NCBI GenBank assembly: GCA_965206595.1
Contig: OZ242214.1
Location: forward strand, 1,376,001-1,440,000
DNA length: 64,000 nt
Direction: 5' to 3'
DNA from: Candidatus Latescibacterota bacterium
GTDB lineage: Bacteria > Latescibacterota > UBA2968 > UBA8231
A program made the translations under genes and the position numbers. Positions 1-64,000 of this stretch are shown piece after piece (position 1 is the first letter of the stretch; each line of letters starts with the position of its first letter). The notes beneath the pieces were generated by a model. That model saw only the letters and a program-made list of their open reading frames with translations, did no database searches and had not been told where the DNA came from.

Positions 1-81
1 AAGGGCGAATAGATTTCCTGCAGGCACGCTACCACTATTGAGGGATCGTATGGGACGGCCGCGAACGAAGAGGTCCGTGCG

Positions 82-606
82 ATGAAGATCGCCCTGATCG
101 GCTACCGCGCCTCGGGGAAATCGACGCTGGGCCGCGAGCTGTCGCGGCGGCTCGGGTGGCCGCTGCTCGACATCGACCGCGGCATCGAGGCACGCTTTCC
201 CGGAGAGACCCTGTCCGGGCTGTGGCTGCGGCTAGGGGACGGCCGCTTCCGCGAGATAGAGGCGGAGGTCGTCGAGGAGATGTGCGCCGGCGACGAGTGC
301 GTGATCTCGTTCGGCGCCGGCACGCTCGGCAAGCCGGAAAACCGCCGGCACGCCTGCGGCGACGCCCTCGTCGTCTACCTGGAGCTGAGCGCCGAGGGGT
401 TGTGGGAACGGATGCAGGCGGATCCCAGGAGCGCCTCGACGCGGCCGAACCTGGCCGGTGGGGGCTTTCAGGAGGTGGAGGAGCTTCTTGCCGAGCGCGA
501 CCCGGTCTACCGCGAGTGCGCCGGTCTGATAGTGGATGCGACGCTGCCGACGCAAAGGCTCGCCGAAATCGTCATGACGGCGTACCGCCAACGCAGAAGG
601 GAATAG
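82..606 (+). CDS. aroK: Shikimate kinase
   Basis: Walker A GYRASGKST, D-x-D (LDID), FREIE, GAG, and RPNL...R..Y motifs; 174 aa. Confidence 0.88.
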   Translation: MKIALIGYRASGKSTLGRELSRRLGWPLLDIDRGIEARFPGETLSGLWLRLGDGRFREIEAEVVEEMCAGDECVISFGAGTLGKPENRRHACGDALVVYLELSAEGLWERMQADPRSASTRPNLAGGGFQEVEELLAERDPVYRECAGLIVDATLPTQRLAEIVMTAYRQRRRE

Positions 607-626
607 CCCCTGGCAGACCTGATAAT

Positions 627-678
627 TGACTGACCGGTCAGTCAGTCGTTCGTTATGTTTTGACTGACCAGTCAGTCA
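627..678. promoter_or_regulatory. Two 18-bp palindromes, probable TetR-family operators
   Basis: TGACTGACCGGTCAGTCA (627-644, perfect) and TGACTGACCAGTCAGTCA (661-678, one mismatch) upstream of an operon that ends in a TetR gene. Confidence 0.75.
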
Positions 679-742
679 TTCGTGGGAGCAAACAGCAGAA
701 GGTATCGACAGGGAGCATCTCTGAGAATGTGCCAGGCCAGTC

Positions 743-1930
743 ATGAAGATTGAGGGCGCCGGCCGCGTGCCGGCTCTGTTCGGGCTGGGTTGCGTCTGCC
801 TGACGCTTGCCGCCTGCGGCGTCGAAGAAGCGAACCGGGGCGCACGCGGCGGCCAGAGGCAGGATGCCCGACCCGGAGGTGGGGGGCGCGGCCCAGGCGG
901 CGGGCGTCCCCCCGCAGCGGCTATCCCGGTAAAAGCGGAGCCTGTGGTCAGGCAAGACCTGCTCGCCTACCTGGAGACGTACTCCAGACTGGAGGCGGAG
1001 CGGCAGGTCACCGTCCTGGCGCGCACCACCGGCCTCGTCCAGCGGGTCCACGTAGAGGAAGGGGATCGGGTCAACGCCGGACAGGTCCTGGTGGAGCTCG
1101 ACCAGGAGGAGGCGAGCCTGCGGCTGCGGCAGGCCCGGGCGGAGCACGCTGAAGCGAAAGCGAACTTCGAACGCTACAAGGTTCTGCACACGGAAAACAT
1201 GGTGAGCCAGGCCGAGTTCGAGGGCACGCGACTGCGCTGCGAGAACAGCGAGATCGGCCTGGAAGAAGCCGAGATCGGTTTCGCCCACACGACCATCCGC
1301 GCCCCGATGGGGGGTGTCATCACCCAGCGGATGGTGGAACTCGGTGACCTCGTGCGCGGCAACCAGGAGATCTACGTGGTCGCCGACCTCGACGTTCTGC
1401 TCGTGCGCATCTTCATCCCTGAGCGGCGCATGTACCAGGTCCGTCCCGGGCAGGAGGCCACGCTAGGCGTGGAAGCTCTGCCCGAGCAGACCTTTGACGC
1501 GCGTATTCGCCGGATCAGTCCCGAAGTGACCGCCGCAAGCGGCACCGTCAAAGTGACCCTGGAGGTGCCGGCAAGCGGCCTGCTCAAACCCGGTATGTTC
1601 GCCACCGTCCGACTCATCACCGAGCGCCACCCGCAGACTCTCGTTATCCCGAAGAAGGCCCTCGTTCTGGAGACGGAAGAGGACGATGTCTTTGCCATCG
1701 TCGATGGCAAGGTGCGGCAGGTCCCGGTCGAGCTGGGTTTGATCGAGGGTGACCGCGTCGAAGCGCTGTCAGGTGTCGCCGAGGGCGACCTGCTGATCAC
1801 CGTCGGTCACGACGGCCTCAAGGAGGGTATCGAGGTGCGCGTCGTCGGGTTGGAGACGGCGATTGTGGCGGCTGCGGACAGCGCCAGCGGCGCAGACCAG
1901 CGGCGCGCCGGGCCCGGGCGGACCCCGTGA
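743..1930 (+). CDS. RND efflux periplasmic adaptor (membrane fusion protein), lipoprotein
   Basis: Lipobox LAAC; VEEGDRVNAGQVL, TIRAPMGGVI and LKPGMFA motifs. Confidence 0.92.
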   Translation: MKIEGAGRVPALFGLGCVCLTLAACGVEEANRGARGGQRQDARPGGGGRGPGGGRPPAAAIPVKAEPVVRQDLLAYLETYSRLEAERQVTVLARTTGLVQRVHVEEGDRVNAGQVLVELDQEEASLRLRQARAEHAEAKANFERYKVLHTENMVSQAEFEGTRLRCENSEIGLEEAEIGFAHTTIRAPMGGVITQRMVELGDLVRGNQEIYVVADLDVLLVRIFIPERRMYQVRPGQEATLGVEALPEQTFDARIRRISPEVTAASGTVKVTLEVPASGLLKPGMFATVRLITERHPQTLVIPKKALVLETEEDDVFAIVDGKVRQVPVELGLIEGDRVEALSGVAEGDLLITVGHDGLKEGIEVRVVGLETAIVAAADSASGADQRRAGPGRTP

Positions 1931-4900
1931 AACTCGTCGAGTTCTCCACCACCCGCCGGGTCACGGTCGCCATGCTCATGGTGGCTACCGTAGCCTTCGG
2001 CGCGGTCGGATTCTCGCGTCTGGCGGTCAACCTGCTGCCCGACATCACCTACCCGACGATCACCGTGCGCACCGAGTACCCGGGTGTAGCCCCGCAGGAG
2101 ATCGAGCGCCTGATCTCGGAGCCGGTAGAGGCGCTGGTGAGCGTCGTGAGCAACGTCGTCAAAGTCTCCTCCATATCGCGCGCCGGGGTGTCCGATGTCG
2201 TCGTAGAGTTCGGCTGGGGCACCAACATGGACTTCGCCTCTCTCGACGTGCGCGAGAAGCTCGACCTGGGCAACCTGCCGCGCGACGCCGGCAAGCCGAT
2301 CCTCATGCGCTTCGACCCCGGCCTCGACCCGATCATGCGCGTGGCCTTCTACGGCAACATCCACCTGATGGAACTGCGGCGAATCGCCGAGGAGTACCTG
2401 CGACCGGAGCTGGAGAGTCTCGAGGGTGTCGCCGCGGTGCGTATCGAAGGGGGCCTCGAGGAAGAGATACAGGTCGAAGTCAACACGTCGCGCCTGGACC
2501 ACCTGGGGATCTCCGTCAGTGACGTGACCAGCCGGCTCAGCGCGGAGAACGTCAACCTCACGGGCGGCGTGCTCAAGGATGGCGAAGCGGAGTTCCTGGT
2601 GCGTACGCTGAACGAGTTCGAGACCCTCGATGACATCGGCGAGATCATCGTCGGCCAGATCGGCCGCGCGCCCATCAAGCTCAGCGACGTGGGGCGGGTG
2701 TTCAGAGGGCACCGCGACCGCGACCTGGTCACGCGCATCAACGGTCGCGAGTGCGTGGAGGTCGCCGTCTTCAAGGAAGGGGACGCCAACACCGTCAAGG
2801 TCAGCAAGGCGCTCGAGGGCCGCCTGGACGCGTTTATCGAGGAGAACGACCGGCTGCTGCGTGACGGCGGCGGTATGGATGTCGTATTCGACCAGGCCAC
2901 CTTCATCCAGCAGGCGGTGGACGAAGTGCTGAAGACGGCCCTGATCGGCGGCGTTCTGGCGGTGCTGATCCTTTTTCTCTTCCTGCGCAACCTGAAGAGT
3001 ACGCTCATCATCGGCCTGTCGATCCCGCTGTCTGTGATCGCCACGTTCTTCCTCATGTTCGCTTCCGATATCAGCCTCAATATCATGTCCCTGGGCGGCC
3101 TGGCGCTCGGGGTCGGCATGCTGGTGGACAACTCGATTGTCGTCCTGGAGAGCGTGCAGCGCTACCGCGACCGGGGAATGGGGGCGCTGGCGTCGGCGCA
3201 GCGCGGCGCCGGAGAAGTCGGGCGCGCCGTCATAGCGGCGACGACAACCACGATATGCGTGTTCCTGCCGATTGTGTTTGTCGAGGGGATCGGCGGTCAA
3301 CTTTTCCGCGATCAGGCGCTGACCGTGACCTACTCGCTGCTGGCTTCTCTCGTCGTCGCCCTGATGCTCATTCCGATGCTGTCGTCGCTGAGTCTCACCG
3401 ACATGCTCGAATCGACGTCCGCGTCAGGCCCTTCCCGAAGCGTGACCGGCCCCGCGCTACTCGTGCGCGGCGCGCGCGCAGGGGCGGCGGCGGTCGGGAG
3501 GTTGGGCGCGCTCCCGCTGTGGCCTGCCCACTGGTGCTTCGACGCCGTGTTCGGAACGCTGCAGCGCGCTTATCCGCTGCTGTTGCGATGGTCGTTGCGG
3601 CACCGCCTGGCGGTGCTCGCCGCCGCCCTCGCGCTTACGCTGGGAATCGTGTATCAGGCCCGGGATCTCGGGGTAGAGCTGATCCCGGAGATGAGTCAGG
3701 GGGAATTTCTCCTCGACCTGGAGTGGACACCCGGTACACCCCTCGAGCAGACGGCCACACGAGTGGCCGCGATCGACGGACTGGTGCGGGACCTCCCAGG
3801 CGTCGCCTCGGTGTTCGCCCTCGTCGGCGCCGGCGGCCAGACTGGCGGCACTGCGGGAGAGCAGAAAGAGCACACCGCGCATCTGCACGTGCGGCTCGTG
3901 CCGGGAGTGGCGGAGGAGGCGGTGATCGAACAGGTGCGCGCCTTCCTCGTGGACGCCCCCGATCTCGAGCACCGGTTCTCGCGTCCTTCGTACTTCTCCT
4001 TTCGCACGCCGATAGAGGTCGAGGTGGCCGGCTACAGTTTGCCGACGCTGCGGCTGCTGGCCGCCGACATCGCCGCCCGCCTCGAGCGCATCGAAGGGCT
4101 GACCGACATCCGTTCGAGCGCCACCGGTGGACAGCCGGAGATCCGCATCTCCCTGCACCGGCAGCGCATCGCCGAGCTGGGCACCACCGCCCAGCGCATC
4201 GGCGACCTGCTGCGCAACAAACTGCAGGGTGAAGTGGCCACCGAGCTGGCCCGCCGCGACCGCAAGATCGACATCCGCGTCCGCGCCCTGGGCAAACAGC
4301 GCGAGACCCTCGACGACCTCCAACGCATGGTCGTCAGCCCGAACACCAGTCCCGTACCGGTGCCGCTGTCAGCGGTGGCCAGCGTCCAGGCGGTGGACGG
4401 CCCGGCCGAGATCCGGCGCATCGATCAGGAGCGGGTGGCGGTGGTGTCGGCCAACCTGCGGGGAAGGGACCTCGGCGGTGTGGTGGAGGAGATCGAGCGT
4501 GCCCTCGGGGACGTGCCCCTGCCGGAGGGTTTCGCCGTCACCATGGGCGGCCAGAACGAAGAGATGGTGCGCTCTTTCGACAGCATGAAATTCGCCCTCG
4601 CTCTCGCTGTATTCCTCGTGTACCTGGTCATGGCGTCCCAGTTCGAGTCCCTGCTGCACCCGCTGGTGATCATGTTCACCATCCCCTTCGGGCTGGCGGG
4701 CAGTGCCGCCGCCCTCGTGGTCACCGGCACGACGATCAGCGTGGTCGTGTTGATCGGACTCATCATGCTTGCCGGGATTGTCGTCAACAACGCCATCGTG
4801 CTGGTGGACTATATCAATCACCTGCGCCGCAACGAGGGGCTCGACAAGCTGGCGGCAGTGGTGCGCGCCGGGGAACTGCGCTTCCGGCCGATTCTGATGA

Positions 4901-5070
4901 CCACGTCGACCACGGTGCTGGGCCTGCTGCCCATGGCCGTCGGCCTGGGTGAAGGAGCCGAGGTGCGCGCTCCCATGGCGATCACCGTAATCGGCGGCCT
5001 CCTCATCTCTTCCGCACTGACGCTCGTGCTGATCCCGGTTGTGTACGCGAGCCTGGATCGAGGCAGATGA
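1927..5070 (+). CDS. RND efflux permease subunit 1 (AcrB/SwrC-like)
   Basis: 1047 aa; LLPDITYP, GMLVDNSIVVLE, RFRPILMT; GTG start overlaps the MFP stop. Confidence 0.93.
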   Translation: MKLVEFSTTRRVTVAMLMVATVAFGAVGFSRLAVNLLPDITYPTITVRTEYPGVAPQEIERLISEPVEALVSVVSNVVKVSSISRAGVSDVVVEFGWGTNMDFASLDVREKLDLGNLPRDAGKPILMRFDPGLDPIMRVAFYGNIHLMELRRIAEEYLRPELESLEGVAAVRIEGGLEEEIQVEVNTSRLDHLGISVSDVTSRLSAENVNLTGGVLKDGEAEFLVRTLNEFETLDDIGEIIVGQIGRAPIKLSDVGRVFRGHRDRDLVTRINGRECVEVAVFKEGDANTVKVSKALEGRLDAFIEENDRLLRDGGGMDVVFDQATFIQQAVDEVLKTALIGGVLAVLILFLFLRNLKSTLIIGLSIPLSVIATFFLMFASDISLNIMSLGGLALGVGMLVDNSIVVLESVQRYRDRGMGALASAQRGAGEVGRAVIAATTTTICVFLPIVFVEGIGGQLFRDQALTVTYSLLASLVVALMLIPMLSSLSLTDMLESTSASGPSRSVTGPALLVRGARAGAAAVGRLGALPLWPAHWCFDAVFGTLQRAYPLLLRWSLRHRLAVLAAALALTLGIVYQARDLGVELIPEMSQGEFLLDLEWTPGTPLEQTATRVAAIDGLVRDLPGVASVFALVGAGGQTGGTAGEQKEHTAHLHVRLVPGVAEEAVIEQVRAFLVDAPDLEHRFSRPSYFSFRTPIEVEVAGYSLPTLRLLAADIAARLERIEGLTDIRSSATGGQPEIRISLHRQRIAELGTTAQRIGDLLRNKLQGEVATELARRDRKIDIRVRALGKQRETLDDLQRMVVSPNTSPVPVPLSAVASVQAVDGPAEIRRIDQERVAVVSANLRGRDLGGVVEEIERALGDVPLPEGFAVTMGGQNEEMVRSFDSMKFALALAVFLVYLVMASQFESLLHPLVIMFTIPFGLAGSAAALVVTGTTISVVVLIGLIMLAGIVVNNAIVLVDYINHLRRNEGLDKLAAVVRAGELRFRPILMTTSTTVLGLLPMAVGLGEGAEVRAPMAITVIGGLLISSALTLVLIPVVYASLDRGR

Positions 5071-5089
5071 CGGTGACGAGGAGAACACG

Positions 5090-8000
5090 ATGCAGCTGAC
5101 CGAGTTCTCCCTGCGGCGGCCGGTGACGATGGTGATGATTACCGTCTCGGCTGTCGTCCTCGGGTTGGTGGCCCTTACCCGGCTGCCGGTCGAGCAGCTT
5201 CCGAGCGTCTCCTCCTCGGGCATCACGGCGATGGTGACCTACAACAGCTCGTCGCCGGAGGAGATCGAACGGAAAGTGACGATCCCGCTGGAAGCGGCGC
5301 TGGGGACGCTCAGCAACATCGAGCGCATGAGCGCGTCGTCGGGGCGCAACTCGGGATCGGTGCGCGTCGACTTCAAGGCGGGCACCGACATGGACCTGGC
5401 AACCATGCAGATGCGCGAGCGCGTCGACCAGGCGCGCGCCTTCATGCCGGCCGACGTGGACCGCGTCCGCCTGCGCCGCTGGCAGAGCGACCAGCGCCCG
5501 ATCGTCTACGCCAACCTGGCGTGGCGCGGCGACGGCGATCGCCTGCTGGACGTCATCACCAAGGTCATCGAGCCCCGCCTTCTGCGCCTCAACGGCGTCG
5601 CCAACGTCGTCATCGACGATTTCGAAGCAAAGCAGCTGTTCGTGGAGCTCGACCGTGAACGGCTGCAGTCCCACGGAATTTCCCTGGCCCGGCTGGGACG
5701 GCAGCTGCGCGAGAACAACGTCAACGTGTCCGTGGGCAGGGTCCTGGATGGCGGGCAGCGTTACCAGGTGCGTCTGGTGAGCGAGTTCCAGGAAGCGGAG
5801 GCGATCGCAGATCTGCCGCTGATGGGGGGCAGGTTCCGCTTGCGGGACATAGGCGAGGTCGACTACGGGTTCCCCGAGAAAACCCGCTACGAGCGCCTCG
5901 ACGGCGCCGAAGCGCTGCAGCTGGAGATCTTCAAGGCGTCGACAGCCAACGTCGTGGACGTCGGCAGGAGAGTGGCCGACGAGCTCCGGCGTCTCGAGGC
6001 GGAGTACGCGGGCAAACTCGACCTGGCCATCGTGCGCAATCGCGCCGACTCGGTGCTGCGGGAGGCGGGAACGCTGGTGGATACCGCCCTGCTGGGGGCG
6101 CTGCTGGCGATGTGCATCATCTATGTCTTCCTGCGCAACATCCGCTCCACTCTCGTTGTCGGCATGGCGATTCCGACGTCGGCCTTGTGTGTGTTCATCG
6201 GTATGTACGTGGCGCGCGAGGTCTTCGAGTCGACCATTACCCTGAACATGGTCTCGATGATGGGTCTCATGCTGGCGGTCGGCATGCTGGTCGATCCGGC
6301 GGTAGTGGTCCTGGAGAGCATCTTCCGCCACCGCCAGGAGGAGAAGCGGACGGCGGATGACGCAGCCCTCGTCGGCGGTCGCGAGGTGGGTATGGCGGTG
6401 CTCGCCGCGGCGCTGACCACAACGTGCGTGTTCGTGCCTTTCTTCTTCCTTTCCGACAGCCGTTCGGCGACCTGGATGCGAGACGCCGGCCTGGCCATCT
6501 GCCTGGCCGTCATCGTCTCGATGATCGTCTCCCTCACCTTGTTGCCGCTGGCGGCCTCGCGGTTGTTCCGGGATGGTATGGAGCGCTACGACCGCTACAT
6601 CAAGCTGGCCGTACTGGCGGCAATCGCGGGCGCGGTGTGGCTCAAGATGCGGGAAGCGGGATACGAAGCGCTTCTGACCTGGTGGACGCGCTGGCTCAGT
6701 CTCCTCGGCGCCTCGATCGCCGGCATGGAGGGGACCTCGGTTGCCGCGCTGGCGCTCGCCGCCGTGGCGCTGGGGTCCGCTGCGGTCTTCGTCGCGCGCC
6801 ACGGTCTGCGCTCTTCCTACGGCAGGCTGCTGGGCTGGACCCTCGACCATCGCTGGATCGTCCTCGCCGCCGCCCTGGTACTGACGGGGACCGGGTACTA
6901 CCTCTACGAGAACATCGAACACCGCGGCACGCCGTGGCAGCCCGAGCGGCGCGTCGACATCTCGGTGACCATCGACCGCAGTTACAGCCTCGAGGAGGTC
7001 GCGGCGCATTTCACCGAAATCGAGCGGCGTTTGCTGGCGAAAAAAGCCGACCTCGACATGGAGTCCCTGACGACGCGGTCGGCCAGCGCCGAGGCAGAAT
7101 CCGCGCCTATCTCGTCGACGCCGACGACGGGCGCCTGACGACGGCGGAGGCGGGCAAGGCGGTACAGGCGCTGCTGCCCGAGAAGGTGGGGTACACCTAC
7201 AAGATGGGCCGCACCCGCAGCTGGCTCGGCAACACCCTGGGTGTCGAGGTGCAGCTGCACGGACGCGACCCGGAAGTGCTCGCAGTGCTGATCGAGGAAC
7301 TTGCGGTCAAGCTGGGGCAGATGCCCGGGGTGCTGGATGTCGACACCAGCCTCGAAGATGGGACGGAGGAGGTTCACGTCAGAGTAAACCGGGCGCAGGC
7401 CCTCAACTACGGCCTCTCTCCCAGGGAAGTGGCCTCGGGCATTTCTGCCGCCCTGGGGACCAGACGCACGAGCGGGTTCAAGTCGGAGAATCGAGAGATC
7501 GATATCGTCATGCAGCTGAACGAGGGAGACCGCGCCACCCTCGACCAGTTGCGCAACAGCACCTTTGACGGGCGCGACAGCACCTCGATACAGCTCGCCG
7601 CCCTGGCGGACTTTGAGATTCGCAGGGGGCCGCGCGATCTGAGCCGGGCAGACCGGCAGCTCAACGTCACGGTGTTTGCCAACACCAAAGACCGCAACCA
7701 GGCCAGGGAGCTGACCGAGCCGATCCGGGAGATGATGGAGTCGATGGACCTGCCCCCGGGCTATTCGTGGGATCTGGGAAGGGCCTCCCGTTGGGAGCAG
7801 GAAGATGCCAGGGACAGCGACTTCACCGCCATCTTCGCCGTACTGCTCATCTACCTGATCATGGCTTCGCTGTTCGAGTCGCTGGCCCATCCCTTCACCA
7901 TCATGCTGGCGATCCCGTTCTCGCTGATCGGCGTCGCCCTGGGACTTTCAGCGCTCGGAGTTTCGTTCGACAACAACGGCGCTCTCGGCCTGCTGATCCT

Positions 8001-8406
8001 CTTCGGAATCGTCGTCAACAACGGCATTGTCCTCATCGCCCACGTCAATCACCTGCGCGCCGGAGGCCTGTCGCGACGGCAGGCGATCCTGCTCGGCGGA
8101 CAGCACCGGCTGCGGCCCATTCTGATGACCGCCAGCACGACGATCCTCAACCTGATGCCGATCGTGCTGCCGATGGCGTACGGGACCGCGGAGGGTTTTT
8201 CCAAGCGCTGGGGCCCCACCGGCCTCGTGGTCGTCAGCGGGCTGGCATCGTCGACGCTGCTGACCCTCGTGCTCGCACCGACGCTTTACAGTCTGCTGGA
8301 CGATCTCGCGACCTGGTTGAGGAAGGTTATGAAGGTGTCGTACCTGCCCGCAGGCGTGGCGGTGGGAGACAGCGCCGCGAAAGGGGCTCACCGTGCAACA
8401 GAGTGA
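5090..8406 (+). CDS. RND efflux permease subunit 2, frameshifted near 7079 (sequencing error or pseudogene)
   Basis: ATG 5090 (MQLTEFSLRRPVT) after GAGGAG; the RND sequence continues in another frame (GQRRGRIRAY...RLRPILMT) to 8406; one added base at cgg-tc-ggc would join the frames. Confidence 0.85.
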
Positions 8407-8992
8407 ACGCAGAGCCAGGGTGATAGAAACAGCGGCGCGGTTGTTCTCGGAGCGTCGTTTTGACGAAGTGTCGATGGAGGAGATCGCCGAGCGGGCCGAG
8501 GTCGGCAAAGGCACGCTGTACACCTACTTCGCCAGCAAGGAAGAGCTCTATTTCGCCACCGTCTTCGAAGGCATCGCCAAGCTCAATGAAACCCTCAGGC
8601 TGGGCGCCAGCGATCCCAGCGATCCGGAAAATCGACTGCGCCAGATGGTCCGGGGGATCGTGTCGTTTTTCAGCAGGAATCGCTTCTTCTTCCGGTTGAT
8701 GGCGGTGGAGGACAACCGCACCGAGGGCGGCAAAGGGGAAAGCCGCAAGCGCTGGCGCGAAGAGCGGCGCGCTCAGCTGGACGCCATTGAAACCGTACTG
8801 CGCAACGGTTGCGAGGCCGGGGCTTTTGAGATCGCGCATCCCGGAGTCGCAGCCACCGTCCTGCGCGACATGGTGCGCACGGTGCTGATCAGCACGCGGG
8901 ACCAGAATCTCGGCGTCGACGAGAGCGCCGACCTCGTATTGGACATCTTCCTGAGGGGGATCAGAGCACGTGGGCAATCGTCAGAGAACTGA
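8393..8992 (+). CDS. TetR/AcrR family transcriptional regulator
   Basis: HTH: SMEEIAERAEVGKGTLYTYFASKEEL. Confidence 0.93.
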   Translation: MQQSERRARVIETAARLFSERRFDEVSMEEIAERAEVGKGTLYTYFASKEELYFATVFEGIAKLNETLRLGASDPSDPENRLRQMVRGIVSFFSRNRFFFRLMAVEDNRTEGGKGESRKRWREERRAQLDAIETVLRNGCEAGAFEIAHPGVAATVLRDMVRTVLISTRDQNLGVDESADLVLDIFLRGIRARGQSSEN

Positions 8993-9109
8993 AACGGCGC
9001 GTTGCGGAAGTGGGCCTCGAACAGCTGCGCCCGACGGTCGTAGTTGGGAAGCTCGTCGAGCACCATCGGCAGGACGCCGGCGTTGGCAGCTTCTGGAGCA
9101 GGGGACAGG

Positions 9110-10024
9110 TCAGTTCCAGCGATAGGTTCGCGCCCCGCGGCTGCCGGCGCGGGCGAACTTCCAGGCGGTGACCCACTCCTCGCGGTCGCGCACCACGAGC
9201 TCCGGATTTTCGCTGCTGCGCACGTAGAGGCCGGGCAGATGCGGGCGGCCGTTCGGCATGCGGGCGTCGTTCCAGCGCAGGTCGAGACTCCAGCGGATGG
9301 TGTCGGCCCGGTTGGGCTGGCTGCTGTGGGGGGTGCGGCAGTGCTTCATCAGCAGGCCGCCGCGCGCCACCGGAACCTCTACCGGCTCGGTGTCGGGCAG
9401 CTCCTCCGGGTCGATCATCCAGTTGCCGCCCATTTCCGCCGGTGGTTTCACGTGCCTGCGCAGGGGTTCGTTGTGACAGCGCGGTATCACCCGCAGGGTG
9501 CCGTTGGCGGCGTCGGCGTCGACCAGGGGGATCCAGGTGGTGACGACGAGGGTGTTGTCCGCCTCGGGGAGGAGCACGCCGAGGTCCTGGTGCCAGCTGG
9601 TGTCGCGCGCCCACTCCATGCTCGAGAGTCCGCCCTCGTAGTCGCCGGTGGCCGGCAGCTTGGCGCGGATGTGCTGGCAGGGGTTGGCGAAGATCTCGGG
9701 GCCGACGACGGACTCGACGGCGTCGAGCAGGTTTTCGTTGCGGAAGAAGTCGAAGATCCCGCTGCCGAGGTTGCCGGGGATGTTGATGCCGTCGGTGGCG
9801 CTGGCGTCCGCCCGCCCGAGCGGAATCAGGCGCTTGTCGAAGGGCAGCTCGGCGTAGCCGCGGTCGACCTTGCCTGCGGCGAGCAGCCGCCTGGCGTTGT
9901 CGTCGACGATCTCTTCGAGGTCGGCCTGCACGGGGGCGAGGTCGGCGTCGCTGAGGACTCCGGGCACGTGCACGTAGCCTTCGCGGTGAAAGAATTCGAG
10001 TTGCTCCTGGGTCAGTCCGGACAT
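9110..10024 (-). CDS. Phytanoyl-CoA dioxygenase (PhyH) family protein
   Basis: LTQEQLEFFHREGY, WHQD, NGTL, H.S..N and R motifs. Confidence 0.9.
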   Translation of the reverse strand: MSGLTQEQLEFFHREGYVHVPGVLSDADLAPVQADLEEIVDDNARRLLAAGKVDRGYAELPFDKRLIPLGRADASATDGINIPGNLGSGIFDFFRNENLLDAVESVVGPEIFANPCQHIRAKLPATGDYEGGLSSMEWARDTSWHQDLGVLLPEADNTLVVTTWIPLVDADAANGTLRVIPRCHNEPLRRHVKPPAEMGGNWMIDPEELPDTEPVEVPVARGGLLMKHCRTPHSSQPNRADTIRWSLDLRWNDARMPNGRPHLPGLYVRSSENPELVVRDREEWVTAWKFARAGSRGARTYRWN

Positions 10025-10305
10025 GGTCGCTGCGCTCGTTCTGGTTTCAGGGGTGTGGGTCTGTGCAGCCGTGGAGATGGTTCCTTTTCAGGTCGGCAAT
10101 CGGCACCGGAAGGCCTGCGGCAGCACCTGGAGCGGGCGCGGGATGCGCCCTGGGGCAAGCTGCCGGGGAACGGAAATTAGAACCGGGCACCCCGGCGGGC
10201 AAATGATCCGGCGGCCGGTTTGTCAGCTCCGTACCTGCTGCCGGATATTTGGCAGTTCCCGGTCCGGGGCCGTCCACGAGCCCCGGCGGAACGAAACAGG
10301 AGACC

Positions 10306-11310
10306 ATGACGAAGCGGGCGCTGATAACGGGAATCACCGGGCAGGACGGGTCGTACCTGGCCGAGCTGCTGCTCTCCAAGGGCTATGAGGTCGTCGGCCT
10401 CAGCCGCCGTTCCACGAGCTACCATCACCAAAACATCGGCCACCTGTCGGGAAGGATCACTCTCGAGTACGGGGACCTGATGGACGGCCCCAGCATCGAA
10501 CGGATCGTCGCCGAGTACCAGCCGGACGAGGTCTACAACCTCGCCGCCCAGTCGGTGCCGGCCGACAGCTGGACGCAGCCGGTGGTGACCGCGGAGATCA
10601 CCGCGGTCGGCACCACGCGCATTCTCGAGGCGGTCAAGCGCTACTGTCCGTCGGCGCGCTTCTACCAGGCCAGCAGCCGCGAGATCTACGGCGGTTCCCC
10701 CGCCGAGGTCATCGACGAGTCGACGCCGCTGGCGGCGAACAACCCCTACGGGGTGGCCAAGCTCTACGCCCACCAGATGACGGAGACCTACCGCGAGTCG
10801 TACGGCATGTTCGCGTGCGGCGGCGTGCTGTTCAATCACGAAAGCCCCCGCCGCAGCCTGCACTTCGTCACCCGCAAGGTGACGATGGCCGTGGCCTGCC
10901 TGCAGACAGGGACCGGGGAGGTGCCGCTGAACGAGGCCGGACTGCCCCTGGTGAGCGGCGGCAAGCTGCGGATGGGCGACCTCGACTGCGTGCGCGACTG
11001 GGGGTACGCAAAGGAGTACGTCGAGGCGATGTGGCTGATGCTGCAACAGGACGAGCCCGACACCTACGTGATCGCCACCGACACCGTGCACACCATCCGC
11101 GATCTCTGCGAGGTTGCCTTCAGTCACGCCGGGATGAGCTGGGAGGAGCACGTCCTCTGCGACGAGCGCTTCATCAGGCCCACGGAGATAGGCGCCTCGC
11201 GCGGCGACTACTCCAAGGCGAAGGCGGAGCTCGGCTGGGAACCGGGGACGATGTTCGACGAGCTGATCCGACTGATGGTCGACGCCGACGTCGAGCGTCT
11301 CTCGAAGTAA
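10306..11310 (+). CDS. gmd: GDP-mannose 4,6-dehydratase
   Basis: ALITGITGQDGSYLAE, YNLAAQS, PYGVAK, LFNHESPRR, RDWG; start at ATG 10306 after AGGAGA. Confidence 0.92.
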   Translation: MTKRALITGITGQDGSYLAELLLSKGYEVVGLSRRSTSYHHQNIGHLSGRITLEYGDLMDGPSIERIVAEYQPDEVYNLAAQSVPADSWTQPVVTAEITAVGTTRILEAVKRYCPSARFYQASSREIYGGSPAEVIDESTPLAANNPYGVAKLYAHQMTETYRESYGMFACGGVLFNHESPRRSLHFVTRKVTMAVACLQTGTGEVPLNEAGLPLVSGGKLRMGDLDCVRDWGYAKEYVEAMWLMLQQDEPDTYVIATDTVHTIRDLCEVAFSHAGMSWEEHVLCDERFIRPTEIGASRGDYSKAKAELGWEPGTMFDELIRLMVDADVERLSK

Positions 11311-11350
11311 CCGATTCGATTCACCACCACACGAAAAGGCGGAAAATCAC

Positions 11351-12118
11351 ATGAGCATGTTCGATCTGAGCGGCAAGGTAGCCATCGTCACCGGCGGCAA
11401 CAGCGGCATCGGCCTCGGGTTCGCCCGCGGCCTGTCCGGAGCCGGTGCCACGGTAGCGATCGCGGCGCGCAACGAGGAGCGGAACGCGGCCGCGGTGGCC
11501 GAGCTGGAGCAAGCGGGAGGGCGGGCGCTCGCCGTCCGCTGCGACGTCTCCTCCGAAGGGGAGGTCGAGGAGATGACGCGCAAGGTCGTCGAGGAGGCCG
11601 GCGGCATCGACATCCTCGTCAACAACGCCGGCACCAACGTCCGCAAGCAGCCGGAGGACCTGAGCTACCAGGAGTGGAAGCTGGTGCTGGAGACCAACCT
11701 CGACAGCGCCTTCCTGTGCAGCAAGGCCTGTTTCCCGGCGATGAAGCGGGCGGCGGCAGGAAAGATCCTCAACAACGGCTCCATGCTGTCGATCTTCGGG
11801 GCCCCCTGGGGGTCGCCCTACGCCTCCTCCAAGGGGGGGATGGTGCAGCTGACCAAGTCCCTGGCGACCGCCTGGGCGCAGTACAACATCCAGGTCAACT
11901 GCTTTCTCCCCGGTTTCATCGACACGCCCCTGACCCGGAGCGCCCGCGCCCAGATCGAGGGTCTGAGTGAAAAGGTGCTGGCCCGCTGTCCCGCCGGGCG
12001 CTGGGGGAGTCCCGACGACTTCCACGGCCTCGCGGTGTTCCTGTCGAGCCCGGCATCCGACTACATCACCGGCACGGCGATCCCGGTCGACGGCGGGTTC
12101 TCGGTCAACATGTTGTAG
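11351..12118 (+). CDS. Classical SDR oxidoreductase (KduD/gluconate 5-dehydrogenase-like)
   Basis: TGGNSGIG, NNAG, YASSK, VDGG. Confidence 0.88.
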   Translation: MSMFDLSGKVAIVTGGNSGIGLGFARGLSGAGATVAIAARNEERNAAAVAELEQAGGRALAVRCDVSSEGEVEEMTRKVVEEAGGIDILVNNAGTNVRKQPEDLSYQEWKLVLETNLDSAFLCSKACFPAMKRAAAGKILNNGSMLSIFGAPWGSPYASSKGGMVQLTKSLATAWAQYNIQVNCFLPGFIDTPLTRSARAQIEGLSEKVLARCPAGRWGSPDDFHGLAVFLSSPASDYITGTAIPVDGGFSVNML

Positions 12119-12278
12119 CCGCCGGAGGGGAGGATTCCGTGTTCCATCCGGGTTGGACCGGTGCCGGTTGCCAGACCTTCCCTCGAACAGCGGCCATGGA
12201 CCCGGGCAGGGGATCGCAGGCCCGGTGCTCCCGCAGACAGTTCGCTTCCACGGCGCAGTCCACTGAAAGTCCGCAAGC

Positions 12279-13238
12279 ATGGCAACACTGATAACCGGCG
12301 GCACCGGATTCATCGCCGCCGAGATAGCGCGCCTCCTCGTATCCCGGGGGGAAACGGACCTCACCGTTTTCGACATCGACGACTCGACCCATCGCCTCGA
12401 TGAAATCGCCGGCAAGGTCAAGAGGATTCGCGGCGACGTCGGCAACTTCAGCCACGTCCTCGACGCGGTTCGCGACAGCTCTCCCGAGGTCATCTACCAC
12501 CTCGCGGGGATGCTGTCCCTCGGCTGCGAGGCGGACCCCCACTCCTCGATACGGGTCAACGCCCTCGGGACCTACCACGTTCTCGAGGCGGCGCGCCTGT
12601 TCGGGGTCGAGAAGGTGATTTTCTCCAGCAGCATCGGCACCTACGGAAGCGGCATTACGACCGCTGCCATGGACGATCTCACCCTGCAGCGGCCGGTGCT
12701 GCTGAACGGGGCCTGCAAGCTCTTCGGCGAGCACCTCGGGCTCTTTTACCGGCGCAAGTACGGCCTCGACTACCGCGGCCTGCGCTATCCCCCCGTGGCC
12801 GGTCCCGGCGTCAGGACGCTCGGCGTGACCCAGTACGTCTCCTGGGCGATCGAGGAGAGCGCCATGGGGAATCCCTTCGCCATCTGGGTGCGGCCCGATA
12901 CCAGGGCTACGGTGCTCTATTTCAAGGATGTCGCGCGCGCCACGGTGGAGCTTGCGCAGGCGCCTGCAGACGGCCTGCAGATGATCAATTACCTGCTGAG
13001 CGGGCCGATGCCGACCGCCGGCGAGGTGGCCGCCATGGTGCGCGAGCGGGTGCCCGGGGCGCGGATCGAGTTTGCCGTCGACGCGGAGCGGCAGGCCCTG
13101 ATCGAGCACGCGGGCAGGCCGATCGACGACCGCTGCGCGCGCCAAGAGTGGGGGTGGAAACCGGCCTACGGCCTGCCGGAGATGGTCGACGACTTCCTGC
13201 GCGAGCTGCGCCAGAACCCCCACCGCTACGGCTATTGA
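12279..13238 (+). CDS. NAD-dependent epimerase/dehydratase (extended SDR, threonine dehydrogenase-like)
   Basis: ITGGTGFIA, YHLA, SSSIGTYG; the catalytic YxxxK appears as NGACK. Confidence 0.82.
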   Translation: MATLITGGTGFIAAEIARLLVSRGETDLTVFDIDDSTHRLDEIAGKVKRIRGDVGNFSHVLDAVRDSSPEVIYHLAGMLSLGCEADPHSSIRVNALGTYHVLEAARLFGVEKVIFSSSIGTYGSGITTAAMDDLTLQRPVLLNGACKLFGEHLGLFYRRKYGLDYRGLRYPPVAGPGVRTLGVTQYVSWAIEESAMGNPFAIWVRPDTRATVLYFKDVARATVELAQAPADGLQMINYLLSGPMPTAGEVAAMVRERVPGARIEFAVDAERQALIEHAGRPIDDRCARQEWGWKPAYGLPEMVDDFLRELRQNPHRYGY

Positions 13239-13320
13239 GGCCGGAGCTCACCCACTCTTCCGGCCGGCATCCGGCACCCGAGCCGGGCGGCGGCCGGTCG
13301 ACAACGCGGAGCCGGAAACC

Positions 13321-14715
13321 ATGAGCGCAGAGATCTGTTTTGCCGACGCCACCGAGTTGGCCGCGAGGATTCGCAGCAAGGAGCTCTCTCCCGTGGAGGT
13401 CACGTCCTCCTTCCTCGACCGGATCCAAGCGGTCGATCCCGGGGTTCACGCGCTGGTGACCCTGGCCGACGGCGCCCTCGAGCAGGCGCGGGAGGCGGAA
13501 CAGGCGGCGGTCCGCGGCGACTTCCGCGGCCCCCTGCACGGGGTGCCGTTCACCGCCAAGGACTGCTTCGACACCGCGGGGGTGAGAACGACGCGGGGTT
13601 CGCTGATTTTCGCCGGCCTGGTGCCGGATACGGATGCCGCCGCGGTCGGCCGGCTCAAGGCCGCCGGGGGCATCCTTCTCGGCAAGACCAACCTGCCGGA
13701 GTTCGCGCTGCGGGCAGAGACCGCCAACCGCCTGTTCGAGCGCACCCTCCACCCCGGCGACCCGGAGCGCACCTGCGGGGGGTCGAGCGGTGGGGAGGCC
13801 GCGGCGATTTCCTCGGGTCTCTCCCCCCTCGGGATCGGCACCGATCTCGGAGGTTCCAACCGGCTGCCCTCCCATTACTGCGGCATCGTGGGATTCAAGC
13901 CGACCCACGGCTGCATCCCCCTGACCGGATCGTGGCCGGAGCTGACCTGCCGCCACATGCACGTTGGGCCGCTCTGCCGCAGCGTTCGCGACGCCGCCCT
14001 GGGGCTGTCGGTCATGTCCGGTCCCGACGGGGAGGACCCCTACGCCACGCCGGAACCGTTCCGCCAGGCCGGGGAAGTCAAAGGCGAGATCGCCGGCCTG
14101 CGGGTCGGCGTGTTCATCGAAGGGCCGTTTGCGCCGGTGAAGAAGGAGATTCGCGACGCCGTGTCGCGGGCGGCATCGGTCCTGGAAGAGGGGGGATGCG
14201 CCGTCGAGGAGGTCGATTTCGACTGGTCGGACAGGCTGCCGATCGACGTCTGCATGGCCATGGTCAGGGCCGAGCTCGGGCGTTACCTCGAACCCTTCAT
14301 CCGCGGCCGCGAGGAGGAGCTGAGCGAGCCGATTCGAGGTCTGCTCGACATGCCGCTGCCGTCCCTCGAGGAATTCCTCGACTCGCTGGTCAAGCGCGAC
14401 CTGCTGGCGCGGGACATGGCGGGCTTCTTCGCCTCCCACGACATGTTGCTCTGCCCCACGGCACCTGTAACCGCCCACGGACACGAAGCGGAGACGCTGC
14501 TCATCGACGGCGTGGAAGCCGGTCCGGGTCACGCGGCCAACATCACCGCGGCGTTCGGCCTCGTCGGCTGCCCGGCCATGTCGGTGCCGTTCGCCAGGAG
14601 CGGGGAAGGGCTGCCGATCGGCGTGCAGGTGGTGGCGCGGCATTTCGACGAGGCGACCCTGTTCCGGGCGGCGTCCGCCCTGGAGTCCGCCGGCGGGCAG
14701 GGTGGCAGGGCCTGA
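13321..14715 (+). CDS. Amidase signature family protein
   Basis: GPLHGVPFTAKD, GGSSGGEAAA, GTDLGGSNR.PS. Confidence 0.92.
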   Translation: MSAEICFADATELAARIRSKELSPVEVTSSFLDRIQAVDPGVHALVTLADGALEQAREAEQAAVRGDFRGPLHGVPFTAKDCFDTAGVRTTRGSLIFAGLVPDTDAAAVGRLKAAGGILLGKTNLPEFALRAETANRLFERTLHPGDPERTCGGSSGGEAAAISSGLSPLGIGTDLGGSNRLPSHYCGIVGFKPTHGCIPLTGSWPELTCRHMHVGPLCRSVRDAALGLSVMSGPDGEDPYATPEPFRQAGEVKGEIAGLRVGVFIEGPFAPVKKEIRDAVSRAASVLEEGGCAVEEVDFDWSDRLPIDVCMAMVRAELGRYLEPFIRGREEELSEPIRGLLDMPLPSLEEFLDSLVKRDLLARDMAGFFASHDMLLCPTAPVTAHGHEAETLLIDGVEAGPGHAANITAAFGLVGCPAMSVPFARSGEGLPIGVQVVARHFDEATLFRAASALESAGGQGGRA

Positions 14716-14757
14716 CCGGTCCGGGGGATATCAGGGATTCGGCCGCCTGCCCGCCCC

Positions 14758-15531
14758 TCACCCCTTCGGCACCACCAGGGCGCGGTCGCCGTAGGGAATC
14801 GAGTCCATCCCGGTGTCGTAGATGCGTTCGAGGAAGTCGCGGTCCCACGGCCGTTCTGCAGCGGGAAGCCGCTCGACCTTGCCCTCCTTGAGGAAGATGA
14901 AGTGGTCCCCGTAGAGGAAGGCGCTGTTCGGGTCGTGGAGGACAGCGAGGACGGTGAGGTCGGCGTCGACCAACTCGCGGATCAGGCGCAGCAGGTGGGC
15001 CTGGTTGAGGAAGTCGAGGTGGGAGGTCGGCTCGTCGAGAAGGATGAGGCGGGGCTGCTGGGCGAGGACGCGGGCGATGCGGACCATCTGCTGCTCCCCT
15101 CCGGACAGCTCGGTGTAGGTGCGCTCTCTCAGGTGGAGGATGCCGACCCGCCGCAGGGACTCGACGGCGATCTCCAGGTCCTCCCGCTTCGGCGCGTAGG
15201 AGACGTAGCTGGCGCGCCCGGTGAGCACCACGTCCTCGACGGCGAAGGGGAAGACCGGGCGGTGGTGCTGCGGCAGGTACCCGAGGACCTTGGCCCGCCC
15301 CCGGGTGGAGAAGGAGCCCAGCTCCTCCCCCATGATGCGCACCTCGCCGCGCTGGAATTCGAGCAGGCCCCCCAGAATGCGCATGAGGGTCGACTTGCCG
15401 CTGCCGTTCTTGCCGAGCAGGACGGTGAACTGCCCCTCGGGAATCTCCAGGGAGATCTCGTCGAGAATCGGCCTCCCCTCGTAGGCGAAGGAGAGCCTGT
15501 CGACCGCTATCGCCGGGGCTAATCCTCCCAT
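14758..15531 (-). CDS. ABC transporter ATP-binding protein (FecE/BtuD-like)
   Basis: GKNGSGKST, LSGGEQQ, LLDEPTSHLD; start taken at ATG 15531, overlapping the permease stop. Confidence 0.9.
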   Translation of the reverse strand: MGGLAPAIAVDRLSFAYEGRPILDEISLEIPEGQFTVLLGKNGSGKSTLMRILGGLLEFQRGEVRIMGEELGSFSTRGRAKVLGYLPQHHRPVFPFAVEDVVLTGRASYVSYAPKREDLEIAVESLRRVGILHLRERTYTELSGGEQQMVRIARVLAQQPRLILLDEPTSHLDFLNQAHLLRLIRELVDADLTVLAVLHDPNSAFLYGDHFIFLKEGKVERLPAAERPWDRDFLERIYDTGMDSIPYGDRALVVPKG

Positions 15532-16556
15532 CCGATTCGCGCCTTCTTGAGCAGGAAGATGAAGAACGGCCCCCCGAGCAGGGTGGTGAAGACCCCGACC
15601 GGGATCTCGAAGGAGGCCAGCGTGCGCGAGCAGGTGTCGACCAGCAGCAGGAAGGTTCCGCCGAAAGCGAAGGAGGCCGGCAGGGTGTGGCGGTTGTCCG
15701 GCCCCAGGAGCATGCGCACCATGTGTGGCACCGCCAGGCCGATCATGCCGATGACGCCGGCCACGGCGATCGCCGCGGAGGCGGCCAGGGTCGCCGGCAC
15801 CAGGATCAGCACCCGTTCCCGCTCCGGGTTCAGCCCGACTGCCCGGGTCTCCTCGTCCCCCTGGGCGAGTACGTTCATGCGCCAACGGAACAGGAACAGC
15901 CAGACGACGCCGATCCCAATCCCCGGGGCCGCGGAGCGCAGCTTGGCCCAGCTCGAGTTGTGCAGGTTGCCCATGGTCCAGTGGACGATGGTCTGCAGCT
16001 TGTACGGGTCGGTGAGGAACTGGACGATGGTCAGCAGGGCGGTGAAGATGCCGGTGACGATCACCCCCGAGAGGATGAGGGAGACCACCGACACGGTCTT
16101 GCGGGTGCGCGCCAGGAAGTAGGCGAGGCCGACGGCGAGCAGGGCGAACCCGAAGGCGGTCGGCTGCACCGGCAGAAGCGGCAGCGTCAGGGCGAGGGCG
16201 GCGCCGAAGGCGGCCCCGGAGGAGAGGCCGAGTATGTAGGGGGCGACGAGGGGATTGCGAAACAGCGCCTGCAGGGCGTTGCCGGCCGCGGCCAGGGCGC
16301 CCCCCACGAGGAAGGTGAGAAGGATGCGAGGCAGCCGCACCTCCCAGACGATGGTGCCGACCAGGGCCTCTTCCGGGCCGCCGGCCCCCTCGCGGAAGAG
16401 CAGGCCGTAGAACCAGGACAGGATCTTGCCCGCCTCGGCGCTCGCGGACGGTCCCAGCAGCAGGGAGCCGAAGAGCACGGGAAGCGGAAAGAGGTAGATG
16501 ACGCGGCGGCGCAGGGCGGTGTTCATCGACCGAGGACCGAGGTCGGGTGGGTTCAT
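15519..16556 (-). CDS. FecCD/BtuC-family ABC permease
   Basis: RLPRIL, LFRNPL, LGLSSGAAFG, EIPVGVFT; alternative start at 16526. Confidence 0.92.
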   Translation of the reverse strand: MNPPDLGPRSMNTALRRRVIYLFPLPVLFGSLLLGPSASAEAGKILSWFYGLLFREGAGGPEEALVGTIVWEVRLPRILLTFLVGGALAAAGNALQALFRNPLVAPYILGLSSGAAFGAALALTLPLLPVQPTAFGFALLAVGLAYFLARTRKTVSVVSLILSGVIVTGIFTALLTIVQFLTDPYKLQTIVHWTMGNLHNSSWAKLRSAAPGIGIGVVWLFLFRWRMNVLAQGDEETRAVGLNPERERVLILVPATLAASAAIAVAGVIGMIGLAVPHMVRMLLGPDNRHTLPASFAFGGTFLLLVDTCSRTLASFEIPVGVFTTLLGGPFFIFLLKKARIGWED

Positions 16557-16804
16557 TTCAAGGTTGCTGAAAGGGGTTCAGGGGGACGGGAAAATAGAGC
16601 GGCAACCATCTGCGGGCTAACCCCCTTCACCGGAGAAGGAATGCCACGGTCTTCCGCGGTCTCGGGAGGTCCCCGTGTCCACCTCCGGCTTCCGAAGTTG
16701 TTGCGTTTCCCACAATATGTCCTGATATTGATGTCCTGATATTGGACGGGATAGATGCAATGAAGCCAAATTCATTTTTCAGCAATTCTCAAATGGAGGC
16801 CACT

Positions 16805-17209
16805 ATGAAGTTCGTACTGCTTTCCCTGCTCGCTTGCGTCTTTACGCTGAGCGCCTGCACCGACAGAGACCCTGTTTCTTCCAAAGAACCTGCCGTTGAG
16901 ACGGAGGTGGCCGCCAAGCGCATTAGCAGCGGCTTGACCTTCAGCGCTCCTGTAGCTGGCCTGCCCGAGTCGAAAGGGATGGCTGACGGGATGGCCGATG
17001 ACGACGGGATGGCCGAAGAGGATGACGGCATGGCCGAAGAGGATGACGGCATGGCCGAAGAGGATGACGGCATGGCCGAAGAAGATGACGGCATGGCCGA
17101 AGAAGATGACGGCATGGCCGAAGAAGATGACGGCGACGACGACGAAGGAGAAGATGACGGTGGTGACGATGACGGTGGTGACGACGGCACCGACGACTCC
17201 ACGAGCTAA
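16805..17209 (+). CDS. Lipoprotein with an acidic low-complexity repeat tail
   Basis: GGAGG RBS, MKFVLLSLLACVFTLSAC lipobox, (MAEEDDG)x6, followed by a terminator. Confidence 0.75.
   Translation: MKFVLLSLLACVFTLSACTDRDPVSSKEPAVETEVAAKRISSGLTFSAPVAGLPESKGMADGMADDDGMAEEDDGMAEEDDGMAEEDDGMAEEDDGMAEEDDGMAEEDDGDDDEGEDDGGDDDGGDDGTDDSTS
17009..17134 (+). repeat. 21-bp coding tandem repeat x6
   Basis: ATGGCCGAAGA(G/A)GATGACGGC six times without spacers. Confidence 0.95.
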
Positions 17210-17276
17210 GGCTAGTGTGTAGTTGGATCGGCCATCCTGGTACAGGAGGCCGGTTCCAGGTAAACTGAATGGAATG

Positions 17277-17313
17277 AAGCCCCCGGTGGCCTGTGCCGCC
17301 GGGGGCTTTTTTT
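17277..17313 (+). terminator. Rho-independent terminator
   Basis: AAGCCCCCGGTGGC-CTGT-GCCGCCGGGGGCTT followed by a T tract. Confidence 0.85.
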
Positions 17314-17434
17314 ATGGCCAGAGGGGCAAGGTGGCCCCCAGGATCCCCTTTCTGAAGCGGACTGCGGGTCGACCAATCCCCTTTCAGGAGGATCCGCCTG
17401 AGGTTGTCCGGCCTTGCCGAGACAACCCCGGGCT

Positions 17435-18523
17435 TCAGCTCCGGCCACCGCGGAGCAGCCCCAGGAACCTCCCCTGCTGGGTGGCGAGGGAGTACTCGAC
17501 CTCGACCCGTTCCCTTCCCATCCGGCCCATCCGGGCCCGCAGCTCCTGATCATCGACCAGCTCGAAAAGCCTTTCCTTCCACTGCTCATCCGTGCCCGCG
17601 AGAAATCCGGTGACTCCGTCCACGACGATCTCCCTGTTGATCCCGACGGGACTGGCGACGACGGGCAGCCCGCTCGCCATGTACTGGAGCAGCTTGTAGC
17701 CCCCCTTCCCCAGGGTCCAGGGATCCTCGGTCAGCGGCATGATCCCGATGTCGAACCCGGCCAGTTCGCCGTTTTCCTCGTCCAGCCTCCACTCCTTGGC
17801 CTCCACGGGCAGGCGGGCACAGGACCAGGAGGTCACCCCGACGAGGCGGAGCCTGATTCCCGGGCAGCGCTTTCCGAGCCTTGCCAGGGGCGCGCGCAGA
17901 AGGTCGAGGTACTGTGCGGAGGAGGGGCTTCCCATCCACCCCACGACCACGGTCTCCCCCGTGCGCCGCTCCCGCGAGGGGGGACGGATGGCCTCGGTGT
18001 CCACCGGTCCCGTGATCCTGGTGACCTGGCAGTAGCGGACGGCGTAGGCGCCGGTGTAGTCGTTCTCGACGACCGCCCCCTCCGCCAGCCGCAGCATCGC
18101 CGGCAGGCCGCGGCTGTTCCTGCGCTCCTTCCAGGCCGCGGTCCAGTGCCGGCCGCGGATCTCGGTGGTGAAGACGGCGTCGTCGAAATCGAACAGCACC
18201 CGGGGCCGCCGCAGCCGGAACAAAACCCGCACAGGCCAGGGGAAGATGACTTTCTGCACGAACAGCAGGTCGCAGTCGAGACTCGATAGCCAGGCTCGCA
18301 ACCCGCACAGCAGGGAGCGCCACCAGGTGCCCATGTAATAGAGGATCTTGCGCCAGGGCCTCTCCGTCGCAAGCAGTCCCGACCCCGCGGTCCCGCCGTC
18401 CGGAACCACGGTTATCACCCGGGTCTCGACGCCGTTGCGGTGCAGGTAGGGGAGGTACTGGAAGACCCGCGTCCGGCTGCTCGCCGACGAAGCGCCGTAC
18501 TGGGTGACGAAGAGGACCCGCAT
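17435..18523 (-). CDS. Glycosyltransferase family 4 protein
   Basis: ASSRTR, FDFDDA, DIGIMP, KGGYKLLQYMASGLPVVASPVG. Confidence 0.9.
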   Translation of the reverse strand: MRVLFVTQYGASSASSRTRVFQYLPYLHRNGVETRVITVVPDGGTAGSGLLATERPWRKILYYMGTWWRSLLCGLRAWLSSLDCDLLFVQKVIFPWPVRVLFRLRRPRVLFDFDDAVFTTEIRGRHWTAAWKERRNSRGLPAMLRLAEGAVVENDYTGAYAVRYCQVTRITGPVDTEAIRPPSRERRTGETVVVGWMGSPSSAQYLDLLRAPLARLGKRCPGIRLRLVGVTSWSCARLPVEAKEWRLDEENGELAGFDIGIMPLTEDPWTLGKGGYKLLQYMASGLPVVASPVGINREIVVDGVTGFLAGTDEQWKERLFELVDDQELRARMGRMGRERVEVEYSLATQQGRFLGLLRGGRS

Positions 18524-18813
18524 GGACCAGACCTTGCGTATCGGGGATGACCTCCTCCGTCGAGGTGCGCAGGTTTCGAGCGCGCGAGGGAGGCCGCGAA
18601 ACCTGCGCTGCCCCGGGAGGCGGGAGGCCCCCGGAAGTCTACCAATTATCCGCGCCGGATGAACAGGGCGGGAATTCGACGGGCGCGCGGTGGCCTGTCC
18701 GGGGCCTCCGCAACCGCGGCGGAACGGCCGGAAATTTCCCTTGATCCGGCAACCTGCCGGGCCGTTTTTAGCACGTCATCCGCAGCTGCACAAAGCCAAA
18801 AGGGAGGGGAGAG

Positions 18814-20181
18814 ATGACCACCGAGTTGAGTTCCCTCAGTGTCATTTTCACCGAGTTCTACTACTGGATTACGGTCGTGCTCATGTTCTTCATCCACGTG
18901 GGCTTCTGCATGTACGAAGTCGGGGTCTCACGGCATAAGAACCACATACATACCCTGATGAAGAACACGATGCTGATACCGCTGGTCACCATCACGTTCT
19001 TCTTTTTCGGCTGGTGGATCTATTTCGCCTTCCCCAACGGACCCGGCTTTACCGGGGGCCTCGTCGAGGCGCCTCACGCAGTAGCCTGGAGCCAGCTCAT
19101 GGGCCCCCACATGGGGGGCGCCGGCGACCCTGACGGTTGGGCGCGCCTCAACGGCGTCTTCTGGGCGGCCTTTCTCCTGTTCTCGTGGACGGCCGCCTCC
19201 ATCGTCTCGGGTTCGGTCATCGAACGCATCCGCTCCTCGGCCTTCTGGATCCTGGCGATCCTGATCGGATCGGTGTTCTGGGTCATCGACGCGGCCTGGG
19301 GCTGGCACGCCGAAGGCTGGATGGTGCAGCTGCTCGGTTATCACGACGCCTATGCCTCCGGGGTGATCCACGCCATTGCCGGCGGCTTCGCTCTCGGGGT
19401 CCTGGTGGTGCTCGGTCCGCGCATCGGCAAGTTCGCCCCCGACGGCACCCCGAGGAGCCTGAATCCCCGCAACCCCTGGCTGGTGACCATCGGACTGTTC
19501 CTGATCTACACTGGCTTCTGGGGGTTCTACGTGGCCTGCAACGTTCCGATGTGGGACGTGCAGAGCGGCGACGGAACTTTCTACTCCGCCACCAACATCT
19601 ACCTCGCTCCCACGACCTTGTCGGCGATCACCGTGAACTTCCTCATGGCCCTGTCCGGAGGACTTCTCGCGGGTTACGTCATCTCCCGGGGGGACGCCTA
19701 CTGGACCTATTCCTCCGGCCTCGCCGGGATCATCGCCGCCTCGGCAGGCAACGACCTGTACCATCCGATCCAGGCGATGATCATCGCCGCCCTCGGCGTC
19801 CTGTTCATGTACAAGATGCACTACTGGGTCGAAAGGCGGTTCAAGGTCGACGACGCGGTGGGCGCGGTGGCAGTCCACGGCTACGCCGGTTTTTTCGGCG
19901 TCGTCATCTGCGGATTCGTGCTCTGGGGCTATCCCTCTTCCCCCAACGGGGACTACGCGTCCATCAATCCGTTGGGTCAGATCGCCGGCGCCGTGATCAT
20001 GTTCGCGGTGTTGGGCTTCATCCCGGGGTGGATCGCCGCCAGGATCATCAACGCCCTGGGCGGGCTCCGCATTCCGCGGGAAGTCGAGCTGGCAGGCCTC
20101 GACTTCAGCACCGCCCACGACCGCGCGCAGGAGGAGCAGGGCATCATCCACGCCGAGCGCGAGGAGCTCGGCAGGGTCTGA
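18814..20181 (+). CDS. Ammonium transporter (Amt) family protein, atypical subtype
   Basis: ~11 TM segments; SGSVIER, D-x7-H, GPRIGKF, DDAVGAVAVHG. Confidence 0.88.
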   Translation: MTTELSSLSVIFTEFYYWITVVLMFFIHVGFCMYEVGVSRHKNHIHTLMKNTMLIPLVTITFFFFGWWIYFAFPNGPGFTGGLVEAPHAVAWSQLMGPHMGGAGDPDGWARLNGVFWAAFLLFSWTAASIVSGSVIERIRSSAFWILAILIGSVFWVIDAAWGWHAEGWMVQLLGYHDAYASGVIHAIAGGFALGVLVVLGPRIGKFAPDGTPRSLNPRNPWLVTIGLFLIYTGFWGFYVACNVPMWDVQSGDGTFYSATNIYLAPTTLSAITVNFLMALSGGLLAGYVISRGDAYWTYSSGLAGIIAASAGNDLYHPIQAMIIAALGVLFMYKMHYWVERRFKVDDAVGAVAVHGYAGFFGVVICGFVLWGYPSSPNGDYASINPLGQIAGAVIMFAVLGFIPGWIAARIINALGGLRIPREVELAGLDFSTAHDRAQEEQGIIHAEREELGRV

Positions 20182-20249
20182 TTCGCCTGACGTCCCCTCG
20201 AGGGGCGGAGATCGGAACATAGCAGCATACCGGAATACAGGAGAAAGTC

Positions 20250-20483
20250 ATGACTACGGGAAACGTCGAAAGCTGGGGGGGCAACATCTCGGAGATCGGC
20301 CCTATGTACCCCTTCGTCGGTTCGGAGGTTCTGCTGTTCGTTGTCGGAATGGCCCTGTGGGTCGTCTGGCACGTCCTGCAGATCCGCACCGAGACGAGGA
20401 GCTACGAGGACGAGATACAGCGTTTCGGCGACAAGGAGACGCTGCAGAAGATCCTAGATGCCGAGGATCCGTACGCTCCCTAA
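20250..20483 (+). CDS. Small single-TM hypothetical protein downstream of amt
   Basis: AGGAGA RBS; GPMYPFVGSE followed by a hydrophobic helix; coding-like codon usage. Confidence 0.75.
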   Translation: MTTGNVESWGGNISEIGPMYPFVGSEVLLFVVGMALWVVWHVLQIRTETRSYEDEIQRFGDKETLQKILDAEDPYAP

Positions 20484-20613
20484 GAGACGGAGGAACAACA
20501 ACCGACCAGCAGCAGCGCAGCCCGAAACCGGGAGGCCCTGAGCCTCATCCCATCGGCATAGGCCCCTTCGTGCGTGAGCACGTGCCCGTGTGGGGGGGGC
20601 CTTCCCCTCCGGC

Positions 20614-21729
20614 CTACCAGTCCACGACCGACCCGTCGTCCGGGTCGAAGTGAACTCGATAGGGACGCGGTTCGCCGACTTGATCCATCAGCTTGTCTTC
20701 GTCGATGGCGATGCCCCGTGGGCAGGGGTCGGTGGCCGTTGGCGACAGGCGGCAGAGGTTTTGCAAGCAGGTCCTCGTATTCGTTGCCTCCGCCCTCCTG
20801 GGTGAGAAAGTTGGGGATGGCAGCGGCGATCTGCAGACTCGCTGCGAGCGAACAGGGACCTTGGGGGTTGTGCGGGGCCAGCGGCGAGTAGTAGGCCTCG
20901 GCCATGCCGGCGATGATCTTCAATTCCGTGATGCCTCCGGCATAGCAGACATCCGGCTGCAGGATGTGGGCGGCGCGCTTTTCGAGGATTTCCTTGAATC
21001 CCCACTTGGTAAAGATGCGCTCGCCGGTGGCAATGGGGATGTGGGTCTTTTCGGCGAGCTCGGCCATGACATCGACGTTGAGGGCCTGCACGATTTCCTC
21101 GTAGAACCTAGGGATGATACGGTTCGAGCGCCTTGATGAGCAGCGAGGCGGTAGGAGGCTGTACTGCGCCGTGAAAGTCAACGGCGATATCGACGCCGGA
21201 GCCGTGTTGTTCGCGGAGCGCCTTGAAACGCTCGACGATCTCATCGACGAATTTCTGGCCCTCGATGTATTTGAAGGGGGAACGCGACGTGCCCGGACCC
21301 ACCTTCATGGCGTTGACGCCGGTCTTTTCGCTCACTTCGCCATATACCCGAATCCGATCGCGCGTTGGGCCGCCGAGCAGCTTGTACACGGGCACGTCAT
21401 AGCATTTTCCGGTGATGTCCCAAAGGGCCATGTCAATGCCGGAGGAGATGGCGGTTTTGATCGGGCCCCCGCGATAGAAGGCGCCGCGGTGGATGGCCTG
21501 CCAGTGATGGGTGACCGGGCGGGGATCCTTTCCTACCAAGATAATCGGCGACTTCGAGGGCGCCGGCGGCACATGCCTTGGCGTCGTTCTTGAGCATTTC
21601 GCCCCAACCGGCGATACCCGCGTCCGTCGAGATCTTGACGAAGACCCAGGAGTTTTTGAGAACGAACGCCTCGATCCTGGTGACCTTGATCGCATCGTTG
21701 GGCCCGATCGGGGCTTGAGCGCTCGACAT
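20614..21729 (-). pseudogene. Galactonate dehydratase (DgoD-like, enolase superfamily), multiply disrupted
   Basis: WVFVKISTDAGIAGWGE, FYRGGP, GIDMALWDI, VDFHG, ATGER, APHNP and DGSVVDW lie in different frames; breaks near 21540, 21110 and 20715. Confidence 0.82.
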
Positions 21730-21917
21730 GGCAACAATCCTCTGGTTTCTGGGTGATGCTCCGGCCGCCGGCGAATGCTTCTGCGGCAGCTTCGAGTTTC
21801 CTGGAGTACCGGCTCCTGCGGTACCGGAATGGAGCGGCTGGATTTTCCCCCTGGTGCCGAAGGCTACCTCGAGCTTCGGTCAGGTGCCGTTCCCCGGAGG
21901 AATTGGCGTCCGCGGGC

Positions 21918-23033
21918 TCAGCCGCGGTCCGGCCCCGAGGGCAGGGGCGGCAGCTCCCCCAGGCGCCCCCCGTAGAGCTTGTTCAGCAGGCCGGCGCGCA
22001 GGACCTCGGCGTCATCTTCCGGGAACCGGTCCGGGTGGCACCAGCGCGCGACGAGATCGACGGTGAAGATGTACTTCAGGGTCCAGAAGTCGCAGGAGAA
22101 CGGATCGGGAAGCTCGTGCACCCTCCCGTTGCGTACCGCCTTGACCGTGCGCCATCCTGACATCTCTCCCAGGTCCCCGGTGTCGAGCCGGTCGTTGCAC
22201 CACATGACGATCAGCTCCGGGTTCCAGACGAGGACGTTCTCGAGGTTGACCACCAGCGACTCGAGGTCGCTGCCGGCCGCCACGTTGGTCCCGCCGGCCA
22301 GCTCGATCAGCTCCTGCACGGTGCTGTTGCGGCCGGCGGTCCCCAGCGGCCCCTGGGCCCACATGAAGTAGACGCGCGGCAGGGCGGATGGCCCTTCTCC
22401 TTCGAGGGGGGCGACCCTGCGCCGCACCGCCTCCAGCTCCTCACGGGCGATGGCGAGGAGTTCGTCCGCCCGCTCCCGGGTGCCGGTCAGCTCGCCGAGG
22501 GCGGCGATCTCCCGGTGGATGTCCTCGAAGCGCTCGATGAAGACCCCGAAGACGGGGATCCCCTTCTCCTCGAGGGCGGCTATCGACTCCTCCTGGCCGG
22601 ACCAGACGATCACTAGGTCAGGCTGCAGCGCCACCATGCTCTCGATATTGACGAAGTCCCAGTTGCCCGGCGTCGCCAGGGTGCGCTCGCGCATGCGCTC
22701 GTCCATGGCAGCGTAGTACGGGAAGACGCTCCCTTGGTAGACGTTGGTCGAGATGCCGACGAGGCGGTCCTCGGCCCCGAGCATGTAGAGTCCGCTGAGG
22801 GCGCTTTCGAGCAGGCAGACGATGCGCTCCGCCGGCTTCTCAAGCTCGATGCGCTTGCCGCGGAAATCGGTGACCCTCACCCCTTCGGTGGCCGCCACCC
22901 CTTCCGCGGCCGCAGGATCGCCGGGGAGGAGGAGGGAAAGGGGAAGAAGAAGGAGGAGGTGAAAAAGCAGGGGCCCCGCGGCGGCCGCTCCCGGTAGGGG
23001 GGGCGCCGCGGGGCCGCAAGCTGCAACGGTCAT
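21918..23033 (-). CDS. ABC substrate-binding protein (iron-siderophore/cobalamin type)
   Basis: VTDFRGK..PAERIV, NIESMVALQPDLV, IELAGGTN, AVRNGRV. Confidence 0.88.
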   Translation of the reverse strand: MTVAACGPAAPPLPGAAAAGPLLFHLLLLLPLSLLLPGDPAAAEGVAATEGVRVTDFRGKRIELEKPAERIVCLLESALSGLYMLGAEDRLVGISTNVYQGSVFPYYAAMDERMRERTLATPGNWDFVNIESMVALQPDLVIVWSGQEESIAALEEKGIPVFGVFIERFEDIHREIAALGELTGTRERADELLAIAREELEAVRRRVAPLEGEGPSALPRVYFMWAQGPLGTAGRNSTVQELIELAGGTNVAAGSDLESLVVNLENVLVWNPELIVMWCNDRLDTGDLGEMSGWRTVKAVRNGRVHELPDPFSCDFWTLKYIFTVDLVARWCHPDRFPEDDAEVLRAGLLNKLYGGRLGELPPLPSGPDRG

Positions 23034-23058
23034 CGGCTAGTGCCTTCGCGTGCAGGCA

Positions 23059-25122
23059 CTAGAAGCTGACCATCAGACCGCCGTTGGTCGAGAAGCCGGG
23101 ATCCTGGAATCCCCAGGGCATCTCGAAGGTCTGGTTGGTGAGGTTGTAGGGCTCGAGGAAGAGGGTCAGATCGTACCCGTCCCGGGTGCTGACTCCGTAC
23201 TGGACCCGGGCGTTCACCAGGAAGTACCCGGGGAGGGGGTCGTCAGCGTCCGTGTTTGGATCATCCTTCCTGATGTCCGAGTAGATGCCGCTGTAGGATT
23301 GGGCCGTGACCGTCGCCCGCAGGCCCTGGGCAAGGGTCAGGTGGACGCCGAGGCCGATGACGCTCTCAGGAACGAAGTTGATCTTGGCGCCGATCAGATC
23401 CTCATTCTCGTGCTCTTTCACCTCGGCGTTGGTGTAGGTGTAGTTGGCGAACCACTCCACCATGTCGCTAAGGCGGTGGGTGACCTCCAGTTCGGCGCCG
23501 TTGGTCGCGGTGTTGCCGGCGTTGATGTCCTGCGACTGGGGCGCGCCTTCTACCTCCACCTGCACGATCTGGTCCTCGAGGGCGATGTTGAAGCCCCGCA
23601 GGCCGACCTGCAGACCCGCCATGGGCCGGTAGTTCACGCCCAGGTCGATGCTGGTGCCCGCCTCCGGCTTGATGTCCGGATTGGGCAGGTGGCCGCTGTC
23701 CGTGCTACCCAGGGGGACGGTGCCGCCCACCGACTTTTGGGAAGGGGCCTTGAAGCTGGTGCCGAAATTGGTGTACACGGCCAGCTCGTCGCTGTGGTTG
23801 TAGCGGGCCCCGGCGCTGTAGAGGAGCTTGTTCCAGGAGTTGCTCTCTTCTCCCGGAGGAGCGCCGCTCAACAGCTCGATGTCGTGGGCGATGCTCGTGA
23901 AGCGTGCCCCGGCCCGCAGGGTGAGGTTGTTCAGGCGGAACTCCTCCTGGGCGTAGAGGCCCAGGCCGGTGGCGGTGCCCTCGTTGTTGGTGTTCAGAAC
24001 GCCCGACTCCGAGGTGTTCTTGTAAGAGGCGAGCTGGTAGTCGGCGCCCACGGTGAGCACGTCTGACTCGCGGGTGATGACGGAGACGGAGAAATCGGCC
24101 GGCATCACCGACTGGTCGACGCCGTCCTCCGAGCGCAGGGCGAGGCTCTCGGGGATGACCACCCCAAGGGAATCGCGAGCGAAGTTGTCTTCCTCCCAGC
24201 GGCGCACGTAGTCGCGGTAGCCGACCTTTGCGCGGGCGGTGATCTTGTCGGAGACCGGGTGGATGTATCCGGCGTTCAGGGTGGTGTAGGTGTGGCCGAA
24301 GTCCCGGTTCGGGCGGCCGCCATCGCCGGTGTGCCAGGTGCGGTGGGCATAGAGGGAGACCCGCTGGCCGCTGTCGTTGAGGTAGTAGGTTCCCCGCATG
24401 TACATCTTGGTCTTCTCGTAGTTCGGGGAATCGTCCTCGAGCATGTTCAGCCAGGAGTTTCTATTGCCGTCCTCGTCGAAGGTGCCGTAATAGGTGTAGT
24501 CGGAGTCCTCGTGGTGCCCGCCGAAGAAGAGGTGCAGGTTGCCGGCTGCCCTCTGGTGGAAGAAACGGCCGCCGATCGTCTTGTAGGAACCGCCGTACAC
24601 CGAGGCGCTGGTGCGGGTGTTCCTGACCCTCTCCCGGAGGATGAAGTTGGCCGTGCCCGCCAGGGGCGACTGGTTGCCGGCGAAGTCCATGGCGAGGTAG
24701 GTCGGATAGAGCACCGAAGCCGAACCGCGCTGGTCCTCTACCCGTTCGAATGCCCAGGGGTCGAGGCTCTGCAGATCGACGAAGGCGTCGATCGGCAGGC
24801 CGTCGAGCATGTAGCCCTTGTAGGTGTGCGCGAGGCCGCCGGAGGACCCCCAGTTGGCGTCGTTGCGGGACAGCACGTTGGCGAAGTTGCCCGGGCTGTA
24901 GGAGAGGATTTCGGCGAGGTTGCCGTTGCCCTGGACCAGGGAGCCGATCTCGTCGGAGGTGATGATGGAGATCTTCTGGGTCACGTTGCCCGGCGTCTGC
25001 GGCAGCTTGGAGCCGGTGACGATGACCTCCTCCATTTCGGTGATATCTTCCTCATGGCTGTCGGCAAAGGCCAGGCCGGCGCCGAGGCAGAGGAACAGCG
25101 GGATGTGAAGAAGTCGCTTCAT
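23059..25122 (-). CDS. TonB-dependent receptor
   Basis: Signal peptide, EEVIVTGS TonB box, NPDIKPE, NLTN, C-terminal Phe. Confidence 0.9.
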   Translation of the reverse strand: MKRLLHIPLFLCLGAGLAFADSHEEDITEMEEVIVTGSKLPQTPGNVTQKISIITSDEIGSLVQGNGNLAEILSYSPGNFANVLSRNDANWGSSGGLAHTYKGYMLDGLPIDAFVDLQSLDPWAFERVEDQRGSASVLYPTYLAMDFAGNQSPLAGTANFILRERVRNTRTSASVYGGSYKTIGGRFFHQRAAGNLHLFFGGHHEDSDYTYYGTFDEDGNRNSWLNMLEDDSPNYEKTKMYMRGTYYLNDSGQRVSLYAHRTWHTGDGGRPNRDFGHTYTTLNAGYIHPVSDKITARAKVGYRDYVRRWEEDNFARDSLGVVIPESLALRSEDGVDQSVMPADFSVSVITRESDVLTVGADYQLASYKNTSESGVLNTNNEGTATGLGLYAQEEFRLNNLTLRAGARFTSIAHDIELLSGAPPGEESNSWNKLLYSAGARYNHSDELAVYTNFGTSFKAPSQKSVGGTVPLGSTDSGHLPNPDIKPEAGTSIDLGVNYRPMAGLQVGLRGFNIALEDQIVQVEVEGAPQSQDINAGNTATNGAELEVTHRLSDMVEWFANYTYTNAEVKEHENEDLIGAKINFVPESVIGLGVHLTLAQGLRATVTAQSYSGIYSDIRKDDPNTDADDPLPGYFLVNARVQYGVSTRDGYDLTLFLEPYNLTNQTFEMPWGFQDPGFSTNGGLMVSF

Positions 25123-25301
25123 TGAGTATGCCTCCCGTGTGTGAAGCGGTGCGAACTACGAACTACGCAGGGTGAGTATATTCCCGTGACCGGCCCGAAA
25201 GCCGGTGTCGAACAAATAATAACTAAAAGGGATTCCCACTTCATCCACAGGCCATTCACTGGCCGGATGAGGATGCGAATCGCAGCAGAAGGAAAGTGGA
25301 T

Positions 25302-26111
25302 ATGAGGTTGCTGGCCATTTTTGCTCACCCGGACGACGAGTCGTTCATCTGCGGCGGGACCTTGGCAAAGGCAGCGTCCGAAGGGCACGACGTCCACCTG
25401 GTCTGCGCCACCCGCGGGGAGGAGGGAGAGATCGTCCACCCCGGGATCGACCCGGACCGCTACCCCAAGGGGGAGGAACGGGGAAGGCTGCGGTCCGAGG
25501 AGCTGGAAAGCGCCGGCGCGATCATGGGAGTCGCCCCGCCGGTCTGGCTCGGCCACTGCGATTCAGGCTTCCCTGTCGAGGTCGGGCGCGGCAACCCGCG
25601 GGCGCTGATGAACCAGGAATCGGTTGCCCTGGAGCGGCAGCTTCTGCCGATCATCGCGGAACTGCGGCCGCAGGTGATGATCACCTTCGACCCCCACGGG
25701 CTTTACCCCCACGCCGACCACGTCGCCATTCACCGCGCCGCGGCCGCGGCGTTCTGGTCGGCCGGCAGCGTCGCGCAGCCGGCGCCGAGGCGCCTGTACT
25801 ATCCGGTCTATCCCCTGGAGTTGTTGCGCGAGACGCAGGAAAAGCATTCCGCTGCCCCGATGGCCGACGTCGAGGCGGACCTGTGCGGGGTGTCGGACGA
25901 CTCGATCGCGGCCGCAATCGACATTCGCGGCCATGAAGAGCAGAAACTGGCCGCGATCTGCGCCCATGCCTCGCAGTTCGGCACCGAGGAGCAGGCGCGC
26001 GCCCAGATCGAGCAAAGGCCTCAGATGATGGCAGTGGAGCATTACGCTCTCGGTGGCCTGAGGGGAAGCTTCCCGCCGATGCCGGTCGACTGCCTGTTTT
26101 CGGGCTTCTAA
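25302..26111 (+). CDS. PIG-L/LmbE family deacetylase (MshB-like)
   Basis: AHPDDES, TRGEEG, R..E, HADH. Confidence 0.9.
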   Translation: MRLLAIFAHPDDESFICGGTLAKAASEGHDVHLVCATRGEEGEIVHPGIDPDRYPKGEERGRLRSEELESAGAIMGVAPPVWLGHCDSGFPVEVGRGNPRALMNQESVALERQLLPIIAELRPQVMITFDPHGLYPHADHVAIHRAAAAAFWSAGSVAQPAPRRLYYPVYPLELLRETQEKHSAAPMADVEADLCGVSDDSIAAAIDIRGHEEQKLAAICAHASQFGTEEQARAQIEQRPQMMAVEHYALGGLRGSFPPMPVDCLFSGF

Positions 26112-26215
26112 GACTGAGGCGAGTCCCGAAACAACCGCTACCGGGCTGGGCAAGCCCCTGCATGGCGCCCGCTTCGCCGTTCCGTCCCGAGAAACCCGGG
26201 AAGCCCGGGACCCGA

Positions 26216-26678
26216 TCACTCGAAGTCGGACGAACTCTGGTTGAACTGCGTCGGCCAGCCGTTCCCGCATCGGCGTCGAAAACCGCGAGCCAGACGGTGA
26301 CGGTCTCCCGCGGTTCGAGGGGCCAGTACCTGGCATCCTGGTGCCAGGGAACCGTCGATTCGTCGTGGGGGAACTTGATGAAGAAGGCCCCTCCCCACTG
26401 GTAGAAGTCGGGGCCGAGAAGGTCCTCGACGTAGTCGAGAACGGCGGGGATGCGGCCCAGCTCATGGACCAGCGGTTCGCCTTGTGCCAGTTGTTGACGC
26501 GGTAGATGTCGACGCTGTCCGGCACGCTGTCGACGAGCTCCGTGAACTCCCGCTGCAGCGTCGCGACCCCCTCCTCGTCGAGCAGGCGCAGGTTCTTCAG
26601 GTAACCGGTCTCGTGGAACTGTTCGATCCGGGCCGGGGTCAGGCGCAGGCCCCTGGCCGCGGCGGCGATTTCAGACAT
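26216..26678 (-). pseudogene. PhyH-family dioxygenase remnant (frameshift plus internal deletion)
   Basis: IEQFHETGY; after a frameshift, VEDLLGPD...PWHQDARYWPLEP...VWLA..DAD; it then jumps to a short terminal segment (QFNQSSSDFE*). Confidence 0.72.
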
Positions 26679-26872
26679 GGGAGGTCTCCTCGTCGGGCTG
26701 GTGAAAGGGCCATGGCGAACCGACGCAAGGCCTAAGAGCGGACCCTGATTCTGCGTGCCTCGCGAACCTCACGGAGCCCCGCGCCGTCAACTCCAGGGAT
26801 TGCGGACGTCAATTTCCGTTCTCCTGGCGAATCGGACCGCTGACCGGCCGGTCCCTCCGGCAGCGGCTCCGC

Positions 26873-27805
26873 CTACAGAGGGCTGGTGGTCGCCGCGGCC
26901 CCTGCCCGCTCTTCGGCCCACGCCTTGAGCGGGACGTCGTCCCAGTTCGAAGTGATCCAGTACTGGGAGGAGGGGTGGAACTCCGGCGTCTCCCCGAGGG
27001 GAGGCGACCCGGTGGCCAGCGCTCCCAGCAGCTGGCGGCGTATCGGAGAGCTGCGCGCGATCAGCTCGGGGTCCTGCTCGATGTAGTCGGTGGGCCGCAG
27101 CCAGCGGTAGTGGTAGCCGACGTGCATGATCTGGCGCGTCCTCGCCGACAGGTTGGGGCCGACGCAGTGCCAGGTCGCGGTGCGCCAGAGCACCGCGGTG
27201 CCGGGGGGAATCCTCAGCTCGACCGCGTCGTCGGGATCGACCGCGGAACCGTTCCGCAGCTCCTGCGGCCGCCGCAGGTGGCTGCCGGGCACCACCCAAA
27301 GGTTGCCGGAGTTCGACTCGCCGAGGTCGGAGAAGGCATAGAAGATCTTGACCTCCATGAACGGCAGGCGCCCGTCGAGGGAGGGGGCCTCGAACAGGTA
27401 GCTGCCGGCGAGATCGGGGTGCCAGTTGACGTTGCGGTACCCGGCCCGATGATCCTCCCCGTCGCCAAGGCCGACCCCTCCGGTTCGCATCCGGCGGGGG
27501 TAGGGCGGCCGGTAGTCGAGGTGGGAGGTGCGGATCTGGATGTTCCAGCCGATGGCGTCGACGACCAGGGGAAGGGCCTTCGGGTGATCGATCAGGTCGA
27601 GGAAAGCGTCGTGCTGGGCGAGGGCGTTGCGGACGGCAAAAGGCTCTTCGGGACCGAGGCCGGTCGATTCCCGGAGACGGGCGGCCACCTCGTCGACCGC
27701 TTCGAGCAGGCGGCCGACTTCGTACGGCTCGAGGAAGTCGTCGAGGATGACGTACCCCTTCTCCTCGAAGTCCCGCTGCTGCTCTGCGGTCATGGCGATG
27801 GCCAT
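26873..27805 (-). CDS. PhyH-family dioxygenase
   Basis: FEEKGY, WHPD, GNLWVVPGSH, WHCVGPN, R. Confidence 0.9.
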   Translation of the reverse strand: MAIAMTAEQQRDFEEKGYVILDDFLEPYEVGRLLEAVDEVAARLRESTGLGPEEPFAVRNALAQHDAFLDLIDHPKALPLVVDAIGWNIQIRTSHLDYRPPYPRRMRTGGVGLGDGEDHRAGYRNVNWHPDLAGSYLFEAPSLDGRLPFMEVKIFYAFSDLGESNSGNLWVVPGSHLRRPQELRNGSAVDPDDAVELRIPPGTAVLWRTATWHCVGPNLSARTRQIMHVGYHYRWLRPTDYIEQDPELIARSSPIRRQLLGALATGSPPLGETPEFHPSSQYWITSNWDDVPLKAWAEERAGAAATTSPL

Positions 27806-27833
27806 CGTTCGGCTCTCGTCGCGCCTTGGGGGG

Positions 27834-28478
27834 TCAGTTCGACCCGGCCCAGCGCACCCCCTGGGTCATCAGCGCCTGCATGGCCGGACGCTGGAAGGTG
27901 CCGGCGGTGTGCCCGAGGGCGGTGTAGAAGACCCGCCCCGCCTTGTACGGCTTGACCCAGGCCATCGGATGCGGCTTGTCGCTCCACTCCGCCGTGGCGA
28001 GGATGCGGATGGCGGGATCCCAGGCCGACATGTAGATCTCGTCCTCGACCTCGAAGTCGGAGATGCCCCGGGTCACCGGGTGGGTGCCGTCCTCGATGTT
28101 CACGGTGAAAGTCAGGCCGGGAGGATGCCAGTTGGCGTGCCCGCCGAGGAGATCGACAGCGCGCGCCCCGACCCACCAGCCGGTGCCGTGGACTCCGACC
28201 AGGCCCTTGCCGCCGGCGACGAAATCGAACAGCCCGTCCTCCTGTTCCTGGGTGAGGTCGGGCTCCCGCAGCACGCCCCCGTCCGGCCCCTGGAAGGCGC
28301 GGGTGAACCCGGTTCCGAACACGCAGGCGTCGAACTCGCGCAGCGCCGCGGAAGCGAGGATGTCCTTGTCGCCGTCCAGTTGCGCTTCGAGGTCGCCGGC
28401 CGTATTAAGGAATCCGCAGATCACCTCGGCGCTCTGCCCGAAGCCGTGATTTTCGCCCGACAAAACCAGAACCTTCAT
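27834..28478 (-). CDS. ThuA-like (trehalose utilization domain) protein
   Basis: GGKGLVGVH, HPVTRG, DEIY, GRVFYTALGH. Confidence 0.88.
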   Translation of the reverse strand: MKVLVLSGENHGFGQSAEVICGFLNTAGDLEAQLDGDKDILASAALREFDACVFGTGFTRAFQGPDGGVLREPDLTQEQEDGLFDFVAGGKGLVGVHGTGWWVGARAVDLLGGHANWHPPGLTFTVNIEDGTHPVTRGISDFEVEDEIYMSAWDPAIRILATAEWSDKPHPMAWVKPYKAGRVFYTALGHTAGTFQRPAMQALMTQGVRWAGSN

Positions 28479-28593
28479 TCGCAGTCCCTCCGTTGTGGTG
28501 GAATAGCATCCCGATATGGTTGCTCAGCAGGCCAAGGCCTGCCGCAGCCCAGATGGACTTCAGCAACGGGCTGATAACCCGGGGAAGATAGAT

Positions 28594-29535
28594 ATGGAGC
28601 TCGTGAGATATCCAGACAGCCGCATCGAAGTGCTCGACGACCGCTTCGCCCGCTACAAGCTAGCCAACGCCGCCCTCGAGATGCTGTGGACCGGGGGACG
28701 CTGGCTCGAGGGGCCGGTCTGGTTCGGCGACGGTCGCTACCTGCTGTTCAGCGACATCCCCAACGACCGCATCCTCAAGTGGGAGGAGGAGACCGGGGAG
28801 GTGTCCGTTTTCCGCAAGCCCTCCAACAACAGCAACGGCAACACCCGGGACCGTCAGGGCCGCCTGGTCAGCTGCGAGCACCGCACCCGCCGGGTCACCC
28901 GCACCGGGCACGACGGCACGATCACCGTGCTCATGGACCGCTTCGAGGGGCGGCGGCTGAACGCACCGAACGATATCGTGGTCAAGTCGGATGGATCGAT
29001 CTGGTTCACCGACCCGGGGTACGGCATCCTGATGGATTACGAGGGAGGCCGGGCCCCCTTCGAGAACGCCGCCAACGTCTACCGCCTCGACCAGGAAACC
29101 GGAGAGGCGACGGTGGCTGCAGGGGACTTCCGCCGCCCGAACGGCATCTGCTTCAGCCCCGACGAGTCGCTGCTCTACATCGTCGACACCGGGCGCTCCG
29201 ACGGCCCCGAGCACCCGACCCACATCCGCGTCTTCGACGTCGAGGGGGAGCGCCTTGCCAACGGCCGCGTCTTCGCCGACATGGAGCCGGGCGCCTCGGA
29301 CGGCATCCGCACGGACCTGGACGGCAACCTGTGGTCGGGGGCCTGTTGGGGGGGAGAGGGGTACGACGGCGTCCACTGCTTCGCCCCCGACGGCGCCCTG
29401 ATCGGCAAGGTCCACCTGCCGGCTCCCTGCTCAAACCTCTGCTTCGGCGGCCGCAGGAAGAACCGGCTGTTCATGACCTGCTCGCAGTCGCTGTTCTCCG
29501 TCTACCTCGAGACGAACGGAGCGCAGACTCCGTAG
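28594..29535 (+). CDS. SMP-30/gluconolactonase family protein
   Basis: WLEGPVW, FSDIPN, NAPND, PNGICFSPD, DGIRTD. Confidence 0.92.
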   Translation: MELVRYPDSRIEVLDDRFARYKLANAALEMLWTGGRWLEGPVWFGDGRYLLFSDIPNDRILKWEEETGEVSVFRKPSNNSNGNTRDRQGRLVSCEHRTRRVTRTGHDGTITVLMDRFEGRRLNAPNDIVVKSDGSIWFTDPGYGILMDYEGGRAPFENAANVYRLDQETGEATVAAGDFRRPNGICFSPDESLLYIVDTGRSDGPEHPTHIRVFDVEGERLANGRVFADMEPGASDGIRTDLDGNLWSGACWGGEGYDGVHCFAPDGALIGKVHLPAPCSNLCFGGRRKNRLFMTCSQSLFSVYLETNGAQTP

Positions 29536-29594
29536 CTCTCCGCCCGGATCCGGGCTCCCCGGTCAACCTGGGACAGCCGCCGGGCGAGGAGGGC

Positions 29595-31028
29595 TCACTC
29601 GATCCAGAAGGAATACAGGCTCGCCCGGTGCAGGTAGAACTTCAGCTGCACCGGTTTTTCGAACACGAGGTCGTGCGGATTCTTCCAGGCGACCCTGGCG
29701 CGGGTCGAGTCGCCGGTGAACGGAGGCGGGCGCTCGGCCGGCACCCAGAAACCGGGGATCGGCCGCCCCGACTCGGCGTCGAGGATCTCGGTGTAGATCT
29801 CCCCCCAACGCGCGTCGGCGTTGATGTAGACCTCCTCCCCCTTGAGCTCGAACGGCCGCGTCGTGACGACGCCGTTGTCGCTGCCCTCGAGCGACACGAA
29901 GCCGTCGGGCCGCAGCCTGGCCAGCGACAGGGCCCCGCTGTCGGTGAAGTGGCGGGGATCGACCCCCATGCGATGCAGCTCGTCCAGCTTGTCGCGGCGC
30001 TCGTAGTTCTCCAGGGACGTACCCCACCTGAGGCCGTTGTAGTAGCACCAGATCTCGCCGTCGTCGCGGACGACCGGCTGTCCGGCCATCAGCAGCTGCC
30101 CGGTATCGTAGGTTTCCCCGTCGTATGGCTCGACCCCGAGGAAGACGGCGCGGTCGGCGACCCGCTCCCAGTGATGGAGGTCGCGGGAGACGCTGAGCTC
30201 CACCTGGTTGATGCGGTCGAAGTTGGTTGCCGGCGGAGGGTTGGCTCCGAAGGGGTTGAACAGCACCGGGAAGCCGACGTAGAGCCCCTGGTAGGGGAAG
30301 ACGGCCATGTTGTAGACCTCGGCGATGTAGTCCTCGCCGTCGACCCCGGCAGGGGTCACGTAGGCCGGATCCTCGACGATTTTGCGCACCCGCTGCCGGC
30401 AGTTCTCGTGGTCGATTTCGTCGGAGTGGAAGATCAGCTTCGGCTCGCTGAACTCCTGAAAGTCGGGGCCGCTCGTCGAAAGGAAGATCGAGCGCCCCCA
30501 TTCCGTTCCCTGCTTGACCATCGCCAGGTACTGGCCGCTGTAGGGGTCCCGGGTAAACTGCGACTCGTCGCTGCTGGGGATCGCCGGGGCGCCGGTCGGC
30601 GTCCACCGGAAGCCGTCGGGCGACAGCGCCGGCTGCCGGCCCCAGGCCGCAAGCAGACCCTTGTAGCGCCGCTGCGGATCGGGATCTGCGTCGTCCCGCA
30701 GGAGGTGGTAGGCCCGCTCGCTGCGGTCGCCGCCCGGGTCAGCGGCGAGGTTGTTCTGCCGCGACCCTTCCCACTCGAACAGGCCGAGGTCGGGCAAGTC
30801 CCAGTGCTCGCCGTCCGCGGAGGTCGCGTAGCGGAGGTGGTCGCCGAAGTACCACCACTCCCATACCTGTTTGCCGGGGTTCCACTGCGGCGAGTTGCGG
30901 CTCTGCACCCCGCCCGGTATCAGCGGGCCGCACTTCTTCGGCTGGTGCAGGCGCCGGGTTATGCGCTCGCTCGAATGGATGGCGCCGTCGTCGAGAAAGA
31001 GCTGGTGGAACCGCTTCGCCTGGAGCAT
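29595..31028 (-). CDS. Hypothetical protein, probable GH32/GH43-like beta-propeller
   Basis: QLFLDD N-terminus, YATSADGEHW, SRDLHHW, LRPDGFVSL, LYSFW C-terminus. Confidence 0.6.
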   Translation of the reverse strand: MLQAKRFHQLFLDDGAIHSSERITRRLHQPKKCGPLIPGGVQSRNSPQWNPGKQVWEWWYFGDHLRYATSADGEHWDLPDLGLFEWEGSRQNNLAADPGGDRSERAYHLLRDDADPDPQRRYKGLLAAWGRQPALSPDGFRWTPTGAPAIPSSDESQFTRDPYSGQYLAMVKQGTEWGRSIFLSTSGPDFQEFSEPKLIFHSDEIDHENCRQRVRKIVEDPAYVTPAGVDGEDYIAEVYNMAVFPYQGLYVGFPVLFNPFGANPPPATNFDRINQVELSVSRDLHHWERVADRAVFLGVEPYDGETYDTGQLLMAGQPVVRDDGEIWCYYNGLRWGTSLENYERRDKLDELHRMGVDPRHFTDSGALSLARLRPDGFVSLEGSDNGVVTTRPFELKGEEVYINADARWGEIYTEILDAESGRPIPGFWVPAERPPPFTGDSTRARVAWKNPHDLVFEKPVQLKFYLHRASLYSFWIE

Positions 31029-31268
31029 GGCATTCTCCTCAATGAAGGGGAGGCGGCCGTCTGGTTCACGCGGCCGCCTTGCAGGGAGCGCGGCAGGTTG
31101 TGCGCAGGTCGACGGGAGATCTTCTCAAGGCGATACCAAAGGCTGGTGTCACGGGAACGACCGGGTTCGGGAAGGGTCGAGGCCTCCCTTGACGATTCGC
31201 TTTCCGCAGCGGGAGATCGGGGCAGGAACGGAAGCCTCGAGCTCCGGGGCGGGAAATGGGCCTCCTCC

Positions 31269-31694
31269 TCAATGCGGCTCCGAACCGGTGGTCCTCTCCG
31301 GCGATGTGCAGCTCTCCGCCTTGGCCAGGGCCTCGAGCCGGGCGGCGATGCCTGCGGCCAGCCCTCCCGGTTTCACGCCGACGACCGACAGGTCGCCGCG
31401 CCCTGCTGCCGCGGTGAGACTGGAGAGATCCGCCACCCGGAAGAGCCGCGTTCCCGTCCGCCGCCGCCGTCCGAGTTCTCTCCAGGTGCCGGCGGCCAGG
31501 TCCGTAGAAGCGAACAGGCAGGCGAGCTGACGGACGCGCCGCACCGCGGACAGGCCCATCACCGTGTCCCCGGACTGGCAGCCGATGCCTATCAGGCGGG
31601 ATATCGCCGCGACCGCAGCTTCGTCGAGCAACTCGGCCTCGACGGAGGGGGCTGGCCTTTCCTTGTCCCGCTGATTTCGTTTTGAGGACCCCAC
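31269..31694 (-). CDS. L7Ae/L30e/S12e/Gadd45 family RNA-binding protein (YlxQ-like)
   Basis: RLIGIG..SG..VMG..AVRR, LFASTDLA, L..AAGR..LSVVGV...GLAAGI pattern. Confidence 0.62.
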   Translation of the reverse strand: MGSSKRNQRDKERPAPSVEAELLDEAAVAAISRLIGIGCQSGDTVMGLSAVRRVRQLACLFASTDLAAGTWRELGRRRRTGTRLFRVADLSSLTAAAGRGDLSVVGVKPGGLAAGIAARLEALAKAESCTSPERTTGSEPH

Positions 31695-31854
31695 GGCCCG
31701 AACCTATCATCCACGCAAGCGCACCGCCAGGGGTGCCCCCCGCGGGTTCGAGCAGGCAAGCGGGTTCAAACTGGGACTCCACTTTCTCCCGGTAAAACGG
31801 ATCCGGACTATTCACGAAAGGGCTCTCCATGTCCGTCGATAGACCCAGCCGCCC

Positions 31855-32868
31855 TAGTGTCCTGTCGTATAATTAACTGTACAAACAATTGAAGGTGCCG
31901 TAGGTTTCTCTTATCCCCCTTCTGAAAGGAGAGACCTATGGTGACGGGGCGTCCATTACCGCCGTTAGAGCTGAGTCCGTCGGACCGGGAACGATTGGAA
32001 TCGATGGCCAAATCCCGGAGCCTTTCCCACGGGTTGGTGCGGCGAGCCGAGATTAGTCTGCTGGCCGCAGAAGGCGGGCCCAATGAAGCCGTCGCCGCCG
32101 CCGTGGGTGTGACGCGTGCTACGGCTTTCTCGAAAACGGGCAAGTGGCGCCGGCGCTTTCTCGAAAACGGGCTCCAGGGCTTGCATATGGTTTGCAGCCC
32201 CATCGACACAAGCACTTCACGCTTTCCACCGATCCTTTCTTTGTCGACAAAGTACGGGATATCGTCGGCTTATACCTGAATCCCCCCGAGCACGCCCTGG
32301 TGCTGTGCGTCGACGAGAAGAGCCGGATCCAGGCGTTGGAACGAAGTCAGCCCATGCTGCCCCTGGGACTGGGATACGTGGAAGGGATTACGCACGATTA
32401 CAAGCGCCATGGCACCACCACCCTGTTTGCCGCCTTGGACGTAGCCACCGGGGAAGTGATGACCCAGTGCAAGCCCCGTCATCGTCACCAGGAGTTCCTT
32501 CAGTTCCTGCGCCACATCGAGGCCCACGTCCCCGCTGACCTCGATATTCATCTCGTCGTCGACAACTACGCCACGCATAAGCATGCCAAGGTCAAGCGAT
32601 GGTTGGCACGGCGTCCCCGATTTCACGTTCACTACACCCCCACCTATGCTTCGTGGCTCAATCAGGTGGAGATCTGGTTCAATATCCTTACCCGCCAGGC
32701 GGTTCGCCGGGACTCGTTCCGCAAGGTGTCGGAGCTCATCGAGCGCATCGAACGCTACACGGCCAAATGGAACGCCAACGCACACCCTTTCGTGTGGACG
32801 GCTACGGCCGATTCCATCCTCGCGAAAATCAAGAGACTTTGCGAACGAATCTCTGCGACACAACACTA
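31855..32868 (+). mobile_element. IS630-family insertion sequence (defective)
   Basis: TA duplicated at both ends within a CTAG site; IRs TAGTGTCCTGTCG / TAGTGTTGTGTCG; IS630 DDE motifs CVDEK, VDNY, WLNQVE. Confidence 0.9.
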
Positions 32869-32869
32869 G
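31938..32869 (+). pseudogene. IS630 transposase, split by an apparent internal deletion near 32185
   Basis: The HTH part (31938 to ~32185) is out of frame with the catalytic part (QPHRHKHF...ISATQH*); the usual linker/second HTH seems missing. Confidence 0.8.
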
Positions 32870-34753
32870 CCTGTCGAGTCTCCGCAGGGAGGCGAAATCC
32901 CTGCTCGACCGGGCGCGGCGCAAAGAGCATGAAGCGTTGGCCCTCATTGGCGAGCACCACCCGGACCCGGGAGAGTTCAGCACCTATCGCGACGCCTTGC
33001 TGGTGGTCGCCCGCAAACAGGGGCATGCCGGGTGGGGGGAGTTGCAGCGGGCTTTCGAGGAGGAGGCCGGAGCCTCGGGAAAGCTCGAAGAACGGGCCGA
33101 TCTGTTCGCCGAGCTCGCCTGCCTTTCGTATCGCGGCGACGACCACGTCAGCCGCCGAGAGCGCGCCGCCCGCATGCTGGGCGAAACTCCTGGGATTTCC
33201 AGGGTGAGCCCCTGGGCAGCCGCGGCCGCTTCCGATGTCGAAGCTCTTGGGCAGCTGATCGGGGATGGGGAAAGCGCGGTCGTCCCCGGCGGGCGGCGCG
33301 ACTGGCCGCCCCTCCTCTACCTCTGCTTCAGCCGGGTTCCGGATGCCCGGCCGGGGGGCGACGCCCTGGCCGCGGCGGAATTTCTGCTCGCCGCCGGCGC
33401 CCCCGGCGACACCAGCGTCGGCCCGGAGGAACGGGGGGGCTGGAGCTGGTCGGCCCTGACAGGGGTCATGGGGGAAGGGGAGCATGGCCTCCTGCAGCAG
33501 CCCCCCCACCCGCGGGCCCGCGAGCTGGCGGAGGTGCTGCTCGACGCCGGGGCCGACCCCAACGACTCCCAGGGGCTCTACAACACCATGTTCACCCCGG
33601 ACAACGAGTGGCTCGATCTGCTCCTGTCACGCGGTCTGCAGGCCTCCGCAGTGGTCTATCCCTCCCACGACCCGCCGCTGAGAACCCTCGACTACCAATT
33701 GTGCTCGGCGGTGAAGAGGGGGGTGGCCGAACGGGTGTCCCTGCTGCTGGGGCACGGCGCCGACGTGGCGGCACCCGATATGTACAACGGCCGCTCGAAC
33801 TACGAGAACGCCGTTCTCGGAGGCTTCCCGGAGATCGCGGAAATGCTGGCCCAGCACGGCGCCGAGGTTGTCGAGCTGTCCCTGGAGGACCGCTTCACCG
33901 CGGCGGTGATGAGCGGCGACGAGAGCAGGGCGAGACAGCTGCTTGAAGAAGCTCCCCGCATGATCGAGAACCCCGAGCTGCTCCAGGAAGCGGTCACCAA
34001 TACCGCGGCGACGCGCCTGCTTCTCGACCTCGGGGCCGATCCCGACGCCCCGAACGAGAGGGGACGCGTCCCCCTGCACTGGGCCGCCTGGGAGAACAGC
34101 GGCGAGGTCGTCCGCCTGCTGCTGGCTCGCGGGGCGAACGGCGAGATCCGGGAGCGGGACCACGACGCCACCCCGGTCGGCTTCGCCAATCACGCCGGCC
34201 ACTTCGAGCTTCGCGGCCTGCTGCTCGATCACAGCAGGGACGTGTTCGACCTGACCGCCTACGGAAGGGCGGGGCAGCTCGCCGCGGTCCTGGAATCCGA
34301 CCCGGACCTGGCGAATGCCCGCCTCGTGGGAGGGCACACCCCGGTTCACGGCGTTGCGGCAGGCCCCGAAGGGGAACAGGTGCTCGACCTCCTGCTCGCC
34401 CACGGCGCCGACATCGACGCCCCTGCAGCCGACGGCACGACTCCGCTGTCCGCGGCGCTCGAGCGCGGGGACGAGGAGCTGGCAGCCCTTCTGAGGGCGC
34501 GCGGCGCCAGGGAACCCGAGGGGGACTGAGGCTCCCGGCGTTCCGGTTCGCCGCCGCAAAACCGACCATCCTGCCGGTTCCTCCACTGACCCACCCGGGA
34601 GATCGGGTGCATTCGGCCGGGGCAACGAGGTGCCCCCCGGCGGTGAAGCAGCTGTCCGCCGCTTGTTCCGGGTCACCTGTTTGCCTATTAACGTGTCCGG
34701 CAGGCCTCGCCGCGGCGGGGCCGGGAGACCCAGGAGACACGCGGAGAATAGCG

Positions 34754-35629
34754 ATGGCCAAACGCGACCTGAACTTCGATCCCGAAGAGGGGATCGGCTT
34801 CATGAACATCGACGAGACCGACTACGGCGCCATGACCCTGGGGGAGAAGATGCGCCACCTCGAGGTCGAGGGGTACGTCGTCCTTCCCGGCGTTCTCGAC
34901 GCCGATCGCATGGACCGCATCAAGCAGGAGATGGCGGACGCGCCGATGGGGACCAAGGACTACAGCGACTGCCAGACCTACCACCGCGAGCCGCAGTGGT
35001 ACAGCCCGGCCCTGGCGGAAGCGATCGCCAATCCGCCCGTGGTCGAGTTCCTCGAGGCCCTCTGCGGCGAGGAGATCGTCTTCACCCGCGGGCTGTTCAC
35101 GCGCACCCTGTCCGGGTCCCCACCGATCTCCCTGCACACCGACGGGCAGCCGTTCGGCTCCTCGATCTTCGGGTACGAGGGCAGCTCGCCGAAGCTGCTG
35201 CGGGTGCTCTACTACCTCGACGACCTCACCCCCGAGCGGGCCCCCCTGCGCGTGCTGCCGCGATCCCACCTCTCCTTTCACGCCGATGCCAACCCGTACG
35301 TGCGTTACAAGTCGCACCCGGGAGAGGTGACCCTTTGCGCAAAGGCGGGGACCGCGGTCGTATTTCCGGTCAACATCTTCCACGGCACCCACCCCAACCG
35401 GTCGGATGCGCTGCGCACCCTGGTGCAGCTGGGGTACCGTCCGGCCTGGGCGGGCCCGATTCAGCCGATGGAGGATTGGGACCCCGAGCTGGTCGCCGCC
35501 GCCCCGGCCGTGGCGCGCCGCTTCCTGCAGAGCCTCAACACCTCCGGGGTCGACTGGGAGCAGCCGCACAAGCCGGCGGGGATGAGGGCGGACGCGCCGG
35601 CGATCGCCCCGGAACGCTGGGAACAATGA
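34754..35629 (+). CDS. PhyH-family dioxygenase
   Basis: LEVEGYVVL, LHTD, YYLDD, FHGT.PN, R. Confidence 0.87.
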   Translation: MAKRDLNFDPEEGIGFMNIDETDYGAMTLGEKMRHLEVEGYVVLPGVLDADRMDRIKQEMADAPMGTKDYSDCQTYHREPQWYSPALAEAIANPPVVEFLEALCGEEIVFTRGLFTRTLSGSPPISLHTDGQPFGSSIFGYEGSSPKLLRVLYYLDDLTPERAPLRVLPRSHLSFHADANPYVRYKSHPGEVTLCAKAGTAVVFPVNIFHGTHPNRSDALRTLVQLGYRPAWAGPIQPMEDWDPELVAAAPAVARRFLQSLNTSGVDWEQPHKPAGMRADAPAIAPERWEQ

Positions 35630-36678
35630 GCCGTCCGAGCCTGCTGCTGGCTTGCAGCAGGGAGGTGCGCGCGGGATGCCTCGCCCCTGCCGACATCGAG
35701 CGGCTCCAACGGTTCGCCGACTGGTCCTGGTTCGAGTGCGAAGGGGGAGGCATCGAGTCGACCAACGAGGACCCCGCCACCGCCGACGAACTGATAGCGC
35801 AGGTCGGGGACAAGGACGGCCTGATCGTCTGCCACGGATCTCCGACCGTCGACGGCCGCGTCCTCGACGCCGCTCCGAAGCTGCGCATCGTCGGCGAGCT
35901 CGAGGGAGACCGCTTCGCCAGCCGTCTCGATCTCGAGGCCCTGTGGAGGCGCGGGGTGCGTACCGTCGACACCAACAACGCCGCCTCCTACCCGGTGGCG
36001 GACTGGGCCCTTGCCCTGATGCTGATAGCGGTCCGCAACGGCAGCCACCATTACCGCCGCATGATCTCCGGAGAGACAGTAGCCGACGCCGCGGTCCTGG
36101 AGACCGGGGCCGGCACCCTGATCAACAGGGAGATCGGCCTGATCGGGTGCGGCCACATGGGCCGCCGGCTGATCAGGCTGCTGCAGCCGTTCGAGCCGGC
36201 GCGGATCTGGGTGCACGACCCCTACCTGCCGCGCGAAATGGCCGAGGCCGTGGGGTTCGTGCAGACGTCGCTCGAGCACGTTCTCGGCCACTGCGACGTC
36301 ATCGTCTGCCTGGCGCCGCTCACTCCGAGGACGCGGCGCATGGTCGGCCGTGCCGAGCTCGACCTGATCCGGCCGGGGTGCACCTTCGTCAACGTGTCGC
36401 GCGGGCCGATCGTCGATCCGCAGGCCCTGATCGAGCGGCTGAAGAGAGGGGACATCACCGCGGGGCTCGACGTCTTCGATCCGGAGCCGGTCCCCCCCGA
36501 CAACGAGATCCTCGAGCTGCCGAACGTGTTCCTGAGCCCGCACATCGGCTGGTACGGTCCCGCGGTGAAGCAGCAGTATTTCACCCTGATGGTCGATGAG
36601 CTCAAGCGCTTCTTCGGCGGCCACGAGACCTGGTTCGACCTGACGCCGCGCTCCCGCGACAACCGCCGGGGCGCCTGA
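35626..36678 (+). CDS. D-isomer-specific 2-hydroxyacid dehydrogenase
   Basis: GLIGCGHMG, FVNVSRG, GLDVFDPEP, SPHIG; ATGA overlap with the upstream gene. Confidence 0.9.
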   Translation: MSRPSLLLACSREVRAGCLAPADIERLQRFADWSWFECEGGGIESTNEDPATADELIAQVGDKDGLIVCHGSPTVDGRVLDAAPKLRIVGELEGDRFASRLDLEALWRRGVRTVDTNNAASYPVADWALALMLIAVRNGSHHYRRMISGETVADAAVLETGAGTLINREIGLIGCGHMGRRLIRLLQPFEPARIWVHDPYLPREMAEAVGFVQTSLEHVLGHCDVIVCLAPLTPRTRRMVGRAELDLIRPGCTFVNVSRGPIVDPQALIERLKRGDITAGLDVFDPEPVPPDNEILELPNVFLSPHIGWYGPAVKQQYFTLMVDELKRFFGGHETWFDLTPRSRDNRRGA

Positions 36679-36781
36679 TGGGGATGGGGATTCTGTTGAA
36701 GCTACGTGCAGCAGCCGGGATGCCCGGCCATCGACCGGGGCGACAGCCCGCCTGCGGGGCAGCTCTCCGGGGAGGCCGGCC

Positions 36782-37579
36782 ATGAGGGGGCCGCGGCTGC
36801 CGTACCGGTACGACCACTACACCTGGCCGGAGCTGCGCGACCTCGTGGCGCGGCAGCCGGCGGTGGTGCTGCCGGTCGGCTCGACCGAGGACCACGGCCA
36901 CCACCTGCCGCTCGACGTCGACACCTTCGTCGTCAGCGAGGTCTGCGAGGCCGCGGCGAAACGCATCCCAGACGAAGTGCTGCTGCTGCCGGCCCTGCCG
37001 TACGGCTTCGAGGACCACCACATGGATTTCCCCGGCACCATCACCGTGACGGACGAGCACCTGCTGCATTTCGTCCTCGACATCACCCGCAGCGTCGCCC
37101 ACCACGGCTTCCGCAAGATCCTGATCGTCAACGGCCATGGCTCCAACAGCCCGATCCTCGAGCTGGCGGCGCGGCGCACGGTGATAGAGACCGAGGCGCA
37201 CTGCGGGCTGCTGATGGGGGGCTCGGCCGAGGCCGAGAAGGTGCGCGAGTCCGAGGTGCTGTCGCACGCCGACGAGATCGAAACCTCGGTGTACCTGCAT
37301 CTCAACGAGGAGGCGGTGCAGATGGACAAGGCGGCCCGCGACGAGAAGATGCCGGTGGGGCGCTACTACTGGCGCGGCTCCCTGAAGGGGAAGGGGGCCT
37401 CGCCGCTGAAGATGATGGACCACTGGTCGCGGGTCTCCGAAACCGGGGTGATCGGGGACGCCACCCTGGCGACGCGGCAAAAGGGGGAGCGCGTGTTCGC
37501 GGCGGCCGCGGCGCAGCTGGCCGAAATCATCCGGGAGTTCCGCGGTCTCCCGATCGCTGAACGCGTCGACCACCACTGA
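36782..37579 (+). CDS. Creatininase family amidohydrolase
   Basis: PVGSTEDHGHHLPLDVD, FPGT, NGHGSN, HADEIETS. Confidence 0.92.
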   Translation: MRGPRLPYRYDHYTWPELRDLVARQPAVVLPVGSTEDHGHHLPLDVDTFVVSEVCEAAAKRIPDEVLLLPALPYGFEDHHMDFPGTITVTDEHLLHFVLDITRSVAHHGFRKILIVNGHGSNSPILELAARRTVIETEAHCGLLMGGSAEAEKVRESEVLSHADEIETSVYLHLNEEAVQMDKAARDEKMPVGRYYWRGSLKGKGASPLKMMDHWSRVSETGVIGDATLATRQKGERVFAAAAAQLAEIIREFRGLPIAERVDHH

Positions 37580-37584
37580 TTCCG

Positions 37585-38409
37585 ATGACGGCTGCTTCAC
37601 AATGGGAGCCGGTGGAAGCCGGCCGCGGAGAGATTCTCAAGGCCCACGAGCGCCCGCTGGAGCTGCTGGGGCGCGGCGAGGTCCCTGCCCTGGTTATGCG
37701 CCGGGCTTTTGATCCCGCCCACTGCGCCGCCCTCGTCGAGCGCTTCTACGAGCGCCGCCTTTTCTACGACCCGCGGGGCGAGGGGGAGGCGGTCTCCCGC
37801 GTCGACGTCGGGACCAGCCTCGGGCGCCACCGCGGCGACCCCGAGGGGTTCTTCGCCCACGCCCGTCAGACCCAGGACCTCTTCGAGACCCTTTTCGAGG
37901 GGTACGACGATCCGGTCGCCTTCATCTACGAGACCCTGTCGGCGCTCGCCCCCGGAAAGCGGGTCATGGTCGCCCGCGAGCCGGACGGCCGTCAGTACGG
38001 CCCGGCGATCTTCCGCACCTACTACGAGGGGGTGGGGCACACCCCGCACTTCGACTCCGCCCGCAAGCGGTCGAAGCTGTTCGACCTGCAGGTGTCGCGG
38101 TTCGAGAAGCAGTTCGCCGCGGTGTTGTGCTTCCAGAACGCCCTCGATGACGAGGAGGGTGGCCACGCCTTCCTCTACCGGCGCCAGTGGTCGGAGGAAC
38201 TGACCGAGGAGCTGCCCCGTTTCCGGGAGTACGCGGCCGGGCACGGGATCGAGCGGGTTCGGATCGATCTGCAGCCGGGGGACTTCTACATCTTCTGCTC
38301 CGAGACGATCCACGAGGTGCCGCCGCCGAAAGGGGATCGGCCCCGCATCGTCCTGGCCAGCTTCTTCGCGATGTCCCCGGAGGACGACGAGATCTACGTC
38401 TGGTCCTGA
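37585..38409 (+). CDS. Probable 2OG-Fe(II) oxygenase
   Basis: HFD, LQPGDFYIF...HEV and R motifs typical of the HxD...H facial triad. Confidence 0.7.
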   Translation: MTAASQWEPVEAGRGEILKAHERPLELLGRGEVPALVMRRAFDPAHCAALVERFYERRLFYDPRGEGEAVSRVDVGTSLGRHRGDPEGFFAHARQTQDLFETLFEGYDDPVAFIYETLSALAPGKRVMVAREPDGRQYGPAIFRTYYEGVGHTPHFDSARKRSKLFDLQVSRFEKQFAAVLCFQNALDDEEGGHAFLYRRQWSEELTEELPRFREYAAGHGIERVRIDLQPGDFYIFCSETIHEVPPPKGDRPRIVLASFFAMSPEDDEIYVWS

Positions 38410-38432
38410 GCTTTTCCGGAAAACCGCCGGGC

Positions 38433-39341
38433 TCAGCCCCCGTCCGCGAGCTTCTCCGCCTCGGCGGCGACGTCGATTCCGACCATTTCGGTCCAGGCGT
38501 CGAGGAGCCGGCCGGTCACCTCGCCCGGCCTGCCGTCGGCGATCGCTTGCCTGTCGACGTGGGTGACCGGCAGGATCGACCAGGGGGTGCTGGCGAAGAA
38601 GGCTTCGTCCGCGGTGTGGATGTCGTACGGCTGAAGGTCTTCCTCGCTTGCGGGAATCCCGGTCTGCGCGGCGAGGTCGAGAACCGTCTGCCTGGAAACC
38701 CCGGCGAGGATGGCGCGGTCGTCCGGGGTGCGGAGGACGCCCCCGGAGACGATGAAGACGTTGTACCCCGACCCCTCGGTGAGGTTGCCCGCGGCATCGG
38801 TCAGGATCGGCCACGCTCCGGGGTCGAGGTCGTTGGCCTCGATTTCCGCCATGGCCATGTTCATGCGGCTGAGGTGCTTGATCTTGGGGTCGAGGGCGAG
38901 GGGATCGTAGCTGCGGGTTTTCGTGACCACCGCGTGCATGCCCTCCCTGTAGTAGCGGGCGACCCATTCGTTGGCGACCGGGGCGTACTTGATGTAGAGG
39001 TTCGGCGGCCCCGCCATCCACGCCCGAGGGCCGCCGGATCCCCGCGTCACCAGCTGCGTTATGATGAAATCGATGCCGGGAGCCCGCTCGCGATTGCGCC
39101 GGATCCCCTCCTCGGTCAGGGAGAGCATTTCCGCGGGGGACAGCTCGAGGTCGATGCGCACGTACTTGAGCGACTTGTACAGCCGCTCGATATGCTCTTC
39201 CAGCCGGAACCCCTTGCCGCCGAAGGTCCGCTCGACGTCGAGCACCTGGTCGCCCAGAAGGGTGCCGCGATCGTTCGGGTCGGGGAGCATCCGGCTCATC
39301 GGCAGCCATTCCCCGTTCTTGCAGCCTACCAGCTCAGGCAT
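38433..39341 (-). CDS. Class IV PLP aminotransferase (branched-chain/D-amino acid type)
   Basis: RLEEHIERL, KIK, EGSGYNVF, LAGVSR, ADEAF. Confidence 0.9.
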   Translation of the reverse strand: MPELVGCKNGEWLPMSRMLPDPNDRGTLLGDQVLDVERTFGGKGFRLEEHIERLYKSLKYVRIDLELSPAEMLSLTEEGIRRNRERAPGIDFIITQLVTRGSGGPRAWMAGPPNLYIKYAPVANEWVARYYREGMHAVVTKTRSYDPLALDPKIKHLSRMNMAMAEIEANDLDPGAWPILTDAAGNLTEGSGYNVFIVSGGVLRTPDDRAILAGVSRQTVLDLAAQTGIPASEEDLQPYDIHTADEAFFASTPWSILPVTHVDRQAIADGRPGEVTGRLLDAWTEMVGIDVAAEAEKLADGG

Positions 39342-39344
39342 TGC

Positions 39345-40211
39345 TCAGGCGACCACTATCGGGCGGTGGAGCAGGGTCTGGCTCTCGTAGATGGAGCCGC
39401 TGCGTCCCGGGCGGATGACAGCCGGCTCGGGCACCGCGGGAACGTCGGTGTGTCGCGGCTTGGCGATCGGCTTCCCCCTGATGATGCAGGCGTCGAACGC
39501 GGCCATGTCCTCCGGCGGGTTCTTGATGGGCCAGGCATCGGCGGCGCAGTACTGCAGCAGGTAGAGACGGCGCGACCGGGTCTGGGAAGTGTTGGGTGCC
39601 GAGGCGTGCAGCATGGTGCCGTGGTGGATGGTGATCCCGCCCGCCTTCACCTCGACCGGGACCGCGTTCTCCGCGCCGAATTCGTTATCGGTGACGGCCC
39701 CGACGAAGAACTCCTCCTGGTAGTGGTTGTAGATCGGCCCCCGGTGCGATCCGGGGACGACCAGCAGGCAGCCGTTCTCCAGGTTCATGTCGTCGATGGC
39801 CACTCCCACGGCCAGGATGTCTTCGTTGGTGCGCGCGCAGAAGGCGTAGTCCTGGTGCCATTCGACCGGGCTGCCGAACCCGGCCGACTTCATGTTGAGC
39901 TTGCCGCTGAAGTGGCGGATGTCCGGGCCGACCAGCTGCGCGACCTTGTCGAGAATGCGGCTGTCGCGGAAGATGCGGTCGTACGCCGGGTGCAGCTCCT
40001 CGGGATGCTTGAGGCGCCGCAGGCGCGGGGAAGCGGGGCTGTGCCCGGGCTCGAGGTCGAAGTCCTCGTCGTTCTCCGTCACCTGCCGGGAGCGCTCGAC
40101 GAACTCGTCGGTTACCCGCCTGAGCTCCTCGATCTCCGGGCCTGAGAAAACCCCTTCCACGCTGGTGTAACCCCGGGCGTGGTAGGCTTCGACCTGTTCC
40201 TGTGTCAGCAT
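39345..40211 (-). CDS. PhyH-family dioxygenase
   Basis: LTQEQVEAYHARGY, KLNMK, WHQD, ENGCL..VPGSH, HASAPN. Confidence 0.92.
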   Translation of the reverse strand: MLTQEQVEAYHARGYTSVEGVFSGPEIEELRRVTDEFVERSRQVTENDEDFDLEPGHSPASPRLRRLKHPEELHPAYDRIFRDSRILDKVAQLVGPDIRHFSGKLNMKSAGFGSPVEWHQDYAFCARTNEDILAVGVAIDDMNLENGCLLVVPGSHRGPIYNHYQEEFFVGAVTDNEFGAENAVPVEVKAGGITIHHGTMLHASAPNTSQTRSRRLYLLQYCAADAWPIKNPPEDMAAFDACIIRGKPIAKPRHTDVPAVPEPAVIRPGRSGSIYESQTLLHRPIVVA

Positions 40212-40308
40212 GGATGCTCCTTTTGCTCAAGGTCTGGGGGGTGACGCGATGGAAACAAATACGGGGTCCCGCGGTGGAAAAACAACGAGTGCCATGCGCC
40301 GGGGCCAA

Positions 40309-41391
40309 TCACTCCAGGGGCGGTATCCCCTGACCCGCGGCGGCGCGCCGATTCCAGGAGACCCTGCCGGCGGCGACGTCTTCGAGGCTCAACTTCTCGC
40401 CGCCCCGCTCGGCCGAGCAGTTCGCTCCCAGCACCGCGACGAGGCTGTTGACGCTCGCCGGGTAGGGCGACCGCGTCGCCGTCGGATCTTCGGCCCTGAC
40501 CGCGGCGATGAAGGCGCGCGCCTGCAGCGCCTGGCAGTTCCGGCCGCCCCTGGCCGCCTCCTCGTCCTCGAAGACCGCGGTTCCGTTCTCGACCACCCTG
40601 TCGCTGCTCCATTCGACAATCGAGTCGTCGCCGACGACGGTCAGGGCGCGGCGTCCGGGGCCGGAGTCGCCGTCGTACAGGACCCTCGCCGTCGAGGCGT
40701 TGGCGAGCAGGCCGGAGGCGAAGCGGAAGTTGGCGGTGTACACGTGCGGCAGGTTCATCGGCTCGGGCCCCTCGCCGGGCCGGCGCCACTGGTAGAAGGC
40801 GGAGACGTCGGCGATGTCGCCGAGCAGGTAGCGCAGCAGGTCGACCATGTGGATGGTGTTCTCGACGAAAGAGCCGCCGCACTCCTCGTAGCGGCTCGTC
40901 CACCAGCGCAGCGGCTTTCCGGAGTAGAACATCTGGATCGAGGCGTGCCGGGGGGTTCGCTGACGCAGGAGCTGCCGGGCGGCCTTCGCCGAGGGGTGGT
41001 AGCGGAACTGGAAGCCGACCTGGCTGACGATGCCGGCGCGCTCGATGACCGCGGCGGTCTCGACCGCCTCGGCGGCGTCGAAGCTGACCGGTTTCTCGAC
41101 GAACAGGTGGATCCCCCTTTCGGCGACCTCCCTCACTTCGCCGGTGTGCCAGGTAGGGGGCAGGCAGACGTAGACAGCGTCGAGCTCCTCGCTGTCGAGC
41201 ATCTGCCGGTAGTCCCCGTAGGTCGCCGCGGGCCCGTACTCTGCGGCGCGTTCCTTCAGGGCCTCGGGGTCGACGTCGCAGAACGCCTGCAGAACGACCT
41301 CCCCGCTCCCGACCAGGGGGGCGAGCGCCGGAAGGTGCGCCCGCGAGGCGATGTGCCCGGTGCCGATGACTCCCACCCTGACAGCTCTCAT
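40309..41391 (-). CDS. Gfo/Idh/MocA family oxidoreductase
   Basis: VGVIGTGHIA, FVEKP, VGFQFRY, H..D. Confidence 0.9.
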   Translation of the reverse strand: MRAVRVGVIGTGHIASRAHLPALAPLVGSGEVVLQAFCDVDPEALKERAAEYGPAATYGDYRQMLDSEELDAVYVCLPPTWHTGEVREVAERGIHLFVEKPVSFDAAEAVETAAVIERAGIVSQVGFQFRYHPSAKAARQLLRQRTPRHASIQMFYSGKPLRWWTSRYEECGGSFVENTIHMVDLLRYLLGDIADVSAFYQWRRPGEGPEPMNLPHVYTANFRFASGLLANASTARVLYDGDSGPGRRALTVVGDDSIVEWSSDRVVENGTAVFEDEEAARGGRNCQALQARAFIAAVRAEDPTATRSPYPASVNSLVAVLGANCSAERGGEKLSLEDVAAGRVSWNRRAAAGQGIPPLE

Positions 41392-41554
41392 GCTTTCGGT
41401 CTCCTGGTCATGCAAAGGCAACCATCCGCCGGCAGGCTCGGAGGCGGTGCCACGGGTTTTCCGGCGCGGCTATGCCGGGGTTGATCGCAGCGAGCCGTGC
41501 CGTACAATGCAGCCGCGAGGATAAGCAGTTCGACCTGAGACGGGAAGAAGCGAC

Positions 41555-42664
41555 ATGGAAGCGAAGAAGTACCGCGTCGCCGTGGTCGGCGGCGCCGGCA
41601 CCTGGGGCCGCTACTACACCCGGGCCTGCGCCGAGCATCCGCAGTGCGAGATCGTCGCCCTCGTCGACAGGGCCCGGGAGAGGCGGCAGCGGTTCGCCGA
41701 GCATTACGGAATCCCCCGCACCTGCGACTCCATCGAGGAGCTGCTGGCCGACGAGGTGCCCGACATCGTCACCGCCAGCATCCCGGTCGCCTGGATACAC
41801 GACACCGTCGTCGCCTGCGCCGAGGCCGGGGTCAGGGCGGTGTCGTGCGAGAAGCCGATCGACTACCAGCTGTCCCGCGCCGACGAGACCGTTAGGATCT
41901 GCCGCGAGCGCGGCACCGCCTTCGGCTGCGGCACCGCCCACTGGGGAGAGCCGTTCCTCCCCGAGACCGTCGCCTGGCTGCGGGAGGGCCACCTCGGAAA
42001 GGTGACCGCCGCGGCCATCCCAGGCGGGCTCCCCACCGAGGTCTCGGGAGGCGGCTGCCACATCCTGGCCATGATGCGCTTCGTAACAGGTCTCGAGGTG
42101 GAGTGGGTCGAGGGAGTCACCCATCCCCCGGAACCGACCTTTGCCGCCGCCGAGGCCGAGAGCGACACCGAGATCGATCGGCCCGCGTACGGCAGGCTCG
42201 GGCTTGCCGGCGGCGCCGTCTGCGCGGCGCTCGATCCGCAGCTCGGGCACCGCGGCTGCATCCTCTCGGTCAGCGGCGAGAACGGCCGCGTCTGGATCTC
42301 GCGGCCGCGGCCGGTGATCGTGCTGGGAACCGGGGCCGAAGCGACCCCGGTCTTTCCCGAGTTTCTCGAAGGGCCGCCGCCGTCTCCCGGGGCCATGCAC
42401 ATGATCCGCCACGCCATCGACCGGCTCGTCGCAGCCTGCGAGACCGGGAGCAGCGAGGTCTCCTGCAGCGGCGCCGACTACCTGCGCGCCCTGGAGACCG
42501 CCATCGCCCTGAACCACTCGGCCGCCCGCGGCGGGGAGCGCATCGAGCTGCCCCTCGAGGACCGCTCGCTCAAGCTCTACCCGCATCCCTACCGGCTCTA
42601 CGGCGGCGATCAGGCCGGCTGGGAGAGCATCGGCTACAGCGGCCCCCCGGACATCGCGGCGTAG
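41555..42664 (+). CDS. Gfo/Idh/MocA family oxidoreductase
   Basis: VAVVGGAG, EVPDIV, CEKP. Confidence 0.85.
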   Translation: MEAKKYRVAVVGGAGTWGRYYTRACAEHPQCEIVALVDRARERRQRFAEHYGIPRTCDSIEELLADEVPDIVTASIPVAWIHDTVVACAEAGVRAVSCEKPIDYQLSRADETVRICRERGTAFGCGTAHWGEPFLPETVAWLREGHLGKVTAAAIPGGLPTEVSGGGCHILAMMRFVTGLEVEWVEGVTHPPEPTFAAAEAESDTEIDRPAYGRLGLAGGAVCAALDPQLGHRGCILSVSGENGRVWISRPRPVIVLGTGAEATPVFPEFLEGPPPSPGAMHMIRHAIDRLVAACETGSSEVSCSGADYLRALETAIALNHSAARGGERIELPLEDRSLKLYPHPYRLYGGDQAGWESIGYSGPPDIAA

Positions 42665-42743
42665 CTGACCCCTCGGTTTCCTTCCCGCCTTTCTCCGGCT
42701 CCGGGCACCTTGATCGATCCGCTTCCGAGAAAGGAATAGCCAG

Positions 42744-43793
42744 GTGGATTCGCTGACCCAGGCGGCCCTCGGCGCCGCGGTCGGGTACGGGGTCCTGGGG
42801 CGGCAGGCCGGCCGCAAGGCCCTGGTATGGGGCGCGGTTCTCGGCACCCTTCCCGACCTCGACGTGTTCGTGCCGCTCGGGGACGACGTCGCCGACTTCA
42901 CCCACCATCGCGGCCCCACCCACTCGCTGCTCCTGCACGCCGCCGCAACACCAGTTATCGCCTGGGTAATGGGACGGGTGCAGCCGTCGATCCTGCCGTT
43001 CCGCCTCCGCCGCTGGCTGCTGACCTTTCTCTGCCTGACGACGCACGCCCTGCTCGACGGCTTCACCGCGTACAGCACGCAGCTGCTCTGGCCCCTGCCG
43101 GTGGCGCCGACCGCCTGGTCTACCCTGTTCATCATCGATCCCCTCTACAGCCTGCCGCTGTTCGCAGGGGTGATCGCTGCGATTGTGTCGACGGGAGAGA
43201 GAGCGGCGCGCTGGAACCGCCTGGGTCTGCTGCTGAGCACCGCCTACCTCCTCCTCAGCATAGCGGCCAAACTGCACGTCGACGGGGCCGTGCGCGAAAC
43301 CCTGCGGGGGGATCCCGGGGCGGGATCCTTCATCTCGGGTGCCACACCGTTCAACATCCTGCTGTGGCGCGTCGTGGCGATGGACAGCGACGGTTATCGG
43401 ATCGGCTACTACTCTCTCCTCGACGACGCGGACCGCGTCCGCTTCACCCGCTACCCGGACGACCGGGAACTTCTCGAAGCCATCGCCGAGGAGGAGCCGG
43501 TAGCCGACCTGAAGCGGGTGACCAAGGGATTCTACGGGGTGCGCCTCGTCGGCAGCGAAATCCAGGTCGCCGACCTGCGCATGGGGTTCGAGCCGGCGTA
43601 CGTGTTCCGCTTCGTGGTCGGGGAGCTACGGGAGGGTCAGGTAAGGCCGGTGCCGAACCGCCGCGCCGGGGGCGGCCCCGACGTCATGACCCTGGGCTGG
43701 ATCTGGCGGCGGATATGGGACGAGTCCCTGTCGCCTCCCCATCCGGGGGAGGGGCGGTCATCCAGCCTCTTCACTACGGGACGCAAAGGGTAA
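42744..43793 (+). CDS. Membrane-bound metal-dependent hydrolase (YdjM/DUF457-like)
   Basis: MDSLTQAALGA, LPDLD, HRGPTHS, HALLD.FT.Y, FIIDP. Confidence 0.88.
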   Translation: MDSLTQAALGAAVGYGVLGRQAGRKALVWGAVLGTLPDLDVFVPLGDDVADFTHHRGPTHSLLLHAAATPVIAWVMGRVQPSILPFRLRRWLLTFLCLTTHALLDGFTAYSTQLLWPLPVAPTAWSTLFIIDPLYSLPLFAGVIAAIVSTGERAARWNRLGLLLSTAYLLLSIAAKLHVDGAVRETLRGDPGAGSFISGATPFNILLWRVVAMDSDGYRIGYYSLLDDADRVRFTRYPDDRELLEAIAEEEPVADLKRVTKGFYGVRLVGSEIQVADLRMGFEPAYVFRFVVGELREGQVRPVPNRRAGGGPDVMTLGWIWRRIWDESLSPPHPGEGRSSSLFTTGRKG

Positions 43794-43854
43794 GGATGCG
43801 GCGCCAAGCCGTGGCGGGGCGTACCTGGCGTGGGCGAAAATCTTCACACTCCCG

Positions 43855-45198
43855 TGCGCTGACCAACCCAGTCATAGAGCAAGTCCCCGGAATACAACGG
43901 ACGCGAGCACGGGTGGTCCGCCCATTACGACGGCGAGTGGGTCTCGGCCGTACTGGCGGTGTTTCTGCGCGTGGTGGGCGGCTGGTATCGACGTCAGGCG
44001 CAGGCCATGGGCCATGACCGCGCGCGGTGGGGCTCGGTGACCTTCGTCCAGCGGTTCGGTTCCTCCCTGAACCTCAATCCCCACATGCACGTGCTCATGC
44101 TCGACGGGGTCTACGTCGATGGGGAGGACGCTCCGGTTTTCGTAGCGGCCCCGCCGTTGTCGGACCAAGCCGTGCAGCAGATCGTGGAGACGAGTGCGCG
44201 CCGCATCATCCGCTTGTGCACGAAACGCGGCCTGTTGGACGACACCGCCGCCGATCCGCTCGCCGACGAGGAGCCGGTGCTGGCGGCTCTCACCGCGGCT
44301 TCGGTGCGAGGGCTCACCGCCACACCGGGGCCCGCGCCGGCCAACGCCTGCGCCGGGTCCTGAAAGATCCGGCCACCGGGGTGCGTACGGCGCCCTTGTG
44401 CTTTGCTTCGCGCGGCTTTTCGCTGCATGCGGCAACGCGGATCGCAGGCCCTGACCGGCGCGGGCTCGAACGCTTGTGCCGCTACGTGGCCCGGCCGCCC
44501 TGGCGGGAGGGCGTCTGCGCTTTGTCGATGCCGACCCTCTTTCCTTCGCGCTCAAAACGCCGTGGTCGGATGGGACCCGCCATCTCCTGCTGTCTCCGAT
44601 GGACCTGCTGGAGAAGCTGGCGGCTCTGGTTCCCCCGCCCCGGTTTCATCTCCTGCGCTACCACGGGGTCCTGGCGCCCCGGGCCCGGGCCCGCGAGCGC
44701 ATCGTGCCGGCCAAGCCGGTTGCCGAGTCGTCGTCGGCGGACGGCTCGGCGAGCGTTGCGTCCTGCGGCCATCGACTGCGGTGGGCGACCCTGCTGGCGC
44801 GGGTGTTTTCCTCCGACCTCAGCGAATGCGCGGCATGCGGCGGTGGCCTGAGAATCATCGCCGCCCTGACCGATCCGGCCTCGATCCGGACCTATCCGGA
44901 GGGGGTAGGGCTGCCGGCGATGCCCCCGCCGAGGGCCCCGCCTGAGCCGCTGTTCGAGTTCGCCGCCTGACCTGCCTTCTCGACCCGTCGCCGTCGCCGG
45001 GCGTACGGCGGGGGGTGCCCTCAACGGTCCCTCAGGCCCCGGATTTTGATCCGGATACGGGCCTACAGGCAACCAAACTGTACTGCGAGCTCGGCCGAAG
45101 GACTGGCAAACGATCCTCAGGGAGCTGCCTGACCCTAGCGGTGCGCTCAGCGCCTTGACCCGAGAGTCCAAAAAAGGTGCCTCATTTTACCTATACTC
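43855..45198 (+). mobile_element. IS91/ISCR-family rolling-circle element remnant
   Basis: HUH motif QRFGSSLNLNPHMH, GFSLHA, LERLCRYVARP, LLRYHGVLAP in three frames; N-terminus decayed; 3' end TTTTACCTATACTC resembles oriIS. Confidence 0.8.
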
Positions 45199-45326
45199 AA
45201 CGACGATGATGGCGCTCATAGCTCACCTCCATCTTTAAGAGACTGTTTCTGCATCGACCTTCTAATCCATTCGACAACCTTGATTCTCTCGTAAAAACCC
45301 TACGTCCCCAGAATGCCCGGTTTTTT

Positions 45327-45374
45327 ATACAACATATAGTGTATGCCTTGTCTTAGTTGGCCAATATATAGTGG
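45327..45374. promoter_or_regulatory. Tandem NrdR-box-like sites
   Basis: ATACAACATATAGTGT (45327-45342) and GGCCAATATATAGTGG (45359-45374), 32 bp start-to-start; both fit acaCwAtATaTwGtgt. Confidence 0.6.
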
Positions 45375-45621
45375 CGCTCTAGTGTGCTGAATCGCTGAAC
45401 ATCCTGAAAATGGGGTTAATACGAAGGAGTCAACCTTGACTCCCTCGTAACAACCCCGTTTTCAAGGCAGAGAATTTTTCTTGAAACTTTAGTTTCACCA
45501 ACATGAAAAGAATCGGGAATGCGCCGCTATTCAAGCAGCTTCAGCGCTCTATCGTCCGATGGCCTCGAATCGGGCTTATAAGGCCTTTTTGCGGCACCGA
45601 AAAGGACCTCCGTTCCCTTTT

Positions 45622-47367
45622 TCAGCCCATCGCCGGAGCTATGGCTTCGGGTTTGGGCGTAAGCGCCCGCAGCATTCTCTTGAAATTGCAGGCCAGGGCT
45701 TTCAGGTAGACGGCCAGCTCCACGCGCCAGCGTCCGCGCACACGCAGGGCGCCCAGCCCGTGTCTTCGTTTCAGTTCCGAGACCGTGGCCTCGATGCCGG
45801 CGCGAATGCGATAGCGCTCCTTGAAGGCGCCGCTGGCGATGGCGCGGCGGCGGCGTTCGAGGTTGACGGCTTTCAGGTCCACGGTTACGGCGTAGCCGTC
45901 CCCGTCCTGGTTCGGCCGCACCGGGCAGAGGGGAAACAGGGCGCAGGTCTGGCAGCTTCGGCGCTCGAAGGTCAGCACCACGTGGTGCTTCTTCTTCTCA
46001 TACGACGTTTGCTCTCTAGCCAGGTATCCGGCCGGGCAGATGGCCGGATCCCGGAGACGGGCCTCGACGAGGAAGTCGGCTTCGGTCACCGTATCGGGGC
46101 GCTCCTCGACGTCGACCTGCGGGCCTTTGACCGGGCTGACCAACTCGGTGCCCAGGCGCTCGGCGTTGACGGCGTTGTCGCCGGAGCCGAAGGCGGTGTC
46201 GGCGACCAGCTCGTCGGGTCGTTGCCCGCGCTCTTCGAGGGCCTCCAGCACCGGCATCGTCGCGTGCTCGTCACTGGCGCAGGCATCGGTCACCGCTACG
46301 TGGGTGATCCTGTTCACGGTGTCGGTCTGGTCGTCGTCGGTCTGGTCGTCGTCGGTCTGGTCGTCGTCAGTCTGGTCGTCGTCAGTCTCGACGCAGGTCT
46401 CGGCGATCTGCACCTCATACCCCTTGCCCTTGCGGCCGTGGTAGGTGGCCTCGGCATCATAGGGGCTTTGCAGCGAGTCGCTGCCGACCTTCTCAGGCGC
46501 CTTCAGCACCACCGGCACGCCGCCTTCGCCGGCGTCGTCGTCCTCGGTCGAGGGGCGCTGCTTGTCCACGATCACCTCACACTGCTCCCACAGCAGGCGC
46601 TGCAGCAGCGCGTAGGATGCCAGGCCCTCCGCCGCCGTGCCCGCAAACAGCTGATGGAGACGGTAGAGGTCGCGGGCGCACACCGGCAGCCGCCTCTTGC
46701 CCGTGCCGGAGGGCGCGTCCTGGTAGGCCGTGGCGCTGCCGTCCTCCTTCAGGTAGCGCTCGCGCAGGCGCTTCGACACCCGCCCGTACAGGCGCGGATG
46801 CTCCGCCGCCAGGGTTTTCAGAAAGTGACGGAGGGTCTCACACAACAGCCCCAGACGCGACAACACCGCGATGTTGCTGAGCACGTGGGTGGAGTCCAGA
46901 CGCTGCCGGGTGACCTTCGTACCCAACGCTTGGAGAATGCCATCCGTGGTCGCCTCGAACGCCTGCCGGCCGCGGTCATGGGCCAGCAAGCGAGCGCGGA
47001 AGTTGTGCAGCGTCAGGACGTTGTTAGTCCTCGTCTTCTGCGCCAGGTGGGCCTCCTCCGGGGTCAGCTCCAGGGCGTGCTGCCACAGCAGGCTGAACTC
47101 CAGCTGCTCCAGCGCCTCGGCGTCGGTCAGAGCGAACATCTCCTTGAGCAGAAGCACGCCCAAGACCGTCGCCACCGGCTGGTTGGGACGACCGTTGTCG
47201 TCGCAATACAAGAGCGCGAACTGTTCTTCGTCGATCAGCGGCAAGGCGTGCGCGCGAAAGCTCTCGGCCCAGCTCGCCTGCAGGCGCCGCTGCTTGGACG
47301 GAGGCACCAGGTTGCGGCTCTCGAACAGGGTGCGTTGCGAATCCTTCGTACGAAACATCAGCCCCAT
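45622..47367 (-). CDS. DDE transposase (DUF772-like N-terminus, IS1182/IS5-like)
   Basis: NGRP, TLHNFR, RLDSTH, SPYDAEA, ADTAFG, C..C..CP, YRIRAGIEAT.SELKR. Confidence 0.88.
   Translation of the reverse strand: MGLMFRTKDSQRTLFESRNLVPPSKQRRLQASWAESFRAHALPLIDEEQFALLYCDDNGRPNQPVATVLGVLLLKEMFALTDAEALEQLEFSLLWQHALELTPEEAHLAQKTRTNNVLTLHNFRARLLAHDRGRQAFEATTDGILQALGTKVTRQRLDSTHVLSNIAVLSRLGLLCETLRHFLKTLAAEHPRLYGRVSKRLRERYLKEDGSATAYQDAPSGTGKRRLPVCARDLYRLHQLFAGTAAEGLASYALLQRLLWEQCEVIVDKQRPSTEDDDAGEGGVPVVLKAPEKVGSDSLQSPYDAEATYHGRKGKGYEVQIAETCVETDDDQTDDDQTDDDQTDDDQTDTVNRITHVAVTDACASDEHATMPVLEALEERGQRPDELVADTAFGSGDNAVNAERLGTELVSPVKGPQVDVEERPDTVTEADFLVEARLRDPAICPAGYLAREQTSYEKKKHHVVLTFERRSCQTCALFPLCPVRPNQDGDGYAVTVDLKAVNLERRRRAIASGAFKERYRIRAGIEATVSELKRRHGLGALRVRGRWRVELAVYLKALACNFKRMLRALTPKPEAIAPAMG
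46321..46388 (-). repeat. 15-bp tandem repeat (~4.5 copies) encoding TDDDQ inside the transposase
   Basis: GTC(G/A)GTCTGGTCGTC at 46321, 46336, 46351 and 46366, partial at 46381. Confidence 0.92.
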
Positions 47368-47479
47368 CCAGTAAAGAGGAAGTGTGTGACGGATTGGTAT
47401 ACACCAATATACCAGGAACCCTTGATTATCAGGGCTGTGAGAGAGGGGTTTTTACGAGAGAATCACTCTTGTTAAAAAG

Positions 47480-49127
47480 TGCGTAAAGTGGAGGCTACAC
47501 CCTTTCCTGCTGTGGGGATGTTGGCAGGTACCCGAAGACCCCAATTTGCTCGCGCAAGTCGGTGATGTTCGCATAACTGTCGAGGTTTTGCAGACCTATG
47601 CTGCAAAGGCGCCTACCAACATGGAAGAATTCCAGGTTGAATACCGGGATCTGCTGCAAACTTTAGTGGATCGGGAGGTGCTGCTGCTGGAAGCCCAAAT
47701 CCGGGGAATGGCTGAAGACTCCTTGGCCCAGTCACGACTCCGTGAGGATGAAACAGAGCGCCTCGTGCAAGAGATGCTTTCGCCAAGTTACCGCCAGGCT
47801 TTCGGTTACTCCTGAAGAGGTGAGAAGGGAATTCGAAACTGGTGGCTGGGATGACCAGGTCCAGTGCCTCCAGATCTTCGTGTCCGATTCGGCCAGAGTA
47901 GGAATGCTGTTGGACAAGTTGCAGGAGGGGGCCGACTTCGAGGAATTGGGCAGGCGCTGGGCGGAAGACCGCCTTTTCAAAATCCCGACCGGTTCGGTGC
48001 AGAGGTTTTCTTACTCTGCCAAGGACGGACCCCGAAAAGTCGTGGAGGCGGTTTTCGATTTGTCCGCTGGAGAGGTGACTGGGGCCATCGAGATCGACGG
48101 CGGATGGGTCATTGTCAAGGTTTTGGAAAGGCGTCGGGTTCCGTTCGAGGAGGTGAGGGAGAAGGTTCAAAACTGGTTGACCCGTAGAAAAAAGGAGGCT
48201 TTGCGAGACGTCTATTTCATTTCGCTGCGAGAGAGCTTCGAATTGGCTTTGAACCAGGAAGGAATTGACCTGGTACTGCGGATGCTGAAAGAGGGGGTCC
48301 GCGGCCATGGGCTGGCCGCGGAAGAGCGCATGGTGCCGGTGTACACCTACAGGGGAGGAGCGCTAACGGTAGAAGCGGCCCTTTCGGCGATAAAACAAGG
48401 ACCTCGAAGTTCGGCCGACCTTTCCGAAGGCCTTGTGATAGAGAAGTTGAGAGAGGTTCTCAAGCGCAGGCTGGTACTGGCTGACGCCCGGTCGCGAGGT
48501 CTGGATGAGACCGAGGAATTCAGGAAGTGGAGACGGGGGAAGAAGGCGGACCTGATGATCGGCATGTTGCGCTCCCGGGTCCTCGATGAAGAACTAACGG
48601 TCTCGGAAGAAGAAATCCGGGCCCGTTACGAGGAGCGCAAGGAGCATTTTCGTCAGCCTGCAAGTGCTCGGGTTCTCGACCTCCTCGTCAAGGATCCCGG
48701 AGAAGCGAGAGCATTACGGCGGGAGATCGAAGCCGGCGGGGACATGCGCAGTCTCATACGTCGCCACAGCATCCGGGAAAATTCCGAGGAGGGGGTCCTG
48801 GAGGTTTACGAAGTACAGTCCATGATTTTTGGAGAAGAATGGCTCAACGCGGTCATGAATGCCCCGGTGAACGAACTACGGGGACCTGTCGAGAGCAAAG
48901 GGGGATTCTCCCTGTTCAAGGTGCTCGAGAGAAGACCCCGCGACTACTTCCAGCTCGAAAACGAACGCGTGCGCATGACCCTGATCAGGGAGATCAGGGA
49001 AATCAAGGAGCGGGTACTGTTCAATGAGTTCCTGGAGAGCTTGCTGCGCAAGCATTCCGACCTGATCCATGTTTCAGAGGAGAATCTCGAGCGCATGGAG
49101 GCTGAGAGCAGAACTGAACTACAATAG
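47480..49127 (+). CDS. PpiC/SurA-type peptidyl-prolyl isomerase lipoprotein, frameshifted near 47780; start uncertain
   Basis: LWGC lipobox-like, LAQVGD..IT, LVDREVLLLEA, GADFEEL, GPVESKGGFSLFKV; two rotamase-like repeats. Confidence 0.7.
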
Positions 49128-49550
49128 GTTGATTGGGCAACCACCTAGAGGGAGGATCTGTCCTGACCTCCGGCCCTCAAAAGGCGGAGATCGAAGCGTT
49201 CTTCCGCAGCTTCTACTCTCGCCCGACTCGCCGAGGCCCCGGTTCTGCTGAAGGTTCGCGAGCCGCTCGAAGGGGAGGTAGCCCTTACCGGCCCCCCGCC
49301 GGATCGATGGCGATCAAGGCTGTCGAGCACCTGGCATCGGCCCGGTCCCAACAGGACCGACCGCGCCCGTCGCCCCCGTGCCCTGCTACTTCTCACGCTC
49401 TTGGATAAAGGGGTGGTCGGACTTCCGGCGGACGGTCACCCAGGAAAAGGCGAAAAAGCTGTTTCCGGCCCTCAGGTACCTGCTCGGCTTCTCGTCCAAT
49501 CCCAATCGTCAGGGGCTGATCCTGCCCGCGGCGGATTCGGCGCCGATTTT

Positions 49551-51755
49551 TCAGAAATACAGTTTGTGCAGCACCCGCAGGTTGCTGCCCGGCTCGGGCA
49601 GGATCTCCTTGACCCGGTTGAGGTGCCTGCGATAGACCGCGTCGGTGGCGTTTTCCAGGCTGGCCGAAAAGGCGTGCAGACGCCCGCGCCAATGGGCGAG
49701 GTATTGCCCGGACAGATCAAGCACGGCGTAGCCGTCGGTCGGTTCCTCGAACTCGCCGGGACGGCCCTGGGCCGCGGCGAGGCGAAGCGCGACAGTGCCG
49801 CTCAGGGATTCCCGCCCGCCGGTCAGGCTGAAACGGCCCTGCAGTGGAGGCATCCGGGGCAGCGGCTCGTCGTCCCGGTCGCTCAACACCCCTCGCACAT
49901 GGCTCGCGGTGACCGCGGTTTCCCAGCTACGCGACAGCTCCCAGTCGACGGCGACCTCGGCACCGCGCATGCGGGCACGTTCCCCGACGGTCCGATACAG
50001 GAACAGGTCGGCGCGCCGCCGACTCTCCTCGCCGGTGTTCCTGGGAAAGATGAAGCCGTCGATGTCGTTGCGGAAAATGGCGAGGTGGAGATGTCCCCCG
50101 GGGTGGTGGTAGTCGGCGAACAGCTCGAGCCCCCGCCCGCGTTCGCTGTCCAGGGCGCCGTTGCCGACTTCGTAGGAGTACGCAGCCAGGTGCGGCCCCT
50201 CCGAGAACAGCTCTTCGATTCCGGGAGCCCGGAAGGTGCGCATCAGGGTCGCGCCCAGGGTCAACGCTTCGGTGGGGCGATAGTGAGCGGACAGGCCGCC
50301 TGACAATCCCGCGAAGTCCCGCCGCTGTATGCGGCCGACCATCCGGGAATCCCGCTCCTCCCGTGGTCGGACGCTGCGAGCGTCTAACCGCACGGCCCCG
50401 TTAGCGGCCCAGGAACCGCGTTCCCACTCCTGGTAGGTGAAGCAAGCCGCGGCGTACTCGGTTGCCGGAGGGGTGAAGCTGAGGCCTGCGGCGGCGTAGT
50501 TGCGGTATTCGTACCAGACCCCGGCGGCGCCGTTCTCGAAGGGACCGACGGGATTCAGGCGGGCGAGACTGGCGAGGTGGTGGGTCAGTACCCCGAACTC
50601 TATGCCCTTTGATCCGCTGGCCTCGAACTCGCCGTGCTGGTAGCGGGAGAAGGTGTGGTGCAGCTCGAGCTGCCTGATCCGGTCGGAAACCGCAAGAAGC
50701 TCGGCGCGCGTTTCCAGGTGCTGGCGTTCGAGCAGGATCGACACCCCAGACGGGTGGGAGCCGATCGGGTCCGGAGGTATGCCGTACTCGGAATCGTAAA
50801 GGCTTCCGGAGAAGCCGAAGTGGCCCCAAGGCTTCACCAGACTGACTCCCAGCGATCCGTTGCCGGTGCGGATGTCGGTGTTGGCAAGGGTGCCTCGCGG
50901 AGTCGAGACATCCCCTGCATGACGCAGGCTGCTGTCGAAGCGCAGAGCGAGCGGTCCCAGCGGCTGTTCGAATGCGAGCCCCGCGGAAAGGCCGCCGGTG
51001 ACGCTTTCCCCCTGCCAGACGAAGGAACCGTTGCGCTGCTGCGGCTGTTCGGAAGGAACGTACCCGCGGACGACGTTGACCACCCCTCCCAAAGCATTGG
51101 AACCGTAGAGGATGGTCTCCGGGCCCCGGATCACCTCGATGCGTTCCGTGGTCATCGGTTCGATCGCCACGGCGTGGTCCGACGATGACGCGGACAGGTC
51201 CCCGGTGCGTTCCCCATCTTCGAGCACGAGCAGGCGGTCGCCGCTCAGTCCGCGCAATACGGGGCGGGAGGGCGCCGGGCCCATGGTTCGCTGCGCCACT
51301 CCTGGTTCAAAGTCAATGGTCTCGGCTATGGTGCGGCTGAGATTCTGACGGAGTTTGCTGCCGCTGAAAACGACTTCGGGTTCGTGAAGCGGGGAGACAG
51401 GCCGCTCGTGCTCATCCTCGACAACGGTCTCCTCCATGTGCAGGGCATCATGTCCGATCTGGAGATCGACGTGGGTTGTGTCTCCCTGCTCGACCCGCAC
51501 CTCGAATCGCGCATCGCGGTATCCGAGGTGCAGCGTCTGCAGGATGTACATCCCCGGGGTCAGGGCGGGAAAAAGGAAATGCCCTTCGCTGTCGCTGACG
51601 CGGCCGTGGTTGATCCCCTCGATGACCACGGTTGCCCAGGGCACCGGGTCGCCGCTGTCGGCGTCGACGACGTGCCCGGCGAGCGCCCCTGTTGCAGCGG
51701 CGTACAGGGGCGCTGCCGACAGGTATGCAGCAAGAGCAAACGTTCGGAAGATCAA
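49551..51755 (-). CDS. TonB-dependent receptor (ZnuD-like metal uptake type) with N-terminal carboxypeptidase-regulatory domain
   Basis: Signal peptide, PSRPVLRGLSGDR, SSDHAV, IEVIRGP..LYG, EELFSEGPH, YRRHL, terminal Phe. Confidence 0.9.
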   Translation of the reverse strand: MIFRTFALAAYLSAAPLYAAATGALAGHVVDADSGDPVPWATVVIEGINHGRVSDSEGHFLFPALTPGMYILQTLHLGYRDARFEVRVEQGDTTHVDLQIGHDALHMEETVVEDEHERPVSPLHEPEVVFSGSKLRQNLSRTIAETIDFEPGVAQRTMGPAPSRPVLRGLSGDRLLVLEDGERTGDLSASSSDHAVAIEPMTTERIEVIRGPETILYGSNALGGVVNVVRGYVPSEQPQQRNGSFVWQGESVTGGLSAGLAFEQPLGPLALRFDSSLRHAGDVSTPRGTLANTDIRTGNGSLGVSLVKPWGHFGFSGSLYDSEYGIPPDPIGSHPSGVSILLERQHLETRAELLAVSDRIRQLELHHTFSRYQHGEFEASGSKGIEFGVLTHHLASLARLNPVGPFENGAAGVWYEYRNYAAAGLSFTPPATEYAAACFTYQEWERGSWAANGAVRLDARSVRPREERDSRMVGRIQRRDFAGLSGGLSAHYRPTEALTLGATLMRTFRAPGIEELFSEGPHLAAYSYEVGNGALDSERGRGLELFADYHHPGGHLHLAIFRNDIDGFIFPRNTGEESRRRADLFLYRTVGERARMRGAEVAVDWELSRSWETAVTASHVRGVLSDRDDEPLPRMPPLQGRFSLTGGRESLSGTVALRLAAAQGRPGEFEEPTDGYAVLDLSGQYLAHWRGRLHAFSASLENATDAVYRRHLNRVKEILPEPGSNLRVLHKLYF

Positions 51756-51761
51756 TCCTTT

Positions 51762-52277
51762 TTAGCCTTCCTCATCGTGATCCTCGTCGGCGTGGGAGTC
51801 CTCAAAGCCCGGACCTCCTTCTTCGACGTGGACTTCAATATCCTTGGAAACGAAGTCGGCGTGGTCGTTGTGGTTGAGCTTGATCACCATGGTGGTCTGC
51901 CCCTCTTCCAGGCCGGAAATGTGGAATGCCCAGGGGCCGTCTTCCTCGTGCTGTTCGATTTCGGCGATGCTTTCGTCGGCGATTTCCCAGTCAAGGGCAT
52001 AGCCGTCGTCCGCGTCCGGGGTGAACAGGTCGCCGTCCTCGGCAATGAAACGCACCGACAGCAGGGGGGTTTCCAGGCCGTGGCCCACTTTGATGTCACC
52101 TTCTGTCTCGCCGTTCTCGTAGCGGACGAGCTCCTCGCCGCTGCCGAAGATGATCAAGCCGAAGGCTTCGGCGTGCTCTTCCCCCTCATGGGGGTCTACG
52201 GGATTGTCGTCGTCGCCACAGCCGGCAAGGAGCAGTGACATGAGAATCGGTGCTGCTGTCGAGATAATCCTGAGCAT
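51762..52277 (-). CDS. His/acidic-rich lipoprotein
   Basis: LLAGC lipobox; HEGEEHAE, HNDHADF, SHADEDHDEE; directly upstream of the TonB receptor. Confidence 0.78.
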   Translation of the reverse strand: MLRIISTAAPILMSLLLAGCGDDDNPVDPHEGEEHAEAFGLIIFGSGEELVRYENGETEGDIKVGHGLETPLLSVRFIAEDGDLFTPDADDGYALDWEIADESIAEIEQHEEDGPWAFHISGLEEGQTTMVIKLNHNDHADFVSKDIEVHVEEGGPGFEDSHADEDHDEEG

Positions 52278-52498
52278 GGTATGGTTCTCCAGGTTGATGT
52301 CCCTGTGACCCGAAGGTCCCGGGGTTGTGATCAATGTGATACCGGTCGGAACAGGCAGGAGACATGGGCCTACCGCCTGTATCCACGCGGGTCGGGTAAG
52401 GAGAACGCATCCGCACCCCGCCGATCCAGATGGCGCGGAAGCGTCGGGCGGTGGCGCCAGGATGGCGGAAAGGGACTACGTGAGGCGAGTGCGGATGC

Positions 52499-52810
52499 TC
52501 AGGTGCGGGGTGGGGCGCGATTCCCGAAAGAATAGCCGCGGAAGAAAAGCGGCGGCGGGACGGACCAGATGACCTGGTGGCGGGTGCGGGGTCCGGCGAG
52601 CAGGAGGGCGAGTGCAAGGATGACGCCGACGAGCAGCACCAAGCTGCTCTCGAGCATGCGGGCCGGGCAGTTTTCCGGTTCGGTCGATCCTGCGTGGAAT
52701 AGCTGATGACCAAACGGGAGTGTAAGGAAAAGTCCGATCAGCAGGGCGGCAAAGCAGAGCACCGCGAGATTCGCGAGCCCTCGACAGCCTCTGTGGTATC
52801 CGGTAAGCAA
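52499..52810 (-). CDS. DUF2946/CruR-like leader protein with C-terminal RAPP motif
   Basis: TM segment, HQLFH..CPA, second hydrophobic segment, ends FGNRAPPRT*; lies upstream of a lipoprotein and TBDR; TTG start uncertain. Confidence 0.65.
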   Translation of the reverse strand: MLTGYHRGCRGLANLAVLCFAALLIGLFLTLPFGHQLFHAGSTEPENCPARMLESSLVLLVGVILALALLLAGPRTRHQVIWSVPPPLFFRGYSFGNRAPPRT

Positions 52811-53459
52811 TGGTCGTCAACCTTGCTGTCAATGTACTCCTGCTGACGGTGAACCGTCAAAGTCGGGCAGGAGGGTCCTCAGTGGCATCCAGTCGGGCGC
52901 GGCCTTACTTCCAACCGGCATCCACCAGGCAGCTCCGTTCGCTCCCGACGCCATTTGGCCAGGGCAGGCTTTGGCAATGCGTAGTTCGGAAAACCATGGT
53001 GCTCGGGGGTGAGAGTCGCTTTGGAGGCGAGAGCGGCCAGCAGACCAAAAGGGGCCACTTAATCTGCTCTGCCAGCGGCGGACAAAGGGCCGGTCCAGCT
53101 GTATGGGAATCCTGCCGGGGACCAACAGCCCCCGGCAATAGTGTTCGTGACCGACGGCATCTACCACACCCTGTCGAGGTTCGCACCTGCTGTTGGGGAA
53201 ATGACCGAGGAGGAGCTGGAGGTTGCCCTGGATGCCATAATGCCTTGCTGAGGGGATTCGATGAAATTCATCAGCGACCGCGCCTGCTCGGATTTGGCAG
53301 CAACAGAGGGAGGCGTTCGTCCCCGCTGTGCCGGCTGCCCTCCCATTGGGCCAGGGCGGCTTTACGGCTGCCTTGTCGTCGCGCTCAATATCAGTCTGCT
53401 ACACTATCGGCGATCGGATTTCGAACGGAAAAGAAACGAAACGACTGGAATGGTTTCTC

Positions 53460-53750
53460 ATGCGAAAAGAAACGGAATACTCCTGGAAGGAGCATCGCGT
53501 CCTTCGGGGTGACGGCCGGGGCGGATACGTCGTTCATCCGGCGCAGTACCGGTTCGTGCCCCGCTACCGGGGGGTGAAGGTCCTCCCCTTCGGGCTGGCC
53601 GCCACGGACAACGGGGAGATTCTGCTAACGGGGGCGGCGAGAACCGGCCGCGGTCCGTCGGTGTACGGAGAGACCGTGGCTTCCATTAGCGCCGACCTCG
53701 GGGTTACCTGGAGCGAGTACGAAACCGCGGGGTTCGGTCCGGCCGTGCGC
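53460..53750 (+). pseudogene. N-terminal fragment of a BNR/Asp-box (sialidase-like) protein
   Basis: PFGLAATDNGEILL and Asp-box SADLGVTWS; coding signal lost afterwards. Confidence 0.55.
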
Positions 53751-53789
53751 CTGACCTTGCTCGGCCGCGGCAGGCCTCTTATCGAGACT

Positions 53790-54010
53790 GGCTGCGCCCC
53801 TTGCTCGCCGAGCTTCCAGGGGCGCGCTTGGCTATCGTCGGGGGATGCCCGTCCCGGGAGGACCTCGAGCGGTTCTTTGCGGGCACGCCCACGGTGTTCG
53901 TCGGATACCTGCAAGGGGAGGAGCTCGCCCACGCCTACGCCAGCGCCGACCTCTTCGCCTTTCCCTCGGCCAGCGAGACCTTCGGCAACGTCGTCCTCGA
54001 AGCCGCGACC
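53790..54010 (+). pseudogene. Internal fragment of a GT4 glycosyltransferase
   Basis: [36 protein letters not shown]. Confidence 0.7.
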
Positions 54011-54029
54011 TTCCGGCAGTGGCAGGCAT

Positions 54030-56465
54030 TCAATCTGCTTTCGTTTCCTCCGATGCCTCGATCCACGGCGCCAGTTCCGTCCCCAGTCCGGGATCCAACT
54101 CAACGGCTCTTTGGAGGTGGAACAAAGCCTGGTCCCGATGATCCGGGATGGGGGCAAGGATCTGCCCCAGGCCTCCATGGACACGCGCTTGTTTGTCGTC
54201 CAGCTTCAAGGACAGCTCGAGAAACTTAGCAGCATTCTCGTGGCTGTTCTCGCGAAGTGCGATATGCGACAGGAAATTGTACGCCTTGGGAAGTGGATGA
54301 ATCCGGATTGACAACGACAGTAGTTCGGCCGCGGTTACCTTTGCTCCGCGGTCGTATAGATTCAGGGATAGAATTGAATATTGATTCGCCAGCCAGGATG
54401 TATCACTAGTGGGCTGGGAGGCTTGGCGAGCCCCTTCCTCAAGTACGGAAAAGGACAAGCCGGGCAAACCAAGTTCAACCAGACTCATCCCACTTGCCCA
54501 GAAATACAGATACTGAAAGCGATCCACGGTCCCGGTCAGGTACAGTTCCATTGCCTCTTTGTCTGACTGCCCCATCCGCTTCAGAACCTCCGCTTCGACG
54601 AGATGGGCAACCTTCGACTGGGGCAACTGCCTTTTCGCTTCTGAGATCGCCCGCAGGCTCGCGTTGAGGTCCCCTTCCCGAAGGGCGGAAGCCGCGGTTT
54701 CCAGTAAAGGATCGGCACAATACGGGCTTGTCGGCATCCGCTCCTGAAAATGCGTCCAGGCTGCTTGCCACTCTGTTTCATCCTTTCTGAAGACCATGAC
54801 AGCCGGGTGGTCGAAGCCGGTGAACGACGGTTCGCTCCCATCGTCCCGGAATTCCAGGCCGCCGATGGAAGGGTAGTTTTTGAAACGGCGGACCAAGTCA
54901 AAACCCAGATCGCCCTCCACCAGCGCCTCGTATAATGCCGCCCCGCCCGGAATCAGCTCCGGGACTGCGGTGAAATGCTGATAGCGGTTGACGTCGGTGA
55001 TGACGATATAGTCCAGAGCGTCCAACTGCCTCTTCAGCCAATAGAGCTCTCCTTTGCAGGTCGCGAATCCGCGGAATTGGAAGAGCATCAACGTTTGGAA
55101 AGCACCGATTTGGAATTTTGCGGGATCGATCATACCCCGCATGGAGAAGGCGCCCCGTTCGACTCCGATACTGCTGTTGGCCGGGACATGGTCGTTTATC
55201 CACCGGGCAGTCTGGACGCGGCTGTCCTCACGGGTATAGAGGCTGGCAAAGGCAACGCCGTACAGTGCGCTGTACGCGAACACCGCGGCGCAGATGCCGA
55301 CGGCGAGCATGCGCACCCGGACGAAGCGGGGAGAGCGGACGAACCAGACGCAGAAGTCGGCTGCCAATAGGGCGAGGAAAGGGAGCAGGGGCAGGAGATA
55401 CCGTATGTGCTTGGTATGCAGGCCGCCGATCAGGAAAAAGTAGATCCCCGCCCAGAGCAGGATAAGTCCATTTCGATGGTTCCTTTTCCAAAGGCCGCGG
55501 GATATCCCGAGAAGGAAGAGGAGGGTAAGAGGCCAGCCCACTCCCAGGGGCCACAGGTGGGTCCAATAATGCAGGTATGGGACGGTGTGAACATCCACCA
55601 GGCTCCAGGGAACGAGACGCTCTCCCCGAGCCACTATCATCGAATATCCCAGGTCGTCGGAGGAATGGGCCCGGAAAATCAGGTCCCAGTCCGTAACGAG
55701 AAACGGCTGGAGCGCCAGCAGGGCCAGCACCGCGGCGAGACCTGCCATCCAAATCCGGGGTGCCAGGACTGCCTTCAGGTGTCGCTGGCGAACCAGATGG
55801 CCGGCCAGCAGCACGAGCCCCACCGACAGGCCGATCAGGCGGACGGCCCCACTGAGCCCTATCAGAAAACCGGACCATATGAACCACCGCCTGTCATCCT
55901 TTTCTAGTGCATTCAAAAGGGCGTGAACCGCGGCCAGGACAAGCAGAGCGAACAGCCCGTCGACGGTGTAGAAATGGGCGAGCTGGATCGCCAGCGGGGC
56001 TACGGCAACGATGAAGACAGCTAGCAGCCCGGTCAGCTCACCGAACCAGCGAACCCCGGCCAGCCAGACCAGGTACAGCGTCAGGCAGGAGACCAGCACC
56101 GCAAGGGTGCGGGCAGTGAGATATACATACCGGACATCATCGGGCGATTCCTGAGATTTGAAGTCGCGGCCGAGAACGATCCGGTTGAGCTCCAGGAAGC
56201 CCCGCAAGAGATAGACAGGGAGCGTGCCGTAGCTGGTCAGCTCTGGGGCGAACGGGTCGATGGGACCCAGGGCAGCCTGGACGAGAGTGGTTTCATCCGG
56301 ATGGAAATGGTAGAATGCTCTGTCGCCTGTGGACTGGTTTGGTCCAGGCAGCACGAAGGAGCTGTCCCCCCGGGTCAACCCTGCGAAGCGCAGCGAGCAG
56401 CCCAGTACGAGGCATATAGCCAGAAAGAGGGAAGGGACTCGGGTTTTCTTTCTATGTCCACTCAT
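54030..56465 (-). CDS. GT-C membrane glycosyltransferase (GT39/ArnT-like) with C-terminal TPR repeats
   Basis: FHPDE, YGTLP, AHFYTVD, RYLLP, DHP motifs; many TM segments; TPR-like [11 protein letters not shown]. Confidence 0.82.
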
Positions 56466-56754
56466 GGGTGGTTTTTTACGAACAGCATGACCGGGGCATG
56501 ATGGCTGCCGGTTCAGTCCCATCGATACGTGGAAAGTCCGCCATCAGTTGCAGTTCTTGTCGGCATTTTTAGCAAGGGTGGCAGGGCAGCGAACCTCTGG
56601 AGGAAGCAGGGCGGATGATGACTGCGGGACATCGGGGGTGGGAGGGACTGAGGGAAAGGGGGGGGACAGCTGCCCGGCGGCAGCCCTGTCGGGCACAGCT
56701 TCGTTTCCGCCCGAGACAGTTAGTGGCGGACCTCGGCGGCAATAGCGATTCCCG

Positions 56755-57507
56755 CTACGCCACCCGCTGGCCGCCCCGCAGCACCGGCAGCCGATCCCCC
56801 CAGGGCTCGCCGGTGCGCACCAGGACCGGGTCGGGCACGTGGTACTGGGGCACATAAGCCCGCCGCGGCCGGTCCCTGGAGGTATTGGGACCGCTGCGAT
56901 GCAACAGCAGCGATGAGAACACCGCCACCTGCCCGGCGCGCATCTCCACCGGAATGGCCCCGTCGTCATCCACCTGGGCGTTCTTGCCCCCGTAGCGTTG
57001 CTCGTCCTCCTCTTCCGTTACGTGCTCGAGCACGCCGCGCCTGTGGGATCCGGGAATGATCCATATGCAGCCGTTCTCGAGGTCGGAGTCGGAGATCGCC
57101 GTCCAGCAGGTGATGTACTCCAGCGGCTCCGTCTTCGTATAGCCTGAATCCTGGTGCCAGTCGAAAACCTTGCCGAGGCCTCCGGGCATTTTCGTCGTCG
57201 CCTGGTTGTAGTAGAGATCCACATCCTCCCCGATTAGGAGGCGGCAGGCTTCCAGGTAAACCGGCTTCCTGAGGAAATCGAGCGCCACCGGGCTCAGGGT
57301 GTGAAACTGGGAGAACGAGCGGCGTCCGCGAGCGCTTTCCACCGCCGGGGCATCCCCAAGGGCCTCCGCCTCGCGCACGTGCTCGGCGTATACCCGGTCC
57401 ATCTCCGCCGCCATCGGTTCGAGCTCCCCAGGAGAAAAAACCACGCCGGTAACGAAGTAGCCCAGCTCGCGAAACTGCTGCACTTCTTCAGTGCTGATCA
57501 GGGTCAT
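56755..57507 (-). CDS. PhyH-family dioxygenase
   Basis: QFRELGY, WHQDSGY, ENGCIWIIPGSH, HRSGPN, RRAY. Confidence 0.92.
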   Translation of the reverse strand: MTLISTEEVQQFRELGYFVTGVVFSPGELEPMAAEMDRVYAEHVREAEALGDAPAVESARGRRSFSQFHTLSPVALDFLRKPVYLEACRLLIGEDVDLYYNQATTKMPGGLGKVFDWHQDSGYTKTEPLEYITCWTAISDSDLENGCIWIIPGSHRRGVLEHVTEEEDEQRYGGKNAQVDDDGAIPVEMRAGQVAVFSSLLLHRSGPNTSRDRPRRAYVPQYHVPDPVLVRTGEPWGDRLPVLRGGQRVA

Positions 57508-57568
57508 GGGGCACCGCTTTTTGAGAGGTTGCTTCCGGTTGGCCACCCGGGCCCGGAGGAGAAAGAGG

Positions 57569-58090
57569 TCAGTCGCGGGCGTCCGGGGGCGATGAGAAAA
57601 ATCCCTTCAGGGCGACGGCCAGCACCCACAGCAGGCCGAGGATGCACAGACCTGCCGAAGGCACCGCCAGCCATTGCAGCGAAGCCTTGGCCACGCCGGT
57701 GCCCCCCATACCGGGAGCTCTGAGCCCGGCCCACATCCAGAACAGCGGATACAGGACGGCCCCTGCGCCGAGGGCGAGGGCGGCCAACCTTCGGGTCCCG
57801 GGGGAGGCCGGAAGGCAGGATAGCAGGAGAATGAGGGCGAGGGCGGCGGTGCCCAGGCCGTTGGCATGCAGGTGGGCGCGCTTGAAGTAGACCCAGGCCT
57901 TGTCGATGACTTTCTGCATTTTCGCCGCGTCCCCGCCGTAGGCCTGCGGCAGGACCGCTTCCCCTTCGGCCTTGAGATGGGCCTTGATGTCCTCTTCGAA
58001 GGCGCCGAACACAGCCCCCAATCCGAAGCCGTAGCAGAGGGCCAGGAGGGCAAGGAGCGTCCCGAACTTCATCGGCGTGATTTTTCCCAT
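57569..58090 (-). CDS. Hypothetical 4-TM membrane protein
   Basis: Hydrophobic helices and RAHLHANGLG motif; coding-like codon usage. Confidence 0.65.
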   Translation of the reverse strand: MGKITPMKFGTLLALLALCYGFGLGAVFGAFEEDIKAHLKAEGEAVLPQAYGGDAAKMQKVIDKAWVYFKRAHLHANGLGTAALALILLLSCLPASPGTRRLAALALGAGAVLYPLFWMWAGLRAPGMGGTGVAKASLQWLAVPSAGLCILGLLWVLAVALKGFFSSPPDARD

Positions 58091-58299
58091 GTCGATCAGA
58101 TTGGTATCCAGTCGCGCAGGTGTCAAGACGTCGGCGTGACCGATGCTCGTTCCAGCGAGACCCCCTCAACGACAAGGAGCGGCGCCGGTGCATGAAAAGG
58201 GCCGGCCCCGGGAATGAAATCCAGGACCGGCTCTTCTCGCTTCCTCCTTGTAGAGCGGAGGACCCTCCGGGGAGAGAGAGGGAAATCGCGAACCGTTAC

Positions 58300-59383
58300 T
58301 TACTTGAGCAGTGTCATGCTGCGGGTCTCGATGCCGGCAGGAGACTGCAGACGGTAGAAGTAGGTGCCGCTGGAGAGGCCGTCGCCGCTGAGCTCGACCC
58401 GGTAGGTTCCCGCCTGGCGAAAGTCGCTGACAAGGGTGCCGATGTGCTGGCCGAGGGCATTGTAGAGATTGAGCCGGACCTCTCCCGGCTGCGGGAGCGA
58501 GTACCTGATGGTAGTGGACGGGTTCCAGGGATTGGGATAGTTCTGAACCAGGTAGAAATCGGATGGCGCCCGGAGATCGCGCTTTCGGAAGCGACTACCG
58601 TCTCCACGCCCTGAACGAGGATTCCGAGGTGGTCGAGAAAGGTCCAGCCGGCCATCCAGAGATTGTCGGCGTCGAAGGCCCCGCGATATGCGACTGCCTG
58701 GAAGAAACCGTCATCCGGGGGCGGCACGGCGCCTGACAGGGCCGGGCTGCCGGACATCGGGCGGGGGTCGAGGGCGCCGTCGTTGGTGCGGGAGATGCCG
58801 GTCAGCTGCACGGTACTGTAGCGATCGCCGAGCCCGCGGATGTAGACGTACTTCCCTTCCATTACAGTTGCGCCGGAAACGTGAGACATGGCTTCGGCGG
58901 CATTGCCGCTGCCGGCGCGGGAGATGTCCTCGGAGCTGATCGCATCGCTTACCGCTGGCGCCTTCTGCCGTTCCTTGAGCAGCGATGCCTCGGTGTTTCG
59001 CAGGGCGCGAACCTCGACTACCACCTCGTCGACGGCGATCGCTTCCGAGGTCAGGACGAGATCGAGGCGCAGAACCTCGCCGGCTGCGACCACTGCCTCG
59101 GTTACGGTCACGGTGTTGTAGCCGATCATCGAGCTTTCGATCTCGTAGGTGCCGGCCGGGACGTCGGGGATCCTGAAGTCCCCCTCGATTCCGGTCACCG
59201 TGCCGAACCCGGTCTCCTTGAGGTAGACGTACGCACCGACGAGGGGTCTCCCGTTTCCCCGTCGATGATGTCGCCTGCTACAATACCGGTTTGTGCGCCC
59301 GCTTCCGAGGGCCCGGCGATGGGAAGCAGGGCGCCGAGAAGCAGTGCGCCGAATACCTGGGTCGATCTGTGATTCTGCCGCAT
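58300..59383 (-). pseudogene. Chimeric remnant: TonB-receptor N-terminus joined to the C-terminus of a secreted protein with a T9SS type A-like sorting domain
   Basis: Signal peptide, DAISSEDI, YVYIRGLGDRY, then directly LDPRP..GSPAL...YRGAF...WMAGWT and QNYPNPWNPSTTIRY...LSSGTYFYRL; extra frameshifts near 59245 and 58575. Confidence 0.78.
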
Positions 59384-59431
59384 GACGGGTGATTTTCTCC
59401 CAGGAGGTGAAGTGGATCCCACAGCTTGAGA

Positions 59432-59485
59432 ATTGTAACCGGCAGCGATGGAGGGAGAGTTACGGAATTGTGACGATTGCGTGTC
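59432..59485 (-). promoter_or_regulatory. Pho-box-like promoter
   Basis: Minus strand GACAC-N6-GTCAC-N6-GTAAC-N6-TCCAT-N10-TACAAT: 11-bp repeats followed by a -10 element. Confidence 0.62.
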
Positions 59486-59577
59486 GCCAAAGCGGCTGGG
59501 TGGTTACCACAAGGACGGGCCCCGGCGATCGTAACCGGATCGCTATGAAGAGCCGGGCGCTCCCGCGGTTCAGCGAT

Positions 59578-61587
59578 TCAGTAGGTAAGCGGAAAGGAGG
59601 CTACCGCGGTATCGGTTCCGGAGTCCGCCCTCACGGTAAGGCGCAGCAGGTAAATGCCCGGGGGCAGGAGTCCGCCCGTTTTACGTCCGCGGCCGTCCCA
59701 TGAAGCCCAAAAGCGGCCGCTGCCCCTGCCCGAGGTCTCCAGGTCTGCCACCCGCCTGCCCCTCAGGTCCAGGACCTCCAGGCTCATGGGCACGTTTCCG
59801 GCAAGATTGACCAGCTCGTATTGGATTTCGAGGGCCTCGTTGACCCCGTCCCCGTCGGGAGTGAGGGCCGTGAGGGACAGTTTCTGGATCGAGCGCTTAC
59901 GGGGGTTCCGGGCTCTGACGGTCAGCCCCTGCCCATCTGTCCGCGGGTCGACGTCTCCCGGGGCAATCCGATGGCGGACTTCTCTCGGCCTGGTGCTGTC
60001 GAACACCCTGCCGGAGAACAGGGTAGACGCCTGAAAGACCTCGGCGCGAAAGTCGATCTCGATCGGTTCACCGGTGAGCTGAATATCGATGAAGGGCAGG
60101 CGCACCACGGTGTATCGGCCGTTCCAGGGTTCCACCTCGTACTCGTCGCTGCCGAGGGTTCTCGCTCCGATCCGCACCTCGTCGACGGACGGGGCGACCG
60201 GCACGTCGAACTGAATGCTGTCAAACCCGGAGTCCTCCTCGGAGACGACGGCAAACAGTTTGTAGGTGAAGGAAGTCACCTCCCCGAAGCGGGTCTCCGG
60301 TGGGACGATTTCAGCGGTGATGAGCGAGGCTACCGGGGGTTGGGTGATTTCGAATTGGAGATAGTCCATTCTGCCGCCGGTGTTGCTGGTCGAGCGGAAA
60401 TCGATGGCGAACTGCGCGAACCGGTGCGGCAGGGTGGTGGCGAGATCCAGCCGGCCTGACGCAAACTCCGCGGGAGCAGTCCAGAATTTCCAGTTCTGGC
60501 TGTCGGGGGTGATGCCGGCCGCTTCCCCTCCTTCGAGACGTCCGTAGGCTTGACGGGTCAATTCCACCCCGCCGGCGTCGAAACGCGACCTTCGATCTCC
60601 CCGGAAAGTATTGCGCCAGTATTGGTGCGGGTCTTCGTCGGTGCCGCTGCGGGCGCTGATCCTTACACTGGCTCCGGGGGATGCTTCTCCGTTCCAGTAC
60701 ACGGCGTCGAGGCTTGCCCGGCCGCCCAGGTCGATTATGCCCGAGATGTAACCGGCTTCCGGGACGTACCCGTCGCCGTAGATCTCGAACTCGGCGATCT
60801 CCCACAGGTCCAACGGGGCGGTTAGCACGACCGCCTGAACCGCGCGGCCGATTTCAAGTTCGAACTCGGCACTAGTGTTCTCGAAGTCCTCGAACAGGAC
60901 GTCGAATTCGAGGTGCCCGACCTGAAGCGGAAGCTCGCGCGTCGGGCCGCCGAACTTGAACCGATTCAGCAGTCCCGGCACTTCTCCCGGGCGAATGGGA
61001 CTGCCCTCGGCGACACCTAGTGTCAGCTCGGGTATGAAGCGGTCGTGGGCGTGATCGGGACGGGTTCCGAAGCGGATGCGGCTGATGTTGTAGGGATTGC
61101 CGAGATTGAAGACGAGGATCTTGTAGTCGACAACGCAGTCGCAGCCGGGATCGTACAGGGCCATGGCGTTGTAGCTGCCCGATTGCCCCTCCGAAGACCT
61201 CTTTCCCGCGGAGCCTTCGTACACGCTCGCGGGATTGCCGTCGAACAGATTGTCGATCTGGGGTTCGTTCTGCAGCCGTCCCGCGGTGGTGGAAACGCGG
61301 ACGGAGCCGCCTTTGTCCCGTATCGAGGGGGTCAGGTTTTCGTCGGGAGAAACAAACACCGGGGCGATGGCGCCGTTCTCGAAAGCGATCAGTCGAGTGG
61401 AGCCGAACTCACTGGCGGCGGCCTCCTCCCATGTGATCTGGACCAGATCGACCCCTTCCGGGGCAGGAAGGTCCTGCCCGCCGACGCGGACAATCGTCAG
61501 TGCCCCAGGGTCCCGGGATGACCACAGGAAAACCGAGAGTGCGACAATGAGTGCAGTTGCCGGGTGTTTCAACCCAACCCCGCGCAT
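59578..61587 (-). CDS. Large secreted protein with C-terminal FlgD-Ig/T9SS type B-like domain
   Basis: Signal-like N-terminus, EFEIYGDGYVP, RSGTDEDP, LTPDGDGVNE...DLRGRRV...WDGR...PPGIYLLRL; start uncertain. Confidence 0.72.
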   Translation of the reverse strand: MRGVGLKHPATALIVALSVFLWSSRDPGALTIVRVGGQDLPAPEGVDLVQITWEEAAASEFGSTRLIAFENGAIAPVFVSPDENLTPSIRDKGGSVRVSTTAGRLQNEPQIDNLFDGNPASVYEGSAGKRSSEGQSGSYNAMALYDPGCDCVVDYKILVFNLGNPYNISRIRFGTRPDHAHDRFIPELTLGVAEGSPIRPGEVPGLLNRFKFGGPTRELPLQVGHLEFDVLFEDFENTSAEFELEIGRAVQAVVLTAPLDLWEIAEFEIYGDGYVPEAGYISGIIDLGGRASLDAVYWNGEASPGASVRISARSGTDEDPHQYWRNTFRGDRRSRFDAGGVELTRQAYGRLEGGEAAGITPDSQNWKFWTAPAEFASGRLDLATTLPHRFAQFAIDFRSTSNTGGRMDYLQFEITQPPVASLITAEIVPPETRFGEVTSFTYKLFAVVSEEDSGFDSIQFDVPVAPSVDEVRIGARTLGSDEYEVEPWNGRYTVVRLPFIDIQLTGEPIEIDFRAEVFQASTLFSGRVFDSTRPREVRHRIAPGDVDPRTDGQGLTVRARNPRKRSIQKLSLTALTPDGDGVNEALEIQYELVNLAGNVPMSLEVLDLRGRRVADLETSGRGSGRFWASWDGRGRKTGGLLPPGIYLLRLTVRADSGTDTAVASFPLTY

Positions 61588-61681
61588 CTTTGCATAAAGA
61601 CCCCGGAAACCGCAAGCCGTGCACTGTTGCATTGGAGCGGGACGGGGGGGTTGCAAACCATTGGGCTGGCCGGCGAAGGTG

Positions 61682-63424
61682 TCATTCGTACAGCTCGACC
61701 GCCGTTTCCCCGCGGGCAAAGCGCTGCGCCGTCTGCGCGGCCGACTGGGAGCCGATGCTGCGGCGGGCGTCCGTCGCCCAGCGGGCCAGGCCGACCAGAA
61801 GCTGGCCCCGGGCCGGATGCCCTGCGCAGTGCTCCCACTCGTCGAACACGGTGCGCAGCGTGTGCAGCAGCGACCAGCCGTTGTCGTCCTTGAGAATCGT
61901 CAGGCCGAGCTCGGACAGCAGCCGGTTCCCGGAGTGACCGCTGTTGAGGTAGTCTCGGGTCATGCGGCCGATGTCGCGGATCCGGATCGACTCGACGGCC
62001 TCCAGGATAGCCTGCAGGGCCCCGTCGGCGGCGGGGTTCTCTCCCTGTTCCGGTTCGGAGCCTCGCCCCGGACGCTCGGTAAGTTTCCTGGTCGAGATGT
62101 TGAGCCAGCGGTTGTCGAAGAAGCGCCAGGCCGCGTGATAGCAGGCGCGCGCGGCAATGGCGAAACCGGCCTGTTTCTCAATTGACCTGAGGCTCGAACC
62201 CAGAGCCATTTCCCATGCCAGGTCGTGCCAGCCAGGGCTCATGCCGACCGGCGTGCGCGCCATGCGGTCGGCCGCCAGCAGCACCATGGTCGTGGCGATC
62301 CGGTCTATCGAGGCCCCCTGTCTCAAGACCTCGGAAACGGCCCCGAAGGTCGTGGCGATATCCCCGCTCACCAGGGCATCGGAAAATGCGTTCTCGTCGA
62401 AATCCCCGCCTCCGCCCTGCTTCGATGCCTCTTCGATCACTGCATCGGCGGCGGTGAACAGATCCATGGCCTCGCGCAGCACGTCCATCGGAACGGGCCG
62501 GCCGCGGCCGAGCATCTTTCCGGCGAGGTTGCAGACCAGCTCCTCGCTCAGATCCCATCCGAACTCGTCGAGCAGCTCGGCGAGATGGGTGAGGTTCCTC
62601 AGGTTGTCCTGTTGCCCCAGGAAGTGGGGCAGCACCGCGCACTCCAGCAGCAGGGGAACGATGGCGCCGTCGTGACCCCGCAGGCGGCGCGCGGTTATCA
62701 GGCACTTCTCGATCCCCTCAGGCATCTTGTCGGAAGCGAAGAAGCGAACCCATCCGGCGAGCTTCGGCCAGTCGACCGGCGGCGGCAGAGGTTCCACCTG
62801 AGGGCGGTCCCCCGCCGTTCCCGCGGCGGCCGAGGCTGCCATCATCAGGGGGATCAGGCGGTCCTCCGGCTCGTAGCGCCGCGCCACGTTCAACCCGTTG
62901 ACGAACTGGGCGACGTCGTGGCCCCCGTTCTCGTGCCGGTGGGTGGTGATGTGCCCGCCCATGTGGCGCACGATCAGCTCCAGGGTTTCCCGCTCAGACA
63001 CACCCTTGGCCAGCAGGATGGCGATCGCCTTCGACAGCGTCCAGCTGTCGCCGTTGTTGAGACCCTCCTGCAGCAGCAGGAAGTGGGCGTCGGGGCGCTT
63101 CGAGCCGCCACTGGCCACGTCGACGAAGACAGCCCCGTCCCGCACCTGCACCGGGAAGGTGTCGAGATCGTCGCAGCCCCCCGTAAAGCAGCCACCGCCC
63201 GCCATGTCGTAGCTGTACCCGTGCCAGTCGCAGGTGAGGACGCCTCCGCGGGCGATCCCCCTGGTGAGGGGGTAGCCCATGTGGGGACATTGGTTGTCGG
63301 TCGCATACAGCTCGCCGTCGTGAAGGAACAGGGCGACGCTGTGCCCATCCACCCGCACCGCTTTCGGCTTTCCCTCCTCGACCTCGGCGAGGTCGGCAAC
63401 CCTCGCGAAGCTGTCCTTCATCAT
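61682..63424 (-). CDS. Rieske [2Fe-2S] domain protein with a large helical C-terminal region
   Basis: CPHMGYPL...CDWH Rieske motif at the N-terminus. Confidence 0.85.
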   Translation of the reverse strand: MMKDSFARVADLAEVEEGKPKAVRVDGHSVALFLHDGELYATDNQCPHMGYPLTRGIARGGVLTCDWHGYSYDMAGGGCFTGGCDDLDTFPVQVRDGAVFVDVASGGSKRPDAHFLLLQEGLNNGDSWTLSKAIAILLAKGVSERETLELIVRHMGGHITTHRHENGGHDVAQFVNGLNVARRYEPEDRLIPLMMAASAAAGTAGDRPQVEPLPPPVDWPKLAGWVRFFASDKMPEGIEKCLITARRLRGHDGAIVPLLLECAVLPHFLGQQDNLRNLTHLAELLDEFGWDLSEELVCNLAGKMLGRGRPVPMDVLREAMDLFTAADAVIEEASKQGGGGDFDENAFSDALVSGDIATTFGAVSEVLRQGASIDRIATTMVLLAADRMARTPVGMSPGWHDLAWEMALGSSLRSIEKQAGFAIAARACYHAAWRFFDNRWLNISTRKLTERPGRGSEPEQGENPAADGALQAILEAVESIRIRDIGRMTRDYLNSGHSGNRLLSELGLTILKDDNGWSLLHTLRTVFDEWEHCAGHPARGQLLVGLARWATDARRSIGSQSAAQTAQRFARGETAVELYE

Positions 63425-63434
63425 GATCTCCTCT

Positions 63435-64000
63435 TCAATCGTCGAAGACGCCTACGGTGGTGCGGCCCTCGGCGAACCGCATCGCCGTGGTCGTGGCCGA
63501 TCCGCTCTCCGCGTTGGTGCGGATGTCGGTGGCGTAGCGGGCGAGGGCGACCAGCAGCTGGGGCCTCGAGGGATGTCCGCACCCGGCCGCAGGGTCACCG
63601 GAGCCGCCCGCCTCCCACTCCTCCGAGATGGTGCGCAGCGTGGGCAGCAGCTGCGGCCCTGTGTCGTTCCAGAGAATCAGTCGCCCTAGCTCATGGAGAA
63701 GCCGACTGCCGTCGAAACCGGCATGCAGATAGGCGTGGACCTGGTCGCCGACTTGGGCGACCTGCAGGGTTTCCACCGAGCCGGTGATGGCGGCGATGCC
63801 GGCCTCCTCGGTTGCCCAGGCGTGCTCCCGCGCCGGCTCCGGGGTTGCGCTCAGGGGGTGCCTTGAGATGTTGAGCCAGCGATCGTCGAACAGCTGCCAG
63901 GCGAGGTGAAACAGACCCATGACGGCGACGCGATCTCCAGCTTCGGCCTGAGCGGTTCGCAGCGACCGGGCGAGATTCAGTTCCTGGGTCAGACACCCCC
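63435..64000 (-). CDS. C-terminal part of a paralogue of the adjacent Rieske-domain protein (runs off the window)
   Basis: FDDRWLNIS, RLLHELG, HPSRPQLLVALARYATD align with FDNRWLNIS, RLLSELG, HPARGQLLVGLARWATD. Confidence 0.8.
   Translation of the reverse strand, partial: GCLTQELNLARSLRTAQAEAGDRVAVMGLFHLAWQLFDDRWLNISRHPLSATPEPAREHAWATEEAGIAAITGSVETLQVAQVGDQVHAYLHAGFDGSRLLHELGRLILWNDTGPQLLPTLRTISEEWEAGGSGDPAAGCGHPSRPQLLVALARYATDIRTNAESGSATTTAMRFAEGRTTVGVFDD

Follow-up and report, generated by a model that had tools for sequence, protein, structure and literature searches.

A conserved leader ORF ending in RAPP precedes a His-rich lipoprotein and a ZnuD-like TonB receptor in a Latescibacterota bacterium: a candidate metal-sensing translational switch

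The window analysed here, a 64,000-nucleotide stretch from the genome of an uncultured, sponge-associated bacterium, carries on its minus strand a leader ORF of 103 codons plus stop with a TTG start (52499..52810, from the ORF list). It is followed after a spacer of 221 nt by the ATG (52277) of a His-rich lipoprotein gene and, 6 nt past the lipoprotein stop, by the start of a TonB-dependent receptor gene. This arrangement and its spacing agree with the original prediction, which had placed the leader in a controlling position ahead of a His-rich lipoprotein and a ZnuD-like receptor, and the ORF of about 100 aa with two hydrophobic stretches, HQLFH-x8-C and RAPP can be read directly from the sequence as described there. 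The genes and the parts of the leader are as follows:

52831..52860, minus strand: promoter-like site TTGACG, 18 nt, TACATT (consensus match only)
52499..52810, minus strand: leader ORF, 103 codons plus stop, TTG start (kept in frame, length, motifs)
52718..52777, minus strand: first hydrophobic segment, about residues 12-31, after Arg7 and Arg10 (hydropathy)
52667..52708, minus strand: candidate metal-binding loop H35-x3-H39-x4-E44-x-E46-x-C48 (residue conservation)
52592..52657, minus strand: second hydrophobic segment, about residues 52-73, then P-R-T-R-H (hydropathy)
52520..52567, minus strand: conserved stretch before RAPP, S-x-P-L-P-L-F-F-x-G-x4-N (consensus of 14 loci)
52508..52519, minus strand: RAPP arrest motif, codons 98-101 (sequence and conservation)
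51762..52277, minus strand: acidic His-rich lipoprotein, 171 aa (ORF, homologues, structure prediction)
49551..51755, minus strand: TonB-dependent receptor, ZnuD-like, 734 aa (ORF, Pfam, NCBIfam, structure match)

In the leader, H35-Q-L-F-H39 is followed by eight residues and then by C48-P-A-R, and the codons of R98-A-P-P101 (52519-52508) are followed by R102, T103 and TGA (52501-52499). Hydropathy exceeds 1.6 over residues 8-38 and 48-77 (Kyte-Doolittle, 19-residue window); the positive-inside rule suggests an N-in orientation of the first segment, and the second is common to all 14 aligned leaders. About 18 residues ahead of RAPP are also conserved in the 14-locus alignment; the consensus stretch listed above (52520..52567) would be inside the exit tunnel during the proposed stall.

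The leader ORF is a real gene and more than a chance reading frame, because the frame stays open in 13 further loci (27-88% identity) and the key residues are invariant there: M1, P32, H35, H39, C48, R98, P100 and P101 are shared by all 14 aligned loci, and 12 of the 13 other loci have ATG at the position of the window's TTG start. The gene has homologues in 52 of the 168 genomes from its phylum, which source labels give as Latescibacterota, and in 49 of 75 genomes of its own family, and a search of 1.84 billion protein representatives gave 50 clusters at E<=0.001. Among 43 divergent cluster representatives, H35, C48 and the Pro-Pro pair (P100-P101) are invariant, H39 is kept in at least 90%, and all 43 carry R/K-[AGPS]-P-P; RAPP or RGPP itself is present in 40 of the 41 unique leaders. 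Spacing is similarly constrained, with 49 residues from Cys to Arg in 33/41 leaders and 30/43 representatives, and a two-residue tail after the prolines in 34/41 leaders. The residue at C+3 varies (among the 41 leaders, Cys 14 times, His and Tyr nine times each and Arg four times; Cys in 5/43 representatives), so that the earlier view of CXXC being reduced to CPAR holds. The His/His/Cys set, RAPP and its distances from the Cys and from the stop are thus conserved across the 14 loci, the 41 leaders and the 43 representatives. Tandem paralogous leaders exist, which differ in Cys/His content. The 34, 93 and 23 leader homologues listed carry no precomputed Pfam label; the family is unannotated in public resources, and its genes are called hypothetical or missed.

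The genes behind the leader are for metal uptake. The lipoprotein has the lipobox LLAGC and six His residues that are invariant in 11 homologues, and it is predicted as an Ig-like beta-sandwich with an acidic His-rich tail (AlphaFold2 mean pLDDT 82.2). Scans of Pfam and NCBIfam assigned it to no family, and a comparison of its fold with the PDB returned generic Ig-like matches, none of them metal-specific. The receptor shows an N-terminal CarboxypepD_reg domain, a Plug and a barrel (Pfam); its top NCBIfam match is ZnuD, with 152.9 bits far under the model cut-off of 950, and among solved chains ZnuD (4rdr, E 7.4e-32) is the closest, compared with E 4.9e-16 for OprC. A Pfam-confirmed TonB receptor lies downstream of the leader on the same strand in 16 loci, and the spacer to the next gene measures 150-231 nt in 11 loci; within the stretch examined, no receptor was found at five leader loci (L013, L017, L018, L070 and L078). 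Across loci, leader-headed operons contain the lipoprotein, TonB receptors, an ABC system and COG0523 GTPases. The expectation that homologues with HxxxH, C and RAPP would precede TonB receptors was supported by the invariant residues in 14 loci and the receptors downstream at 16, and neighbour scans place the leader at the head of other metal-uptake operons too.

These neighbours point to zinc as the most likely metal. ZnuD was the top NCBIfam match for five of the six receptors scanned (all scores far below the model cut-off), with TonB-copper giving lower scores than ZnuD. A neighbouring COG0523 GTPase is ZigA-like (404.8 bits on a truncated copy vs 144 for CobW), and an AztC/AztB-like ABC system is also found among the neighbours. 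Genes for PepSY (PepSY_TM), YcnI, PCu(A)C, CopC or OprC-type proteins were not detected among the downstream ORFs scanned. The L021 receptor scores 146.9 bits for the haem-receptor family vs 82.9 for ZnuD, and in one operon the leader is followed by an SO_0444-family permease and then a COG0523 GTPase; the SO_0444 family name stands for Cu/Zn efflux. The original prediction had named Zn, Ni or Co as possible ligands: the zinc part gains from neighbours that are of zinc rather than copper type, but Ni and Co received no specific support. Of 76 genomes of the family, only 23 have a Fur-family gene, and none was found in the window's own 7.05-Mb single-contig genome.

Between leader and lipoprotein, the RNA contains several predicted elements:

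52495..52503, minus strand: 5' arm of helix P1, across the leader stop codon, CCUGAGCAU (predicted pairing)
52269..52277, minus strand: 3' arm of helix P1, lipoprotein start codon plus two codons, AUGCUCAGG (predicted pairing)
52407..52498, minus strand: hairpin P2 immediately 3' of the stop, GCAUCCGCAC ... GUGCGGAUGC (predicted fold)
52400..52408, minus strand: anti-Shine-Dalgarno stretch GCGUUCUCC, abutting P2 (predicted pairing)
52284..52290, minus strand: lipoprotein Shine-Dalgarno GGAGAAC (sequence)
52419..52636, minus strand: C>G bubble, rut-like, on the mRNA strand (C minus G profile)

In 25 of 35 unique loci, pairing of the stop region with the next start is stronger than in at least 95% of shuffled sequences; the other 10 loci show no significant duplex. 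Across loci, this duplex is reached by at least six different sequence solutions. For 12 representatives, cognate pairs average -15.9 vs -11.2 kcal/mol for non-cognate pairs (0 of 20000 permutations as low); two of the 12 rank poorly in this test. A hairpin after the stop followed by an anti-SD-like stretch is present in 23/35 loci, with compensated stem changes between clades. Because the helices are invariant within the window's own clade, where 0 of 24 predicted pairs covary, the covariation evidence rests on the between-clade comparison. With the footprint of a stalled ribosome masked in the model, the start-codon segment of the window had an unpaired probability of 0.39 instead of 0.07; for three relatives the values were 0.55-0.71 with the mask and 0.11-0.21 without it. 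The modelled equilibrium fold of the window RNA keeps the Shine-Dalgarno paired with the anti-Shine-Dalgarno despite the mask (unpaired 0.00), and mean accessibility of the whole start region goes from 0.27 to 0.26, which is no rise; a gain above 0.1 was seen in only nine of the 17 loci modelled. A C>G bubble (C minus G >=22 points in 78-nt windows) covers the leader 3' end in 14/14 loci and also extends over the first 80 nt of the spacer; 78-nt windows as C-rich as the peak in the window's own locus make up 0.16% of the 64 kb. The bubble is partly forced by Pro, Ala and Arg codons. The genome has a Rho gene, and no intrinsic terminator was found. Both the predicted pairing and the bubble are compatible with stall-dependent control.

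The closest described system is CruR (Bp2923) of Bordetella pertussis, likewise a small first operon gene with an N-terminal export or membrane segment (PMC9426467). CruR stalls with its P and A sites both occupied by Pro codons (PMC12992588); the stalled ribosome blocks Rho, and once metal releases the stall, Rho-dependent termination follows in the spacer (PMC9426467). From the Cys metal motif to RAPP there are 45 residues in CruR and, counted from C+3, 46 in the leader; in both, the stop comes two to three residues after RAPP, the spacer is long (162 nt in CruR, 221 nt for the leader), the 3' end has a C>G bubble, and a TonB receptor gene follows. In contrast to the CXXC of CruR, the invariant candidate ligands of the leader are His, His and one Cys. 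Unlike CruR, the leader also has a second hydrophobic segment between sensor and RAPP, a lipoprotein gene between itself and the receptor, and a stop region complementary to the start region of the gene that follows. The neighbours are of zinc type for the leader and of copper type for CruR, and the two come from different phyla (Latescibacterota and Proteobacteria). CruR belongs with DUF2946 proteins, for which 45 plus or minus 1-2 residues between CXXC and RAPP and the partners PepSY, YcnI, PCu(A)C and OprC-type genes have been described (PMC9426467).

A search of the leader against the DUF2946 model (PF11162), the family raised by the original prediction, placed it outside: the window leader gave no Pfam match at E<=1, and with the gathering cut-off of 23.7 bits as the criterion there was no member in the 151 genomes of the phylum searched (top scores 23.0, 22.5 and 22.4 bits; own genome 14.3 bits). 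One of the 14 leader loci matched with E 0.044, and four of 50 leader representatives scored 11-19 bits; all sub-threshold matches cover one common region of the model, from positions 47-59 to 117. Comparison by hhalign of 43 leader representatives with five DUF2946 proteins taken from two plasmid records, of which four pass the Pfam cut-off and one narrowly misses it with 21.7 bits, returned a probability of 1.3% and E 0.039 over 20 columns around the Cys, with the reference set being small. Two of these five proteins lack the second Cys too. DUF2946 membership was thus not supported, although the small reference alignment leaves room for a distant kinship. Judged by sequence, the leader is from an unnamed family with CruR architecture and is not Pfam DUF2946.

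On balance, the leader is probably a cis-acting, CruR-like translational switch that senses another metal, most likely zinc; the stall, topology, metal, direction of control and dominant output that we infer would be as follows. The leader product would insert into the inner membrane with both termini inside (N-in and C-in), forming a hairpin whose sensor loop of His35, His39 and Cys48 faces the periplasm. RAPP and RGPP are described as the strongest known stalling motifs of their class (PMC12992588), and the ribosome would stall at R98-A-P-P101, the two Pro codons occupying its P and A sites. At this point 52-65 residues would separate the sensor loop from the peptidyl-transferase centre, and the second hydrophobic segment would only just be emerging from the tunnel. 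The stalled ribosome would cover the last leader codons and the stop codon, a stretch that is otherwise predicted to pair with the lipoprotein start region and that also lies within the C-rich, G-poor, Rho-loading-like stretch. Since the ribosome would sit on the pairing stretch inside this Rho-like site, the stall may keep the lipoprotein and receptor genes on because the start codon is freed, because Rho is excluded, or for both reasons. Metal on the loop, most likely zinc, would compact it or make the second segment insert, and the added pull would release the stall; translation would then end two codons on, and the operon would be off when metal is sufficient.

Control through Rho by pure CruR-type attenuation, with the stall acting just as a Rho block and the helices as spacer structure or pause signals, is an unlikely competitor. 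The bubble in all 14 loci over leader 3' end and early spacer, the presence of Rho together with the lack of a detected intrinsic terminator, the mechanism established for CruR (PMC9426467) and the modelled stall in the window, which does not free the Shine-Dalgarno, all fit it. It leaves unexplained, however, why six or more sequence solutions keep the complementarity of stop and start, and why an anti-Shine-Dalgarno follows the hairpin in 23/35 loci. A Rho output and a start-codon output are not mutually exclusive. There is also a rather low probability that the same switch responds to copper, as CruR and CutF do, or to Ni, Co, Fe or haem instead of zinc. His and Cys bind Cu too, CxxC is present in 14/41 leaders, a Cu/Zn permease of the SO_0444 family stands within one operon, the L021 receptor scores best as a haem-receptor type, the window receptor has its weaker similarity to OprC, and tandem leaders with differing Cys/His content suggest more than one sensed ligand. 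In contrast, PepSY, YcnI, PCu(A)C and OprC-type neighbours were not seen in the loci scanned, and the ZigA-like and AztC-like neighbours together with ZnuD-like receptors favour zinc.

Explanations that do without metal sensing fare worse. That the leader provides stall-based coupling or monitors membrane insertion, as MifM, ApdA and ApdP do, appears quite improbable: two hydrophobic segments with a C-terminal RAPP do resemble substrates for monitoring Sec or YidC (PMC7897499, PMC10987492), and helix P1 would be opened by any ribosome crossing the stop region, but the downstream genes are for metal uptake instead of Sec or YidC components, and the invariant residues outside RAPP are the loop His and Cys at a fixed distance from the arrest site. 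Least credible of all is a stable small membrane protein that aids the transporter as metal chaperone or accessory subunit, with RAPP lacking a regulatory role. Conservation, two membrane segments, metal-type residues and coverage by RNA-library contigs would suit such a protein, yet 34/41 leaders place R-[AG]-P-P exactly two residues ahead of the stop, this motif class is reported to be strongly avoided in proteomes (PMC12992588), and the long spacer and the stop-region pairing would be left without a role.

The proposed switch shares features with other arrest systems. In CutF of Rhodobacter capsulatus (bioRxiv 10.1101/2025.02.05.636593; PMC9973294), as described there, an exported nascent peptide also senses a periplasmic metal, the stall also occurs at a C-terminal proline motif, and the stalled ribosome also opens an mRNA structure shielding the next ribosome-binding site. 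CutF uses CXXXC and an EF-P-dependent PPP where the leader has RAPP, and high copper turns a detoxifying oxidase on (bioRxiv 10.1101/2025.02.05.636593); the opposite polarity is expected for the leader because the regulated genes are for uptake. In SecM-secA, MifM-yidC2 and ApdA/ApdP, the stall likewise falls on a RAPP- or RAGP-type motif close to the C-terminus, pulling on the nascent chain relieves it, and the stalled ribosome unmasks the downstream start (PMC7897499, PMC10951233, PMC10987492). However, these monitors regulate the Sec or YidC machinery, in contrast to the metal-uptake genes behind the leader, which has the conserved His and Cys in addition. Small RAPP/RGPP ORFs with a localisation signal are over-represented before TonB receptor and metal-homeostasis genes in many phyla, and their conserved Cys and His were proposed as metal sensors (Fujiwara et al. 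2025, PMC12992588). The leader falls into this general class, for which we found no zinc case in the published account. The suggestion that such control might be undescribed thus stands in part: RAPP/RGPP ORFs before TonB receptors have been published (PMC12992588), but our literature search found no zinc-responsive RAPP-type leader. A search by annotation of downstream genes could miss the leader, its next gene being an unannotated lipoprotein. According to the CruR authors, no riboswitch for Cu or Zn is known (PMC9426467).

If the switch operates as proposed, zinc uptake would be set by the leader in a lineage where most genomes are without a Fur-family regulator, offering an explanation for the control of zinc import in bacteria without Zur. 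To our knowledge, nascent arrest peptides have so far been shown to sense just one transition metal, copper (CruR, CutF), and a zinc-sensing leader would extend nascent-peptide control to a second metal. The most far-reaching version, which we put forward tentatively, is that of a first zinc-responsive nascent-peptide sensor: a membrane hairpin that reads periplasmic zinc via His-His-Cys while still attached to the ribosome and thereby sets zinc uptake, with tandem paralogues giving graded or multi-metal control. The system would be compact (about 100 codons and a 220-nt spacer), with clear mutational predictions for ligands, arrest motif and RNA helices. As for its transcription, the promoter-like site lies about 20 nt upstream of the leader start, with two sites found vs 0.3 expected, and the hexamers TTGACG/TACATT also occur upstream of the leaders in the two closest relatives, L015 and L009.

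On re-reading of the sequence, the ORF, its HQLFH-x8-C stretch, both hydrophobic stretches, the RAPP motif and the downstream genes all proved to be as the original prediction had described them. The leader comprises the following elements:

52499-52810, minus strand: leader ORF of 103 codons with a TTG start (sequence reading)
about residues 12-31, minus strand: first hydrophobic segment (hydropathy scan)
H35-Q-L-F-H39, eight residues, then C48-P-A-R, minus strand: candidate sensor stretch (sequence)
about residues 52-73, minus strand: second hydrophobic segment (hydropathy scan)
52519-52508, minus strand: arrest motif R98-A-P-P101, followed by Arg, Thr and TGA

Judged by its conservation, the leader ORF is a gene. 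With the protein as query, 13 of 41 related genomes proved to have this frame open (E <1e-4). In 13 further loci, it begins with a start codon located 31-45 residues ahead of the first His and ends with a stop soon after R-[AG]-P-P; 12 of these 13 loci have ATG at the position of the window's TTG start. In an alignment of 14 leaders (27-88% identity to the window copy) M1, P32, H35, H39, C48, R98, P100 and P101 are invariant, which covers the His pair, the Cys and all but the second residue of the arrest motif whose conservation in homologues the original prediction had singled out. Using a profile of this alignment, we found the leader gene in 52 of 168 phylum genomes; by family, it is present in 49 of 75 genomes of the window's own family, in 2 of 13 of a second family and in none of the others. 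The same profile retrieved 50 clusters at E<=0.001 from 1.84 billion cluster representatives, and among 43 representatives H35, C48 and both Pro residues are still invariant, with P32 and H39 retained in at least 90%. The homologues listed are all annotated as "hypothetical protein" and none has a Pfam label; they come with source labels of Candidatus Latescibacterota or Latescibacteria, the most distant with Candidatus Omnitrophica.

The distance from the Cys to the Arg of the arrest motif is 49 residues in 33 of 41 unique leaders from phylum genomes (range 46-55) and in 30 of the 43 representatives (range 47-51), and the tail after Pro-Pro consists of two residues in 34 and 23 of them, respectively. 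The motif itself reads RAPP (21), RGPP (19) or RPPP (1) in the unique leaders and RAPP (29), KAPP (6), RGPP (5), RPPP (2) or RSPP (1) in the representatives. The six with K-A-P-P in place of R-A-P-P are the most distant, AT-rich members (proteins P0059-P0066 and others, with Candidatus Omnitrophica labels). Since the residue at C+3 varies (C in 14, H in 9, Y in 9, R in 4 and others in 5 of the 41 leaders), the Arg of the window represents a minority state. The approximately 18 residues ahead of RAPP are also conserved in the 14-sequence alignment (consensus S-x-P-L-P-L-F-F-x-G-x4-N), as would be expected of residues that occupy the exit tunnel while the ribosome is stalled.

CruR, the copper sensor of Bordetella, is defined in PMC9426467 by CXXC set 45 plus or minus 1-2 residues ahead of a C-terminal RAPP; further marks are an export signal, the lead position in its operon, a C>G bubble and a long spacer. 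Our leader shows a detailed architectural likeness to CruR including this spacing, which amounts to 46 residues when counted from C+3. The suggested link to the CruR family DUF2946 (PF11162) found no comparable backing: the window leader does not match the Pfam model, none of 151 phylum genomes has a match above the cut-off of 23.7 bits, and weak matches of 11-19 bits occur in 1 of 14 and 4 of 50 relatives. Five of seven near-threshold matches inspected are further members of the leader family with CxxC and an R-[AG]-P-P end. For a profile comparison by hhalign, five DUF2946 proteins were taken from two plasmid records; four of them exceed the Pfam cut-off and one falls just short of it. Against these, the leader profile reached a probability of 1.3% and an E of 0.039 with just 20 columns aligned around the Cys, and none of three homologue searches returned a PF11162-labelled homologue. 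The ESM Atlas yielded only unnamed clusters, the nearest named one being DUF2946 (50% of its members) at a score of 0.91, which we treat as a lead only. On these results, we do not assign the leader to DUF2946; by analogy, it would resemble CruR in its working on paper, though it is not classed in that family. A Novosphingobium plasmid (NZ_CP039697.1, loci L086 and L088) carries two DUF2946 genes, one over and one just under the Pfam cut-off, whose proteins have a single Cys (C-A-F-A, C-P-F-S), then a hydrophobic stretch and an R-[AG]-P-P end; DUF2946 therefore also includes members without CXXC.

Two genes follow the leader in the window:

ATG at 52277, minus strand: lipoprotein gene, 221 nt past the leader stop, lipobox LLAGC
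6 nt past the lipoprotein stop, minus strand: TonB-dependent receptor of 734 aa with CarboxypepD_reg, Plug and barrel domains

Comparison with homologues revealed six invariant His residues and an acidic His-rich tail in the lipoprotein. Its predicted fold, an Ig-like sandwich (pLDDT 82.2), was discarded as a clue to the metal, as Foldseek against the PDB returned generic Ig-like domains only (TM-score <=0.49). In 16 leader loci (the one in the window, then sets of seven and eight), a Pfam-confirmed receptor is encoded downstream in the same orientation, mostly after a lipoprotein of 165-193 aa, and five leader loci have none in the stretch examined. The closest solved chain to the window receptor is ZnuD (E 7.4e-32), with OprC at 4.9e-16; ZnuD is also the best NCBIfam match for five of six receptors scanned, always far under the model cut-off, and one of the receptors scores higher as a haem-receptor type. 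Three further layouts occur. Locus L021 comprises leader, receptor, lipoprotein and a COG0523 GTPase, which scores 404.8 bits for ZigA vs 144.2 for CobW in a copy truncated by the contig end. In locus L013 (G022:C16), the genes after the leader encode, in this order, an unknown protein of 380 aa, a binding protein resembling AztC (AztC 107 bits, MntC 88.9), an AztB-like permease, a PerR-like regulator and a catalase; its Fur-family gene was not counted as Zur, as it scores PerR-like and adjoins the catalase gene. Locus L079 (G137:C1:2602000-2610200) has the order leader, lipoprotein, second leader, ZnuD-like receptor, a Cu/Zn permease of the SO_0444 family (329.4 bits, over the cut-off of 300) and a COG0523 GTPase. 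PepSY, YcnI, PCu(A)C and OprC-type genes were not seen in the leader loci scanned. Of the proposal of a variant attenuator sensing Zn, Ni or Co, the zinc part fares well with these zinc-type neighbours: zinc is the best reading of the metal from the neighbouring genes, with copper, which the proposal had not included, ranked second.

In L013 and L031 (G043:C2), a secreted protein of 380-402 aa without a Pfam or NCBIfam family follows the leader in place of the lipoprotein, and this protein may be an outer-membrane channel. Two paralogous leaders share one operon in L079 and in further loci of genus g14. C-P-A-Y stands in the first copy; the second has C-P-A-C plus an additional Cys and His, and an (HGS)n insert occurs in one copy. 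Such pairs could represent two sensors with different ligands or affinities.

Concerning the sensing step, the charge pattern with Arg7 and Arg10 ahead of the first segment, an acidic loop and P-R-T-R-H after the second segment would, under the positive-inside rule, place both termini inside and the His/His/Cys loop outside. At the stall, the sensor loop would be 52-65 residues and the end of the second segment about 27 residues away from the peptidyl-transferase centre. From force profiles of membrane insertion and from zinc-dependent folding that releases a SecM stall, insertion or folding at such distances can reportedly pull on the chain. The distances in the leader would suit such pulling and thus, as we infer by analogy, make a metal-dependent release of its stall plausible. 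Release by metal, as also proposed for CruR (PMC9426467), would mean that the uptake genes are on under metal scarcity, which is the expected polarity. In contrast, the opposite polarity exists in CutF, the copper-responsive arrest peptide of Rhodobacter capsulatus (bioRxiv 10.1101/2025.02.05.636593).

The spacer between leader and lipoprotein measures 150-231 nt in 11 loci, and GGAG(A) is found 8-9 bases ahead of the lipoprotein ATG in 10 of them. Folding of the RNA from the last codons of the leader through the lipoprotein start predicted three helices:

52503-52495 with 52277-52269, minus strand: helix P1, across the leader stop, pairing with the first three codons (start codon included) of the lipoprotein gene
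52498-52489 with 52416-52407, minus strand: hairpin P2, directly after the stop
52408-52400 with 52290-52284, minus strand: helix P3, just past P2, pairing with the Shine-Dalgarno sequence

RNAalifold with 11 sequences of the window's clade recovered these helices, though with covariation in 0 of 24 pairs, because the helix stretches are invariant there while their surroundings vary. Between clades, stop-region and start-region sequences differ yet remain complementary, with at least six sequence solutions. Of 35 unique loci, 25 have a duplex of both regions that outscores 95% of shuffled versions, and the post-stop hairpin changes with compensation between clades and is followed by an anti-SD-like stretch in 23 of 35, counts over related loci that overstate independence. 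Pairing all against all in a 12 by 12 matrix gave a mean of -15.9 kcal/mol for cognate pairs vs -11.2 for non-cognate ones; the cognate partner ranks first in its column in 5 of 12 cases and within the top three in 10, and 0 of 20000 permutations reach the cognate sum. At the sequence level, the distinct solutions are a stronger argument for pairing than the locus counts.

The leading edge of a ribosome lies about 15-16 nt from the P-site codon. For the CruR stall, the third and fourth motif codons were placed in the P and A sites (PMC12992588). A ribosome stalled in a CruR-like register would shield both tail codons and the stop codon plus one to three further bases, and thereby most of the P1 5' arm, which would account for a tail that so often has exactly two codons. 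When this footprint was masked in a partition-function model, the start-codon segment became more likely to be unpaired: the probability rose from 0.07 to 0.39 for the window and, in three relatives, from 0.12 to 0.55, from 0.11 to 0.59 and from 0.21 to 0.71. In the same model, the Shine-Dalgarno sequence of the window is still paired (unpaired 0.00), and accessibility averaged over the entire start region increased by >0.1 in only 9 of 17 loci. The RNA evidence thus speaks for a connection of the stall site with the start site downstream, and taken alone falls short of demonstrating full unmasking.

Rho-dependent termination could provide another output. Over 52419-52636, the mRNA strand has an excess of C over G of at least 22 points that peaks at +29; windows as C-rich as this peak account for 0.16% of the 64 kb. 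The bubble is found at the same place in 14 of 14 loci; the bias is partly imposed by Pro, Ala and Arg codons. Together with the presence of a Rho gene and no intrinsic terminator found, this would match the CruR mechanism by analogy. Rho output and start-site unmasking can also operate together.

That such control may be undescribed in this lineage, as the original prediction had supposed, is only partly tenable. The principle of copper arrest peptides is published for CruR (PMC9426467) and CutF (bioRxiv 10.1101/2025.02.05.636593), and PMC12992588 already reports a broad occurrence of RAPP/RGPP small ORFs ahead of TonB receptor and metal genes. Neither a zinc-responsive arrest peptide nor any mention of the leader family turned up in a full-text literature search; its scope was the articles proper, and the supplementary lists of PMC12992588 and PMC9426467 may include the family. 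What appears new is an unannotated leader family with a candidate His-His-Cys sensor, two predicted membrane segments, a new phylum and zinc-type partners.

With regard to expression, Logan contigs of 316 and 362 nt from two sponge metatranscriptome runs of one study cover the leader ORF at about 93-94% identity, extend about 26 nt past it and then diverge from the window. As metatranscriptome libraries may contain DNA and contigs reveal neither transcript ends nor levels, the coverage hints only weakly at transcription of the leader in a related strain. A short transcript read from the contig ends was not accepted, since the contigs show no ends.

The lineage of the leader family is mostly without Fur-family regulators: only 23 of 76 genomes of the window's family have such a gene, and none (PF01475, E<=0.001) was found in the window's own genome, a single contig of 7.05 Mb with an estimated completeness of 92.9%. 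By coordinates, several of those Fur-family genes sit 5-25 kb from a leader locus (e.g. in genomes G117, G158 and G002). The window's genome has a single ZnuA-type ABC locus (L063), with no leader upstream. No Zur-type box was identified upstream of the leader, in agreement with the lack of an evident Zur/Fur-like box in the original prediction. At 52844-52859 (minus strand), a perfect inverted repeat of 7+7 nt, its arms 2 nt apart, overlaps the -35 hexamer of the promoter-like site and was considered as an operator; it is not retained in the closest relative, was therefore rejected as a conserved operator and probably arose by chance. Further upstream, the otherwise gene-poor stretch contains a 142-aa ORF (53801-54229, plus strand), which by eye looks like the C-terminal part of a glycosyltransferase and is possibly a gene remnant.
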